Shown piece after piece: positions 1 to 64,000 of a DNA stretch of 64,000 nt. The position numbers and the translations under genes are program-made. A model generated the notes under the pieces. It was not told the origin of the DNA. It made no database searches and saw nothing but the letters and a program-made list of their open reading frames with translations. The DNA lies in the NCBI GenBank assembly GCA_963805625.1, contig CAWDVE010000010.1, positions 256,001 through 320,000 of the forward strand, in the 5' to 3' direction. Source of the stretch: an uncultured Candidatus Rokubacteria bacterium. GTDB taxonomy: Bacteria > Methylomirabilota > Methylomirabilia > Rokubacteriales > DASRDR01. The number at the start of each line of letters is the position of its first letter. Positions within the stretch are counted from its first letter, which is position 1.

Positions 1-1515
1 GCGGTGTTCGACGCGCCCCGGAAGAGCCCGGTGGCCACGCTGCTCGAGGAGCACGGCATCAGGCTGGAGGACGGCCAGCTCGTGGTGCGCCGGGAGCTGG
101 TGCGCGGAGGCCGTGGGCGCGTGTTCCTGAACGACGCCAACACGACCCTGGCCCTCCTGGAAAGACTCGGCGAGACCCTCGTCGAGGTCCACGGCCAGCA
201 CGAGCATCAGGCGCTGCTCCGGCCTGCCCGCCACCTCGACCTGCTGGATGCCTTCGCGGGTCTCGGGATCCTCCGCGACCGCCTGCGCCAGCGTCACGAG
301 GAGTGGCGCAGCGCCTCGGCCGAGCTCGACGCCCTCCGTGTGTCGGCTCGTGACCAGGTGGCCCGGACCACCCAGTACAGGGAGACGTTGGCGGAGATCG
401 ACGCCGCGCGGCTCCGGCCAACCGAGGAAGAGGAGCTTCGCGAGGAGCGTCGGCGGCTCGTGAACGCCGAGCGCCTGGCCGAGGGCGCCACCGGCGCCTA
501 CCGGGAGCTCTACGAGGATCCCGCCTCGGCCGTCGAGCGGGCAGGGCGCGCGGCGAGCTTGCTCCGTGACCTCGCGCGGATCGACCCCGGAATCCAGTCG
601 ACCATTCAGGCGCTCGACACCGCCGTGGTTCACCTGGACGAGACCGCGCGGGCCCTCCGGAGCTACCGCGATGGGGTCGTCTTCGATCCGCCGCGGCTCG
701 ACGCGATCGAGCGGCGGATGGACGAGATCGGGCGCCTCAAGCGGAAGTACGGGGAGAGCGTGGAGGCGGTCCTGACACTCCGGGCCCGGCTCGAAACCGA
801 TCTGGAGGGGCTCGCGCGCGCCGGCGAGGACGAAGGCAAGCTGGTGGAGCGCGTGGAGCGGCTCCGCACCGAGCTCGTCACGCGCGCCACGGACCTCGCC
901 GAGCGGCGCGATCAGGCCGTGGGCCGGCTCGAGACCTCCGTGCTGGCGGAGCTCGCCGCGCTCGACCTCGAGAGTGCGGTGTTCCGCGTGCGGCTGGCCC
1001 GGGAGCGGGCCGGCCAGGGGGAGCTCGGCGTCGGTCCCGAGGGGTGGCGGCTGGGTCCCAAGGGCGTCGACCAGGCCGAGTTTCTCTTCTCGGGCAACAC
1101 GGGGGAGGATGCCCGGCCGCTCGCCCGCATCGCCTCGGGCGGGGAGCTCTCGCGCACGATGCTCGCCCTCAAGGTCGTGCTCGCGGCGACCGACGCGGTG
1201 CCGGTGCTGATCTTCGACGAGGTGGATGTGGGCATCGGGGGGAAGACGGCCGACACCGTCGGCAAGAAGCTCCGCCAGGTCTCGCGGACGCGGCAGGTCC
1301 TCTGCGTCACGCACCTGCCGCAGATCGCGGCCTACGCCGACCAGCACTTCCGCGTCGAGAAGCGCGAGGACGACGGGCGCACGGCGACGACGGTCGCCGC
1401 CCTCGTCAAGAACGACCGGGTGCGGGAGGTCGCGCGCATGCTCGGCGGGGAGTCCGTCACCGACACGAGCCTCCAGCATGCGCTCGAGCTCATCACCCAG
1501 GCTCGAGGGAAGTGA
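1..1515 (+). CDS. recN: DNA repair protein RecN (5'-truncated by window edge)
   Basis: VEVHGQHEHQALL, ASGGELSR signature, LIFDEVDVGIGG Walker B, QVLCVTHLPQIAA, EVARMLGG; the N-terminal Walker A lies upstream of the window. Confidence 0.95.
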   Translation, partial: AVFDAPRKSPVATLLEEHGIRLEDGQLVVRRELVRGGRGRVFLNDANTTLALLERLGETLVEVHGQHEHQALLRPARHLDLLDAFAGLGILRDRLRQRHEEWRSASAELDALRVSARDQVARTTQYRETLAEIDAARLRPTEEEELREERRRLVNAERLAEGATGAYRELYEDPASAVERAGRAASLLRDLARIDPGIQSTIQALDTAVVHLDETARALRSYRDGVVFDPPRLDAIERRMDEIGRLKRKYGESVEAVLTLRARLETDLEGLARAGEDEGKLVERVERLRTELVTRATDLAERRDQAVGRLETSVLAELAALDLESAVFRVRLARERAGQGELGVGPEGWRLGPKGVDQAEFLFSGNTGEDARPLARIASGGELSRTMLALKVVLAATDAVPVLIFDEVDVGIGGKTADTVGKKLRQVSRTRQVLCVTHLPQIAAYADQHFRVEKREDDGRTATTVAALVKNDRVREVARMLGGESVTDTSLQHALELITQARGK

Positions 1516-1563
1516 GGGCCGCTCGGACCCGGCTCCCCGCCGGCCCGGCTTGATCCGGGGGAG

Positions 1564-1569
1564 TACAAT
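1564..1569 (+). promoter_or_regulatory. putative -10 element (TACAAT) 9 nt upstream of the secA ATG
   Basis: near-consensus -10 in an otherwise GC-rich intergenic region; no good -35 at 17 nt spacing. Confidence 0.45.
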
Positions 1570-1578
1570 GAGCTCGTC

Positions 1579-4356
<2,778 letters not shown>

Positions 4357-4370
4357 GGGTTCCCCTCTCC

Positions 4371-4399
4371 GCCGCCTGAGCCTCGGCCAGGCGGCTGTT
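4371..4399 (+). terminator. possible weak intrinsic terminator after secA
   Basis: 8-bp stem GCCGCCTG/CAGGCGGC followed only by TGTT. Confidence 0.35.
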
Positions 4400-4471
4400 C
4401 GGGCCGGGGTTCATCGCATCAACATGTGGGGTGCTGGGACCGCGAGAGCGCCCACCCCTGGTATTTTTTCC

Positions 4472-4500
4472 TTGGACAGACCCCCAGCCCGTGCTATCAG
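4472..4500 (+). promoter_or_regulatory. putative sigma70 promoter for smc
   Basis: T-rich stretch, then TTGGAC-N17-TATCAG with an extended TGn; the -10 lacks the final T. Confidence 0.4.
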
Positions 4501-4512
4501 TCTTTGACAGTC

Positions 4513-7500
4513 ATGCGGCTCCAAGGAGTGACGCTGTTCGGCTTCAAGTCTTTCGCGGATCGCACCGAGGTGCGCATCCTTCCCGGGATCACCGCCATCG
4601 TCGGTCCCAACGGCTGCGGCAAATCGAACATCTCGGACGCGCTCCGATGGGCGCTCGGCGAGCAGAGTCCCAAGGCCCTCCGCGGCCACCGGATGGAGGA
4701 CGTGATCTTCCACGGGTCGGCCTCGCGGCGGCCGCTGGGGTTGTCCGAGGTCCTGCTCACGTTTTCCAACGACGGTGAGCTGAGCGTGCCGTGGAGCGAA
4801 GTGGGCGTCGGACGGCGACTCTACCGGGACGGCGAGTCCGAGTACCTCCTTAACAAGACGGTCTGCCGGCTGAAGGACATCCACGATCTCTTCCTGGGCA
4901 CGGGCGTGAACCCGAAGGCCTACGCGCTGATGGAGCAGGAGCGTCTGGCCCACATCCTCACCGCGAAGCCACTCGACCGACGGGTTTTCGTGGAGGAGGC
5001 GGCGGGCATCACCCGGTACAAGCTCCAGCGAGCCGAGACGCTCGGCAAGCTGGAGGCGACGCGCCAGAATCTCCTCCGCGTGCGGGACGTGATGGACGAG
5101 GTCAAGCGGCAGCTCGGCTCCCTCGAGCGCCAGGCCAAGAAGGCGCAGCAGCACAAGGTCCTTCAGGGCGAGCGGCGAACGATCGAGGTCGCCCTCCTGG
5201 CGGCGGAGCATGCCGCGCTGACCGGGGAGGAGGAGCGCCTCGGCGGGGAAGAGGCGGCCGAGCGAGCTGGGGTCGAGGTGGGACAGACTCGCGTGGCCGC
5301 GCTGGGGGCGGCGCTCGAGCTGGCCCGCGCCGACGTAATGACGGCCGAGCAGCGGGCGGCCGAGTCGCGACACACGCTCCAGCGGGCGGAGCTCGAGCTC
5401 GAGGGGTGCGTGGGACGGGCCGAGCAGCTCCGCTTGGTCGAGCGCGACCTGGGTGCCGAGGTCGCTCGGCTCGGCGAGGAGGCGGAGGCCCTCTCGCTCA
5501 GGCTGAAGGCGCTTGCCGAGGAGCGACGCGCCAAGGGCACGCTCCTCGAGGCCATCCGGCGCGAGTTCGCGGCCCTCCAGGTGCGGGCGCAGGCCGAAGA
5601 GGCGGCGCTCGACGAGCTGCGCGTGCGCCTCCGGGGTGCCCGGGAGGCAGCGGAGACACTCCGCCACGATCAGGTGGGTCTCGCGGGACACCGGACCGAG
5701 CTCGGGCAGATCCTGGGCGCGCTGGACGAGCGGCAGGAGCATCTTCATCGGCGGCTGGATCGCCTCAAGGGAGAGCGCGTCGAGGCCGATGCCGAGCGGG
5801 CCCGCATCGAGGCCGCCCGGGGAGCCGCCAGCGCCCGCGTGGGTGCCGCCGCGGCTCGCGTCGCCGCGCTCGAGATCGAGCTTCGGGATCTGGCGACGGA
5901 TGCGGGGGCGGCGGCGGCGGAGCGGACCGCGGCCACGGAGGCGGCGGAAACGTGCCGGGTGACCCTTGCGTCTCGGCGGTCAAGCCGGGCCGCGCTGGAG
6001 GAGCTCGAAGCCCAGCGGGCCGGCTACGCCCGGGGCGTGCAGGCGGTCTTCGCGGCCGCCGGGGAGGCGCGCCTCCGAGGGGTCGTGGGTACCGTCGCAG
6101 ACCTCCTCGATGTGCCGCGGGAGCTCGAGCGCGCCGTCGAGGCGGCGCTGGGCGAGCGGCTCCAGTGGGTGGTGATGGAGACGTTCGAGGCCGCCAAGAC
6201 GGCCCTCGGCTACCTCGGCACCTCCGGCGGCGGGCAGGCGACGTTTCTGCCGCTCGACTGGCTGAACGGCACTCCGGAGGCGCACGTCGGCACGGACCCG
6301 GGTGTGGTGGGGCTGGCGGAGGAGCTCGTCGCCTCGGGCCATCCGCGCCTGGTCGCCAACCTGCTCGGCTCGGTCGTCGTGGTGCGCGATCTCGGCGCGG
6401 CGGAGCGCCTGTACGCCCAGAACGGTCACGGGGCGAGCTTCGTGACCGTCGGCGGTGAGCTGCTGAGCCCTCCCGGCGCCCTCGGCGGCGGGCGGGCCGC
6501 GGGCGGCGGCGACGCCTCGCTCCTCGCCCGGAAGCGCGCGATCCGCGACCTCGGTGCGGAGATCCTGCGCCTGGAGGTCGAGGTGGAGGAGGCCCAGGAG
6601 CGTGGGCGCCGGGCGGAGGCACGCGTCGCCGCGCTCGACGACACGCAGCGCGCGCGTGCCACTGCGCGGGAGGCCGCCGAGGCCGAGCGGCTGACGGCCT
6701 CGAAGGATCTCGAGCAGGTCGTGCGCGAGGCCGAGCGGGTCGGCCTGGCGGCGGAGGCGCTCCGCACGGAGGTCGCCCAGCTCCGCGCAGACGCCGCCGG
6801 CGTCGAGACCGAGGCGCGGACCCAGCGCAAAGGGCTCGCCGAGGTCGAGGCGCGGGCGGCGCGCGTGGCGTCCGAGATCGCGGAGCTCCTGGGACGCATC
6901 GAGATCGACTCACACGACGAGGCTCGGCGCTCGCAGGCGTTCCTGGACGCCCAGGTGGAGCTGGCGGCCCTGGCGGGGCGCATCGACACGATCGAGTCCG
7001 ACCTCGTGCGGAACCAGGCCGACGAGGGTGAGGCAGAGGAGCGGATCCAGGCGGGCGAGGAACGCCTCGGGACACTCCAGGGCCGCCTGGAGGAGGGTTC
7101 CGCGGAGCGCCGCCGTCTCGACGGCCGCGCCGAGGCGGTCCGGGCCGAACGGGACCAGATCGAGGCCGTCGCCCGGGCCACCGCCGAGACCGTGCGGGAG
7201 TGCACGGAAGCAGTCACGCGTGCCGGTGACGAGCTCCGCGGCCGCGAGGCCGAGCTCCACCGGGCGACGCGGGCGGTGCAGGAGCACGCCATCCGGCTGG
7301 CCGAGCTCCGGGTGAGGCGCCAGGATCTCGAGGCCGACGTGCGGCGCCGCTTCGAGGTGGAGGCGGACGGGCTACGGCTGGCCCACGATCCGGAGCGTGA
7401 CCTCGGAGAGGCGCGGGCGCGGCTTGAGGCTGTCACCCAGCGAATCACCGCCCTCGAGCCGGTCAACCTCATCGCGGACGAGGAGTATCGGGAACTCGAC

Positions 7501-8055
7501 GAGCGTCTCGCGTTCCTCCGCACGCAGCACGACGATCTGTCCTCGTCGATGCGCGACCTGGAGAAGGCGCTTCGCGGAATGACGCGGACCGCGCAGGAAC
7601 GGTTCGTCGAGGCATTCGAGGCCATCAACCGGAACTTCCAGGATCTCTTCACGCGGCTCTTCGAAGGCGGGCGTGCGGAGCTGCGCCTGGTCGAGGCGCC
7701 GGAGGGGGGTGACCCGCTCGATACCGGCATCGAGATGGTCGCTCAGCCCCGGGGGAAGCGGCTCCAGGCGATCTCGCTCCTGTCCGGAGGCGAGAAGGCG
7801 CTGACGGGCCTCGCGCTGCTCTTCGCGATCTTCTACTACCGGCCCAGTCCCTTCTGTCTCCTCGACGAGGTGGACGCGCCGCTCGACGACGCGAACATCC
7901 ACCGGTTCACGCGGGTCCTCCGGGAGCTGTCGAGCCAGACCCAGTTCATCGTCATCACCCACAACCGGAAGACCATGGAGGCGGCCGACGTCCTGTACGG
8001 CGTCACCATGGAGGAGCCGGGTCTCTCCCGGATCGTTTCCGTCAACCTCGCCTGA
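4513..8055 (+). CDS. smc: chromosome segregation protein SMC
   Basis: MRLQGVTLFGFKSF start, GPNGCGKSN Walker A, long coiled coils, hinge (GVVGTVADLL...GQATFLPL), LSGGEK, LLDEVDAPLD; start moved from 4426 to ATG 4513. Confidence 0.97.
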   Translation: MRLQGVTLFGFKSFADRTEVRILPGITAIVGPNGCGKSNISDALRWALGEQSPKALRGHRMEDVIFHGSASRRPLGLSEVLLTFSNDGELSVPWSEVGVGRRLYRDGESEYLLNKTVCRLKDIHDLFLGTGVNPKAYALMEQERLAHILTAKPLDRRVFVEEAAGITRYKLQRAETLGKLEATRQNLLRVRDVMDEVKRQLGSLERQAKKAQQHKVLQGERRTIEVALLAAEHAALTGEEERLGGEEAAERAGVEVGQTRVAALGAALELARADVMTAEQRAAESRHTLQRAELELEGCVGRAEQLRLVERDLGAEVARLGEEAEALSLRLKALAEERRAKGTLLEAIRREFAALQVRAQAEEAALDELRVRLRGAREAAETLRHDQVGLAGHRTELGQILGALDERQEHLHRRLDRLKGERVEADAERARIEAARGAASARVGAAAARVAALEIELRDLATDAGAAAAERTAATEAAETCRVTLASRRSSRAALEELEAQRAGYARGVQAVFAAAGEARLRGVVGTVADLLDVPRELERAVEAALGERLQWVVMETFEAAKTALGYLGTSGGGQATFLPLDWLNGTPEAHVGTDPGVVGLAEELVASGHPRLVANLLGSVVVVRDLGAAERLYAQNGHGASFVTVGGELLSPPGALGGGRAAGGGDASLLARKRAIRDLGAEILRLEVEVEEAQERGRRAEARVAALDDTQRARATAREAAEAERLTASKDLEQVVREAERVGLAAEALRTEVAQLRADAAGVETEARTQRKGLAEVEARAARVASEIAELLGRIEIDSHDEARRSQAFLDAQVELAALAGRIDTIESDLVRNQADEGEAEERIQAGEERLGTLQGRLEEGSAERRRLDGRAEAVRAERDQIEAVARATAETVRECTEAVTRAGDELRGREAELHRATRAVQEHAIRLAELRVRRQDLEADVRRRFEVEADGLRLAHDPERDLGEARARLEAVTQRITALEPVNLIADEEYRELDERLAFLRTQHDDLSSSMRDLEKALRGMTRTAQERFVEAFEAINRNFQDLFTRLFEGGRAELRLVEAPEGGDPLDTGIEMVAQPRGKRLQAISLLSGGEKALTGLALLFAIFYYRPSPFCLLDEVDAPLDDANIHRFTRVLRELSSQTQFIVITHNRKTMEAADVLYGVTMEEPGLSRIVSVNLA

Positions 8056-8147
8056 GGTTTTCCCGGCCTGGAAGAGGCCGTGGACGGACGCACGAAGGGC
8101 AAGAGTGCCTGCACGGATCGTAGCGCCAGACTGCCCAAGAGCCCAGC

Positions 8148-8484
8148 CCCGACCTGGACGTCCATCTGATCGTGGATAACTACGTGACCCACAAGACGGC
8201 CCGGATCCAGCGCTGGCTCGCCAAACGCCCCCTGTATCATCTGCACTTCACGCCGAAGGGGCGCGTCTTGGATCAATCTGGTCGAGCGTTGGTTCGCGTG
8301 GCTCACCGAAAAGCAGCTGCGGCGTGGGATCCATCGCAGCAGCCGCGACCTCGAGGCCGCCATCGACCGATACCTGACCGTCTACAGCGAAGTGCCGAAG
8401 CCCTTCGTGTGGACCGAGACGGCCGATGAGATCCTCGCCAGCGTCGCCCGCTCTTGTCATCGGATCTCAGACTCAGGACACTAG
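8148..8484 (+). mobile_element. IS630-family transposase 3' remnant with frameshift and right end
   Basis: PDLDVHLIVDNYVTHK...HLHFTPKG, then a 1-nt frameshift near 8260, then ASWINLVERWF...PKPFVWT...RISDSGH* ending in CTAG; typical IS630 DDE C-terminus; 5' part absent. Confidence 0.85.
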
Positions 8485-8671
8485 TCTGGCTTTCCCGATC
8501 GTCGCGTGGAGCGTTTCCCTGTCGCGCACGCCCGTGGGGAGTTTGCCGAGCTGCGGCGCCGTCAATGCGATCATCGGCCTTGGTGCGCCGCGGGGTGTCG
8601 TCGCGGGGGCTCCTGGCGCGTGTTTTCCCTGTGTCCATGGTCCTTTGGCGTCCCCTCGGGCTCGACCCGTG

Positions 8672-8680
8672 TGCTAAACT
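8672..8680 (+). promoter_or_regulatory. putative extended -10 (TGcTAAACT) for the rodZ-ftsY-rib run
   Basis: TGn+TAAACT 18 nt upstream of the rodZ ATG. Confidence 0.4.
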
Positions 8681-8698
8681 ACGAAGGAAATTCAGCAC

Positions 8699-9526
8699 AT
8701 GAGCGCCAAGTACACTCTGGGTGCGTATCTGCGTCGAGGCCGTGAGCGGTCTGGCCTCTCCGTAGACGCCGTCTCGGCCGGGAGCCGGATCGTGCCCCGC
8801 CTCGTGGATGCCCTCGAGTCGGACCGTCAGGATCTATTACCGGCTCCTGTCTATGTTCGCGGCTTCATCCGCGCCTACTGCGAGCAGATCGGCGCCGACG
8901 CGGACGAGGCTCTCCGCCTCTTCGACGAGCAGGCGGCTCCGCCCCCGTCGCTGACTGTCCCCGCCCTGCCTCCACGGACGCGGCCGTTGCCAGCCGTGCG
9001 GCGCTTGAGACGTGTCGCCGTGGTCTCGGTCCTGGCGGTGGTGCTCGGAGTCGTGGGGATCTTCATTCTTGGGCGCCGGCAGCCGGATGCCGTCGCCAGC
9101 CGGGGAGCGGGCGCCAGGGTGACCGCGTCGCGCTCTTCGACCGCGCCGCCGCCGGTGGAACGGGCCATGCCGGCACCGCGCGCGTCTTCCGCCGCTGTCA
9201 CCGCGCCGGCCGCTCCCGCACCGCCAGCGGCCGCGACGGCGGCCGTCGCGCCGGCCTCGAGCGTGCCGGGATCGGTCGAGCGAGTGCTTCTCGTGCGCGC
9301 GATCGACACCACGTGGGTGCGCGTCAAGCCCGACGGTGCCGGTCCGACCGAGGAGACGCTCTCACCCGGCTCCGTACGCGAGTGGCGGAGCCCCGGACGG
9401 TTCCACGTCACCCTCGGGAACGCGGGAGGCGTCGAGCTCGAGCTTGACGGTCGCGTGCTGCCCGCGCTGGGCGCGCCCGGTCAGGTGGTCCGGGACGCGA
9501 CCGTGCCGGGCGAGACCCAGCCGTGA
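8699..9526 (+). CDS. rodZ: RodZ-like protein (HTH, TM helix, DUF4115-like C-domain)
   Basis: LGAYLRRGRE...LPAPVYVRGFIRAYC HTH, hydrophobic TM segment, Pro/Ala linker, TWVRV...VTLGNAGGVELELDG. Confidence 0.85.
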   Translation: MSAKYTLGAYLRRGRERSGLSVDAVSAGSRIVPRLVDALESDRQDLLPAPVYVRGFIRAYCEQIGADADEALRLFDEQAAPPPSLTVPALPPRTRPLPAVRRLRRVAVVSVLAVVLGVVGIFILGRRQPDAVASRGAGARVTASRSSTAPPPVERAMPAPRASSAAVTAPAAPAPPAAATAAVAPASSVPGSVERVLLVRAIDTTWVRVKPDGAGPTEETLSPGSVREWRSPGRFHVTLGNAGGVELELDGRVLPALGAPGQVVRDATVPGETQP

Positions 9527-10440
9527 AGTTCCTGTCGGGACTCGCCGATCGCCTGAGAGACGGGCTCGGCAAGACGCGCGTTGCGCTCGAGGAGGGCTTC
9601 ACCCGCATCTTCCAGGGGCAGGAGCTCGAGGACGACACAGTGGAGGAGCTGGAATCGCTCCTTCTGCAGGCCGACCTCGGGCTCGACACCGCCGAGGGGT
9701 TCGTGGAGCGCGTCCGGGAGCAGGCCCGGCGCGGCAGGCTGACGGGCGGGGATGCCCGTCGCGCGCTGGCGGACCACCTGCGCGAGGCACTGGCTGGAGC
9801 CGGTGCGGCGCTCGATCTCGACGCGCGGCCCGCGGTCGTGCTGGTCGTCGGCGTCAACGGTTCCGGGAAGACGACGACCTGCGGGAAGCTCGCCTGGCGA
9901 CTCCGCCAGGAGGGACATGCGGTCCTTCTCGGGGCGGGCGACACGTTTCGGGCCGCGGCGATCGACCAGCTCGAGCGCTGGGGTGAACGGATCGGCGTGC
10001 CGGTGGTGAGCCAGGGCCCCGGGGCGGATCCGTCGGCGGTAGCCTTCGATGCCGTGAAGGCCGCGCAGGCCCGCGGGTCCGAGGTCCTGATCGTGGACAC
10101 CGCCGGCCGGCTTCACACGAAGTCGAACCTCATGGCGGAGCTGGCCAAAGTCAAGCGCGTGATCGGCCGTCAATGCGCGGGCGCGCCTCACGAGGTGCTC
10201 CTCGTCCTGGACGCGACCACGGGCCAGAACGGCATCGCCCAGGCGCGGGTCTTCCACGAGGGCCTCGGGCTGACGGGTCTCGTGCTCACGAAGCTCGACG
10301 GCACCGCGAAGGGCGGGATCGTCATCCGGATCTACCGCGAGCTCGGCGTGCCCATCAAGCTCGTGGCGACGGGCGAGAAGGCCGATGATCTAGCGACGTT
10401 CGACCCCGACGCGTACGTCGACGCGCTGGTCGGAGCCTGA
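9523..10440 (+). CDS. ftsY: signal recognition particle receptor FtsY
   Basis: GVNGSGKTTT, DTFRAAA, DTAGR, TKLDGTAKGG; NG domains only. Confidence 0.97.
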   Translation: MKFLSGLADRLRDGLGKTRVALEEGFTRIFQGQELEDDTVEELESLLLQADLGLDTAEGFVERVREQARRGRLTGGDARRALADHLREALAGAGAALDLDARPAVVLVVGVNGSGKTTTCGKLAWRLRQEGHAVLLGAGDTFRAAAIDQLERWGERIGVPVVSQGPGADPSAVAFDAVKAAQARGSEVLIVDTAGRLHTKSNLMAELAKVKRVIGRQCAGAPHEVLLVLDATTGQNGIAQARVFHEGLGLTGLVLTKLDGTAKGGIVIRIYRELGVPIKLVATGEKADDLATFDPDAYVDALVGA

Positions 10441-10441
10441 C

Positions 10442-11566
10442 GTGCAGTCGCACGCCCCCGTCGCGGCAGACGACCGCGACGCCCTGTGGATGGACCGGGC
10501 CCTGCGGCTTGCCGAGCGGGGCATCGGACTGACGTCGCCGAATCCCGCGGTCGGCGCGGTGCTGGTCAAGGACCAGCGGGTCGTCGGCGAGGGCGCGCAC
10601 CTCCGAGCCGGGGGCCCCCATGCCGAGGCCGCGGCGCTGGATGCGGCTGGCCCGGCTGCGCGCGGCGCGACCTGCTACGTGACGCTCGAGCCGTGCGCCC
10701 ACTTCGGGCGCACGCCGCCGTGCGCGGACGCGCTCGTGCGGGCGGGCGTCGCGCGGGTCGTGGCGGCCGTCGGCGACCCGCATCCGGAGGTCGACGGACG
10801 CGGTCTGGCGCGGCTCCAGGCGGCCGGCGTGAGCGTCACGGTGGGCGTCCGCGAGGCCGAGGCTCGCGCGCTGAATCGCGCGTTCCTGTGCGCGGTGACG
10901 GAAGGCCGGCCGCACGTCACGCTCAAGGCGGCCATGACGCTCGACGGCAAGATCGCCGGGGCGGACGGGGTGTCCCGGTGGATCACGGGGGAGGCGGCGC
11001 GGCTCGAGGGGCACCGGTTCAGGTTCGCCGCGGACGCCGTCCTCGTGGGGATCGGCACGGTGCTGGCCGACGATCCCCAGCTCACGGTGCGGCACCCGGG
11101 GCTGCCTACGAAGGAGCCGTTCCGGGTCGTCGTCGACAGCCGGCTGCGCATTCCGGGCGACGCCCGCGTCCTTCGCTCGGGCGATCCTGCGCGTGCTCTC
11201 GTTGCCTGCGTCGGCCCGGCGCCCGCTGGCCCCGCCGCGGTGCTGCGGGCCCAGGGCGTTCGGGTCCTCGAGCTGCCGGCGGACTCGGGCCGCGTGGATC
11301 TCCGCGCCCTCCTCGGGGCGCTGCGAGCGCTGGACGTGATCGCGGTGCTTGCCGAGGGAGGTGGAGAGCTCGGCGGCGCGCTCGCGGACGCCGGGCTCGT
11401 CGACCGCGTGGCCTTCTTCGTGGCGCCCCGGCTTCTGGGGGGGCGGGAGGCCCCCGGGCCACTCGGGGGTCGCGGGCGCCCGCTGAAGGAAGCCCTCGCG
11501 CTGGTCGACGTCGTCATACGCCGGCTCGACGACGACCTGCTCGTCGAGGCCGACGTCCAGCGCTAG
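10442..11566 (+). CDS. ribD: riboflavin biosynthesis deaminase/reductase RibD
   Basis: PNPAVGAV, HAE, TLEPCAHFGRTPPC, SRWIT, EGG. Confidence 0.96.
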   Translation: MQSHAPVAADDRDALWMDRALRLAERGIGLTSPNPAVGAVLVKDQRVVGEGAHLRAGGPHAEAAALDAAGPAARGATCYVTLEPCAHFGRTPPCADALVRAGVARVVAAVGDPHPEVDGRGLARLQAAGVSVTVGVREAEARALNRAFLCAVTEGRPHVTLKAAMTLDGKIAGADGVSRWITGEAARLEGHRFRFAADAVLVGIGTVLADDPQLTVRHPGLPTKEPFRVVVDSRLRIPGDARVLRSGDPARALVACVGPAPAGPAAVLRAQGVRVLELPADSGRVDLRALLGALRALDVIAVLAEGGGELGGALADAGLVDRVAFFVAPRLLGGREAPGPLGGRGRPLKEALALVDVVIRRLDDDLLVEADVQR

Positions 11567-11569
11567 ACC

Positions 11570-12211
11570 ATGTTCACGGGGATCGTCGAGGCGCTCGGCC
11601 GGGTTGGAGGGCTGGAGACCGCGGGGGACGGGCGGCGGCTCAGGGTGGCGGTGCCGGATGAATCCGGCTGGCGGCTCGGGCTCGGGGAGAGCGTGGCGGT
11701 CAGCGGAGTCTGCCTCACGGTGGTGGACGCGCCGCCGGGCGAGCTCGCGTTCGATCTCGCCGAGGAAACGCTGCGCGTGACGACCCTGGGCGGCCTGGGC
11801 ATCGGCGATCCGGTGAACCTGGAGCGGCCCCTCCGGTTCGACGGGCGGCTCGGGGGCCATTTGGTGCTGGGGCACGTCGACGGCGTGGGGCGGGTCACGG
11901 CGGTCCGACCGGAAGGCGACGGCGCGCGAGTGGACGTGGAGGTGCCCGCGCGCCTCAGACCGCTCCTGATCCCGAAGGGCTCGATCACGGTCGACGGTGT
12001 GAGCCTCACCGTGGCGGCCCTCGAGGAGGAAGTCTTCGCGGTCGCGCTCATTCCGCACACACTAGCGGTGACGACGCTGGGTCAGCGCCGGCCCGGCGAT
12101 CCGGTCAACCTGGAGATGGACGTGATCGGGAAGTACGTGCGAGGCTTTGTGCAGCAGTGGCAGGAGTGGCAGGAGTCGCCGCAGCGGGGCGTGGCGAGGA
12201 GGGAGTCATGA
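11570..12211 (+). CDS. ribE: riboflavin synthase (alpha)
   Basis: MFTGIV start, [32 protein letters not shown]. Confidence 0.97.
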
Positions 12212-13443
12212 TCGAGAGCGAGCGTGGCGGGGAGCGGCCCGGCTTCGCGACGATCGAGGCAGCGATCGACGATGTCCGCCAGGGGCGGATGATCCTCGTC
12301 GTCGACGACGAGGACCGCGAGAACGAGGGTGACCTCGTCATGGCCGCCGACCGGGTGACTCCGGAGGCCGTCAACTTCATGGCCAAGCACGGGCGTGGCC
12401 TGATCTGTGTCCCCATGACGGGCGAGCGTCTGGACGATCTCCGCATCAACATGATGGTGACCGACAACACGGCGCCCATGGGGACGGCCTTCACGGTAAC
12501 CGTGGACGCCAAGCGCGGCGTCACGACCGGGACCTCGGCGTACGACCGGGCGCTGACGGTCCGGGCGCTCGTCGATCCCGCCACGCTCCCGGAGGACCTT
12601 GCGCGTCCCGGCCACATCCTGCCGCTCAGGTCGATGCCTGGAGGCGTGCTGCGGCGAGCGGGCCACACCGAGGCGGCCGTGGACCTCGCCCGGTTCGCCG
12701 GCTGCTCGCCGGCAGGCGTGATCTGCGAGATCATGGACGAACAGGGGGAGATGGCGCGCCTCCCGGAGCTCACCGCGCTGGCGGCGCGGTACGACCTCCG
12801 GATGATCACCATCAAGGATCTCATCCGGTACCGCATCCAGAAGGACAAGCTGGTTCGGCGAGCTGCGACCACGCTCCTGCCGACGGTGTACGGGCCCTTC
12901 GGGGCCATTGCCTACGAGACCACGGTGGACGACCGCGTGGTCCTGGCGCTGACGATGGGCGAAGTCCGGGGGGACGACCCCGTCTTGGTGCGGATGCACT
13001 CGGAGTGTCTCTCCGGAGATGTCTTCCGGTCGCAGCGCTGCGACTGCGGGGACCAGCTCGCCAAGGCGCTCACCATCATCGCTGGCGCGGGTCGCGGCGT
13101 GCTGGTCTACCTCCGGCAGGAGGGACGCGGCATCGGCCTCCTGAACAAGATGCGCGCCTACGAGCTGCAGGACCAGGGGAAGGACACGGTGGAGGCCAAC
13201 GAGGCGCTGGGCTTCAAGGCGGACCTCCGTGACTACGGCATCGGCGCGCAGATCCTCGTCGACCTCGGCATCCGCTCCATGCGGCTCCTCACCAACAACC
13301 CCAAGAAGATCGTGGGGCTGGAGGGCTACGGCCTCCACGTCGTCGAGCGGGTGCCGATCGAGGTGCCGCCCTCCGAGGCGAACCGGTTCTACCTCAGGAC
13401 CAAGCACGACAAGCTGGGTCATCTCTTCTCGGACCGCCCCTAG
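12208..13443 (+). CDS. ribBA: bifunctional DHBP synthase / GTP cyclohydrolase II
   Basis: [51 protein letters not shown]; ATG overlaps the ribE stop. Confidence 0.97.
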
Positions 13444-13449
13444 GCCGCG

Positions 13450-13968
13450 ATGGCTGGCACCGCTCCCTCCGCCAAGCCTCGCCTTCGGGCTCCCGGGCGA
13501 CGCGTGGCGATCGTGGCCTCGCGCTTTCACGAGGACATCAGCGAGCGCCTCGTGGCCGGCGCGCGCGCCGCGCTCCTGCGTCACGGTGTCCGGGAGGGCG
13601 ACATGCGCATCATCTGGGTGCCGGGCGCCTTCGAGCTGCCCCAGGCCGCGGGGCGCCTCGCCGGCGCCGGAGATGTCGATGCCCTGGTGTGCGTCGGCTG
13701 CGTGATCCGCGGGGAGACGCCGCACTTCGAGTACGTGGCGGGCGAGGCTGCCCGTGGCATCTCGGAGGTGGGACGGTCGACCGGTGTGCCGACCACGTTC
13801 GGCCTGATCACGGCCAACACGCGGGAACAGGCGGAGGCGCGGGCGGGCGGCGCCGTCGGCAACCGGGGCGAGGAGGCGGCCCTCGCGGCGCTCGAGCTCC
13901 TGATGCTGTTCGCGGACCTCCGGCGCTCGAAGCGGCGGCGAGCGCCCGCGCGGCGGCGCACGCGCTAG
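13450..13968 (+). CDS. ribH: 6,7-dimethyl-8-ribityllumazine synthase
   Basis: WVPGAFELP, IRGETPHFEYV. Confidence 0.96.
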   Translation: MAGTAPSAKPRLRAPGRRVAIVASRFHEDISERLVAGARAALLRHGVREGDMRIIWVPGAFELPQAAGRLAGAGDVDALVCVGCVIRGETPHFEYVAGEAARGISEVGRSTGVPTTFGLITANTREQAEARAGGAVGNRGEEAALAALELLMLFADLRRSKRRRAPARRRTR

Positions 13969-13971
13969 GCC

Positions 13972-14382
13972 GTGGGGCGCCGGCGCCAGGCTCGCGAGTT
14001 CGCGCTCCAGCTCCTCTACGAGCTGGATGTCCGGGGTGACTCGGATCCCGGGCCCGTGATCGACGCGTTCTGGCGACGGCAGCCGGCTCACGACGAGGTG
14101 CGGATGTTCGCCGACGCCCTGGTCCGAGGCGTCAAGGCCCACCAGCCCAAGATCGACGAGCTGATCGCGAGGTTCGCCGAGCACTGGGAGCTCGACCGGA
14201 TGGCGGTGGTGGACCGGAACCTCCTGCGGGCCGGGATCTGGGAGCTGCTCTGGGGCGCCGACGTCCCGCCCAAGGTCGCCATCAACGAGGCGCTCGAGAT
14301 CGCGCGGCGCTTCTCGACCGAGGAGTCTACCCGCTTCGTCAACGGGCTCCTCGACCGGGTGCGGCGGGAGCTCTGCCCGTAG
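13972..14382 (+). CDS. nusB: transcription antitermination factor NusB
   Basis: RRRQAREFALQLLY, VDRNLLR, VAINEALEIA, FVNGLLD; follows ribH. Confidence 0.96.
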   Translation: MGRRRQAREFALQLLYELDVRGDSDPGPVIDAFWRRQPAHDEVRMFADALVRGVKAHQPKIDELIARFAEHWELDRMAVVDRNLLRAGIWELLWGADVPPKVAINEALEIARRFSTEESTRFVNGLLDRVRRELCP

Positions 14383-14402
14383 GGTCGCTCCCTCGACCGC
14401 AG

Positions 14403-15956
14403 GTGATGGGCGTCGGCCCCGTCGCGGCGGGCGACGCCCGGCCGGCCGAGCGCGCGCGGCGACTCGTCGTCGCGGCGGTCGCCGGCTTTGCCATGCACCT
14501 GGCGTTTCCCCGGCCGGGCTGGGATCTCTTGGGGTGGGCCGCTCTCGCGCCGGTGCTTGCCCTGGCGGCCACGGCCGCCACGCCCCGGCGGGCCTTCCTC
14601 GAGGGCTGGGTGGCGGGCCTGGTCTTCTACCTCCCGCTCCTGCGCTGGTTGACCCACACGATGACGACCTTCTCCACGATGACCATGCCGATCGCCGTCC
14701 TCGTCCTCCTCGCGCTCGCGGGCTACCTCGCGCTTTTCTGGGGCGGCGTGGCGTGGGGGCTCGCCTGGTTTCGGGGACGGCTCGGCGCCGGAGCGCTCTG
14801 GCTCGCGCCCGCGCTGTGGGTGGTGGGAGAGCTGGGACGCACCTACTTGCTCGGCGGGTTCCCGTGGGGCCTTCTCGGCTACGTTCCGTCGCGGCGCCTC
14901 CTCGTGATCCAGATCGCGGCGTGGACCGGCGTGTACGGTGTGTCCGCCCTCCTGGTGCTGGTCAACACCGCGCTCGCGTGGGCTGCGGTCGAAAGGCGCT
15001 GGCGGGCGGCCGGGCTCTCCCTCGCCGGCGCGGCGGTGGTCGGCACGCTCCTGGTGGGCCATGCGCATCTCGCGCCGGTGGACGCGCCGACGCTGCCGAT
15101 CGCCGTGGTGCAGGGGAACATCCCGCAATCCGTGAAGTGGGACGCCGCGTTCAAGGCGGAGACGCTTCGCATCTACGGCGAGCTGACGCGCGCCGTCGCC
15201 CCCGGAAGCCGGCTCGTGGTGTGGCCGGAGGCCGCCGTGCCCGCCTACGTCCGCTTCGAGCCGGACGCGCTGCGCTGGCTGACCGATCTGGCGGCTGGAG
15301 TGCGCGTCCCGCTCCTCGTCGGCGTGCCCGACGCGGAGACCGACGGGCGCAGAGTGCGCTACCTGAACAGCGCCTTCCTGGTGGAGTCGGCGGGCGTGCG
15401 CGCACGCTATGATAAGATGCACTTGGTGCCGTTCGGGGAATACGTGCCCCTGAAGCGGCTCCTCTTTTTCGTGGAGGCGATCGCCGCCGAGATCGGGGAC
15501 TTCACGCCCGGCCGGCAGGTGACGATTCTCCCGCTGGAGGGCACGCCGTTCGGCACGGTCATCTGCTACGAGGTCATCTTCCCCGGTCTGTTCCGGCGGT
15601 TCGTCGCGGAGGGCGCGAGCTTCATGACCAACATCACCAATGATGCGTGGTTCGGCGACTCGGGCGGCCCGCTGCAGCATCTGGCGATGGTGCCGCTCCG
15701 GGCTGTCGAGAACCGGATCGCGATCGTGCGCGCCGCCAACACCGGCGTGTCGGCGTTCGTGCTTCCGTCTGGGGCGATCCAGAGCATCCTGCCGCTCGGA
15801 GTTCGGGGCACCCTTCGGGCCGAGGTGCCGGTCCGGCGCGGGTACACCTTCTACGCGCGCTTCGGCGACGTCTTCGCCTACGCCTGCGCGGCGATATCGG
15901 GCGCCGCTCTCGTGGGCGGCCTCGCCGCGGGCCGGCGGAGCTCGCGCCGTGCTTAG
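14403..15956 (+). CDS. lnt: apolipoprotein N-acyltransferase
   Basis: multiple TMs, GFPW, VQGNI, WPE, YDKMHLVPFGEYVP, ICYE, NDAWF, RAANTGVS. Confidence 0.96.
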   Translation: MMGVGPVAAGDARPAERARRLVVAAVAGFAMHLAFPRPGWDLLGWAALAPVLALAATAATPRRAFLEGWVAGLVFYLPLLRWLTHTMTTFSTMTMPIAVLVLLALAGYLALFWGGVAWGLAWFRGRLGAGALWLAPALWVVGELGRTYLLGGFPWGLLGYVPSRRLLVIQIAAWTGVYGVSALLVLVNTALAWAAVERRWRAAGLSLAGAAVVGTLLVGHAHLAPVDAPTLPIAVVQGNIPQSVKWDAAFKAETLRIYGELTRAVAPGSRLVVWPEAAVPAYVRFEPDALRWLTDLAAGVRVPLLVGVPDAETDGRRVRYLNSAFLVESAGVRARYDKMHLVPFGEYVPLKRLLFFVEAIAAEIGDFTPGRQVTILPLEGTPFGTVICYEVIFPGLFRRFVAEGASFMTNITNDAWFGDSGGPLQHLAMVPLRAVENRIAIVRAANTGVSAFVLPSGAIQSILPLGVRGTLRAEVPVRRGYTFYARFGDVFAYACAAISGAALVGGLAAGRRSSRRA

Positions 15957-17044
15957 CGAGCTCCGGCGCGAGCTCTCGGACGTCGAGCGGCGGCTCGACG
16001 ACCTCCGGGGGCATCTTTGACCTCGCCTCGAAAGAGACGCGCATCGCCGCCATCGACGCGGAGATGGCGAGCGCGGGATTCTGGGACGACACGCGGCGCG
16101 CCCAGGGGCTCGTCCGCGAGCGCAATGACCTCTCGCGCCTGGTCGGACGGACGGGGGAGCTTGCGCGCGAGCTCGGAGACATCCGCACCCTCTGGGAGAT
16201 GGCGCTCGAGGAGGGTGACGAGAGTCTCGAGTCGGAGATCCAGTCGAGCCTCCAGCGCCTTCGCAAGGAGCTGCACGACTTCGAGCTGACCGTCGTCCTG
16301 TCCGGAGATCACGACCGGAAGAATGCCATCTTCTCCATCCACGCCGGGGCTGGTGGCACCGAGTCGCAGGACTGGGCGCAGATGCTCCTCCGCATGTACA
16401 CCCGCTGGACGGAGCGGCGCGGCTACAAGGTCGAGGTGGTCGACATGCTCCCGGGCGATGAGGCCGGGATCAAGTCGGCGACGCTCGAGATCACCGGCGA
16501 GTACGCCTACGGGTATCTGAAAGGCGAGACCGGGGTCCACCGGCTGGTGCGGATCTCGCCCTTCGACGCCGCCAAGCGCCGGCACACGTCCTTCGCGTCG
16601 GTCTCGGTCATGCCGGAAGTCGAGGACATCGAGGTCGTCGTCCGGGACGACGAGCTTCGCGTGGACGTCTTCCGGTCGTCCGGCCCCGGCGGCCAGGGCG
16701 TCAACACGGCGGACTCAGCCGTGCGGATCACCCATCTGCCCTCGGGGATCGTGGTGTCGTGCCAGAATGAGCGCTCGCAGCTCCGGAACCGCGACACCGC
16801 CATGCGGGTGCTCCGGGCGCGGCTCTACCAGATCGCGGACCAGAAGCGGAAGACAGAGCTCGACCAGCTGACTGGGGACAAGAAGGACATCGCGTTCGGG
16901 AGCCAGATCCGCTCGTACGTGTTTGCCCCTTACCAGCTGATCAAGGACCACCGGACGAATGTGGAGATCGGCAACGTGGATGCGGTGATGGACGGCGACA
17001 TCGATCCGTTCATCGAGGCGTTCCTGTTCTCGGGGCGGAAGTAG
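15949..17044 (+). CDS. prfB: peptide chain release factor 2 (programmed +1 frameshift at 16015-16021)
   Basis: GTG-initiated 23-codon ORF ending CTT TGA C, continuing in +1 frame as DLASKE...; SPF and GGQ motifs. Confidence 0.96.
16007..16021 (+). promoter_or_regulatory. RF2 autoregulatory frameshift cassette
   Basis: GGGGG-cat-CTTTGAC: internal SD 3 nt before the slippery CUU-UGA-C site. Confidence 0.93.
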
Positions 17045-17052
17045 AGACGACC

Positions 17053-18609
<1,557 letters not shown>

Positions 18610-18613
18610 CCCC

Positions 18614-19849
18614 ATGGGGTCCAAGGCACGTGGACTGCCCTTCGAGCTCCTCATCGGGCTCCGGTACCTCCGGTCGAAGGGCGGGCGTGGGTTCCTCTCC
18701 CTCCTCACGCTGATCGCGATGACCGGGATGGCGATCGGGGTCATGGCGCTCATCGTGGTCCTGGCGGTCATGTCGGGTTTCGAAGACGAGCTGCGGAGCA
18801 AGATCCTGGGGACGACCTCGCACATCCTCGTGATGGACGCGGGCGGCCGCGGCATCGAGGATCCCACGCGCGCCCTGGGGCTCATCCGGGCGCACCCTGA
18901 CGTCCGGTCCGCGGCGCCGTTCGTCCTGCAGCAGGTGATGCTGTCGCACGGGGAGTACGCGACGGGCGTGGTGCTGCGGGGGATCGATCCGGAGGCCGAG
19001 CGGCGGGAGCTCCAGCAACGGGTGAAGCAGGGGAGCCTGGCCGATCTCGCGGGCCCGGAGGCGACGATCGCTCTCGGCCGTGAGCTGGCGCGGACACTCG
19101 GGGCGTTCGTCGGCGACACGGTGGTCGCGATCTCGCCCCGCGGCGCGGTCACGGCGGTCGGGACCATCCCCAAGATGCGCCCCCTCCGCGTCGTCGCCAT
19201 CTTCGAGATCGGCCTCTACGAGTACGACTCCGCGCTCGCGTACACTTCCATCGCGACGTCGCAGCAGTTTGCGGATCTGGGGGGGCGAGTGTCCGGCATC
19301 GAGGTTCGCCTGGCCGACGTCTACCGGGCACGCCGGGTGTCCCGGGAGCTCGGCTCGACGCTGGGCTTGCCCTACTGGACCCGGGACTGGACCGAGATGA
19401 ACCGCAACCTCTTCTCGGCGATCCAGCTCGAGAAGATGGCGATGTTCGTGATCCTGACGCTGATCATCTTCGTGGCCGCGTTTGCGATCATCAGCCACCT
19501 CATCCTGATGGTCGCCGAGAAGCGCCGGGAGATCGGCGTGCTCCGCGCGCTCGGGGCCTCTGGCCGCAGCATCACGCTCGTGTTCATGGCCGAGGGGGTG
19601 CTGATCGGGCTGGTCGGGACCGTGGTGGGAACGGTCCTTGGTCTCACGATCGGACTCGTCCAGGACCGGTACCACCTCGTGAAGATCCCCGGTGACGTGT
19701 ACCAGCTCTCGGAGCTTCCGATGAAGATGCACCCGCCGGAGATGATCTTGATCGCGGTAGCGGCCCTGGGCCTCTCCTTCCTGGCGACGATCTATCCCTC
19801 GCGCCAGGCCGCCCGCCTCCACCCGGTGGACGTGCTCCGGTATGAGTGA
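18614..19849 (+). CDS. lolE: lipoprotein-releasing ABC permease LolC/E
   Basis: GVMALIVVLAVMSGF, large periplasmic loop, [21 protein letters not shown]. Confidence 0.92.
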   Translation: MGSKARGLPFELLIGLRYLRSKGGRGFLSLLTLIAMTGMAIGVMALIVVLAVMSGFEDELRSKILGTTSHILVMDAGGRGIEDPTRALGLIRAHPDVRSAAPFVLQQVMLSHGEYATGVVLRGIDPEAERRELQQRVKQGSLADLAGPEATIALGRELARTLGAFVGDTVVAISPRGAVTAVGTIPKMRPLRVVAIFEIGLYEYDSALAYTSIATSQQFADLGGRVSGIEVRLADVYRARRVSRELGSTLGLPYWTRDWTEMNRNLFSAIQLEKMAMFVILTLIIFVAAFAIISHLILMVAEKRREIGVLRALGASGRSITLVFMAEGVLIGLVGTVVGTVLGLTIGLVQDRYHLVKIPGDVYQLSELPMKMHPPEMILIAVAALGLSFLATIYPSRQAARLHPVDVLRYE

Positions 19850-20585
19850 GACCGAGGGGTCTCCCGGTCCCGAGCGCCCGCGCAGCGCCGATCTCAGTGG
19901 CGAGCGGACCCCGCTGCTGGTCGCCGAGGGGGTCGAGAAGGAATACCGCAGCAAGGCCGAGCCCCTGCGCGTGCTCAAGGGCGTGAACCTGACCGTACAC
20001 GAGGCCGAGCTGGTCGCGGTGGTGGGAGCTTCGGGTGTCGGCAAGTCGACGCTGCTCCACGTCCTGGGGGCGCTGGACCGCCCCACCGTCGGATCGGTGT
20101 GGTTCCGCGGCCAGGACCTCTTCGCGCGATCCGAGGCGGAGCTGACCCGTTTCCGACGTGAGGAGGTCGGCTTCGTCTTCCAACTCTACAATCTGCTGAC
20201 GGATTTCACTGCGCTCGAGAATGCGATGCTCCCGGCGCTCATCCAGCGCCGGCCCGCGGCGGAGGCCCGCAGCCTGGCCATGGACGCCCTCCGGGAGGTG
20301 GGACTCCTCGAGCGTGTCGCCCACCGACCCGGCGAGCTGTCCGGGGGTGAGCAGCAGCGCGTCGCCCTAGCGAGGGCGCTCGTGGGCCGGCCGGCCATGG
20401 TCCTGGCCGACGAGCCCACCGGCAATCTCGATCCCAAGACGAGCCAGGACGTCTTCGAGCTGTTCGCCCGTCTTCAGGCCGAGCGCGGGGTGGCCTTCGT
20501 CATCGCCACGCACAACCTGGACCTGGCGCGGCGCGCCGACCGCGTCGTCCGGCTCGTGGACGGGCGCGCGATCATCGAGGCCTGA
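19842..20585 (+). CDS. lolD: lipoprotein-releasing ABC ATPase LolD
   Basis: [25 protein letters not shown]; follows lolE. Confidence 0.92.
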
Positions 20586-20678
20586 CGCCCACCCGATTCC
20601 GGGGGGTCGTACGGGGGCCAATCCCCTCTAAGTACCGGTCGGATGGTTGAAAATTTCCATGGCGTCTTCTCGGGCCAT

Positions 20679-20690
20679 GTATAATGACGC
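20679..20690 (+). promoter_or_regulatory. consensus -10 (TATAAT) upstream of clpC
   Basis: TATAAT at 20680-20685 in an AT-richer intergenic region; SD GGAGGAGG before GTG 20778. Confidence 0.6.
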
Positions 20691-20777
20691 TCGGGAGTTG
20701 GCGAGCGCGTCCACTACCGATAAAGGGGCGCTTCGCCCGGCCGCCTGGCGCCAGGACGCCGGGCTGGAGGAGGCCAC

Positions 20778-23219
20778 GTGTTCGAGAGATTCACCGAGCG
20801 TGCGCGACGCGTCATCATCCTGGCCCGCGAGGAAGCCGGCCGATTCCGGCACGACTTCGTAGGGACCGAGCACATCCTGCTCGGGCTGATCCGTGACGGG
20901 GAGGGAATCGCGACGGCGGTTCTCCAGCGCCTGGGGCTCCGTCTCGAGACCGTCAAGAGCGAGGTCGAGCGGGCGCTGGCCGGATTCCCAAAGACGCTCA
21001 CGTTTGGCGAGGTCCCGTTCACGCCTCAGGCCAAGCGGGTGCTGGAGCTGTCGATCGAGGAAGCGCGCCAGCTCGGGCACAATTACATCGGTACCGAGCA
21101 CCTCCTTCTCGGCGTGATGAAGGAGGGGCAGTCGATCGCGGCCAAGATCCTCGAGTCGCTCGGCGCGCGGCTCGATGAGGTCCGCCAGGAGACGCTCGCG
21201 CTCCTGGGCGACCAGTACTACCCGCGGCCGAAGAAGCGAAGCCAGACGCCGGTCCTCGACGAGTTCGCGCGCGATCTGACCCAGTTCGCCCGTGACAGCA
21301 AGCTCGACCCGGTGATCGGGCGCGAGACGGAGATCGAGCGGGTCATCCAGATCCTCTCCCGCCGCACCAAGAACAACCCTGTCCTGATCGGCGAGCCCGG
21401 CGTGGGGAAGACGGCGATCGTCGAGGGGCTTGCCCAGAAGATCATCAACCACGACGTGCCGGACGTGCTCGTCGGCAAGCGGCTGCTCCAGCTCGACCTG
21501 GGCGCCTTGGTCGCGGGCACGAAGTACCGCGGCCAGTTCGAGGAGCGCCTGAAGGCCGTCATGAAGGAGATCCGGCAGTCGGAGAACGTGATCCTCTTCC
21601 TGGACGAGCTGCACACGCTGATCGGAGCTGGCGCGGCCGAGGGCGCGATCGACGCCTCGAACATGCTCAAGCCGGCGCTCTCTCGCGGCGAGATCCAGTG
21701 CATCGGGGCCACGACCCTCGACGAGTACCGGAAGCACATCGAGAAGGACGGTGCCCTCGAGCGACGGTTCCAGCCCATCATCGTGCGGGCCCCGTCGGTC
21801 CAGGAGGCGGTCGAGATCATCAAGGGTCTCCGGCCGAAGTACGAGGCGCATCATCGCGTGAAGATCAGCGACGCGGCGATCGACCTCGCGGTGAAGCTGG
21901 CCGACCGCCATATCACCGAGCGCCACCTTCCCGACAAGGCGATCGACGTGATCGACGAGGCGGCGAGCCGGACGCGGCTCCAGGCCATGACGCCGCCGGC
22001 GACGATCAAGGAGCTCGAGAAAGAGATCGAGCGGGTCGTCCGCGAGAAAGACATGTTCCTGGAGGCGCAGGAGTTCGAGAAGGCCGCCTCGCTCCGCGAG
22101 AAGGAAAAGGCGCTCCGGGGCCGCGAAGAAGAGCTCAAGCGCGAGTGGGAGAAGAACAAGAACCGGCAGACCCAGGTCGTGGGCGAGCAGGACATCGAGT
22201 ACATCGTGTCCCGTTGGACCGGGATCCCGCTCTCGCGGCTCGAGGAGAAGGAGTCGGCGAAGCTGGCCCGCATGGAGGAGTCGCTCCACGCGCGGGTCGT
22301 GGGCCAGGATGACGCGATCCGGGCGGTCTCCCGGGCGATCCGGCGCTCGAGAGCCGGCCTCAAGGATGCGAAGCGGCCGGTAGGCTCGTTCATCTTCCTC
22401 GGGCCGACCGGCGTGGGGAAAACGGAGCTCGCGCGGGCCCTGGCAGAGTTCCTCTTCGGCGACGAGAACGCGCTGATCCGCGTCGACATGTCCGAATACA
22501 TGGAGAAGTTCTCGGTCTCTCGCCTCTTGGGGGCCCCCCCCGGCTACGTCGGGTACGAGGAGGGTGGGTACCTCACGGAGAAGGTGCGGCGGCGCCCCTA
22601 CTCGGTCGTGCTGTTCGACGAGATCGAGAAAGCGCACCCGGACGTGTTCAACATGCTGCTCCAGGTGCTGGACGACGGCCGCTTGACTGACTCTCTCGGG
22701 CACGTCGTGGACTTCAAGAACACCATTCTGATCATGACGTCCAACCTCGGGACGGCCTTGATCGGCAAGCGCACCAGCCCGGGCTTCCTGTCGGCGTCGG
22801 CCGAAGACACCTACGACCGGATGAAGGACCGGGTGCTCGACGAGCTCAAGCGGGCCTTCCGTCCGGAGTTCCTCAACCGGATCGACGAAGTGATCGTGTT
22901 CCACTCGCTGAGCGAGGAGCACATCCGAGGCATCGTGCAGCTCATGCTCGATCGCGTGAACCGGCAGCTCGAGGAGCGGGCGATCCGAGTCGGTCTGTCC
23001 CCCGAGGCCGTGAACTTCCTGATCGAGAAGGGCTTCGACGCGACCTACGGCGCGCGGCAACTCCGGCGCATCATCCAGAAGCACATCGAGGATCCGCTCG
23101 CGGAATCCATCATCGCCGGCCGGGTCCAGGACGGAGTCCAGATCGAGGTCCGGGTCCAAGGTGAGGGGCTCATCTTCGAGCCAGTCTCCGAGCCTACACT
23201 GAGCCTGGCGGAGCGCTGA
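20778..23219 (+). CDS. clpC: ATP-dependent Clp protease ATPase subunit ClpC
   Basis: [12 protein letters not shown], two Clp-N repeats, GEPGVGKT and [11 protein letters not shown] middle coil, PGF loop. Confidence 0.96.
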
Positions 23220-23245
23220 CCTTCCGGTTCCCGTTCGCCCGGGGA

Positions 23246-25558
23246 GTGCCCTTGGCTCTCGCCGGGAGGTGCCCGCAGGGGACGCCCCGGACGAGGGGAT
23301 CGATCCTTCTCTCGGTGCTAGTCACGCTCCTGATGCTCCCGGCCACCGGGTGGGCGCAGGAGACGGCGCCGACCCAGCCCAGCGCTCCGGTCCCGACCGT
23401 CAAGGACATCGCAGTCGAAGGGAACCGCCGGATCCAGGGACCGGCCGTCCTGAACCGCGTGCAGACCAAGATCGGCGATCCGCTCTCCCCGGCCGCGCTC
23501 CGCGACGACGTCCGCTCCATCTTCGGCCTTGGGTTTTTCGACGATGTGCAGGTTCGCACCGAGGAGTTCGAGGGCGGGGTCCGCGTGATCTTCGCCGTCG
23601 TCGAACGACCGCTTCTCCGCGAGGTCAGCTTCGAGGGGAACGCGGAGCTCACCACCGATGAGCTCCGGGAGAAAGCCACCATCCGGGTCGGCGTGCTCTA
23701 CAACCCGGTCGAGGTTCAGAAGTCCGAGGAGGCCATCCGTCAGAAGTACGAGGACGAGGGGTTCTTCGGAGTCCAGATCACCCCGCGCACCGAGCGCACG
23801 CCCGAAGGCGACCTGCGGGTCGTGTTCCGGATCGAGGAAGGGCCGAAACTCCACATCGACCGCATCATCATCGAGGGAAACAGCGCGCTCACCGCGGGCC
23901 TGATCAAGGACGCGATGTCGACGAAGGAGCGCCTGTACTGGATCTTCCCCTTCTCGACCGTGCAGCGCAAGGTGTTCGACGACGACGTGGACCGTATCCT
24001 CCAGCTCTACGCCGACCACGGCTACATCCAGGCCCGCGTGGAGTCCACCGAAATCGTGCCCGACCTCGCGCGGAAGAAAGTGACGCTCCGCGTACGCGTG
24101 GTGGAGGGGCCGCAGTTCCGCACGGGCACCATCGCGATCACGGGTAACGAGATCCTCACGACCGAGGAGGTACGCAAGCTCGTGAGCCTCAAGGAGGGCG
24201 GTGTCTTCAGCCGGGGGGCGCTGCGCAACTCCGTGCGGGCGATCGTGGATCGCTACTCCGAGCTGGGCCGGGCCCGGGCCGAGGTCGACCCCCGGACGGC
24301 GAACGACTTGGCGAACCTGAAGGTGGACGTGAGCATCCCGATCGTCGAGGGCGGTCCGGTCTACGTCGAGCGGATCAACATCGCCGGCAACACGAAGACC
24401 TCGGAGAAGGTTCTGCGGCGGGAGCTGCGCGTGACCGAGGGCGAGCTGTTCACATTCCAGAAGCTCGTGCGGAGCCGCCAGCGGCTGTTCAACCTCGGCT
24501 ATTTCGAGGAAGTGAACGTCAACACCGAGCTGGGATCCACGCCCGACAAGATCGTCGTGAACGTCGACGTGAAGGAGCGGTCGACGGGGATTTTCAGCAT
24601 CGGTGCGGGCTATAGCAGCCTCGACAGCCTCTTCGCCACACTCGACGTGAGCCAACGGAACCTCTTCGGCCGGGGCCAGGAGGTGTTCCTCCGGTTTCGC
24701 ATCGGCACGCAGAGCCGGCTGGGTCTCGTCGGGTTCACGGAGCCGTACCTCTTCGACATCCCGCTGCGCGCGGGATTCGACATCTACGACCGCGAGCGAG
24801 AATACGAAGACTTTACGGAGGAGCGCCTCGGAGGTGACATCCGGGCGAGCTACCCGCTCACGGAGTTCATAATTCTCTCCGGTCTCTACCGGCTTGAGAA
24901 TGTCGACATCACCAATGTGTCCCCCACGGCAGGCGAGGATCTGAAGAGCCAAGAGGGAACGAGCCTCAACTCGGTGGTTGAGTTCTTGCTAGCTCGGGAC
25001 ACGCGCGACAACATCTTCGAGCCGAGCAGGGGTAGCCGGAATTCGGTGGAGTTCCAGTTCGCGGGTCTGGGCGGAGATACTCAGTACTACAAGGTCATCG
25101 CGGAATCGGGATGGTTCGTTCCGTTGCCCGTGTTCAACCTCGTATGGGCCGTCCGCGGGCTTGCCGGGTTCGCCGAAGGCTGGGGCGGCGAGGAGGTCCC
25201 GATCTACGAGCGGTTCTTCCTCGGCGGCGCCAACACGCTCCGCGGCCAGAAGACGCGGTCCGTAGCCCCGAAGGACAACCGAGGGGATACCATCGGTGGT
25301 ACCTCGGAGCTCCTGTTCAATACTGAGCTCTTGATCCCGATCATCCCGCGATTCCGGCTGGCCCTCTTCTTCGATGCTGGCAACGCGTACGGGTTCGGCA
25401 CGGACTTCGACCCCACGGACCTCCGGTATAGTGCCGGCGTGGGGGTTCGCTTCTTCTCGCCGCTGGGTCCCATGCGACTGGATCTGGGGTACAACCTGGA
25501 CCAGCAGCCGGGAGAGAAGTCCTACCAGATCAATTTCACGGTTGGGGCGCCCTTCTAG
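23246..25558 (+). CDS. bamA: outer membrane assembly factor BamA
   Basis: signal peptide, five POTRA repeats, beta-barrel with RFFLGG and SPLGPMRL, terminal Phe; exact start uncertain. Confidence 0.95.
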   Translation: MPLALAGRCPQGTPRTRGSILLSVLVTLLMLPATGWAQETAPTQPSAPVPTVKDIAVEGNRRIQGPAVLNRVQTKIGDPLSPAALRDDVRSIFGLGFFDDVQVRTEEFEGGVRVIFAVVERPLLREVSFEGNAELTTDELREKATIRVGVLYNPVEVQKSEEAIRQKYEDEGFFGVQITPRTERTPEGDLRVVFRIEEGPKLHIDRIIIEGNSALTAGLIKDAMSTKERLYWIFPFSTVQRKVFDDDVDRILQLYADHGYIQARVESTEIVPDLARKKVTLRVRVVEGPQFRTGTIAITGNEILTTEEVRKLVSLKEGGVFSRGALRNSVRAIVDRYSELGRARAEVDPRTANDLANLKVDVSIPIVEGGPVYVERINIAGNTKTSEKVLRRELRVTEGELFTFQKLVRSRQRLFNLGYFEEVNVNTELGSTPDKIVVNVDVKERSTGIFSIGAGYSSLDSLFATLDVSQRNLFGRGQEVFLRFRIGTQSRLGLVGFTEPYLFDIPLRAGFDIYDREREYEDFTEERLGGDIRASYPLTEFIILSGLYRLENVDITNVSPTAGEDLKSQEGTSLNSVVEFLLARDTRDNIFEPSRGSRNSVEFQFAGLGGDTQYYKVIAESGWFVPLPVFNLVWAVRGLAGFAEGWGGEEVPIYERFFLGGANTLRGQKTRSVAPKDNRGDTIGGTSELLFNTELLIPIIPRFRLALFFDAGNAYGFGTDFDPTDLRYSAGVGVRFFSPLGPMRLDLGYNLDQQPGEKSYQINFTVGAPF

Positions 25559-25583
25559 AGCGGAGGCCGTGAGAGGTGATGCA

Positions 25584-26126
25584 ATGAGAGACAGATGGAT
25601 GGTTGGGATGGTCGCGCTCATCGCCGCCGGACTCGTCGGCGGGCTCGTCACGGGCACGGATGCCGCCGGTACGCGGATCGGATACGTGGACGTCCAGCGG
25701 GTGATCGTCCGCTCGGTCGCCGGCGTCGCCGCGCGGGAGCAGCTCGAGCGAGACAAGGTGACGATGCAGAAGGACGTCGACAACCGCCGGGTCGAGGTCG
25801 ACAAGCTCCGCGAGGAGATGGAGAAGAAGGGGCTGGTCCTGTCTGCCGAGGCGCGCCGCGAGAAGGATGAGACCCTCCAGCGGAAGGTGCGGGACCTCCG
25901 GCGCCTGGCCGAGGACCTCGAGAAGGAGCTGCAGAAGAAGGAGCAACAGGCCACGCAGCGGATCCTCGGAGAGCTGACGGGTATCATCGAGAAGATGGGC
26001 AAGGAGCGCGGCTTCCTGCTCATCGTCGAGCGGCGGAGCGGTGGCGTGATCTACGGGGATCCGGAAGGCGACGTCACCGACGAGGTGATCAAGCTGTACG
26101 ATCAGGAGAAGGCGAAGAAGCCCTAG
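25584..26126 (+). CDS. skp: periplasmic chaperone Skp/OmpH
   Basis: signal peptide, [10 protein letters not shown], coiled coil, [11 protein letters not shown]; lies between bamA and lpxD. Confidence 0.92.
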
Positions 26127-26127
26127 G

Positions 26128-27186
26128 ATGTCCGCGCGCTCCCTCGGTGAGCTGGCGCGCCTCGTCGGCGGGGATCTGGAGGGGGATCCGTCCCTCGAGA
26201 TCCGGGGATTCGCGAGTCTCGAAAGCGCGGGCCCAGGCGACCTGTCCTTCGTCGCGGCTGACCGCCACCTCGCCACGGCTCGCCGGAGCGCGGCGTCCGC
26301 GCTGATCGCGCCGCCCGGACTCGACCTCGGCGGGCGGCCGGTGATCCGCGTCGTCCAGCCCTACGCGGCCATCGCCGTTGTCGTCCGGGTGTTCTTCCCC
26401 GAGCCCGTCCTGTCCCCTGGCGTCCACCCCAACGCCTACGTCGCCGACAGCGCTCGCGTCGCGCCCGGCGCCACGGTGGGAGCCTTTGCCGTGGTCGGCG
26501 AGCGGTCGCTCGTCGAGGACGGGGCCGTGCTCCACCCCCACGTCTTCGTGGGTCCAGACTGCCGGGTGGGGGAGCGGAGCGTGCTCCACCCGCACGTGGT
26601 GCTGCGGGAGCGTGTGGCGCTGGGGCGCCGCGTGATCGTCCACCCGGGCAGCGTGCTCGGCGCCGACGGGTTCGGGTACGTGTTCGACGGCCAGGCGCAC
26701 CGGAAGATCCCGCAGGTCGGCCGGGTCGTCGTGGAGGACGACGTCGAGATTGGAGCCAACGTCACCGTGGACCGCGCGACCCTCGGGGAGACCGTGATCG
26801 GCCGGGGGACCAAGATCGACAACCTCGTGCAGATTGGCCATAATACCGTCATCGGGGCGGACTCGATCATCGTCGCCCAGACCGGCATCTCGGGTTCCTG
26901 CCGGATCGGGCGCGGCGTGGTGCTGGGCGGGCAGGTGGGGATTACCGACCACGTGACGGTCGGCGACGGGGCCCAGGTCGGCTCGCAGTCCGGCCTCCAT
27001 CGCGACGTGCCGGCGGGCGCCGGGGTGATCGGCACCCCGGCCATGTCGGCGGACGCGGGGCTCCGCGCGATGGCGGCGTTCGGACGTCTCCCGGACCTCC
27101 TGCGGGACGTGCGGGCTCTTGGGCGACGCATGGCGGCGCTGGAGCGGAGGCTTGGCGTGGAGGGAGGACCGGCGGCCCGTGGGTGA
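26128..27186 (+). CDS. lpxD: UDP-3-O-acylglucosamine N-acyltransferase LpxD
   Basis: hexapeptide repeats, [25 protein letters not shown]. Confidence 0.96.
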
Positions 27187-27964
27187 GCGGACGACGGACA
27201 TCCACCCTTCCGCGGTCGTGCATCCGAGCGCTCGGCTGGACCCGGGCGTGCACGTGGGGCCGTTCGCGGTAATCGGCCCGGGCGTGTGCCTGGGAGAAGA
27301 CACGGAGATCGGCCCTCACGTCGTGCTGGAGGGACCGCTCGAGCTGGGAGCCCGGTGCCAGATCTACGTCGGGGCGGTGATCGGGCTGCCGCCGCAGGAC
27401 CTCAAGTGGAAGCCGGGGACGCCGTCGGGCGTGCGGATCGGCGAGGGTACCGTGGTCCGTGAGTACTCGACCATCCATCGCGCGACGACACCGGACGGCT
27501 TCACCGTGCTGGGGAAGGACTGCTATCTCATGGCGCAGGGGCACATCGCCCATGATTGCCAGATCGGTGACAACGTGATCATGACGGGGTACACGGCACT
27601 CACCGGATTCGTGCAGGTCGGCGACCGGGCCGTGATCTCCGGCCTGACGGGGATTCACCAGTTCGTGCGCATCGGGACGCTCGCCATGGTGAGCGGATGC
27701 TCGCGGATCGGTCAGGACGTGCCGCCGTACTTCATCGTCGAGGGCAATCCCGCCGAGGTGCGCGGAGTGAACATCGTCGGACTGCGACGCGCCGGCGTGC
27801 CGGCTGACGTCCGGCTGAACCTCCAGCGCGCCTACAAGATCCTCTACCGGTCGGGCCGCGCCCCGGGACCGGCGCTCGAGCAGATCCGTGGTGAGATCGA
27901 GCCGTCGCCCGAGATCGAGCAGCTCTGCGAGTTCATCGCGTCATCCAAGCGCGGGATCTGCTAG
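27179..27964 (+). CDS. lpxA: UDP-N-acetylglucosamine acyltransferase LpxA
   Basis: [47 protein letters not shown]. Confidence 0.96.
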
Positions 27965-27973
27965 GGGAGGGAG

Positions 27974-28981
27974 ATGGGCAAGCGCGAGCAGAAGCGGCTG
28001 CGGGCCGGGGTCATCGGCGCCGGTCACATGGGGCAGTACCACATCTTGGTCTACGCCGAGCTGTGGGACGTGGACCTCGTGGGCATCGTGGATGCCGACG
28101 CGGGGAAGGCGGCCCGCCTCGCCGCGCAGTACGATTCTCAGGCCCTAACCGATCACCGGGAGCTCTTCGGCAAGGTGGACGTCGTGTCCATCGCGGTGCC
28201 GACGCCGCTTCACTTCGAGATCGCGAAGGACTGCCTCGAGGCGGGCATCAGCGTCCTGGTGGAGAAGCCGTTGACCTCCACGCTCGAGGAGGCCCGCGAG
28301 CTCTTTTGCATCGCGCGGGAGGGGAACGTCGTCCTGCACGTCGGCCACGTCGAGCGGTTCAACGGGGCCGTCCAGGAGCTGCGCAAGATCGTCGCGAACC
28401 CGATCCTGGTGGAGTCCCGCCGGCTGGGACCGTTCGTTCCCCGGGTGCAGCACGACACGGTGGTCATGGACCTCATGATCCACGACGTCGACATCGTGCT
28501 CGGATTGGTGGACAGTGAAGTCCGGCGGATCACGGCGGCTGGCTCGCGGGTCCACTCGGCGCGCTCCGACGTCGCCAACGTGCAGATCCTGTTCGAGAGC
28601 GGTACCGTCGCCAACATCACCGCCAGCCGAGCCACCGAGCACAAGGTCCGGACGCTCGCCATCACGCAGCCCGACGCGTACATCTTTCTCGACTACACCG
28701 ACCAGGACATCCAGATCCACCGGCGCGCGGCGTCCGAGTACGTGTTGAACCGGGAGTCGATCCGCTACCGGCAGGAGTCCTTTGTCGAGCACCTGTTCGT
28801 GCACAAGGAGAACCCGCTCAAGTTGGAGATCCTGCACATCCTCCGGGCCGTTCGCGAGGCACAGCGGACCGGGATGGTCGAGCTCGTGGAGCAGGATGAC
28901 GTCCGCTCGCTCGCCGTGGCGCTCGAGATCGAGCGAATGATCGAGGAGGGTCGGCCGCACCTCGACTGGCCGCCCCGCTGA
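27974..28981 (+). CDS. Gfo/Idh/MocA oxidoreductase (GnnA-like)
   Basis: GAGHMG Rossmann motif, VEKP, GHVERFN, DLMIHD; lies between lpxA and lpxI/lpxB. Confidence 0.85.
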   Translation: MGKREQKRLRAGVIGAGHMGQYHILVYAELWDVDLVGIVDADAGKAARLAAQYDSQALTDHRELFGKVDVVSIAVPTPLHFEIAKDCLEAGISVLVEKPLTSTLEEARELFCIAREGNVVLHVGHVERFNGAVQELRKIVANPILVESRRLGPFVPRVQHDTVVMDLMIHDVDIVLGLVDSEVRRITAAGSRVHSARSDVANVQILFESGTVANITASRATEHKVRTLAITQPDAYIFLDYTDQDIQIHRRAASEYVLNRESIRYRQESFVEHLFVHKENPLKLEILHILRAVREAQRTGMVELVEQDDVRSLAVALEIERMIEEGRPHLDWPPR

Positions 28982-28986
28982 GCGGG

Positions 28987-29805
28987 ATGGCCGAGGCCCT
29001 CGGCCTGGTCGGCGGGGCCGGGACGCTGCCGGTCCTCATGGCCCGCGAGGCGCGGCGGGCCGGCTGGCGTGTGGTCGCCTTCGCCCTCGCGGCCGCCGAG
29101 CCTCTCACGCCTCATGCCGATCGGGTTGTGCCCTGTCAGCTCGGCGACGTGGGGCCTATCCTGGCGGCGCTGGGCGAGGAGGGGATCCGCCACGTGGTGC
29201 TGGCCGGCCGGGTCAGGAAGGACCTGCTGTTCCAGGGGGCGCCGCTCGACACGGCCGCTCGGCAGCTCCTCGCTAAGGCCGCAGACTGGACGGACGAGGG
29301 TCTGCTCGGCGCGGCGGTGCAAGGGCTCGCGGCGATGGGTATCGAGGTGCTGGACCAGCGACAGTTCCTGGCGCCCTGGCTGGTGCCGGCTGGGCTGATC
29401 GCCGGTCCGCCCGTCCGTCCGGAGCTCGAGGCCGACGTGGTGCGAGGGCTTCAGCTGGCCCGCGACCTGGCGGAGCGTGGGGTTGGTCAGACGGTCATCC
29501 TCCGATCAGGCTCGGTGGCGGCCGTCGAGGCGATGGAGGGAACCGACGAGACCGTCCGCCGGGGCCTCGCTCTGGCGGGCCGTGGCGCGGTCGTGGTCAA
29601 GGCGGCGGCTCCCGCGCACGATTACCGGCTGGACGTGCCCACCGTCGGTCCCGACACGGTTGACTGCTGCACGGCGGGTGGGGCGGCTGTGCTGGCGCTT
29701 CAGGCGGGACGCGTGCTCCTGCTCGAGCGCGAGCGCGTCGAGTCGGAAGCGGCCCGGACGGGGATGAGCATTGTCGGGGTCGCGGAGCGGCCGGGCGTCG
29801 ACTGA
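28987..29805 (+). CDS. lpxI: UDP-2,3-diacylglucosamine pyrophosphatase LpxI
   Basis: GLVGGAGTLP, GQTV, AVEAMEGTD, DYRLDVPTVG. Confidence 0.9.
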   Translation: MAEALGLVGGAGTLPVLMAREARRAGWRVVAFALAAAEPLTPHADRVVPCQLGDVGPILAALGEEGIRHVVLAGRVRKDLLFQGAPLDTAARQLLAKAADWTDEGLLGAAVQGLAAMGIEVLDQRQFLAPWLVPAGLIAGPPVRPELEADVVRGLQLARDLAERGVGQTVILRSGSVAAVEAMEGTDETVRRGLALAGRGAVVVKAAAPAHDYRLDVPTVGPDTVDCCTAGGAAVLALQAGRVLLLERERVESEAARTGMSIVGVAERPGVD

Positions 29806-30940
29806 CGTCCTGATGGTGGCCGGGGAGGCCTCCGGGGACCTCCACGGAGCCACGTTGGCTCGGGCGCTCACCACGCTGGCGCCCGGCCTCCGCCTCGCCG
29901 GAATGGGGGGAGCGCGGATGGCTGCCGCGGGCGTCCGGCTCGTCCAGCGCGCCGAGCCCGTCACCGTCGTGGGGGGGACCGAGGCGCTTGGCCGGCTCCC
30001 CGCGCTCTGGTCGGCGTTCCGCGGGCTCCGGCGCCATCTCCGGTACCGGCGCCCAGGCGTGCTCGTGCTGATCGACTTCCCGGAGTTCAACCTGCGCCTG
30101 GCCCGTGTGGCGCACCGGCTCGGCGTGCCCGTGGTGTACTTCGTGGCGCCACAGCTGTGGGCCTGGCGGCCGGGGCGGGTCCGCACCATGGCGCGAGACG
30201 TGAATCGGGTCCTGGCGATCTTCCCGTTCGAGGTCGGCCTCTACCAGGAGGCCGGGGTGCCTGTCGAGTTCGTCGGCCATCCGGTGCTCGACTTCCTGCC
30301 CGCACTGGACCGTGAGACGGCGCGCTCGGGGCTCGCGACGGAGGGAGAGACGCTGGTCGGCCTCCTGCCGGGAAGCCGGGACGCCGAGATCCGGCGCCAT
30401 CTGCCCGTGCTGCTTGATGCGGCGCACCGGATCGCGGCGCGCCGACCGCGGACGCGGTTCGCCCTGCCGGTCGCTCACACCATTGCGGTGGCGGGGGTGG
30501 CGGCGGCCGTCCGCGCTTCCAGGCTGCCGATCGAAGTGCTGCCCAGGGACGCCTATCGGGTGATGGCCGCGGCCGATCTCCTGCTCGTCGCCTCCGGGAC
30601 CGCGACGCTCGAGGCCGCCTGCTACGGTACCCCGATGGTCGTGCTGTATAGGCTCTCGGCGGTGTCGCACGCGATCGCCCGCCGCCTGGTTCGTGGGGTG
30701 TCGCACATCAGCCTCCCGAACATCGTGGCGGGGCGGGAGATCGTGCGTGAGCTCGTCCAGAGGCAAGCCACACCGGACGCGATTGCGGGAGCCGCGCTCC
30801 AGCTTCTCGAGGACGACGTGGCTCGGGCGGCTCAGCGCGCGGCCCTGCTCGAGGTCCGGGTCCGGCTCGGCGAGGCGGGGGCGGGTCTCCGCGCCGCCCG
30901 CGCGGTCCTGCGAGAGCGCGATGGGGCGACCGATCGCTGA
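29771..30940 (+). CDS. lpxB: lipid A disaccharide synthase LpxB
   Basis: VAGEASGD, IDFPEFN, PQLWAWR, FPFE, VGHP, LPGSR, SGTATLE; start uncertain. Confidence 0.95.
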   Translation: MSGSRSGRASTDVLMVAGEASGDLHGATLARALTTLAPGLRLAGMGGARMAAAGVRLVQRAEPVTVVGGTEALGRLPALWSAFRGLRRHLRYRRPGVLVLIDFPEFNLRLARVAHRLGVPVVYFVAPQLWAWRPGRVRTMARDVNRVLAIFPFEVGLYQEAGVPVEFVGHPVLDFLPALDRETARSGLATEGETLVGLLPGSRDAEIRRHLPVLLDAAHRIAARRPRTRFALPVAHTIAVAGVAAAVRASRLPIEVLPRDAYRVMAAADLLLVASGTATLEAACYGTPMVVLYRLSAVSHAIARRLVRGVSHISLPNIVAGREIVRELVQRQATPDAIAGAALQLLEDDVARAAQRAALLEVRVRLGEAGAGLRAARAVLRERDGATDR

Positions 30941-31658
30941 GCCCAGCGGTGCGTGGCCGGCCGCGCGCGAGCGGCGCCGGCCGGGACGCGCGCTGGCGAC
31001 CTCGGGACCAGCGATCGCTCTCGGGAGGGGGATGGTGCGCGTGCTCGCCGCGAGCCTCCGCCTGCGGGAGTTTCCCACGCGAAGCGTGGAGGCCATCTGG
31101 CGCAGCGGAGAGCCCGTGATCTATACCGTGTGGCACGGGCAGATCCTCCTCCTGCCGCTTGTCTACGGACGGCGTTACCCGATCCACGCGCTGACGAGCC
31201 GATCCCGGGACGGCGAGATCCTGAGCCGATTCGTGCAGGGCTTCGGGATCCGGGTGGTGCGCGGCTCCTCCTCTCGCGGCGGAGCCCGCGCGCTCCTGGC
31301 GCTTGCCCGGGTGATCCGCGAGGAGGGCGACAACGTCCTCATCGTGCCTGATGGCCCCAGAGGGCCGCGCCACGTCGCGCAGAATGGCGCCGTGATCCTG
31401 GCAAAGATGACCGGCGTTCCGATGGTGCCGCTGGCCTTCGGCGCCTCGCCGTGCCGCGTTCTCCGATCGTGGGACGCCTTTGTCGTGCCGCACCCCTTTG
31501 CTCGGGCGGCGATCGTGTTCGCCGATCCCATCGTCGTGCCGCGCGACGCCGACCGTGACGTCATCGAGGCCAAGCGTCGCGAGCTCGAGACCACTCTCCG
31601 GGAGATCACTGTCGCGGCGGACCGGGCGGCTGGCGGGGGCGATGTACCGACTCTATAG
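30921..31658 (+). CDS. DUF374 lysophospholipid acyltransferase-family protein
   Basis: WHGQ, SRSRDGE, VRGSSSRGG, PDGPRGP, SWD; lies between lpxB and waaA. Confidence 0.85.
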   Translation: MGRPIAEPSGAWPAARERRRPGRALATSGPAIALGRGMVRVLAASLRLREFPTRSVEAIWRSGEPVIYTVWHGQILLLPLVYGRRYPIHALTSRSRDGEILSRFVQGFGIRVVRGSSSRGGARALLALARVIREEGDNVLIVPDGPRGPRHVAQNGAVILAKMTGVPMVPLAFGASPCRVLRSWDAFVVPHPFARAAIVFADPIVVPRDADRDVIEAKRRELETTLREITVAADRAAGGGDVPTL

Positions 31659-32931
31659 CGTCGTCCTGGCCCTCCTGGCGCTCGGTTACCTGCCGCTGTT
31701 CCTCGTGCGCAAGGTCTGGGGCGCCGGCTACCCGATGGCGCTCCGCGAGCGATTCGGCTTCATCCGCATGCCGCCCCCGCCCGGGCCTAGCGGGCGCTTC
31801 TGGGTGCACGCGGTGTCGGTGGGTGAGGTGATGGCGGCGGTGCCGCTGGTCCAGGCCCTTGCCGCCCGGTGGCCGACGGCCGACATCGTCGTCTCGACCG
31901 TGACGGCCACCGGGGAGCGCGTGGCGCGGGCGCGGCTGGCCGAGACCGTGGTGGCGATGCTCACGTTTCCGCTGGACTTTCGCGGAGCCGTTCGGCGGAC
32001 CGTGCGCCGGGTCGAGCCCGGCTGTTTCATCGCCCTCGAGACGGAGCTGTGGCCCAATCTCCTGAGGGCGCTCCGCGAGGCGAAGGTGCCCGCGGTCCTC
32101 GCCAACGGTCGGATCTCCGACCGCTCCTACCGCCGCTACCGCCTGGTCCGTCGCCTCTTCCGGCTGGTGCTCAAGGACATCGCCCTCTTCTGCATGCAGT
32201 CCGAGGAGGACGCCCGCCGGATCATCACTCTCGGCGCGCTGCCCGAGCGCGTTCTCGTGACCGGCAACCTGAAGATGGAGGCGCCGCCGGGCGATGCTGG
32301 CACCGAGCAGCTGTGGCGCCGCCTGCTTCATCTCGGCCGGGCACCGATCGTCGTGGCGGGCAGCACGCATCGCGGTGAGGAGGCCACGGTGCTCGACGCG
32401 TTCCTGGCGATGCGGCCGGCGGCGGATGGTCTCCGGCTCGTGCTTGCGCCGCGCCACCCGGAACGGCTGGACGAGGTGGAAGGCCTGGCCCGGGCCCGGG
32501 GGCTCGCCGTCGTGCGGCGGAGCCGCGTGAGCCCGGGCAACGACGCTCCGGTGATCCTTCTCGATACGATGGGCGAGCTGGCCTCGCTCTATGCGGTCGC
32601 TGACGTCATCTTCGTCGGAGGCAGCCTCGTCCCGATCGGGGGGCACAACGTGGTGGAGCCGGCGCTTCACGCCAAGGCGGTTATCTTCGGGCCGCACATG
32701 ACGAACTTCCGGGACGCTGCCGCGCTGCTGCTCCGGGCCGACGCGGCGATCCAGGTGGGAGACGGGACGGAGCTGGCGGCGGCGCTCGGGCGGCTTCTCG
32801 GTGATGCGGCGGCCCGGCAGGCTCTCGGGCGCGCGGCCTGGAGCGCCGTGCGCGCGCACCAGGGCGCCTGCGTGCGTACCGTGGCGGCACTCGAGCGGGT
32901 GCTGGCGCTGTCGGCGCTCGGTGGGGTGTGA
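31642..32931 (+). CDS. waaA: Kdo transferase
   Basis: WVHAVSVGE, ETELWPN, AGSTH, PRHPER, DTMGEL, GGHNVVEPA. Confidence 0.96.
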   Translation: MYRLYSVVLALLALGYLPLFLVRKVWGAGYPMALRERFGFIRMPPPPGPSGRFWVHAVSVGEVMAAVPLVQALAARWPTADIVVSTVTATGERVARARLAETVVAMLTFPLDFRGAVRRTVRRVEPGCFIALETELWPNLLRALREAKVPAVLANGRISDRSYRRYRLVRRLFRLVLKDIALFCMQSEEDARRIITLGALPERVLVTGNLKMEAPPGDAGTEQLWRRLLHLGRAPIVVAGSTHRGEEATVLDAFLAMRPAADGLRLVLAPRHPERLDEVEGLARARGLAVVRRSRVSPGNDAPVILLDTMGELASLYAVADVIFVGGSLVPIGGHNVVEPALHAKAVIFGPHMTNFRDAAALLLRADAAIQVGDGTELAAALGRLLGDAAARQALGRAAWSAVRAHQGACVRTVAALERVLALSALGGV

Positions 32932-32965
32932 GCATCCGCCAGGATCCGCCGCGCAGGGGAGGCTG

Positions 32966-34198
32966 GTGACGCGGGGGCCCGGCGTCTTGCCGTGCGGTCG
33001 TTTGCTGCGCGCCTGGCGCGAAGGGCGCGTGGGCCCGCTCCGCTTCGCCCTCACACCCGCGGCGTGGGCGTACCGCGGCGGCCTGGTGGTGCGGGACGCG
33101 GCCTACCGGCGCGGGTGGCTCGCTCGCGGGCGGCTGCCGTGTGCGGTGGTTTCCGTGGGGAACCTGACCGTCGGCGGCACTGGCAAGACACCGGCGGTCG
33201 AGATGGTGGCGCGCTGGCTCACCGACGATGGGCGCCGGGTGACGATCGTGAGCCGGGGATACGGCCGCCGTCCGGAAGCGCCCGTCGAGCTCGTGTCGGA
33301 TGGCGGCGTGCCAAGGCTTCCGGCCGAGCGGGCCGGCGATGAGCCGCTCCTCCTGGCGCGACGTCTCCCAGGGGTTGCCGTCGTCGTCGGGGCCGATCGC
33401 CTCCTGGCGGGCCAGTGGACAGTGGTGAATCTCCGCCCGGACGTGGTGCTGCTCGACGACGGATTCCAGCAGCGACGACTGCTGAAGGACGTGGAGATTG
33501 TGTGTCTCGATGCGCGTGCCCCATGGGGGCCAGGCGGGCTCTTCCCCCGGGGCACGCTTCGAGAGCCGCCATCCGCCCTTGCCAGGGCCCACCTTCTCAT
33601 CGCGACCCGGGCCGATGCCCGGTGGAACCTCGCCGGTCTCCTCGAGGAGATTCGGCACCACGCGGGGCCGGCGCCTTGTCTGGCTGCGGACTACGCGGTC
33701 GAAGGCCTCGAGGACCTGGAGTCGGGCGCGCTTCATCCCGCGTCGGCCCTCGCGGGCCGAGGAGTTCTCGCTTTCGCCGGGATTGCCGCGCCGGAACGGC
33801 TCGCGGAGACTCTGATCGCCCATGGTGCAATCGTCCGGGATGTTGTGGCTTTTCCGGATCACCACGCGTACGGGCCGCGTGATTTCGAAGCCGTGGCCCG
33901 GCGGGCCCGGGCTGCGGGTGCGAGCCTCCTGGTGACGACGGAGAAGGATGCGGTGCGCCTGAGAGCTCCGGGTACGCCGGGGACCACCGGTCCCGCGGCA
34001 ACGCCGCGCCAGGCCGGTGAGGCGCTCCTGCCCATGTGGGCGCTGCGCGTGCGGCTCGAGCCGCTCGAAGGCCGTGGATCCCAGGCCGAAGATGGTCCGT
34101 CGCAGGCCGAAGGCCGTTCAGCCAGTGCGTGGCGGGCCGAGCTGCGGGCCCGCGTCGACGCCGCAGCGCGGGAGGCGGGCGCGGAGGCGCGGCCGTGA
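32966..34198 (+). CDS. lpxK: tetraacyldisaccharide 4'-kinase LpxK
   Basis: SVGNLTVGGTGKTP, SRGY, GDEP, LDDGFQ, FPDHH, TTEKD; GTG preceded by GGGGAGG. Confidence 0.94.
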   Translation: MTRGPGVLPCGRLLRAWREGRVGPLRFALTPAAWAYRGGLVVRDAAYRRGWLARGRLPCAVVSVGNLTVGGTGKTPAVEMVARWLTDDGRRVTIVSRGYGRRPEAPVELVSDGGVPRLPAERAGDEPLLLARRLPGVAVVVGADRLLAGQWTVVNLRPDVVLLDDGFQQRRLLKDVEIVCLDARAPWGPGGLFPRGTLREPPSALARAHLLIATRADARWNLAGLLEEIRHHAGPAPCLAADYAVEGLEDLESGALHPASALAGRGVLAFAGIAAPERLAETLIAHGAIVRDVVAFPDHHAYGPRDFEAVARRARAAGASLLVTTEKDAVRLRAPGTPGTTGPAATPRQAGEALLPMWALRVRLEPLEGRGSQAEDGPSQAEGRSASAWRAELRARVDAAAREAGAEARP

Positions 34199-35220
34199 AG
34201 GCGGGCGTGATCCCCCAACGCGCGATCCAGCGCGTCCTGGTACGCTTCCCGAACTGGCTCGGCGACACGGTCATGGCGCTTCCCACTTTGCGGGCGCTGC
34301 GGGCCGCCCTTCCTGGCGCCGAGCTCTGGTGTCTCGGCCCCTGGGTGGGGACCATCCTCGAGACCGAGCCGGGCATCGCGCGGCGCCTCGTGTCGTCCGG
34401 AGGCGTGGCCGCGCGACTGGCGCAGGCCCGCCGTCTCCGGCAGGCGCGCTTCGACGTTGCGCTCATCCTGCCGAGCTCGTTCGAGACCGCCCTGGCCGGA
34501 TGGCTGAGCGGAGCCCGCTGGCGCGTGGGTTACGGAGAGGGACGGGACGCCCTGCTGACGCATGCGCTCCCGGCTCAGGCCGATCGGGTCCACCAGGTGG
34601 CGAGCTACCTCAGACTGCTCGCGCCTTTCGGCGTGGACGCTTTCCCGAGCCCGCCGACCCTGGCGATCGACGCCGCCCGCCGGGTAGAGGCGCGACGACT
34701 GCTGGGAGAAGTGGGAATGCCGCTCGGCGAGCCGCGCGTCGGGCTCCAGCTGGGGGCCGGGCACGGCCCCGCGAAGCTCTGGGCCCCCGCGCGCATCGCC
34801 GCGCTCGCGGTGCGGCTTCAGGCACGTGGCATCCACCCGGTGCTGCTCGGCGGTCCCCAGGCGCGTGGGCTCGCCGACGCGGTCCAGGCGGCGTCCGCGG
34901 AGCCGATCCGAAGCCTCGTTGGCCGTGACCGCCCGGCCCTCCTGGCCGCCCTCATTGCGGAGCTCGACGCGCTCGTTGGCGCGGACAGCGGACCCGCCCA
35001 TGTTGCCGCCGCGGTCGGGGTGCCGGCCGTGACCCTCTTCGGGCCCACCGACCCGCGGCTGACGGTGCCCCTCGGTCTTGGCCAGCAAGCGCTCTGGCAT
35101 CAACCGGCTTGCGGCCCCTGCTTTCTCCGGGAGTGCCCGATCGACCACCGGTGCCTCCGCGCGATCGAGGTCTCCGAGGTGGAGGCGGCGGTCGTGACCG
35201 CGCTGGCGGGGCGCCGGTGA
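34195..35220 (+). CDS. waaF: LPS heptosyltransferase II (GT9)
   Basis: PNWLGDTVM, GPAKLW, DSGPAHVAAA, LFGPT, C-terminal Cys cluster CGPCFLRECP...C. Confidence 0.85.
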   Translation: MKAGVIPQRAIQRVLVRFPNWLGDTVMALPTLRALRAALPGAELWCLGPWVGTILETEPGIARRLVSSGGVAARLAQARRLRQARFDVALILPSSFETALAGWLSGARWRVGYGEGRDALLTHALPAQADRVHQVASYLRLLAPFGVDAFPSPPTLAIDAARRVEARRLLGEVGMPLGEPRVGLQLGAGHGPAKLWAPARIAALAVRLQARGIHPVLLGGPQARGLADAVQAASAEPIRSLVGRDRPALLAALIAELDALVGADSGPAHVAAAVGVPAVTLFGPTDPRLTVPLGLGQQALWHQPACGPCFLRECPIDHRCLRAIEVSEVEAAVVTALAGRR

Positions 35221-36344
35221 GGCCGCTCCGGGTCCTGCACGTCGTCGCGAACCGCTGGTGGACCGGCAGCGCGGATCCTGCGCTGGACCTCGCGCGGGCC
35301 CTCAGGACGCGCGGCCACTCGGTATGGTTCGCCTGCGTCCGCGGGGACGTGCTCGAGACGCACGTTCGCGCGGCCGGGGTTCCGCTGGTAGAGGGGCTCT
35401 CGCTCGAGCGGACGGCGCGGCCGTGGCGGCTCGCCTCCCAGATCGGGAGGATCCGGCGCGCACTTCGAGAGCTCGAGATCGACCTGGTCCACGCCCACCA
35501 GACCCACGACCATTGGCTGGCGGCGCTGGGACGCCGTGGCACGGGGGCGAGGCTGGTCCGCACCGTGCACCATCGCCGGGCCGTCCACTCCGGGCCGGCC
35601 GCCCGCTGGCTCCTCCGGCAGACCGATGCGCTGATCGCGGTCAGCGAGGGTATCGCGGAGCGGCTGCGCGCCGTGGGGGCGTCCGCGGCCCGCGTGACCG
35701 TCGTGCCGGGCGCCGTGGATGTGGAGCGCTTCGCGCCCGACGCGTCCGGTGAGGCGGTGCGGGCGGAGCTCGGGCTGGGAGATGCCCCGGTGGTCGGCTG
35801 CGTCGCGCGGATGGTGCCGGGCCGAGGCCACGACGTGCTGCTTCGCGCGGCGGCGCGTCTCCGCGACCGCTTGCCCGAGGCCCGCCTGGTGCTGGTGGGC
35901 CGGGGCGAGCATCGACCCGCCCTCGAGCGCCTCGCGCGAGACCTGGGGCTCGGGGCTACCGTCGTCTTCGCGGGCTACCGGGGCGCCGACCTGCCGGCGG
36001 TCCTGGCCGCGGTCGACTGCGTGGTGCTCTTGGGCATGGGATCGGAGGAGTCCTGCCGGGCCGTGCTCGAGGCGATGGCGGTGGGGCGCCCAGTCGTGGC
36101 CGTTCCGGTGGGTGCCGTTCCGGAGATCGTGGTCGATGGGGAGACGGGATGGCTCGTCGACCCGGCGCCCGACGCCGTCGCGGCGTGTCTCGAGGCAGCG
36201 CTCCGCGATCGGGGGCGCGCACGCCAGCTGGGGAAGGCGGGGCGACGTCGCGTGGAGGCGTTCTTCACGCCGTCGCGGCGCGCGGCGGTGGTCGAGGCCA
36301 TCTACGGCGGGGTGCTCGCCAAAGAAGCGCTTCCTCGCCGGTGA
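35217..36344 (+). CDS. glycosyltransferase family 4
   Basis: GT-B pattern, EESCRAVLEAMAVGRPVV, GAVPEIV...TGWLV. Confidence 0.85.
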   Translation: MRPLRVLHVVANRWWTGSADPALDLARALRTRGHSVWFACVRGDVLETHVRAAGVPLVEGLSLERTARPWRLASQIGRIRRALRELEIDLVHAHQTHDHWLAALGRRGTGARLVRTVHHRRAVHSGPAARWLLRQTDALIAVSEGIAERLRAVGASAARVTVVPGAVDVERFAPDASGEAVRAELGLGDAPVVGCVARMVPGRGHDVLLRAAARLRDRLPEARLVLVGRGEHRPALERLARDLGLGATVVFAGYRGADLPAVLAAVDCVVLLGMGSEESCRAVLEAMAVGRPVVAVPVGAVPEIVVDGETGWLVDPAPDAVAACLEAALRDRGRARQLGKAGRRRVEAFFTPSRRAAVVEAIYGGVLAKEALPRR

Positions 36345-36351
36345 GCCATCA

Positions 36352-36363
36352 GTATAATGACGC
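36352..36363 (+). promoter_or_regulatory. consensus -10 (TATAAT) upstream of rfaE1
   Basis: TATAAT at 36353-36358 just after the GT4 stop. Confidence 0.55.
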
Positions 36364-36432
36364 CGATGAGTTACAGGTCGGAAGTGTGCGTCGCCATGAG
36401 CCGAACCCTCTCGATGTTTCCCCGACCACGCC

Positions 36433-37479
36433 GTGCCTAGTCCTCAGGCCGCCGAACTCCTCCGGGTCATCCAGGGGTTCGAGGGCCGGCGAGTCCTCGT
36501 CGTGGGCGACCTCGTCGCGGACGAGTACGTCTTCGGCCAGCCCGAGCGCATCTCCCGTGAAGCTCCCGTCCTGGTTCTCCGGTACCTCTCGCAGGAGATC
36601 CGTCTGGGGGGCGCCGCGAATGCCTGCCACAATCTCCATACCCTGGGCGCGAAGGTCCTGCCGCTGGGGGTGGTGGGGGAGGACCCGGCAGGTGAGGCGA
36701 TCCGCCGTTCGCTGGCCGATCGGGGTGTCCTTACCGACGGCATCATCCCGGTTCCGGCTCGGCCCACCCCGGTCAAGACACGGATCCTCGGGGGCGGGTG
36801 GGGATCCCGGTCCGCCCGCCAGCAGATCGTTCGCGTGGACCGGGAGCCGGAGGGCGCGATCCCTCCCGGGGCGGAAGCGCTGCTGGTCGAGCGGCTCCGC
36901 GAATGGGCGGGACGCGTGGACGCGGTGGTCCTCTCGGACTACGGTTATGGCACGGTCACCCCGCGCATCCTGGCCGAGATCCGGGTGCGAAGCGAGAGAG
37001 GGGCCATCGTGACCGCTGACTCCCGGTACGACCTCCTCAGGTTCGACCGGCTCACGGCCGCGACCCCGAGCGAGTCGGAGGTCGAGCACCTTCTGGGGAC
37101 GTCGCTCGATGGGGACAAGGCCGTGGAGCAGGCGGGCTGGCAGCTCCTCGAGCGACTCGGCTCGCGCTGCCTTCTGGTCACCCGCGGGGCGAAGGGGCTG
37201 GCCCTGTTCGAGCGTGGCGGCGAGGCGACGTTCGTGCCCATCTTCGGAAGCGACGAGATCGCGGACGTCACCGGTGCGGGCGACACCGTCATCAGCGCGT
37301 TCACCCTGGCGCTCGCGAGCGGGGCACGGCCGGTGGACGCGGCCCGGCTGTCCAACTACGCGGGCGGCCTCGTGGTCATGAAGCGTGGCACGGCCACGGT
37401 GTCACGGGACGAGGTGGCAGAGGCCGTGCGCCATGACCTGGGAGCCGGGACGCATGACGGGCCGAGTGCTCGATCTTGA
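36433..37479 (+). CDS. rfaE1: heptose-7-phosphate kinase (RfaE domain I / HldA)
   Basis: [28 protein letters not shown]. Confidence 0.9.
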
Positions 37480-37954
37480 GGGGGCGCGGAGCACGGCCGA
37501 GGCGGCTCGGGCCTCGGGCCGCCGCGTGGTGCTTGCCAACGGGTGCTTCGACCTCCTTCACGTGGGGCACGTGCGGTACCTCGCGGATGCCCGCGCCCTG
37601 GGTGACCTGCTGATCGTGGGCGTCAACGGGGACGCCGCCGTGCGGCGCCTCAAGGGTCCCGGCCGGCCTCTCATGCCCGCCGCCGAGCGTGCCGAGATCC
37701 TGGCGGCGCTGCGGGTCGTCGACCACGTGGTGATCTTCGACGACGACACGGCGGACGCGCTGGTCGCGCTGCTCCGCCCCGCGGTTCACGCGAAGGGCAC
37801 GGACTACACTCCCGAGTCGGTGCCCGAGCGGACGGCGGTCCTCGCCGCCGGCGGCCGCATCGCCATCACGGGGGACGCCAAGCAGCACTCCACGCGGGAC
37901 GTGATCGCCGAGATCCTGGCGCGTTTCGGGCGGGACCAGGAGGCGCTCCGGTGA
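37454..37954 (+). CDS. rfaE2: heptose-1-phosphate adenylyltransferase (RfaE domain II / HldC)
   Basis: [27 protein letters not shown]. Confidence 0.92.
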
Positions 37955-38988
37955 TCCCCCCCCGCGACGCGGCACCGCGCATCGCCCTGGTGAAGCTCTC
38001 CTCACTCGGGGACGTCGTTCACGCGCTGCCGGCGGCGGGGGCGCTGCGCGCCTGGTGGCCGCGGGCCGAGCTGACGTGGGTGGTCGAGCGGCGCGAGGAG
38101 GCGATCCTCGGCGGTAACCCGGACGTGAACCACGTCGTGGCTGTCGACACGCGGCTCTGGCGGCGGGAGTTCAGACGCCCGGGCAGTGCTCCGGCGGTGG
38201 TCGCCAAGGTGCGCGGCCTCGTCCGCCGGCTCGCAGCCGGGCGATTCGACATGGCCGTAGACCTCCAGGGGCTCTGGAAGAGTGGGGTCATCATGGCCCT
38301 CACGCGGGCGCCCCTCCGCGTCGGGTTGGCGGCCACACACTGCCGGGAGCGCCCCAGCGCCTGGTTCACGAACCGGCATGTGACGCCCCCCGGGGCGGCG
38401 GTGCACGTGGTCGACCAATACCTGGCGGTCGTCGCGGCGCTCGGGATCGATCTGGCCGCCGTCGGCCCACCGGCGTTTCCGATCTCGAGGGAGCCCGCCG
38501 CCGAAGCCAGGATGGCGCGCTGGCTCGAAGAAGAGGGAGCCAAGGCGACGACGCCTCTCGTGCTGCTGAATCCGGGCTCGGGCGGCGACCACAAGCGCTG
38601 GGCGGTCGAGGCCTTCCGGCGTCTCGGCGAAGAGCTGGCGGTACGCCTCGGGGCGCGCGTGGCCATCACCTGGGGCCCGGGGGAAGAGCCCCTGGCGCGT
38701 GCGATCGCCCACGGCATGCGGACCGGGGCCCTCGTACCCCCGTCCACGACGATCATCGAGATGATCGCTCTCTTTCGGCGGGCGGCGCTCGTCATCGGAG
38801 GGGACACGGGCCCGGTGCACGTCGCCGCGGTGCTCGGGGTCCCGACGATCGGGCTCTACGGTCCGACGAGCGCCCGGCGAAACGGACCGTACGGACCCCG
38901 GGTGGCGGCGATCCAGAGCCTGAACGGTCGGATGGACGGAGTGTCCGTCGAGGCCGTCCTCGGCGCGACGCAGGCGTTGCTCCGCTGA
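37951..38988 (+). CDS. waaC: LPS heptosyltransferase I (GT9)
   Basis: [34 protein letters not shown]. Confidence 0.85.
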
Positions 38989-39002
38989 GCCCGGAGGACG
39001 CG

Positions 39003-39761
39003 GTGGCGAGCCTGTCGGTGGCGATCGTGGTCCTGAACGAGGAGGAGCGGCTCCGCGCGTGCCTGGAGAGCGTCGTGTGGGCGGACGAGCTCGTGGTCAT
39101 CGACGCCGGCTCGAGCGACAAGACGGTGGCGATCGCCCGGGAGTTCACCGATCGGGTCCTCTTCCGAGCCTGGGACGGGTACGCTGCTCAGAAGAACTTC
39201 GCGCTCGGCCAGTGTCACGGGGACTGGGTCCTCTCGCTCGATGCGGACGAGCGCGTGTCGGACACCCTCCGCGAGGAGATCCAGGCCACACTCCGGAGCG
39301 AGAGCCGCCAGGTGGGCTTCTACCTACCGCGGCGGAACCTGTTCCAGAGGCGGTGGGTACGCCACGGTGGTCTCTATCCCGACTGGCAGCTCCGGCTGTT
39401 CCGCCGGGGGCGGGGGGCGTTCGTCGAGCGGGCCGTCCACGAATCGGTGCGGGCGGACGGGCCGACGGGGCGGTTCGGCGAGCCGCTGATCCACGAGAGT
39501 TACCGGAGCATCGGCGACGCTGTCGCGCGCCTCAACCGGTACTCCGACCTTGCCGCGATCGAGCTGGCCGCGACCGGGCGCGGCGGCAGCCTGGCAGATC
39601 TCCTGGTCCGCCCGGCCTGGCGATTCGTGTCGATGTACCTCTTGCAGGCGGGGTTTCTCGACGGCTGGCGGGGCCTCGTGCTGGCGGGCCTCCATGCTCA
39701 CTATGTCTTTCTGCGCGCCGCCAAGGTTCGCGAGCGGCGATGGGAGCGGGGGGCGGCGTGA
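39003..39761 (+). CDS. glycosyltransferase family 2 (WaaE/KdtX-like)
   Basis: NEEERL, DAGSSD, QKNFA, LDADE, PDWQLRLF, VHE, GFLDG. Confidence 0.88.
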   Translation: MASLSVAIVVLNEEERLRACLESVVWADELVVIDAGSSDKTVAIAREFTDRVLFRAWDGYAAQKNFALGQCHGDWVLSLDADERVSDTLREEIQATLRSESRQVGFYLPRRNLFQRRWVRHGGLYPDWQLRLFRRGRGAFVERAVHESVRADGPTGRFGEPLIHESYRSIGDAVARLNRYSDLAAIELAATGRGGSLADLLVRPAWRFVSMYLLQAGFLDGWRGLVLAGLHAHYVFLRAAKVRERRWERGAA

Positions 39762-40501
39762 CGCGGGCGGTCGCGGTGATCCCCGCACGCTGGGCTTCGA
39801 TTCGCTTTCCGGGCAAGGCTCTGGTCGTGGTTCGGGGCAAGCCCCTGGTGCAGCACGTCTGGGAGCGGGCCCGCGAGCTCGAGACCGTCGAGCGGGTGGT
39901 TGTCGCGACGGACGACGAGCGGATCGCCGCGGCCGTGCGTGGCTTCGGGGGCACAGTCGTCATGACGGGAACCGAGTGCCCGAACGGCACCGACCGCGTC
40001 GCCCAGGCGACGCGGGACTGGCCCGTGGATCTGGTGGTGAATCTCCAAGGAGACGAGCCGACTTTCGAGGTGAAAGCCCTGGACCAGCTGGTGCGGGTAA
40101 TGGCGGAGGAGCCGGCGATCGAGATGGGAACGCTCGCCCACCCCGTGGCGGACGAGGCCGAGCACCGGGATCCGAACGCCGTCAAGGTCGTGCTCGACCA
40201 GTCGGGCCACGCCCTCTACTTCACGCGGGCGCCCATCCCCTATGCCCGCCAGGCGGGGCTCGTGGTGCCGCTGCGCCACGTCGGGATCTACGTCTTCCGG
40301 CACGCGTTCTTGCAACGCTACGCGCGGCTCGCGCCCACGCCGCTCGAGCAGACGGAGCGGCTGGAGCAGTTGCGGGCCCTCGAGCACGGGGTCCGCATTC
40401 GCGTCCTGCTGACACCGCACGGCTCGATCGGCGTCGACACCCCGGCCGACGTCGACCGGCTGGCGGCCTATCTCGAGGGTCGGGAAGGCCGGGGCCAATG
40501 A
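39758..40501 (+). CDS. kdsB: CMP-Kdo synthetase
   Basis: IPARWASIRFPGK, GTDR, NLQGDEP, HVGIY, ERLEQLRALE, VDTP. Confidence 0.96.
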   Translation: MTRAVAVIPARWASIRFPGKALVVVRGKPLVQHVWERARELETVERVVVATDDERIAAAVRGFGGTVVMTGTECPNGTDRVAQATRDWPVDLVVNLQGDEPTFEVKALDQLVRVMAEEPAIEMGTLAHPVADEAEHRDPNAVKVVLDQSGHALYFTRAPIPYARQAGLVVPLRHVGIYVFRHAFLQRYARLAPTPLEQTERLEQLRALEHGVRIRVLLTPHGSIGVDTPADVDRLAAYLEGREGRGQ

Positions 40502-41484
40502 CCACTCGCCCGCGCGTGCTCTCGGGGATGCGGCCGACCGGCCGCCTCCACCTCGGGAACTACCTCGGCGCCCTCGACAACTGGGTGCGCCTCCAGGCGG
40601 ACTTCGACTGCTTCTACTTCGTGGCTGACTGGCACGCCTTGACAACGGAGATACCCGCCAAGGGCGAGATTGCGACGAACACGCTCGAGATGGCGGCCGA
40701 CTGGCTCGGCGCGGGCCTCGATCCGGAGCGGAGCACGATCTTCATGCAGTCGCTCGTGCCCGAGCACGCGGAGCTCCACCTGCTCTTCTCGATGGTTACG
40801 CCGGTCTCGTGGCTCGAGCGCGTGCCGACGTACAAGGAGATGGTCGACCAACTGGGGATCCAGTCGCCCTCCTACGGGCTCCTGGGCTACCCCTTGCTCC
40901 AGGCCGCGGACATCCTGATCTACCGGCCGCGGTACGTGCCGGTCGGCGTCGACCAGGCGCCTCACATCGAGCTGACGCGGGAGGTCGCACGGCGGTTCAA
41001 CCACCTCTTCGGGGCGGTTCTCCTCGAGCCCGAGATCAAGCTGACCGCGATTCCCAAGGTTCCGGGGACGGACGGCCGCAAGATGTCGAAATCCTACGAC
41101 AACGCGATCTACCTGGCCAACCCGCCCGAGGTGACGGTGCCCAAGATTAAGACCATGGTCACCGACCCTGCGAGGAAGCGGCGCGCGGATCCCGGGAACC
41201 CCGACGTCTGCCCGGTGTTCGATCTCCACCGGATCTTCTCGCCGGAGGCGGATCGCGCCCGCGTGGCTCAGGGATGCCGCACGGCCGGGATCGGATGCCT
41301 CGACTGCAAGGGCGTGCTTCTCGAGCACATGCTGCCGCCTCTCGAGGCGATCCGGGAGCGGCGTGCGCGCATGGCCGCGCGGCCCGATCATCTGCGCGAG
41401 GTGCTGCGCGAGGGCTCCATCCGCGCTCGGCGCATCGCGTCGGAGACGCTGGCGGAGGCGAAGGCCGCTGTGGGGATCCTGTGA
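40498..41484 (+). CDS. trpS: tryptophan--tRNA ligase
   Basis: SGMRPTGRLHLGN, YPLLQAADIL, DQAPH, KMSKS. Confidence 0.98.
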   Translation: MTTRPRVLSGMRPTGRLHLGNYLGALDNWVRLQADFDCFYFVADWHALTTEIPAKGEIATNTLEMAADWLGAGLDPERSTIFMQSLVPEHAELHLLFSMVTPVSWLERVPTYKEMVDQLGIQSPSYGLLGYPLLQAADILIYRPRYVPVGVDQAPHIELTREVARRFNHLFGAVLLEPEIKLTAIPKVPGTDGRKMSKSYDNAIYLANPPEVTVPKIKTMVTDPARKRRADPGNPDVCPVFDLHRIFSPEADRARVAQGCRTAGIGCLDCKGVLLEHMLPPLEAIRERRARMAARPDHLREVLREGSIRARRIASETLAEAKAAVGIL

Positions 41485-41536
41485 CGCCACAGGCCGAAGG
41501 CCGTCGGCTCAACGCCTGTGGAGCCAGGGTAGCCCT

Positions 41537-42325
41537 GTGAGCGAGGCGACGACGGCAGTCCCGGTCGCCGCGGCTGCGTCCCCTTCGCCCCTCACGGTGA
41601 GGCTGGAGGAGTTCGAGGGACCCCTCGACCTGCTCCTCCACCTGGCGCGGACGGAGGAGATCGACCTCGCGCGCCTGCCGATCCGGCGGATCACGGACCA
41701 GTACCTCGCCTACCTGGAGTCGACCGAGTTCCGGGACCTCGACGACGCGGGAGCCTTTCTCGTGCTCGCGGCGACGCTCGTGTACCTGAAGTCCCGCCTG
41801 CTCCTGCCGCCGTCCGAGACCGAGGAGGAGAGCCTCGAGGAGGACGCGGAGCTCCTCCGGCAGGAGCTCGAGGCACGTCTCCGTGCTTACGCCCGGGTCA
41901 AGGAGATCGGCATCTGGCTTCGCGAGCGCGAGACCGAGTGGAGCACCCGGTTCACGCGGACCTGGAGCGAGCTGCCGGTGCCGGAGTACCTGCCGATCGA
42001 GAGCCTCTCCCTCTGGGACCTCACCGAGACGTATCGCGCCTTCCTGGTCCGGCTCGCGCAGGCCGAGCCGACGCGGGAGGTGGAGCCCGAGGGCCCGCCG
42101 CTTCTCGAGCGCATGGCGATGATCGCGGCCGTGCTCGAGCAGTCCTGGTACGTCCTGTTCTCGACCCTGCTCGGGACCTCGCCGCCCAGACCCGAGGTGG
42201 TGGTGACGCTTCTGGCGGTCCTCGAGCTGGTCCGCCTCCAGCGCGCGCGAGCGCAGCAGAACGAGCTGTTCGGTGAGATCGTGATCGAGCGGGGATCCGG
42301 GGAGGCGACGGTCCGTGATGCCTGA
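41537..42325 (+). CDS. scpA: segregation and condensation protein ScpA
   Basis: FEGPLDLLLHL, LKSRLLLP, LAVLELVR, QNELFGEI. Confidence 0.94.
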   Translation: MSEATTAVPVAAAASPSPLTVRLEEFEGPLDLLLHLARTEEIDLARLPIRRITDQYLAYLESTEFRDLDDAGAFLVLAATLVYLKSRLLLPPSETEEESLEEDAELLRQELEARLRAYARVKEIGIWLRERETEWSTRFTRTWSELPVPEYLPIESLSLWDLTETYRAFLVRLAQAEPTREVEPEGPPLLERMAMIAAVLEQSWYVLFSTLLGTSPPRPEVVVTLLAVLELVRLQRARAQQNELFGEIVIERGSGEATVRDA

Positions 42326-43013
42326 GGGCGGGGAGCGGGTGGTGGTCCCGGCGGCGGTGGCGCCCGAGCTGGTGGGGCAGCTGGAAGCGATCCTCTTCGC
42401 CTCCGACGCGCCGCTCCCGATCGAGCGGCTCGCCGAGGTTCTCGAGATCGTTCCGGCGGACGCGCGCGCCGTGGTCGACGCGCTGCGCCTGGCGTGCGAC
42501 GAGGCGGCGCGCGGCCTGGCCGTGGTAGAGGTCGGGGGCGGCGTGCGCCTGGTGACGCGGCCCGAGCACGCTCCTGTGCTCATGAGCCTCCAGCGGCTCC
42601 GGCTGAAGAGCCGGCTGTCCAGGGCGGCGGTGGAGACGCTGACGATCGTCGCGTACCGCCAGCCGATCTCGCGGCCCGAGATCGAGCAGCTCCGGGGCGT
42701 CGGGACCGAGAGCGTGCTGACGCACCTCCTCGAGCGGCGCCTCGTCCGGGTCGTCGGCCGGAAAGCTACCCCGGGGCGCCCGGTGCTTTACGGAACGACG
42801 CGCGAGTTCCTCGAGCACTTCGGCTTGCGTGATCTCGGGGACCTCCCGCCCTTCGAATCGCCGGCGGGCGCGCCCGGGGAGGCACCTTCCGGAAGCGAAA
42901 CCGCCGAGCCAGTCGACGTGCTGGCCGATTCGGAATCCGTCGACGCGGACCTCGCGCATGATGCTGGCTCGGACGGGGTCGGGGAGGAGCGCGGGCTTTC
43001 GTCCCCGGCCTGA
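42318..43013 (+). CDS. scpB: segregation and condensation protein ScpB
   Basis: LEAILF, LSRAAVETLTIVAYRQP, PGRPVLYGTT, FLEHFGL. Confidence 0.95.
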   Translation: MPEGGERVVVPAAVAPELVGQLEAILFASDAPLPIERLAEVLEIVPADARAVVDALRLACDEAARGLAVVEVGGGVRLVTRPEHAPVLMSLQRLRLKSRLSRAAVETLTIVAYRQPISRPEIEQLRGVGTESVLTHLLERRLVRVVGRKATPGRPVLYGTTREFLEHFGLRDLGDLPPFESPAGAPGEAPSGSETAEPVDVLADSESVDADLAHDAGSDGVGEERGLSSPA

Positions 43014-43018
43014 CGGCC

Positions 43019-43768
43019 ATGCCGCCCGTCCGGCTACACAAGCTCATCGCCGAAGCGGGCGTCGCGTCGCGGCGGGCCGCCGAGCGGCTGATCGTGGCGG
43101 GCCGGGTCCGAGTCAACGGCGTGCTCGTGACAGAGCTCGGTGCCCACGCCGACCCCGAACGGGACCGCGTCGAGGTCGACGGGCGGTCGCTTCCGAGAGC
43201 CGAGCCGAAGCGCTACGTGCTTCTGCACAAGCCCCCGGGGTTCCTCACCACCCGTGAGGATCTGCGGGGGCGGCCTCTCGTGTTCGACCTCGTGCCGGAG
43301 CTCGGCGTTCGCCTCCACTCGGTGGGGCGGCTCGATTTCGACGCCGAGGGGCTCCTCCTGCTGACCAACGATGGTGCCCTCACGTTCCATCTCACCCATC
43401 CCCGGCACGGCGTCCGCCGCGTCTACCACGTCCTCGTCGAGGGACGCCTCGAGCCGGACGTGCTGCGGGCGCTCGAGCGTGGGGTGGTCCTGGAAGACGG
43501 GCCGGGCCGCGTCGACCGCGCTCGGAGGCTGCGTGGCGAGGGTACCGGGCGAAACTGGGTCGAGCTCAGCCTGTCCGAGGGGCGGTACCGGGAAGTCAAG
43601 CGGCTCTGCCGCGCGGTGGGCCTCGTCGTGCAGCGCCTCCGGCGGGTCGCCTTCGGGCCGCTCGAGCTGGGGGACCTGCCGTTGGGGCAGTGGAGGGAGC
43701 TGACGCCGGCCGAGGTGAGGAGTCTGGCGGCCGCGGGGCGGGGCGACCTTTCCAGTCGCGGGCGCTAG
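43019..43768 (+). CDS. rluB: 23S rRNA pseudouridine synthase (RluB/RsuA family)
   Basis: S4 domain (GVASRRAAE), HKPPG, VGRLD catalytic motif, GLLLLTNDG, EGRYREVKR; follows scpAB. Confidence 0.9.
   Translation: MPPVRLHKLIAEAGVASRRAAERLIVAGRVRVNGVLVTELGAHADPERDRVEVDGRSLPRAEPKRYVLLHKPPGFLTTREDLRGRPLVFDLVPELGVRLHSVGRLDFDAEGLLLLTNDGALTFHLTHPRHGVRRVYHVLVEGRLEPDVLRALERGVVLEDGPGRVDRARRLRGEGTGRNWVELSLSEGRYREVKRLCRAVGLVVQRLRRVAFGPLELGDLPLGQWRELTPAEVRSLAAAGRGDLSSRGR
43634..43717 (+). repeat. direct repeat copy 1 (3' end of rluB)
   Basis: 72/84 nt identical to 46500-46583 by manual alignment, with a perfect 22-nt core GGGCAGTGGAGGGAGCTGACGC. Confidence 0.92.
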
Positions 43769-43997
43769 CCCAAGATGGACCGATGGAGGGACATGAGCCG
43801 CTCTTGCCGAAGGGGTTGCATCACAGATCGGTTCCGCGGCGCGCGCTGAACCGGGCTGGTCGCTACGAGGTAGGGCCCAGAGCGCATTCGCGAGTTTCGC
43901 CCCGCTTGCACGACGCGGTGATCGAGATCCTGAGGCTCGTCGGCCCGTGACGGGCGCGCGGTCGCCCCATAGACCGTGGGCGCGAAGCGCACGAATC

Positions 43998-44026
43998 TTG
44001 TGCGGCCTGACCGACTCCACTATCAT
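43998..44026 (+). promoter_or_regulatory. putative sigma70 promoter of the islet
   Basis: TTGTGC-N17-TATCAT. Confidence 0.5.
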
Positions 44027-44118
44027 ATGAGGCAAGCGCGCACTGAGTCAGTTTCTGGTCAGCCGCCTGCCGGAGTGAAGCGATCGAGACCTTCGAGTTC
44101 CCGTCAAGAGGTCGAAGC

Positions 44119-44250
44119 ATGAAGATGCTGCCCAATGTCGATATCCCCCATGAGTCGTTCAACAGCCTTGTGCGGGCCGGTACTGCAGGAGACACGATCA
44201 ACAGCATTCTCGAGAGCCTCAAGCCGCAGGCGGCCGAGCAGTGGACCTAG
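44119..44250 (+). pseudogene. truncated 43-aa relic of a small hypothetical protein
   Basis: AAGAGG RBS, then MKMLPNVDIPHESFNSLVRAGTAGDTINSILESLKPQAAEQWT*; resembles (from memory, unverified) the N-terminal part of a ~100-aa uncharacterised family. Confidence 0.5.
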
Positions 44251-44269
44251 CAGCCGGATCGCCCGGGGC

Positions 44270-44737
44270 ATGATTCCCGATCGAGTGGTCGAGGTCCTGC
44301 ATGGCCCAGTGTTCATTCAAATCGGGACCCGAGACGAGGCGCTTCGGCCTGCGCACACCTTTGCTGTGGGGGCAGTGGTCCACGAGGACCGGCAGACGGT
44401 GACGGTCTTCGTCCCGACCGCTCGCGCGGCGCGCGTCCTGCGCGATCTGACGGAGAACGGTCGGATGGCGCTCGGTGTCGCGCTCGCCAACCACGAGGCC
44501 TACCAGCTCAAGGGAACATACCTCTCATCCCGACCCACGGATGACGCAGACCGGGCCCGCCAGGAGGTGTACCGCAGCGCGCTGTTGGCGTCTGCCCTCG
44601 CGGCCGGCTTCCCGGACGCGATTGCGCGGCCGCTGACCCTCGGCCTTGCCTACACGCCGGGCGTCGCGATCACCTTTCGGGTGGCGGAGGTTTTTCTACA
44701 GACTCCGGGGCCCGGTGCCGGGACCCTCTTGTCCTAG
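44270..44737 (+). CDS. PNPOx-like split-barrel protein A (155 aa, C-terminal QTPGPGAG)
   Basis: IGTRDEALRP...DLTENGRMAL...HEAYQLKG pattern of pyridoxamine-5'-phosphate-oxidase-like barrels; ATG 44270 preferred over 44135. Confidence 0.7.
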   Translation: MIPDRVVEVLHGPVFIQIGTRDEALRPAHTFAVGAVVHEDRQTVTVFVPTARAARVLRDLTENGRMALGVALANHEAYQLKGTYLSSRPTDDADRARQEVYRSALLASALAAGFPDAIARPLTLGLAYTPGVAITFRVAEVFLQTPGPGAGTLLS

Positions 44738-44752
44738 GAGAAGCAGCGGTTC

Positions 44753-45187
44753 ATGGGCCTCTTACCAGACGAGATCAAGCCGGCCCTGCAGGGTGTGATT
44801 CCGTCGCACGTCGTGACGTGCTCGCGGGACGGCACGCCGAACGCGAGCGCGATTTCGCAGGTCTACTACGTCGATCCCGATCACGTGGCGCTCTCCCACC
44901 AGTTCTTCAACAAGACCAAGCGCAACATCGAGGAGAATTCTCAGGCCGCGGCATGGGTGATCAGTCCCGAGACCTTCGAGACGTGGGACCTCGAACTGGA
45001 GTTCGTCCGGTCCGACATCAGCGGGCCGATCTTCGACGTCATGGAGATGCAGATCGAGGCCATCGCCTCCATGGTTGGAATGAAGGGCATCTTCAAGCTT
45101 CGGGCCGCTGACATCTTCCGGGTGGCGGCCGTGAGGAAGACCGTCGGAGAGCGCATCCCGCTAGCGGAGATTCCCGGGCCTCGCTGA
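44753..45187 (+). CDS. PNPOx-like split-barrel protein B (144 aa)
   Basis: VVTCSRDGTPN...SQV...FFNKTKRNIEEN, the T-x3-DG-x-P and K-T-x2-N-x3-N pattern of FMN-binding split barrels; AGGAG RBS. Confidence 0.8.
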   Translation: MGLLPDEIKPALQGVIPSHVVTCSRDGTPNASAISQVYYVDPDHVALSHQFFNKTKRNIEENSQAAAWVISPETFETWDLELEFVRSDISGPIFDVMEMQIEAIASMVGMKGIFKLRAADIFRVAAVRKTVGERIPLAEIPGPR

Positions 45188-45202
45188 CGTCACAATACGA
45201 CA

Positions 45203-46498
45203 GTGGCTGCTGATCCCCGCGATCCGTCCGCGCTCCGTGAGCAAGTCGCCAAGAATCAGCAGACGATCGACCGCCTGAACCGCGACCTTGCCAGGAAGTC
45301 CAACGACGTCCGGATCATCCAGCAGATCTCCTCCGAGATCACTTCCACGCTAGACCTTGACGAGGTCCTGGAGATTATCCTCCGGGCGATGGATCGCGTC
45401 CTCGGCTTCACGCACTCCATGATCCTCCTCAAGGACCTGGTCGCCGACCTCCTAAGCGTCGCGGCGACCCGCGGTTACACCGACGAGGGCGCCGGGGCTC
45501 AGGTGCGTTTGGGAGAGGGCGTCATCGGCGTGGTCGGCGAGCGCCGGAAGATGATGCGGATCGGGAACATCGGCGCCAGCATGCGCTACCTGAAGAGCGT
45601 GCGCGCGCGGATGGAAGCCGCGGGCGAGGTCGGCCCCGGAGAGGCGACGGCTTCGATGCCGGGCCTACCGGACGCGCAGAGCCAGCTTGCCCTGCCCCTC
45701 ACCGTCAAGGACCACCTCGTGGGCGTCCTGGTCGTGGAGAGCCGAACGCCGAACGCCTTCGACGAGCTGGACGAAGTCCTCCTAAGCATCGTCGGGAACC
45801 AGGCGGCGACTGCCATCGACAACGCACGTACCTACCGAATGGTTGAGCAGCTGGGCCGCCTGAAGCGCTTCTTCTCGCCCCAGCTGGCCGAGCTGATCAT
45901 CCGGGGCGGGGCGGACGATCCCCTGAAGACGCACCGGCGAGAGGTTACGGTCGTCTTCCTCGACCTCCGCGGGTTTACCGCCTTCGCGGAGACCTCCGAG
46001 CCCGAGGAGCTGATGGGGGTACTGCGCGAGTACCATGCCGAGATGGGCAAGCTGATCCTCGCCCACGAGGGGACTCTGGAGCGGTTCACAGGCGACGGGA
46101 TGATGGTCTTCTTCAACGACCCCCTCCCGATGCCGGACGCCGCGGAACGCGCCGTGCGCATGGCGGTGGCCATGCGGGAACGGGCCGCCGAGCTGGCGGT
46201 ACGCTGGCACCGCAGCGGCTACGAGCTTGACCTCGGCATCGGCGTCGCCAAGGGGTTCGCCACCATCGGCGCCATTGGCTTCGAGGGGCGCTGGGACTAC
46301 GGCGCGATCGGCACCGTCACCAACCTGGCTGCGCGTCTCTGCGGCGAGGCCAAGCCCGGCCAGATCCTGATCTCGCCCCGACTTCTCCCGGAGCTGGAGC
46401 AGCTCCTGGAGGTCGAGGAGGTGGGACTCCTGGCCGTCAAGGGTCTGGCGAGACCGGTGAAAGCGGTGAACATCGTGAGGCTCCGGGACCCCGCCTGA
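45203..46498 (+). CDS. coiled-coil + GAF + class III nucleotidyl (adenylate/guanylate) cyclase
   Basis: N-terminal coil; GAF (LDLDEVL, GEGVIG, LALPL, VGVLVVES, F...D); cyclase motifs FLDLRGFT, RFTGDG, GIGVAKG, NLAARL. Confidence 0.93.
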   Translation: MAADPRDPSALREQVAKNQQTIDRLNRDLARKSNDVRIIQQISSEITSTLDLDEVLEIILRAMDRVLGFTHSMILLKDLVADLLSVAATRGYTDEGAGAQVRLGEGVIGVVGERRKMMRIGNIGASMRYLKSVRARMEAAGEVGPGEATASMPGLPDAQSQLALPLTVKDHLVGVLVVESRTPNAFDELDEVLLSIVGNQAATAIDNARTYRMVEQLGRLKRFFSPQLAELIIRGGADDPLKTHRREVTVVFLDLRGFTAFAETSEPEELMGVLREYHAEMGKLILAHEGTLERFTGDGMMVFFNDPLPMPDAAERAVRMAVAMRERAAELAVRWHRSGYELDLGIGVAKGFATIGAIGFEGRWDYGAIGTVTNLAARLCGEAKPGQILISPRLLPELEQLLEVEEVGLLAVKGLARPVKAVNIVRLRDPA

Positions 46499-46499
46499 C

Positions 46500-46634
46500 C
46501 GCCCTCGGCGGGTCACTTTCGGGTCGCTCGAGCTGGGCGAGCTGCCGCCAGGGCAGTGGAGGGAGCTGACGCTGGTCGAGGTGGCCCGTCTGGCCGCTTT
46601 CCGGGCCGAGGCGCCATCCCGCCCTCCGTTCTGA
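46500..46634 (+). pseudogene. displaced, decaying duplicate of the rluB 3' end (repeat copy 2)
   Basis: reads RPRRVTFGSLELGELPPGQWRELTLVEVARLAAF...* versus rluB RLRRVAFGPLELGDLPLGQWRELTPAEVRSLAAA...*; both reach a stop at codon 45. Confidence 0.88.
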
Positions 46635-46707
46635 GCCGGCTGCTGTCGGTCTTCGCGGAAGGGGCCCCTCCGGCCCTCTCTCGGGGCCGCCCCTGGCGGG
46701 GGCTTGC

Positions 46708-46736
46708 TTGCGTGGCGCCTATCCCTGGCCTATACT
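46708..46736 (+). promoter_or_regulatory. sigma70 promoter for the pheA run
   Basis: TTGCGT-N17-TATACT; GGAG RBS before ATG 46773. Confidence 0.65.
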
Positions 46737-46772
46737 ATGCGGGCTTTTCTACGCCCCCCTCCTGGAGATTTG

Positions 46773-47837
46773 ATGGGTTTGGATGAATGGCGAGCACGTA
46801 TCGATGAAATCGACCGCCAACTCCTCCGGTTGCTCAGCCAACGGGCGGAGCTCTCGCTCGAGATTGGCCGCGCGAAGCGAGAGGCCGGTGAGCCGGTCCT
46901 GGTCCCCGAGCGCGAGCAGGAGATCCTCGACGAACTGGCTCGTCTGAACCCGGGGCCGCTGCCTGCCGGGGCGATCCGCGCGATCTGGTCCGAGGTCCTG
47001 TCGGCTTCTCGCTGTCTCCAGCGGCCGTTCCGCGTGGCCTACCTCGGCCCCCAGGGAACTAACACGCATCTGGCCGCGCTCCGGCACTTCGGCTCGAGCG
47101 CCGAGTTCCTGCCCGCGCGCGGCATTCCCGAGGTCTTCGAGGAAGTCGAGCGCGGCCGGGCGGACGTCGGAGTCGTGCCGATCGAGAACTCGAGCGAGGG
47201 GGTGGTGAACCACACCCTCGACGGGCTGATCGACTCGGAGCTCCTGATCTGCGGAGAGGTGTCGCTCGAGATTCACCACAACCTCCTCTCCCGCGCCGCC
47301 GATCTCGGCGACGTCAAGCGTGTCTTCTCGCATCCCCAGGCCCTGGCCCAGTGTCGCGGCTGGCTCAACCGGCACGTGCCGGACGCCGAGGTGGTGGAGA
47401 TGGCGTCCACGTCGATGGCGGCGGAGCAGGCCGCGCTCGACGCCTCCACGGCGGCGGTGGCGAGCGAGTTGGCCGGCCAGCTGTACCGCATCCCCGCGCT
47501 TCGCGAGCGCATCGAGGACTACGCGAACAACGTCACCCGGTTCCTCGTGATCGGCCGCCGGGCCGCCGGCCGGACGGGACGGGACAAGACCTCGATCCTG
47601 TTCTCGATCCGCGACGAGGTAGGTACGCTCCACCGGATCCTGGAGCCGTTCGCGCGCGCGCGCCTGAGCCTCACGAAGATCGAGTCGCGGCCCACCCGGC
47701 GACGACCGTGGGAGTACGTCTTTTTCGTGGACTTCGAGGGCCACCGGGACGACCCGGTGACGCAGGGCGTGCTGGCGGCCGTCCGCGAGCGCTGTCTCTT
47801 TCTCAAGGTTCTCGGGTCGTACCCGGTGCTGGTGTGA
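46773..47837 (+). CDS. pheA: chorismate mutase / prephenate dehydratase
   Basis: RARIDEID, YLGPQGT, PIENSSEG, SHPQALAQC, NVTRF, IESRP, LGSYP. Confidence 0.96.
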   Translation: MGLDEWRARIDEIDRQLLRLLSQRAELSLEIGRAKREAGEPVLVPEREQEILDELARLNPGPLPAGAIRAIWSEVLSASRCLQRPFRVAYLGPQGTNTHLAALRHFGSSAEFLPARGIPEVFEEVERGRADVGVVPIENSSEGVVNHTLDGLIDSELLICGEVSLEIHHNLLSRAADLGDVKRVFSHPQALAQCRGWLNRHVPDAEVVEMASTSMAAEQAALDASTAAVASELAGQLYRIPALRERIEDYANNVTRFLVIGRRAAGRTGRDKTSILFSIRDEVGTLHRILEPFARARLSLTKIESRPTRRRPWEYVFFVDFEGHRDDPVTQGVLAAVRERCLFLKVLGSYPVLV

Positions 47838-47847
47838 GGCGCGCGAC

Positions 47848-48963
47848 GTGAGCGCCGCCTGGGAGCGCCTGGTCAACGAGCCGATCCTGGACATCCATCC
47901 CTACCAGCCCGGCAAGCCTATCGAGGAGCTCGAGCGGGAGCTCGGTATCCCGGGAGCGGTCAAGCTGGCGTCGAACGAGAACCCCTTCCCGCCGCCGCCC
48001 GGCGTGCTGGAGGCGCTCCGGAAGACGCTCGCCGGGCTCCACCGGTACCCGGACGGTTCCGGCTATTACCTCCGGCAGGCTCTCGCGAAGAAGCACGGAG
48101 TATCCCCCGAGTCGATCGTGCTGGGGAACGGCTCTAACGAGCTGATCGAGCTCCTCGCCCGGACGTTCGTGCGACCCGGCGAGGAAGTCGTCCTCCCGCA
48201 CCCCTCGTTCGTCGTCTATCCGTCGATCGTCCAGGCCGTTGGCGGAACTCGCGTGGTGGTGACGCTGAAGGAGCACCGGATCGACCTGTCGAAAATGCGC
48301 CACGCGGTCACCGCGCTCACGAAGATGGTGTTCATCGCCAACCCGAACAACCCGACGGGCACGATCGTGACGGCGGAAGAAGTCGAGACGTTCCTCGACA
48401 AGGTGCCGGGCCACGTGATCGTCGTGTTCGACGAGGCCTACTACGACTTCGCCGCCGGTCCGGACTTCCCGGACACGCTGGGCCACGTTCGGCACGGGAG
48501 GCGCGTCGTCGTCCTGCGGACGTTCTCGAAGATGGCGAGCCTGGCGGGGCTCCGGGTGGGCTATGCCGTCGCCGACCCCGATTGCATCGCGCTCGTGAAC
48601 CGCATCCGCCAGCCGTTCAACGTGAACACGCTGGCCCAGGTCGCGGCGCTCGCCGCCCTGGGAGACGAGTCTCACGTTCAGCGATCCGTCGAGGCCGTGC
48701 GCGAGGGCGTGCGAAGCCTGGCGGCGGCGCTCACCGCCCTGGGCGTCCGCCACGTCCCGAGCCGCGCCAACTTCGTCCTCGCCGAGTTCGACGATGCGAC
48801 GCGAGTGTACGAGCAGCTCCTCAAGCTCGGCTTGATCGTGCGTCCAATGACGAGCTTCGGCCTCGAGCGGGCGCTCCGGATCACGGTCGGGACGCCCGGG
48901 GAGAACGCACGGCTGGTAGAGGCGCTACGGACGGTGCTCGGGAAGGGAGCCGCCCACTCGTGA
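47848..48963 (+). CDS. hisC: histidinol-phosphate aminotransferase
   Basis: YQPGKP, KLASNENP, NPNNPTG, DEAY, RTFSK..LAGLRVG. Confidence 0.95.
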   Translation: MSAAWERLVNEPILDIHPYQPGKPIEELERELGIPGAVKLASNENPFPPPPGVLEALRKTLAGLHRYPDGSGYYLRQALAKKHGVSPESIVLGNGSNELIELLARTFVRPGEEVVLPHPSFVVYPSIVQAVGGTRVVVTLKEHRIDLSKMRHAVTALTKMVFIANPNNPTGTIVTAEEVETFLDKVPGHVIVVFDEAYYDFAAGPDFPDTLGHVRHGRRVVVLRTFSKMASLAGLRVGYAVADPDCIALVNRIRQPFNVNTLAQVAALAALGDESHVQRSVEAVREGVRSLAAALTALGVRHVPSRANFVLAEFDDATRVYEQLLKLGLIVRPMTSFGLERALRITVGTPGENARLVEALRTVLGKGAAHS

Positions 48964-49811
48964 GCGCGCCCCGCTGGCCGCGCCTGACGGTCGTGGGCCC
49001 GGGCCTCATCGGGGGTTCGGTTGCCCGGGGTGTCCGGGCCCGAGGGCTGGCCCGCGAGGTGGTCGTGGTGGCGCGGCACGAGGCCGCGATCCGGGTGGCG
49101 CTCGACGCTGGGGCGGCCGACATGGGCACGACCGACCTGGCAGCGGGCGTCGCGGGTGCGAGCCTGGTCGTGCTGTGCGCGCCGGTGGGAGCCCTGCCGG
49201 GCCTCGTTCGCGCCGCGTGGCCGCATCTCGCGCCCGGCGCGGTCCTGACCGACGCCGGCAGCGTGAAGCGGAGCGTGGTCGACGCGGCGCGCGGATGTCC
49301 GGCTCGGGCGGGGATGAGCTTCGTCGGCGGGCACCCGATGGCCGGCTCCGAGCGCTCGGGCTTCGAGGCATCGGCGGCGGACCTCTTCGATGGGCGGCTC
49401 GCGCTCCTGACGCCCACCCCCGACACGCCCGAATCCGCGGTCCTGACCGCGACCGCTCTCTGGGAGGGACTCGGGAGCACAGTGCGGCGGCTCTCCCCGG
49501 AGGCCCACGACCATCTGGTCGCCCAGATCAGCCACCTGCCGCACCTGGCGGCCTACGCGCTGGTCTCGGCGGCTGACGGGGACGCGCTCCCTCTCGCGGG
49601 GCGCGGCTTCATCGACACGACGCGCATCGCGGCGTCCGCCGAGGCGCTCTGGGGGGACATCTTCCGCGAGAACAGGGGACCGCTGCTCGACGCGCTCGCG
49701 CGCTACGAGACGGTCCTCGGACGCTGGCGCGAGCTCGCGGCGCGCGGCGACTGGGCGACCCTCGAGGCGGAGCTCGGACGCGCCCGCGAGGTTCGGGAGA
49801 AGCTCGCGTGA
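48960..49811 (+). CDS. tyrA: prephenate/arogenate dehydrogenase
   Basis: GPGLIGGS, DAGSVK, GGHPMAGSE, HD...SHLPH, DTTRIA. Confidence 0.93.
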   Translation: MSAPRWPRLTVVGPGLIGGSVARGVRARGLAREVVVVARHEAAIRVALDAGAADMGTTDLAAGVAGASLVVLCAPVGALPGLVRAAWPHLAPGAVLTDAGSVKRSVVDAARGCPARAGMSFVGGHPMAGSERSGFEASAADLFDGRLALLTPTPDTPESAVLTATALWEGLGSTVRRLSPEAHDHLVAQISHLPHLAAYALVSAADGDALPLAGRGFIDTTRIAASAEALWGDIFRENRGPLLDALARYETVLGRWRELAARGDWATLEAELGRAREVREKLA

Positions 49812-51133
49812 ACGCCGTCGTCCGTCCCGTCCGACACATCGCCGGCACGATCTCCGTGCCTGGCGACAAGTCGGTGTCGCACCGCGCCGCGCTCCTCGGA
49901 GCGCTCGCCGACGGGCTCACCGAGGTGCAGGGCTTCCTCGAGGGCGAGGACTGCCTGGCGACTCTGCGAGCCGTCGCGGCGCTCGGCGCCGAGGTGGCGC
50001 GAAAGGGCCCCGGGCACTTCGTGATCCAGGGGGCAGGGCAGGAGGGGCTCACGGAGCCGGGTGACGTCGTCGACTGTGGGAACTCCGGGACCATGGCGCG
50101 GCTCCTGGTGGGTGTCCTGGCGGGCCAGCCATTCACCACGGTGCTGACGGGCGACGAGTCGCTCCGCCGGCGCCCCATGGATCGCGTGATGGAGCCGCTC
50201 ACGCGGATGGGCGCCCGTGTCGTCGGGAGGCGGGGCGGCGCCAGGCTGCCGCTGGCAATCGTCGGCGCGCGGCCGCTTCACCCCATCCGCCACGTCTCGC
50301 CGGTGGCGAGCGCGCAGGTGAAGTCGGCCGTGCTCCTGGCCGGGCTTTCGGCGTCCGGGCCGGTGAGTGTGGTGGAGCCGGTCCGGAGTCGCGACCACAC
50401 CGAGCGGATGCTGACCGCGTTCGGTGGGGACGTCCGGCTGGACGGCGAGACGGTCACGGTGGTCCCGGGCCGCCGGCTAGTGGGCCGTCTCTGCCGCGTG
50501 CCGGGCGACATCTCGTCGGCCGCGTTCTTCCTTGTCGCAGGCGCGGTCGCCCCGGACGGGGCGGTGACCGTCCGGGGAGTGGGTGTCAACCCCACCCGGA
50601 CCGGAGCGCTCGACGTCCTCGAGGCGATGGGAGCGCGAGTCGACGTCGCGGCGCGCGAGGGGGACGGCGAGCCGATCGCGGATCTCCGGATCGGACCGGG
50701 GCCTCTTCGCGGGGTCGAGATAGGCGGCACACTCGTGCCACGGGCCATCGACGAGATGCCGATCCTGGCCGTGGCCGCGGCCTGCGCGGAGGGCCCCACC
50801 GTCGTGCGCGACGCGGCCGAGCTTCGCGTGAAGGAATCGGACCGGATCCGCGCCATTGCGTCGGAGCTCGGCAAGATGGGCGTTGCGATCGAGGAGCGAC
50901 CGGATGGCTTCCGCGTCGCGGGCCGCTCCGCGGGAGCCGCGGCGCCGTTCCGCGGGGCCCGAGTGTCGAGCTGGGGCGACCACCGCCTCGCGATGGCGCT
51001 CGTGGTGGCCGGGCTCCTGGCGGACGGTCCGACCCTGGTCGAGGGAATCGACTGCATCGCCACCTCCTATCCGGACTTCGTGGCCACGTGCCGCGCCCTG
51101 GCCGGCGAGGATGCCGTCGAGGTGGTGGCGTGA
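49808..51133 (+). CDS. aroA: EPSP synthase
   Basis: PGDKSVSHR, GNSGT, RRPM, SAQVKS, RDHTE, RVKESDR, DHR. Confidence 0.97.
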   Translation: MNAVVRPVRHIAGTISVPGDKSVSHRAALLGALADGLTEVQGFLEGEDCLATLRAVAALGAEVARKGPGHFVIQGAGQEGLTEPGDVVDCGNSGTMARLLVGVLAGQPFTTVLTGDESLRRRPMDRVMEPLTRMGARVVGRRGGARLPLAIVGARPLHPIRHVSPVASAQVKSAVLLAGLSASGPVSVVEPVRSRDHTERMLTAFGGDVRLDGETVTVVPGRRLVGRLCRVPGDISSAAFFLVAGAVAPDGAVTVRGVGVNPTRTGALDVLEAMGARVDVAAREGDGEPIADLRIGPGPLRGVEIGGTLVPRAIDEMPILAVAAACAEGPTVVRDAAELRVKESDRIRAIASELGKMGVAIEERPDGFRVAGRSAGAAAPFRGARVSSWGDHRLAMALVVAGLLADGPTLVEGIDCIATSYPDFVATCRALAGEDAVEVVA

Positions 51134-51819
51134 GGCCCAGTGACAGCGCCGGCGAGCCGGGCCGGGACGTGGTCGTGACGATCGACGGCCCCGCCGGAGC
51201 CGGGAAGAGCACGGTGGCGCGCCGGCTGGCCGAACGGCTCGGCTTCACTTACGTCAACAGCGGCGCGATCTACCGGGCGGTCGCCTGGCGCGCCTCCCAG
51301 GGCGTCCCCGTCGAGGCCGTGCTCCGGAGCCTCAGCGTCGAGTTCGTGCCGACTCCGGGCGGGCAGCGTGTGCGCGTCGACGGTCAGGACGTGACCGAGA
51401 CGCTCTACTCGCCCGCGGTGAGCGAGCGCGCCGCCACGCTGTCCCGGCGCCCGGCCGTCCGGGAGTTCGCGGACCAGCTCCAGCGCGAGCATGCGGCACG
51501 GGGTCCGGTCGTGGTCGAGGGACGGGACGCGGGCACGGTGGTCTTCCCGGAGGCGGAGTGCAAGTTCTACCTGGACGCGTCGCCGGACGCGCGCGCCCGG
51601 CGCCGCTTCGCGGAGCAGCGGGGCGGCGGTGGAGCGGCCGACCTGGAAGCCATCCGGGTCGCCATCGGGGCCCGGGACGACGCGGACCGGACGCGCTCGG
51701 TCGCCCCCCTCGCGCAGAGCGCCGACGCGTCGTACGTCGACTCGAGCGACATGACGGTGGACGAGGTCGTGGAGCTGATGGCGAAGGAGGTCGAGCGGGC
51801 GTGCTCTACGCGACCCTGA
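51130..51819 (+). CDS. cmk: cytidylate kinase
   Basis: IDGPAGAGKST, SGAIYRA, EGRDAGTVVFP. Confidence 0.94.
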   Translation: MRPSDSAGEPGRDVVVTIDGPAGAGKSTVARRLAERLGFTYVNSGAIYRAVAWRASQGVPVEAVLRSLSVEFVPTPGGQRVRVDGQDVTETLYSPAVSERAATLSRRPAVREFADQLQREHAARGPVVVEGRDAGTVVFPEAECKFYLDASPDARARRRFAEQRGGGGAADLEAIRVAIGARDDADRTRSVAPLAQSADASYVDSSDMTVDEVVELMAKEVERACSTRP

Positions 51820-52481
51820 AGGTGATGATCGCCGCGTTCAGCCGCGTCCTGTTCCGCCTCTCGGTGGTCGGTGCGGACCGGGTGCCCCGGGAGGGCCGCC
51901 TGCTCCTGGCCTCCAACCACCTGAGCGTGCTGGACCCGGCGCTGATCGGCGCCGTGATGCCGCGCGAGCTCGACTACATGGCGAAGACCGAGCTGTTCCG
52001 CATCCCGGGGTTCGGCGCGCTCATCCGGCGGCTGAACGCGCATCCCGTGGATCGGAGCGGATCAGATTCGGCGGCGCTTCGCCTCGCGCTCCGGCTGCTC
52101 GGCGACGGTCGAGCCGTGCTGGTCTTCCCGGAGGGGACGCGAGGCACCGAGGGGCACCTCCAGCCGGCCCGGCCCGGTGCCGGGATGCTCGCCGCGCTCT
52201 CGGGGGCGCCGGTGGTGCCCGTCTACGTCCAGGGCTCGGGCCGGGCGCTGCCGCGGGGCGCGGTGCTGCCGCGTCCGGCCCGGGTGACGGTGACGTTCGG
52301 CGTGCCGATCAGATTCGTCCGCAAGCGCGGGAGAACGCGGTACCAGGAGGTCAGCGACGAGATTATGGCGGCCGTCGGCCGCCTGAAGACGGAGGCCGAG
52401 CGGGGGCGTCCCGCCGCCGCCGAGGACACACGCACGGATCCCACGACCCCGGGGCGAGCCCTGGCAGGTCGAATTCACTGA
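51801..52481 (+). CDS. plsC: 1-acyl-sn-glycerol-3-phosphate acyltransferase
   Basis: NHLSVLD (HX4D), FPEGTR, PVVPV. Confidence 0.88.
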   Translation: MLYATLKVMIAAFSRVLFRLSVVGADRVPREGRLLLASNHLSVLDPALIGAVMPRELDYMAKTELFRIPGFGALIRRLNAHPVDRSGSDSAALRLALRLLGDGRAVLVFPEGTRGTEGHLQPARPGAGMLAALSGAPVVPVYVQGSGRALPRGAVLPRPARVTVTFGVPIRFVRKRGRTRYQEVSDEIMAAVGRLKTEAERGRPAAAEDTRTDPTTPGRALAGRIH

Positions 52482-52498
52482 ACGGAGGAACAACAGGA

Positions 52499-54307
52499 AT
52501 GGACCAGTTCACACAGGATCCCGAGGCCCACGCGACGGGGCGGTACGGCGGGGGTGCCGGGACCGGAGCATCCCCGTGGGAGGTTGGGGAGGGCCCGATG
52601 GCAGCGACGGACCGGACGCCGGCGACGAGGCCCATCGCGGGCGGGAGCGCCCCCGAGACCGGGCAGGACGAGCTCGAGGACCTCTATCAGCAGAGCCTGC
52701 AGGACCTGCAGGAAGGCGAGGTCGTCAAGGGCACCATCATCGGTCTGACCGCCAACGAGGTCCTCGTCGACGTCGGGTACAAGAGCGAGGGCACGATCCC
52801 GATCGATGAGTTCCACCGGAGCGGCATCACCCCGGAGATCGGCCAGGAGATCGAGGTCTACCTCGAGGCCAAGGAAGACTCCGAGGGCCTCATCGTCCTC
52901 TCCAAGGAGAAGGCCGACAAGATCAAGGTCTGGGACGTCATCACGCGGGCCTACGAGAAGGGCGCGCCGGTTGACGGGAAGGTCGTTGAAGTAGTCAAGG
53001 GCGGCCTGGCCGTTGACGTGGGCGTCAAGGCGTTCCTGCCTGGCTCCCAGGTGGACCTGCGCCCGGTGAAGAACCTCAACTCGATGATCGGGCAGCAGAT
53101 CAAGGCGCGCGTGATCAAGTTCAACCGGCGCCGAGGCAACGTCGTGCTTTCCCGCCGGGTGGTTCTGGAGGAGGAGCGCGAGGAGAAGCGGAAGCACACG
53201 CTGGCGGTGCTCCACGAGGGCATGGTCACGACCGGCGTCGTGAAGAACATCACCGACTACGGTGCCTTCATCGACCTCGGCGGCGTCGACGGTCTCCTGC
53301 ACATCACTGACATGTCGTGGGGACGGATCAGCCACCCGTCCGAGCTCGTGCAGGTGGGTGACAAGCTGGACGTGGTCGTCCTCCACTTCGACAAGGAATC
53401 CGGCCGCGTCTCGCTCGGGCACAAGCAGAAGGGCCCCGATCCCTGGGAATCGGTCGCGGAGCGGTTCTCCGTGGGTAGTCGCCACCAGGGCAAGGTGGTG
53501 AGCCTGACGAACTACGGGGCGTTCGTGGAACTGGATCGCGGCATCGAGGGGCTGGTCCACGTCTCGGAGATGTCGTGGACCCGCCGGGTGCGGCACCCGT
53601 CCAAGCTGGTCAACGTCGGCGACGACGTCGAGGTGATGGTCCTGGCGGTCGACAAGGGCCAGAAGCGCATTTCGCTCGGCATGAAGCAGGTCGAGTCCGA
53701 CCCGTGGGACTCGATCGAGGAGCGCTTCCGGCCCGGCGTGAAGGTGCAGGGGAAGGTGCGCAATCTGACGGACTTCGGCGCGTTCGTGGAGCTCGAGCCG
53801 GGGATCGACGGCCTCCTTCACATCTCCGACATGACGTGGGCGCGGAACGTGGCGCATCCTTCCGAGCTCCTCAAGAAGGGGCAGCCGATCGAGACGGTCA
53901 TTCTTCATGTCGACAAGGAGAACAAGCGAATCTCGCTGGGTCTCAAGCAGCTCCAGCGGGATCCGTGGGAGGACGTCACCCGGAAGTTCCCGGTCGGGTC
54001 GAACATCAAGGGCAAGGTGGTTCGCCTCACGGAATTCGGCGCCTTCATCGAGCTCGAGGCGGGCGTGGATGGTCTGCTCCACATCTCGCAGATGTCGAGC
54101 CGCCCGGTGGCGACGCCTCAGGACGTGGTGCAGCTCGGCGACGAGCTGACGGTGAAGGTGATTCGCATCGAGCCGAACGAGCGGCGCATCGGGTTGTCGC
54201 TCCGAGATCTCGCCGCCGACATTCCGGTGGTGGAGGAGGAGGAGCACCGCGGCCGTCGCGGCCGGAAGCGCGACCGCGACCGGTACGACAGCGACGATGA
54301 CGAGTAG
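52499..54307 (+). CDS. rpsA: 30S ribosomal protein S1
   Basis: six S1 repeats (DVGYKSEG, YGAFIDLGGVDGLLHI, RISLG); GGAGG upstream. Confidence 0.97.
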   Translation: MDQFTQDPEAHATGRYGGGAGTGASPWEVGEGPMAATDRTPATRPIAGGSAPETGQDELEDLYQQSLQDLQEGEVVKGTIIGLTANEVLVDVGYKSEGTIPIDEFHRSGITPEIGQEIEVYLEAKEDSEGLIVLSKEKADKIKVWDVITRAYEKGAPVDGKVVEVVKGGLAVDVGVKAFLPGSQVDLRPVKNLNSMIGQQIKARVIKFNRRRGNVVLSRRVVLEEEREEKRKHTLAVLHEGMVTTGVVKNITDYGAFIDLGGVDGLLHITDMSWGRISHPSELVQVGDKLDVVVLHFDKESGRVSLGHKQKGPDPWESVAERFSVGSRHQGKVVSLTNYGAFVELDRGIEGLVHVSEMSWTRRVRHPSKLVNVGDDVEVMVLAVDKGQKRISLGMKQVESDPWDSIEERFRPGVKVQGKVRNLTDFGAFVELEPGIDGLLHISDMTWARNVAHPSELLKKGQPIETVILHVDKENKRISLGLKQLQRDPWEDVTRKFPVGSNIKGKVVRLTEFGAFIELEAGVDGLLHISQMSSRPVATPQDVVQLGDELTVKVIRIEPNERRIGLSLRDLAADIPVVEEEEHRGRRGRKRDRDRYDSDDDE

Positions 54308-54329
54308 ACCGGGCGGGTAACCCAGGAAC

Positions 54330-55250
54330 ATGCGCGGCAAGCTGGTCCGGGCGCTCGGCGTCACCGCGCTCGTTTTTGCCGGCTGCTTCGCGGTCGTGCT
54401 GGGGGTCCTCGTCTTCGGCGAGCCCGGGGTCCCGTCCCTCGGCGGGAACCGGGTCGCCCTCGTCGAGATCGAAGGTCTGATCGTCGACGCCGACCGGGTC
54501 GTGCGTGAGCTAGGGGACTACGGAGAGGATCCGTCGATTCGGGCCATCGTCGTGCGGATCCAGAGCCCGGGCGGCGTCGTGGGACCGACGCAGGAGATCC
54601 ACGACGCGATTCGGAAAATCCGCACCCAGGGCAAGCCCGTCGTCGCCTCCATGGGCTCGGTGGCGGCGTCGGGAGGGTACTACCTGGCGGCGGCCGCGAC
54701 GCGCATCGTCGCGAACCCCGGCACGCTCACCGGGTCGATCGGCGTCATCATGCAGCTGGCCGAGATCGAAGGCCTCCTCAAGAAGGTCGGCGTCCGCTAC
54801 GAGGTCATCAAGTCCGGCCGGTTCAAGGACAGCGCGTCGTTTGCTCGGCCCATGACACCGGAGGAGCGTGCCGTCCTCCAGACCGTGCTCGATGACATGC
54901 ACGATCAGTTCGTGACGGCCATCGCCGAAGGTCGCCGTCTCGGGAAGGAGCGGGTGCGAGCGCTGGCGGACGGGCGCGTGTACTCAGGACGGATGGCGAA
55001 GGACCTCGGTCTCGTCGATGCCCTGGGCGGGCTAGACGAGGCCATCCGGCTCGCGGGCGAGCTGGGCGGGGTTCGAGGCAAGCCGCGCCTCGTCCGGCCC
55101 CGCCGCGCCTGGCGCATTCTCGACCTGGCCGACCTCGTCGGCGGGGAGGCAGCCCTCACATGGCTCCGATCCGCCGGCTGGCCCGGCCCTGGTTTGCCGG
55201 CGTTGCCCCTCCTCGGGTCCTCCAAGCTGCCGCTCTATCTTCTGGACTGA
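54330..55250 (+). CDS. sppA: signal peptide peptidase SppA (S49)
   Basis: N-terminal TM, SPGG, AASGGYY, TGSIGV, KSGRFKD, GLVD. Confidence 0.94.
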   Translation: MRGKLVRALGVTALVFAGCFAVVLGVLVFGEPGVPSLGGNRVALVEIEGLIVDADRVVRELGDYGEDPSIRAIVVRIQSPGGVVGPTQEIHDAIRKIRTQGKPVVASMGSVAASGGYYLAAAATRIVANPGTLTGSIGVIMQLAEIEGLLKKVGVRYEVIKSGRFKDSASFARPMTPEERAVLQTVLDDMHDQFVTAIAEGRRLGKERVRALADGRVYSGRMAKDLGLVDALGGLDEAIRLAGELGGVRGKPRLVRPRRAWRILDLADLVGGEAALTWLRSAGWPGPGLPALPLLGSSKLPLYLLD

Positions 55251-55297
55251 GCCGTCTGGATCTGTTCCCTGGCGAGATCGGCATGGAACCTCGCGGC

Positions 55298-55327
55298 TTG
55301 ACAGGCGTTTTTGGCCCGTGATAGCGT
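55298..55327 (+). promoter_or_regulatory. sigma70 promoter for ihfB
   Basis: TTGACA-N18-TAGCGT with extended TG; GAAGGAGG RBS. Confidence 0.65.
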
Positions 55328-55366
55328 GAACTCGAACTCCTGGAAGGCTGCCGAAGGAGGGCGAGT

Positions 55367-55651
55367 GTGCCGACGATGACGAAGGCTGACCTCGTTGACG
55401 AGGTCGCCAAGCTGTCGAACCTGACCAAGAAGGAAACCGAGCTGATCGTCAACACGATATTCGACAGCATCTCTTCGGCGCTCGCCCGGGTTGAGAAGGT
55501 CGAGCTCCGCGGGTTCGGGAGCTTCAGGGTGCGGCGGCGGAACTCCCGCCGGGGCCGTAATCCGAAGACGGGCTCCACGGTGAGCGTGCCCGAGAAGCGG
55601 GTGCCTTTCTTCAAGGTGGGCAAGCGCCTGAAGGAGCTAGTCAACACGTGA
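55367..55651 (+). CDS. ihfB: integration host factor beta / HU-family protein
   Basis: MTKADL, VELRGFGSF, GRNPKTG, PFFKVGKRLKE; rpsA-sppA-ihfB order. Confidence 0.88.
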   Translation: MPTMTKADLVDEVAKLSNLTKKETELIVNTIFDSISSALARVEKVELRGFGSFRVRRRNSRRGRNPKTGSTVSVPEKRVPFFKVGKRLKELVNT

Positions 55652-55658
55652 GAGCAGG

Positions 55659-55688
55659 GCCGCGACCCCGACCCGGGGCGGTCGCGGC
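55659..55688 (+). terminator. GC-rich hairpin after ihfB
   Basis: 9-bp stem GCCGCGACC/GGTCGCGGC; no U-tract. Confidence 0.4.
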
Positions 55689-55760
55689 GGGTTGTCGGCG
55701 GGCCTTCGAGCCTGCGAGCCGATCTCTCCGGCGGACTCTCCGGGATCAGCGCGCGCTCTG

Positions 55761-58484
55761 ATGGGCGACGATGTCACGCGTTCCCGGCCCGGGACACCCT
55801 CGGATCCAGCCGGCGGGGTCCCGCCGCCCGACCTGGTCGAGACGGAAATCCCTCTCACACCGATGATGCGCCAGTACCACGAGTGGAAGCGGCGCTATCC
55901 GGATTACCTCCTGCTCTTCCGCCTCGGCGACTTCTACGAGGCGTTCCACGAGGACGCCGCCGTGGCGGCCCGCACACTCGACATCACGCTCACCGCGCGG
56001 CAGAAGATCCCCATGGCCGGGGTGCCGCACCACGCCCTCGACGTGTACCTCGCGCGGCTCGTCCGGGCGGGACTGAAGGTCGCGATCTGCGATCAGGTCG
56101 AGACCGCGCCGGCCAAGGGGCGGCAGCTGATCCGGCGGGAAGTGGTCCGGCTCGTCACGCCCGGGACCGTTACCGAGACGGGACTCCTCGACGGGCGCCT
56201 GAACAACTTCCTAGCAGCGCTCTGGCGAGGCCCGGACCACCTCGGTGTCGCCCTGGTGGACGTGACGACCGCCGACTTTTGGGTCGGGGAGTCGACCGAC
56301 GTGGAGGCGCTGACCGAGGCGCTGCTCCTTCGCCGGCCCGCGGAGGTGCTGCTTCCCCCGGGGATTCCGGCGGACGATCCGCTGGCGACACGCCTGGGCT
56401 CGGCGGGCGTGCCCGTGACCGCACGCGATGCCACGAGCTTCGGCCTCCGCGAGGCGGAGGATCGCCTGCGCGCTCATTTCCGTCTCGCCGCCGTCGAGGG
56501 GCTCGGCCTGCCGCGCCGCGGCGGGGCGCTCCGTGCCGCGGGCGCGGCTCTCGGCTACCTCCAGGAGACGCAGCAGACGCCGCTCGGGCACCTCACCCGC
56601 ATCCAGACGCTCGCGCTGGAGGACCACCTCACCCTTGACGAGAGCGCCGCGCGCAACCTGGAGGTGGTCGAAACCCTCCAGGACCGCGGCGGCGCGGCGA
56701 CGCTCCTCTGGGCGATGGACCGCACTCGCACGTCGATGGGCGGGCGGCTCCTTCGCCAGTGGCTTCTCCGGCCGCTCCTCCGGCCGCGCGACATCGGGGA
56801 GCGGCTCGACGCCGTCGCCGCCCTGGTGGAGGCTCCGGCGCTCCTGGCCGATCTCCGTCAGGCGCTCGAGGGGATCGGCGACCTCGCCCGCCTCGCCAGC
56901 CGCGTCGCCCTGGGGGTGGCTGCGCCGCGAGACCTCGCGGCTCTCCGCGCGACGCTCGGATCCCTCCCCGCCCTTCGCGAGCGCGCCGAGCCCTGCCCGG
57001 ACCCGTTGATTCGCCAATGTGCCGAGTCGGTGGAGGACCTGGGCGACCTGGGGAAGACGCTCGAGGCGGCGCTCGTGGATGAGCCGCCCCTCACGCTTTA
57101 CGAGGGCGGGCTAATCCGCGAATCCTGGAATCCCGCCCTCGCCGAGCTGCGGCGAGAGGTGCGGGAGGCGCGCGCCTGGATCGCGGGGCTGGAGGGGCGG
57201 GAGCGCGAGCGCACGGGCATCTCGTCCCTCCGGGTGAGGTACAACCGCGTGTTCGGCTACGGGATCGAGATCCCGAGGAGCCAGGCGCGGCCCGTCCCCG
57301 AGGATTACGTGCGACGCCAGACGTTGGTCGGGGCCGAGCGCTATGTGACGGCGGAGCTCCGGGAGCAGGAGGCGAAGGTCCTGGGTGCCGAGGGGCGGAT
57401 GAACCGCCTCGAGTACGAGCTGTTCGACGAGCTCCGGCGGACCGTCGCCGGGGAGGCTGACAGGCTCCTGCGCACCGCCCACGCGGTGGCGACCCTCGAC
57501 GTAATGGCGTCGCTGGCTCACGTGGCGCGCGAGCGCGGCTACGTCCGGCCCGCCGTCGATGACGGGGGCGTCATCGACATCCAGGAGGGCCGGCACCCCG
57601 TGCTCGAGCTGAGGACCGACGGCGCCCGGTTCGTGCCGAACGACCTCCGGCTCGTGTCGGGCGAGGTCGAGTGTCTCGTGATCACGGGGCCGAACATGGC
57701 CGGGAAGTCGACCTACATGCGGCAGACGGCGCTCATCGTGCTGCTGGCCCAGGTGGGGAGCTTCGTGCCGGCCCGGAGCGCGCGGATCGGGGTGGTGGAC
57801 CGGGTGTTCACGCGGATCGGAGCCCAGGACAACCTCGCCCGCGGGCACAGCACGTTCCTCGTGGAGATGACGGAGACGGCAGCCATCCTCCGGCACGCCA
57901 CCCCGCGGAGCCTCGTCCTCCTCGACGAGATCGGGCGGGGCACATCGACCTTCGACGGCCTCTCGATCGCGTGGGCGGTGGCCGAGCACCTCCACGAGCG
58001 CTGCGCGGGGGCGAAGGTCCTCTTCGCGACGCACTATCACGAGCTGACGCGGCTGGCCGCGGAGCTTCCGCGTGTCCAGAACGTGCACGTGGCGGTCCGG
58101 GAATGGAAGGACGACATCGTCTTCCTCCACCGCGTGGTGCCGGGAGGGACGGATCGTTCGTATGGCATCCAGGTGGCGCGCCTAGCCGGACTGCCGGACG
58201 AGGTGGTCACTCGGGCGCGGGCGCTCCTGGGGGAGTTCGAGCAAGGCGCTCCCGCCCCGGCGGCGCCGACCGGAGCCGGCTCGGGGCAGCTCGCGCTGTT
58301 CGGCGGAGCGGGCGCGGTGCGAGCGGATGAGACCGCCGTTCCGATCGCCAGCGGGCCGGCGCTGCCCGTGGCTCCCCATCCCGTGCTGGCCCAGCTGGCG
58401 GCGCTCGACCCGGAGCGGATGACTCCCATCGAGGCGCTCGCGGCGCTCGACGAGCTTCGCCGGCGGCTCTCGAGCGAGCCATGA
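55761..58484 (+). CDS. mutS: DNA mismatch repair protein MutS
   Basis: TPMMRQY, GDFYE, GPNMAGKST, STFLVEM, DEIGRGT, SYGIQVA; start uncertain. Confidence 0.97.
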   Translation: MGDDVTRSRPGTPSDPAGGVPPPDLVETEIPLTPMMRQYHEWKRRYPDYLLLFRLGDFYEAFHEDAAVAARTLDITLTARQKIPMAGVPHHALDVYLARLVRAGLKVAICDQVETAPAKGRQLIRREVVRLVTPGTVTETGLLDGRLNNFLAALWRGPDHLGVALVDVTTADFWVGESTDVEALTEALLLRRPAEVLLPPGIPADDPLATRLGSAGVPVTARDATSFGLREAEDRLRAHFRLAAVEGLGLPRRGGALRAAGAALGYLQETQQTPLGHLTRIQTLALEDHLTLDESAARNLEVVETLQDRGGAATLLWAMDRTRTSMGGRLLRQWLLRPLLRPRDIGERLDAVAALVEAPALLADLRQALEGIGDLARLASRVALGVAAPRDLAALRATLGSLPALRERAEPCPDPLIRQCAESVEDLGDLGKTLEAALVDEPPLTLYEGGLIRESWNPALAELRREVREARAWIAGLEGRERERTGISSLRVRYNRVFGYGIEIPRSQARPVPEDYVRRQTLVGAERYVTAELREQEAKVLGAEGRMNRLEYELFDELRRTVAGEADRLLRTAHAVATLDVMASLAHVARERGYVRPAVDDGGVIDIQEGRHPVLELRTDGARFVPNDLRLVSGEVECLVITGPNMAGKSTYMRQTALIVLLAQVGSFVPARSARIGVVDRVFTRIGAQDNLARGHSTFLVEMTETAAILRHATPRSLVLLDEIGRGTSTFDGLSIAWAVAEHLHERCAGAKVLFATHYHELTRLAAELPRVQNVHVAVREWKDDIVFLHRVVPGGTDRSYGIQVARLAGLPDEVVTRARALLGEFEQGAPAPAAPTGAGSGQLALFGGAGAVRADETAVPIASGPALPVAPHPVLAQLAALDPERMTPIEALAALDELRRRLSSEP

Positions 58485-58585
58485 GCCCGCAGGCTGCCCC
58501 AGGCGGAAGGCCGTCCAATCAAGGCCGTCCGTCCAGTCAGGGTTGTCTGATCATGCCGAACGCGGCACGGGGTTAGTTTAGCTCG

Positions 58586-60337
58586 GTGGGTGCGGTCATG
58601 TCGACCGTCCAGCGGCTCCCCGACGCCGTCGTCAACAAGATCGCGGCCGGGGAGGTCGTCGAACGCCCGGCGTCCGTCGTCAAGGAGCTGGTCGAGAACA
58701 GCCTGGACGCAGGGGCGACCCGTATCGAGATCGCGGTGCGGGGCGCCGGGCGCCAGCTCATCGCGGTGACGGACGACGGGCGCGGGATGCCCCCCGAGGA
58801 CTGCCTGCTCGCGCTGGAGCGGCATGCGACCTCGAAGCTCAGGACGGAGACCGACCTCGAGGCGATCGGCACGCTCGGGTTTCGCGGGGAGGCATTGCCC
58901 GCCATCTTCGCCGTCTCCCGGCTTTCGCTCTTGTCGCGGCCCGCCGCCACGCCGCGGGGGTTCCTCATCGTCGGGGAGGGCGGGGTCGTGGGGGAGTCGG
59001 GTCCGGCCGAGGCGACAGCCGGCACGACCGTCGAGGTCCGGGATCTGTTCTTCAACACGCCGGCACGGGCCAAGTTTCTGAAGAGCCCCGCCACGGAGCA
59101 GACGGCCATCGTTCGCGTCGTGACCCAGCTGGCGCTGGCCAATCCCCGGGTCCACCTCCGCCTCCTCGCGAACGGGCGCGTCCTCCTGAACGCTCCCCCG
59201 GGCGCCGGCCTCCGGGAGCGGGTTGGCGCGCTGTACGGATTCGGGCTGGCGACGCGGCTCCTCGAGGTGGCGGGCGAAGGTGCGGGGGCGCGTGTGGCCG
59301 GCGTCGTCGCCCCTCCGGCACTCTCCCGGACCCATCGCGACGACATTCACTTCATCGTCAACGGGCGGGTGGTCCGCGACACGCTCCTGACGCAGGCCTT
59401 GCTGGAGGCGTACCGGCCGCTCCTGCCGCGAGACCAGTTCCCGCTGGCCGCCCTCGAGCTCGTGCTCGACCCGAGCGAGGTCGACGTCAACGTCCATCCC
59501 GCCAAGACTTGGGTGCGGTTCCGCCGCCCGCGGGTGCTCTATGGCGTCGTGCTCGACGCCGTCCGGAAGGCTCTTCGCCAGATGGACGCGGCGCCGGCGG
59601 GCCTGGTCGCGCGGCTGGCAGGAGACGAGGCGGGCCCGGGTGGGGCCGTCTTCCCCGCGCCCGGGCTGGGTGGCTCCCCCGACTCGGCCGGCTGGGCGGG
59701 GGGGGACCCGGCGCAGGCCACGCTGTTTCGCGAGGGCGAAGCGGGCTATCGGAGCGAGCCCTTCTTCGGTCGCGTCGTCGGCCAGATCGAGGATACCTTC
59801 ATCGTGGCGCACACGGCCGAGGAAGTTTTCTTCGTCGACCAGCACGTCGCGCACGAGCGCGTGCTCTTCGAGCGGCTGCGTGGTGACCTCGAGCGCGGCA
59901 CGCTCGCGTCGCAGGAGCTGCTGTTCCCCCAGCCGCTCGAGCTGGCCCCGGCGCGCCTTCGGGCCCTCGAGCGCGTCAACCCCGAGCTCGCGCGCCTCGG
60001 GTTCGCGCTCGAGGGATTCGGAGGGGGGGCGATCCTCCTGCGGGCGGTTCCCTCGCTCCTCCGGACCGAAGATCTCCCACGGCTTGCCGACGAGCTCTCG
60101 CAGGAGCTCGACGAGGACGCGGGGCAGGGGAGCTCCCCGGTACTGGACCGGCTGCTCGCGTTCGTCGCGTGCCGCGCTGCCATCAAGGCCCACCAGGCGC
60201 TCGTTCCGGAGGAGATGGCGCAGGTCCTGACAGACCTGGCGGAGACCGCCACGCCCTACTACTGCCCTCATGGACGGCCAATCGTCTCGCGGATCCCGCT
60301 CGGGGAGATCAAGCGCGAGCTCCGCCGGACCTGGTGA
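58586..60337 (+). CDS. mutL: DNA mismatch repair endonuclease MutL
   Basis: IAAGEVVERPASVVKELVENSLDA, GFRGEAL, DQHVAHE, ACR, CPHGRP; start GTG 58586 or ATG 58598. Confidence 0.97.
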   Translation: MGAVMSTVQRLPDAVVNKIAAGEVVERPASVVKELVENSLDAGATRIEIAVRGAGRQLIAVTDDGRGMPPEDCLLALERHATSKLRTETDLEAIGTLGFRGEALPAIFAVSRLSLLSRPAATPRGFLIVGEGGVVGESGPAEATAGTTVEVRDLFFNTPARAKFLKSPATEQTAIVRVVTQLALANPRVHLRLLANGRVLLNAPPGAGLRERVGALYGFGLATRLLEVAGEGAGARVAGVVAPPALSRTHRDDIHFIVNGRVVRDTLLTQALLEAYRPLLPRDQFPLAALELVLDPSEVDVNVHPAKTWVRFRRPRVLYGVVLDAVRKALRQMDAAPAGLVARLAGDEAGPGGAVFPAPGLGGSPDSAGWAGGDPAQATLFREGEAGYRSEPFFGRVVGQIEDTFIVAHTAEEVFFVDQHVAHERVLFERLRGDLERGTLASQELLFPQPLELAPARLRALERVNPELARLGFALEGFGGGAILLRAVPSLLRTEDLPRLADELSQELDEDAGQGSSPVLDRLLAFVACRAAIKAHQALVPEEMAQVLTDLAETATPYYCPHGRPIVSRIPLGEIKRELRRTW

Positions 60338-61317
60338 CCCCCGTGTCCCGGGCGCTCGATGGCCGCACGCCGCCCATCCCCCTCCTCGCGATCCTCGGCC
60401 CGACGGGCGTCGGCAAGACGCGACTGGCGGTCGCGCTCGGGCAGCACTGGCCGATCGAGGTGGTGAGCGTCGACTCCCGGCAGGTGTACCGCCGGATGGA
60501 CATCGGCACCGCCAAGCCCACGCCCGAGGAGCGCCGCGCGGTCCGCCACCACCTCGTGGATGTCGTGGAGCCCGATGCCGGCTACGACGCGGCACGCTTC
60601 GTCCGTGAGGCGGCTGGGGCGATCGTGGCCGCGCGGAGCCGGGGGCGGTGGCCGGTCCTGGTGGGCGGCACCGGTCTCTACTATCGCGCGCTCGTCCGAG
60701 GGCTTCTGCCGCGCCCTCCGGCGGACCCGGTCCTCCGGGCCTCGCTCCAGGCCGAGGCTCGCCTGGCGGGCCCCGAGGCCCTCCACAGCCGCCTCCAAGC
60801 CCTGGACCCGGACGCAGCCGCCCGCCTTCACCCGCGCGACGGGCTCCGCGTGAGCCGCGCCCTGGAGGTGGCCCTTCAGACCGGCCGCCCGGCTCTCCAG
60901 ACCGGCGCGGGCGCCTGGGGAGAGGCCACCACAGAGCCAGGGTACCGTGTCGTGGCGGTGGGCCTCACGGCGCCCCGCCCGGCGCTCTACGAGGCGCTGG
61001 ATGCCCGCGTGGACCGGATGCTGTCCGAGGGTCTCGTCGACGAGGTGCGGGCGCTCCTCGAGGCCGGGTTCGCCTCGACCTTGCCGGCCATGCAAGGGAT
61101 CGGGTACCGGCACCTCGTGCCCGTGGCCGAGAGGGGCGGGGACCTGGAGACGGCCCGGGTGACGATGAAGCGGGACACCCGACGCTACGCGAAGCGGCAG
61201 TGGACGTGGTTTGCGCGCGAGCCCGACCTCGTGTGGGTGGAAACGCCCCCCGGTAACGTCGCGGGAGCGTTCGCCGATCTCAAGAAAATCGTTGAACGGA
61301 CGCATATTTTCGACTAG
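60334..61317 (+). CDS. miaA: tRNA dimethylallyltransferase
   Basis: [43 protein letters not shown]. Confidence 0.96.
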   Translation: MTPVSRALDGRTPPIPLLAILGPTGVGKTRLAVALGQHWPIEVVSVDSRQVYRRMDIGTAKPTPEERRAVRHHLVDVVEPDAGYDAARFVREAAGAIVAARSRGRWPVLVGGTGLYYRALVRGLLPRPPADPVLRASLQAEARLAGPEALHSRLQALDPDAAARLHPRDGLRVSRALEVALQTGRPALQTGAGAWGEATTEPGYRVVAVGLTAPRPALYEALDARVDRMLSEGLVDEVRALLEAGFASTLPAMQGIGYRHLVPVAERGGDLETARVTMKRDTRRYAKRQWTWFAREPDLVWVETPPGNVAGAFADLKKIVERTHIFD

Positions 61318-61320
61318 GCT
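61292..61320 (+). promoter_or_regulatory. sigma70 promoter inside the miaA 3' end, upstream of hflX
   Basis: TTGAAC-N17-TAGGCT in an AT-rich patch; GTG of hflX 8 nt downstream. Confidence 0.55.
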
Positions 61321-61328
61321 GACTGAGC

Positions 61329-62672
61329 GTGTTGCGCGTGCAGAGAGCGGTCGACCAGGCGATCCTCATGGGCCTCCGTCTCCCTCGCCAGAAGCGCTGG
61401 GAGGTGGAGGAGTCGATGGAGGAGTTGAGCCGCCTGGCCGAGAGTGCCGGAGCGGAGGTCCTCGCCAGCGTCATCCAGGAGCGCAGCGAGCGAAACCCGC
61501 GCCTCCATTTCGGGAAGGGCAAGGTGGAGGAAGTCCGGGACCTGGCCCGAGCCCTCGGGGCGGGTCTCCTGATCTCGGACGATTCGCTGTCACCCGTGCA
61601 GGAGCGAAACCTCACCCGTGCTCTGGACCTTCGCGTCATCGACCGCACGGCCCTGATCCTCGACATCTTCGCCCAGCGGGCGCGGACGAGCGAGGGCAAG
61701 CTCCAGGTCGAGCTGGCGCAGCTCACGTACCTGCTCCCGCGCCTGGTGGGACAGTGGTCCCACCTCGAGCGACTCGGTGGCGGCATCGGGACCCGAGGGC
61801 CCGGCGAGACGCAGCTCGAGTCGGACCGGCGCGTGGTTCGGCGTCGCATCGCGCAGATTCACGAGGCCCTCGAGGACGTCCAGCGTCACCGGCGCCTGCT
61901 CCGGACGCACCGGCGTGACGTCGGGCTGTCGGTCGCCGCCCTGGTGGGATACACGAACGCGGGCAAGACCACCCTCCTCAACCGGATCGCCGGGGCGAGC
62001 GCGCCGACCGCGGACCAGCTCTTCGTCACGCTCGACCCCGCGGCCCGGCTCGTCTCTGGCGGGGGCCGAGCGCCGTTCGTGCTGACGGACACGGTCGGGT
62101 TCATCCAGAAGCTTCCGACGCAGCTCGTGGCGGCCTTCAAGGCGACGCTGGAGGAGCTGGAGGACGCGCAGCTCCTCCTTCACGTGGTGGACGTGAGCCA
62201 TCCGCACGCGCGGGAGCACATGTCGGCCGTGTACCATGTGCTCGAGGAGCTCGGGCTCGAGGACCGACCGGTGCTGACGGTGATGAACAAGATCGACCGC
62301 CTGGCCGAGCCGAACGGTCTCCAGCGCGAGCTCGGCATCGAGGGTGGGGTGGCGGTATCCGCCCGGACCGGCGAGGGGCTCGACACCCTCCTGGCCCGGA
62401 TCGGTGACGCGCTCCGGGTGACGCGGTCGGCCTTCCGCCTGCGTGTGCCCTACGAGCGCGGGGGAATCCTTGGCCGCGTGTATGCGCGTGGGCGGGTGCT
62501 GGGACGAGAGGATCGTCCCGATGGAATCTGGCTCGACGTCGAGGTCCCGCGAGCGTTGGAGGGCCTGGTTCGGCCCTACCGCGTCTCCGGTGCGGACGGT
62601 GCTGGCGTGCGTGAGTCCGGGAGGGTCTGGCCCGCCAGCCGTGGAACCACTCTCCAGGAGGCAGGATCATGA
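61329..62672 (+). CDS. hflX: ribosome-splitting GTPase HflX
   Basis: LILDIFAQRA, EGKLQVELAQL, GIGTRGPGE, GYTNAGKT, DTVGFI, NKID. Confidence 0.97.
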   Translation: MLRVQRAVDQAILMGLRLPRQKRWEVEESMEELSRLAESAGAEVLASVIQERSERNPRLHFGKGKVEEVRDLARALGAGLLISDDSLSPVQERNLTRALDLRVIDRTALILDIFAQRARTSEGKLQVELAQLTYLLPRLVGQWSHLERLGGGIGTRGPGETQLESDRRVVRRRIAQIHEALEDVQRHRRLLRTHRRDVGLSVAALVGYTNAGKTTLLNRIAGASAPTADQLFVTLDPAARLVSGGGRAPFVLTDTVGFIQKLPTQLVAAFKATLEELEDAQLLLHVVDVSHPHAREHMSAVYHVLEELGLEDRPVLTVMNKIDRLAEPNGLQRELGIEGGVAVSARTGEGLDTLLARIGDALRVTRSAFRLRVPYERGGILGRVYARGRVLGREDRPDGIWLDVEVPRALEGLVRPYRVSGADGAGVRESGRVWPASRGTTLQEAGS

Positions 62673-63913
62673 CGGCGTGGACGCGAGTGCTCCCGATGCT
62701 GGCAGTAGCGGGGATGACCTGGGGCTGGATCGGGGCGGCCGAGGCGCAGCTCTTCGGTCCGAAGGCCACCGTGACAACCCCGGGGGGCAAGTCCATCGAC
62801 GAGGCGCAGCAGGAGGCCTACGACGGGCCCAAGGCCCGGATCGCGGTCTCGCAGTTCAAGGACAAGACAGGCAAGGGCTGGTGGACCGGGGCGATCGGCG
62901 ATGGCATGGCCGACATGCTATCGACCGCCCTGTTCCACTCGAACCGCTACATCGTTCTCGAGCGGCAGCAGGTGGGTGACGTCCTGCGCGAGCAGGATCT
63001 CGGTGCGGCCGGCCGGATCAAGAAGGGAACCGAGGCGCCCATTGGCGAGATCGAGGGCGCGGAGCTCCTGATCACCGGCGCTGTCACCGAGTTCGAGGGT
63101 GCCGCGTCCGGCGTCGGCGGCGGCATCGGGGGCATCGGCGGGACCGCGGGCCGCGTCCTCGGTGGCATCGCCGGTGGGATGAAGAAGGCGCACATGGCGA
63201 TCGACGTCCGCGTGATCGACACGCGGACGTCGCGGATCGTCGCCGCCACGTCGGTGGAGGGGGAGGCGACCGACTTCGCGCTGGGCGGAGCACTCGCCGG
63301 CGCAGGCAGCGGTGGTGCGCTCGGAGGCGCGCTCGGGGGCTGGTCCAAGACGCCGACCGAGAAGGCGCTGCGGCTCTGCATCCAGGAGGCCGTGAAGTTT
63401 GTCGTGACGAAGACGCCGGCGACCTACTACCACTACGGGGCGGGCGGGCAGCCCGTCGCAGCGGCGGCGCCAAAGGCGCCGGCCGCAGCGGCAGCGGGCG
63501 GCGGCGGGGCGGCACCCGTGATGGCGGCGGCGGTGGCGCCGGCAGACGCGACCGGGACGCCGTCGGCCCTCAAGGTCATCCAGACCATCAAGGCGGATCA
63601 CGACAAGCAGCTCCTGATCGATCTCAACGAGGTCAAGGTCCGGGGCGCCGTTCTGACGGTCGTCGTCACGCTGCGGTCCCTGAGCAAGCAGTCGCAATGG
63701 GTCCTGGTCAGCGAGAACAAGAGCTCGATCCTCAGCTACGACACCGGCGAGACGGCCCCCATGATCAAGGTGGACGGGTTCAACAACGGCCCGGTTCCGG
63801 GCGGGGACCCGAAGACCATTCGCGGCACCTTCAAGGTGCCCAAGGGCGCCAAGAAGGTGGCAATCACGCTGGGCGGCCTCGGCACCTTCGACGACGTGGA
63901 CGTCGCGCAGTAG
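62669..63913 (+). CDS. CsgG/HfaB-family secreted protein with an extra C-terminal domain
   Basis: signal peptide, RIAVSQF, MLSTAL...VLERQ...EQ, GAELLITGAVTEFE, DVRVIDTRTSRIV; Ala-rich linker, then a ~120-aa beta-rich domain. Confidence 0.8.
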   Translation: MTAWTRVLPMLAVAGMTWGWIGAAEAQLFGPKATVTTPGGKSIDEAQQEAYDGPKARIAVSQFKDKTGKGWWTGAIGDGMADMLSTALFHSNRYIVLERQQVGDVLREQDLGAAGRIKKGTEAPIGEIEGAELLITGAVTEFEGAASGVGGGIGGIGGTAGRVLGGIAGGMKKAHMAIDVRVIDTRTSRIVAATSVEGEATDFALGGALAGAGSGGALGGALGGWSKTPTEKALRLCIQEAVKFVVTKTPATYYHYGAGGQPVAAAAPKAPAAAAAGGGGAAPVMAAAVAPADATGTPSALKVIQTIKADHDKQLLIDLNEVKVRGAVLTVVVTLRSLSKQSQWVLVSENKSSILSYDTGETAPMIKVDGFNNGPVPGGDPKTIRGTFKVPKGAKKVAITLGGLGTFDDVDVAQ

Positions 63914-63938
63914 GGGAGCCTGCTTCGCCGTCTCGCCC

Positions 63939-63972
63939 CGAGGGCCCCGGGAGACCGGGGCCCTCGTCGTTT
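63939..63972 (+). terminator. intrinsic terminator
   Basis: perfect 12-bp stem CGAGGGCCCCGG/CCGGGGCCCTCG with a GAGA loop, followed by TCGTTT. Confidence 0.75.
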
Positions 63973-64000
63973 CCGGGAGGCGCTGGCGCGGTGTGTGATC

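Follow-up and report, generated by a model that had tools for sequence, protein, structure and literature searches.

The Locus and Its Insertion at rluB

The window, a 64,000-nt stretch of a contig from an uncultured Candidatus Rokubacteria bacterium, carries a compact unit of three genes, A, B, and C, all on the plus strand, separated by gaps of 15 nt each (A-B and B-C) and with rluB and pheA as neighbors. The features are as follows.

43019-43768, intact rluB
43634..43731, plus strand, left copy of a 98-nt direct repeat, within the 3' end of intact rluB
44119..44250, plus strand, 43-codon remnant of a small gene
44270..44737, plus strand, gene A, predicted 155-aa split-barrel protein (ORF, Pfam, AF2 model, conservation)
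44753..45187, plus strand, gene B, predicted 144-aa split-barrel protein (ORF, Pfam, conservation)
45203..46498, plus strand, gene C, predicted 431-aa soluble coil-GAF-class III nucleotidyl cyclase, GTG start
45350..45820, plus strand, dedicated GAF domain, gene C residues 50-206, conserved third part of the module
45563..45685, plus strand, GAF insertion region, gene C residues 121-161, candidate docking site
45935..46444, plus strand, cyclase domain of gene C
46500..46597, plus strand, right copy of the repeat, 83% identical, decayed rluB 3' end

Open reading frames, motifs, and Pfam matches all agreed with the operon described in the sequence-only reading, namely two dissimilar proteins of about 150 aa followed by a GAF cyclase. 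Protein A ends in QTPGPGAG-TLLS and B contains TCSRDGTPN, SQV, and FFNKT; the Pfam family PF01243 matched B with 30.1 bits (cut-off 28.1) and A with 22.2 bits, below the cut-off. Gene C matched GAF_2 (residues 50-206) and Guanylate_cyc (residues 245-414), its N-terminal coil being assigned by eye from the sequence, with no coil computation. The peak 19-residue hydropathy was low in the three proteins (A 1.19, B 1.05, C 1.38), so that no membrane helix is evident, and the Pfam scan found no receiver domain in gene C, as that reading had stated.

Acquisition of the genes as a unit was supported by the 98-nt repeat of the rluB 3' end on both sides, the right copy of which continues into the native rluB-pheA spacer, and by an empty site, with rluB and pheA adjacent, in four of the five same-genus genomes that lack B (in the fifth, 70% complete, neither rluB nor pheA was detected). 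The 43-codon remnant likely belongs to the inserted DNA; an intact version of about 100 aa lies upstream of A in another locus (L077), and neither form had a Pfam match. A joint from 46503 to 43672 was considered as a trace of excision and rejected, since it falls in the repeat and was read as a mapping effect. With one B query, viral contigs yielded 0 loci. Four RNA libraries gave no evidence of A-B-C expression, their RNA contigs being short and scattered and most of them belonging to other cyclases of the clade. No sigma70-type promoter was called upstream of A on the plus strand, and the exact site TGTGA-N6-TCACA was absent from the whole genome.

A and B as Predicted Complementary Split Barrels

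Proteins A and B were dissimilar by BLAST (E about 0.5) and homologous by HHalign profile comparison (96.4%, E 1.2e-9), and on these sequence grounds we regard them as distant split-barrel paralogues. The split beta-barrel fold proposed earlier for both was upheld by modeling: the AF2 model of A (pLDDT 97.5) matched 3in6 with a VIA Z score of 13.6 (rmsd 2.9, 123 aligned) and HupZ 7kpz with 13.4, while the B domain of a natural fusion matched the same structures with 15.6 (rmsd 2.9, 128 aligned) and 13.9. This predicted fold is common to HupZ (5esc, 7kpz), Swol_0183 (3in6), YviC (7eg5), and the Desulfovibrio FMN-binding protein (1axj), with Z scores of 11.5-15.6. The FMN-binding homodimers are single-gene proteins for which the parts of the sources consulted describe no signaling partner, whereas A and B are two diverged paralogues tied to a GAF domain.

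Split barrels are dimers whose sites are built from both chains. Protein A keeps the motifs of the C-terminal half (Q79, K81, G82, Q144-G151; 146 rows) and B those of the N-terminal half (T22, N30, S35, H44, Q50, F52, K54, T55, N58). Residues N30, S35, Q50, and K54 of B are 99-100% conserved versus 17-32% at the same positions of A, and conversely Q79, K81, T145, and P148 of A are 95-100% conserved versus 28-50% in B. HupZ, a homodimer according to PMC9237417, resembles B in its first half and A in its C-terminal tail, and a joint A+B profile, taken from an A-B fusion alignment in which A collapsed onto B, matched it end to end (E 3e-9). The complementary halves predict one cofactor site per heterodimer. 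No fold was built on the full A-B-GAF fusion alignment, in which the A rows were misaligned by MAFFT over their C-terminal part.

Residues N30, S35, K54-T55, and N58 of B align to identical residues of the FMN-binding protein 3in6; sequence matches to flavin-bound structures were weak (best single-family E 1e-4; identity 10-20%). Many split barrels have heme as their ligand or no ligand at all; HupZ, the nearest sequence relative, is reported to be a heme binder in PMC9237417, which also notes that His tags can give misleading results with heme, and PMC11602992 contains a warning against inferring FMN from the split-barrel fold. The predicted complex of A, B, FMN, and GAF scored 0.91, against 0.00 for two controls with the GAF replaced and 0.80 with A replaced, and gives no verdict on binding.

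Several known families could be set aside. True PdxH proteins have about 200 or more aa and a C-terminal PNPOx domain; A and B, of only 155 and 144 aa, matched PNPOx_N alone, with E values of 0.17-0.95 for PdxH structures. For the F420-dependent PPOX family (TIGR03618, above 79 bits), B scored 20.7 bits and A had no match. F420, one of the cofactors named at the outset, is an unlikely cofactor of the family: cofD is present in the genome studied here and in none of nine other carriers, all of the DNA-binding type and of completeness not shown. A heme-degrading barrel of the HugZ/HutZ type was rejected, the axial histidine of the C-terminal loop not being conserved in A or B.

A Recurrent A+B+GAF Module

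Gene A was upstream of B in 136/136 loci with enough flank, and a GAF domain was adjacent after B in 122/124 (redundant loci included in both counts). The reverse search, with the GAF profile against 683 genomes, gave 39 matches, 27 strong and 12 weak: A and B were present with 25 of the 27 strong matches (22/24 without the three centre genomes) and beside none of the 12 weak, generic GAFs. Exceptions were a strong, frameshifted GAF match without A and B (L177) and a GAF gene divergent from A-B (L070). The arrangement is far beyond chance. The distances of A, B, and GAF correlated at 0.77-0.82, which indicates joint travel rather than binding, since adjacent genes share their history.

The predicted co-occurrence with variable outputs was also recovered. 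Among 104 non-redundant trios, the output was a winged-helix-like domain in 39, the present cyclase clade in 35, an AAA+-Ser/Thr kinase in nine, a His kinase in five, a PP2C phosphatase in four, another cyclase in four, and a sigma54-type AAA+ domain in one, the remaining seven being cut off; counting all cyclases together, these make six output classes. Fusion of B-type domains to GAF domains beside A genes, suggested earlier, was confirmed by B-GAF fusions in 112 of the best 120 longer B homologues. A model of the B-GAF-output fusion reached a pLDDT of 84.5 and a pTM of 0.82. A, B, GAF, and a winged-helix-like domain are joined in one 660-aa chain in P0377; little weight is given to the 7-8 apparent A-B fusions among these 120, some of which are frameshift-like (P0004, P0005, P0062).

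The travelling unit is A, B, and a dedicated GAF subfamily with an insertion of about 25 residues. Recurring across phyla before six output classes, the trio fits the portable input module that had been suggested, and it very probably is a functional unit. The A family comprised 1,554 clusters at 50% identity (E up to 1e-10), and there were 1,483 longer B homologues; current annotation of the family offers only "hypothetical" and "GAF domain-containing protein." In keeping with the impression that no function had been assigned, no description of the module was found in the literature searched, which was mostly open-access with few subscription papers. In a sample of Myxococcota, three of 201 had matches, one being a generic barrel without GAF. 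B homologues lie on plasmids of the cultured Azospirillum lipoferum 4B, Rhizobium etli CFN 42, and Sinorhizobium fredii, and both A and the fused form were confirmed in the first two.

The GAF Insertion and the Cyclase Output

The GAF insertion is highly conserved (Y129, P153-G154-L155, and S160-Q161 at 92% or more), includes a helix according to the AF2 model of the relative P0010 (241-256), and did not occur in the generic GAFs examined. A and B would likely dock on the GAF and not on the coil, since the fused forms have no N-terminal coil. Bilin-binding GAF photoreceptors carry a conserved chromophore cysteine; the GAF of gene C contains no Cys, and no Cys column reached 60% among 75 GAF rows, which leaves little support for light, one of the signals first proposed.

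With its metal-binding aspartates D254 and D298, its transition-state residues N374 and R378, and its phosphate-site K413, gene C has the residue set of a class III nucleotidyl cyclase. Its cyclase domain is 70-75% identical to those of five receiver-cyclases of the same genome, and its best structure matches were Pseudomonas aeruginosa CyaB (3r5g; E 1.2e-34) and Synechocystis Cya2 (2w01), which have the same five catalytic residues. Class III adenylyl cyclases have Lys plus Asp/Thr as the base-selecting pair, and guanylyl cyclases have Glu at the first site. Gene C has R294 and G367 there, unlike CyaB (Lys/Thr) and Cya2 (Glu/Gly), and this pair is identical in 55/55 close GAF-fused copies (redundant ones included). 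A cAMP product is therefore not assured, and complementation of E. coli cya could fail from the Arg/Gly pair alone. Compared with other GAF-regulated class III cyclases, gene C differs by the family insertion in its GAF and by its partner genes upstream.

Putative DNA-Binding Relatives and Their Targets

Fused relatives end in a 105-aa domain of sheet, helices, and hairpin (AF2 model), whose secondary-structure order fits Trans_reg_C; it had no Pfam match, and its fold-match lists were filled by GAF. Genes for hemerythrin, cytochrome c, and monooxygenase lie beside this putative DNA-binding form, preceded by an 11-bp direct repeat that was found in 23/39 DNA-binding loci versus 0/63 split loci. 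The hemerythrin subfamily was found in 11/13 Pseudomonadota carriers versus 1/338 others and the cytochrome c in 23/23 Acidobacteriota carriers of the DNA-binding form versus 24/238 others, the profiles having been built from nine and seven carrier loci, respectively, so that those source carriers match by construction. The nearest structure to the hemerythrin-type neighbor was the iron/oxygen-sensing domain of FBXL5 (E 3e-8). This target was found neither in the genome studied here nor in any of 10 split-type carriers; with the target genes absent beside split versions, a redox reading is carried over from another branch. Two relatives of the target cytochrome in the same genome are two-heme forms located elsewhere, and the repeat was absent in the one inspected. 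Further neighbors encode arylamine N-acetyltransferase, a cupin, YceI, and E1 dehydrogenase subunits.

Proposed Mechanism and Alternatives

The reading we favor, at about even confidence, is that an A:B heterodimer with one cofactor site, most likely for FMN, docks on the GAF and relays a probably redox-linked signal to the output. Pairing would follow from the dimeric nature of split barrels, with sites built from two chains, and from the different halves kept by A and B; docking would occur through B, since the DNA-binding form has B and the GAF in one chain and the split forms still have the two side by side. From the C-terminal helix of the GAF the signal could then reach the cyclase dimer, the route of transmission in other GAF-class III cyclases, and the output would be whatever the GAF carries, in gene C a nucleotidyl cyclase. 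A redox- or gas-linked signal is suggested by the gene neighbors of the DNA-binding form, which encode a di-iron hemerythrin, a c-type cytochrome, and a flavin monooxygenase and share an upstream repeat. Among the components of this reading, a physical A:B:GAF complex controlling the output is probable; a flavin cofactor is evenly balanced between yes and no, and the chances of redox, O2, or NO as the signal are equally divided.

Characterized split barrels are mostly enzymes, and A:B might instead be a flavin-dependent enzyme making, maturing, or destroying the ligand of the GAF, with linkage reflecting channeling. Fold matches include reductases, the biliverdin reductase Rv2074, and the prenyl-FMN maturase PhdC, the GAF fold neighbors include ligand-binding GAFs and fRMsr, and fusion with strict linkage would suit an enzyme-sensor pair equally. 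We nevertheless consider this unlikely: no recurrent substrate-supplying gene appeared among the two nearest genes per side of 38 split-type loci (judged by eye from N-terminal sequence, with a scan of only some of them), only one of the two sites looks retained, and the high conservation of the long helix of B and of the GAF insertion is expected of a protein interface. The same architecture with heme as cofactor, reporting heme, iron, or gas, seems to us decidedly unlikely. It would be in line with HupZ being the best sequence match and, according to PMC9237417, a heme binder, with the retention of H44 (98-100%) and M97 (91-97%) in B and of H75 (77%) in A, and with the heme c and di-iron (FBXL5-like) proteins among the neighboring targets. 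In HugZ-type proteins, however, a C-terminal loop histidine is the axial heme ligand, as stated in PMC11602992 and PMC9237417, and no conserved histidine occurs beyond residue 75 of A or residue 44 of B; moreover, B keeps the K-T-x-x-N motif common to 3in6, and no heme-uptake genes were recognized among the scanned neighbors.

Loss of the first-half motifs in A and the second-half motifs in B could also reflect a lost cofactor, A:B being a cofactor-free adaptor or the binder of a non-redox metabolite with the barrel as a plain ligand pocket; the N-acetyltransferase, cupin, YceI, and E1 dehydrogenase neighbors could point to a specific chemical. This is improbable, as the kept halves are exactly complementary and 95-100% conserved in sequences averaging 34-53% identity. 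Least credible, and very improbable, is an anti-phage system of the Pycsar kind, in line with the earlier view that defense was less likely. PADLOC PycC models do match the cyclase (best E 1.7e-19), the distribution is patchy and inserted, and R294 resembles R142 of the cCMP cyclase EaPycC (PMC11224242) in preceding the second metal Asp by four residues. Against it, the CyaB match is far better, the same cyclase clade serves the five receiver-cyclases of the genome, A and B had no PADLOC match, most trio copies have non-cyclase outputs, and the neighbors are rluB and pheA with no effector gene, whereas Pycsar is defined, in PMC11224242, by PycC beside a cNMP-binding TM or TIR effector.

Relation to Known Sensory Systems

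The known roles of split barrels are those of enzyme, carrier, and, in a few cases, heme sensor, and a heterodimeric split barrel as a general signaling input is not described in the literature searched. Somewhat short of even confidence, we suggest that the favored heterodimer may represent a new class of cytoplasmic sensor, in which a homodimeric flavin barrel was duplicated, its site split over two chains and tied to one GAF subfamily, giving a cassette that, in at least five phyla, serves cyclases, kinases, phosphatases, sigma54-type activators, and transcription factors; here it would serve an Arg/Gly cyclase clade, maybe with a non-cAMP product, outside defense. The gene C version provides both an enzymatic read-out and a cyclase clade whose base-selecting pair is unusual, and the operator of the DNA-binding form is a ready reporter for finding the signal.

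H-NOX and NosP are stand-alone cofactor sensors beside output enzymes, and A/B resemble them as small soluble proteins, here with a predicted cofactor, encoded alongside exchangeable kinases and cyclases or joined to them in one chain. The comparison concerns only the way of working, since A and B are both predicted split barrels, with neither an H-NOX nor a FIST fold, form two subunits, and travel with a dedicated GAF. NifL, a PAS-FAD sensor, has a single output, NifA; the likeness lies in the control, in trans, of an output with a GAF domain by a flavin-binding partner (predicted for A/B), in one trio output of the GAF-sigma54-type AAA+ kind (L030), and in a weak score of the GAF on the NifA model (32 bits versus a cut-off of 529). 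A/B differ in being predicted split barrels serving six output classes. OmpR/PhoB-type winged-helix regulators act at tandem repeats, which recalls the 105-aa C-terminal domain and 11-bp direct repeats of the fused relatives, though not the gene C copy; these relatives differ in having no receiver domain, their input being B-GAF plus A.

A conserved trio of putative input parts

The window contains three genuine open reading frames in the same orientation, separated by gaps of 15 nt, and the gene arrangement noted in the sequence-only reading is confirmed:

44270-44737, + strand, A, split-barrel protein
44753-45187, + strand, B, split-barrel protein
45203-46498, + strand, C, GAF-class III cyclase

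B passed the Pfam cut-off for PNPOx_N and A fell slightly below it. Pfam recovered a GAF domain (residues 50-206) and a class III cyclase (245-414) in C. The protein lacks a receiver domain and shows no evident membrane helix, as that reading had stated. The genome of the window carries one copy each of A and B (second-ranked A-profile match, E 9e-5).

Searching from B outward, we recovered A upstream in 38/38 genome loci and GAF downstream in 37/38, B being truncated at the sole exception. Among 144 B loci (own locus, truncated locus and one generic barrel excluded, same-locus repeats included), A was present in 136/136 with at least 150 nt of upstream sequence and GAF in 122/124 with at least 250 nt downstream; of the two misses, L070 has a divergent GAF gene adjoining A, and the contig of L113 ends after 516 nt. 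The reverse search from GAF, in 261, 221, and 201 genomes of three phyla, gave two groups of profile matches, 27 at E <=1e-38 and 12 at 1e-22 to 1e-25. Twenty-five of the 27 strong matches accompanied A and B (three of them in starting genomes preselected as carriers of the module), one accompanied B up to the contig end, and one, frameshifted (L177), neither; A or B lay within 1.5 kb in 0/12 of the weak group. GAF copies can be missed because scoring covered only 11-15 candidates per genome. The strong GAFs share a ~25-residue insertion bearing near-invariant Y129 and PGL..SQ. The expected co-occurrence therefore held in both directions.

The input module, A and B with their dedicated GAF subfamily, is real, mobile and widespread, and apparently undescribed so far; the genomic case is strong, and the mechanism is a prediction. 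Our literature search found no description of it, although unnamed nodes in Table S2 of PMC11602992 may include these proteins; GAF and heterodimer are mentioned nowhere in the accessible part of PMC11602992, nor GAF in that of bioRxiv 10.1101/2020.08.24.261826. The broader kind, a cofactor sensor next to modular outputs, is already known, and the module would be a variant of it. It is uncommon among sampled genomes (starting genomes included): Pseudomonadota 13/351, Acidobacteriota 25/261 (loose cut-off; 24 strong), Myxococcota 2/201, Chloroflexota 1/221. At L037:5001-6675, an IS element interrupts B and the downstream GAF-kinase is frameshifted.

Outputs and fusions

The 121 loci with all three parts reduced to 104 non-redundant trios at 95%. 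Their outputs, in shares that mirror the queries used and not natural frequencies, were winged-helix-like (39), the window's cyclase clade (35), AAA+-like with Ser/Thr kinase (9), His kinase (5), PP2C (4), other cyclases (4), and sigma54-type AAA+ (1, cut at a contig end); seven were cut off. The outputs behind A+B+GAF are thus variable, as anticipated. Fusion of B to GAF, mentioned in the earlier reading, was found in 112 of the top 120 among 1,483 longer B homologues and in all 39 winged-helix-like forms, and P0377 unites A, B, GAF and output in one chain. In the concatenated tree (quick mode, midpoint root, SH-aLRT support only), 65/65 free-B forms fell in one branch (SH-aLRT 99), within which outputs alternate.

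Several further arrangements were also observed. L028:2386-7090 has an A-B-A-B tandem upstream of a GAF-His kinase and a receiver-cyclase, and L029:5412-7820 and relatives join GAF, a degenerate sigma54-type AAA+ and a Ser/Thr kinase, an architecture that is itself unusual. In L122:3960-7893, L127 and L139, A-B-GAF-PP2C precedes a cyclase encoded separately, and L122 also has a DUF6272 gene upstream; this arrangement resembles a partner-switching cluster. The modules of L025 and L027, titled Klebsiella pneumoniae and Enterobacteriaceae, cluster with Binatia copies in the tree, and these contigs are possibly misbinned.

Insertion at rluB

In the window, rluB and pheA border the unit, which is flanked by a direct repeat:

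43634-43731 and 46500-46597, direct repeat of the rluB 3' end, 98 nt, 83% identical, on both sides of the unit

B occurred in 9/14 same-genus genomes, 0/6 other genera of the family and 2/20 further genomes of the order. The rluB-pheA distance was 113-322 nt in 4/5 same-genus genomes without B, and one empty site aligned without break to the right repeat copy and spacer (46497-46898, 82%). These repeats and empty sites favour the proposed acquisition as a unit, gain being the simpler reading; deletion by recombination across the two repeat copies may also contribute to the patchy distribution. The site is common to 6/38 first loci, each of which keeps a different downstream piece of rluB residues 143-240; these pieces suggest one ancient duplication that spanned 300 nt or more and has since eroded. 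The flanks of the remaining loci are unrelated.

At 44119-44250 lies a 43-codon remnant of a small gene whose intact 101-aa form stands upstream of A in L077:4191-4493; neither form matched Pfam. Upstream of pheA, a promoter-like TTGCGT-17-TATACT (46708-46736) scored under the threshold of the promoter scan. It is retained in empty-site genomes, so that pheA probably keeps its own promoter.

A and B as complementary halves

Structural models support the split-barrel nature suggested for both proteins (AF2 pLDDT 97.5 for A; 84.5, pTM 0.82, for a natural B-GAF-output fusion), the nearest folds being Swol_0183 (3in6), HupZ, MSMEG_3380, YviC, and the Desulfovibrio FMN-binding protein. A is homologous to B, and a joint A+B profile covers HupZ end to end. 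Conservation is complementary, each protein varying where the other is fixed (146 rows for A, 86 for a less diverse B set): B is fixed in its first half (N30, S35, D41, H44, Q50, F51, F52, K54, T55, N58), A in a second-half strand and tail (Q79, K81, G82, Q144-G151). Split-barrel homodimers have two sites, each made from both chains; together with the complementary conservation, this predicts an A:B heterodimer with one site.

FMN and heme are candidate cofactors. F420, also named initially, is unlikely for the family because cofD was present in 0/9 other carriers tested. The window's genome does have cofD (C10:791069-791974, score over the family cut-off) and may produce F420.

The cyclase and its product

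The catalytic residues of the window's cyclase are intact. Its domain shares 70-75% identity with five receiver-cyclases encoded in the same genome, so that the GAF appears to have replaced a receiver domain. These receiver-cyclases, of the Arg/Gly clade, lie at C17:715988-717202, C17:116106-117278, C10:780044-781399, C13:505503-507536, and C13:595417-596928; a class III cyclase profile matches 39 segments of the genome, and in many of them Gln or Glu occupies the first specificity site.

The window's cyclase has R294/G367, retained in 55/55 close copies, where CyaB has Lys/Thr and Cya2 Glu/Gly. EaPycC is reported to recognise CTP via F100, R142, and Q144 (PMC11224242); at matching spacings the window's cyclase has Phe and Arg, with Thr instead of Gln. 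We lean towards cAMP as the product; a pyrimidine or mixed product seems rather unlikely, and cGMP slightly more so. The genome has 17 matches to the cNMP-binding domain, possible readers of the product.

Neighbours of the DNA-binding relatives and the possible signal

Upstream of the putative DNA-binding relatives (B fused to GAF and a winged-helix-like output), pairs at 11-bp spacing occurred in 12 (CTTAG) and 11 (TTAGG) of 20 regions, whereas the best of 200 base shuffles reached 5. The strict 11-bp repeat, a putative operator, occurred in 23/39 DNA-binding loci and 0/63 loci with free B. The neighbours of these relatives are likely targets. In Pseudomonadota, 12/351 genomes encode a hemerythrin subfamily in which the His/Glu ligands are conserved, 11 of them among the 13 carriers; ten adjoin the module directly, and one lies at 7 kb with a stop codon. 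The closest structure to this subfamily is the iron/oxygen-sensing domain of FBXL5. The Acidobacteriota loci instead have a mono-heme cytochrome c, predicted to be secreted, which lay within the fetched 7-12 kb in 18/19 extended loci and occurred in 23/23 carrier genomes versus 24/238 others (G618, unpublished, among the 24). Flavin monooxygenases, cupin/arylamine N-acetyltransferase/YceI, and E1 dehydrogenase subunits were other neighbours. These likely targets point to redox, O2/NO or iron-heme stress as the signal. No copy of the hemerythrin turned up in the window's genome or in 10 carriers with free B, so for the window's copy we infer the same signal from the shared input parts.

The hemerythrin (~225 aa; L058:6401-7069 and nine similar loci) is almost confined to carriers. 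The cytochrome c stands downstream of the 11-bp repeat (L194:3767-4306, L204:3439-5014 and similar), and the gene after it often encodes a secreted protein of ~340 aa with two CxxCH motifs.
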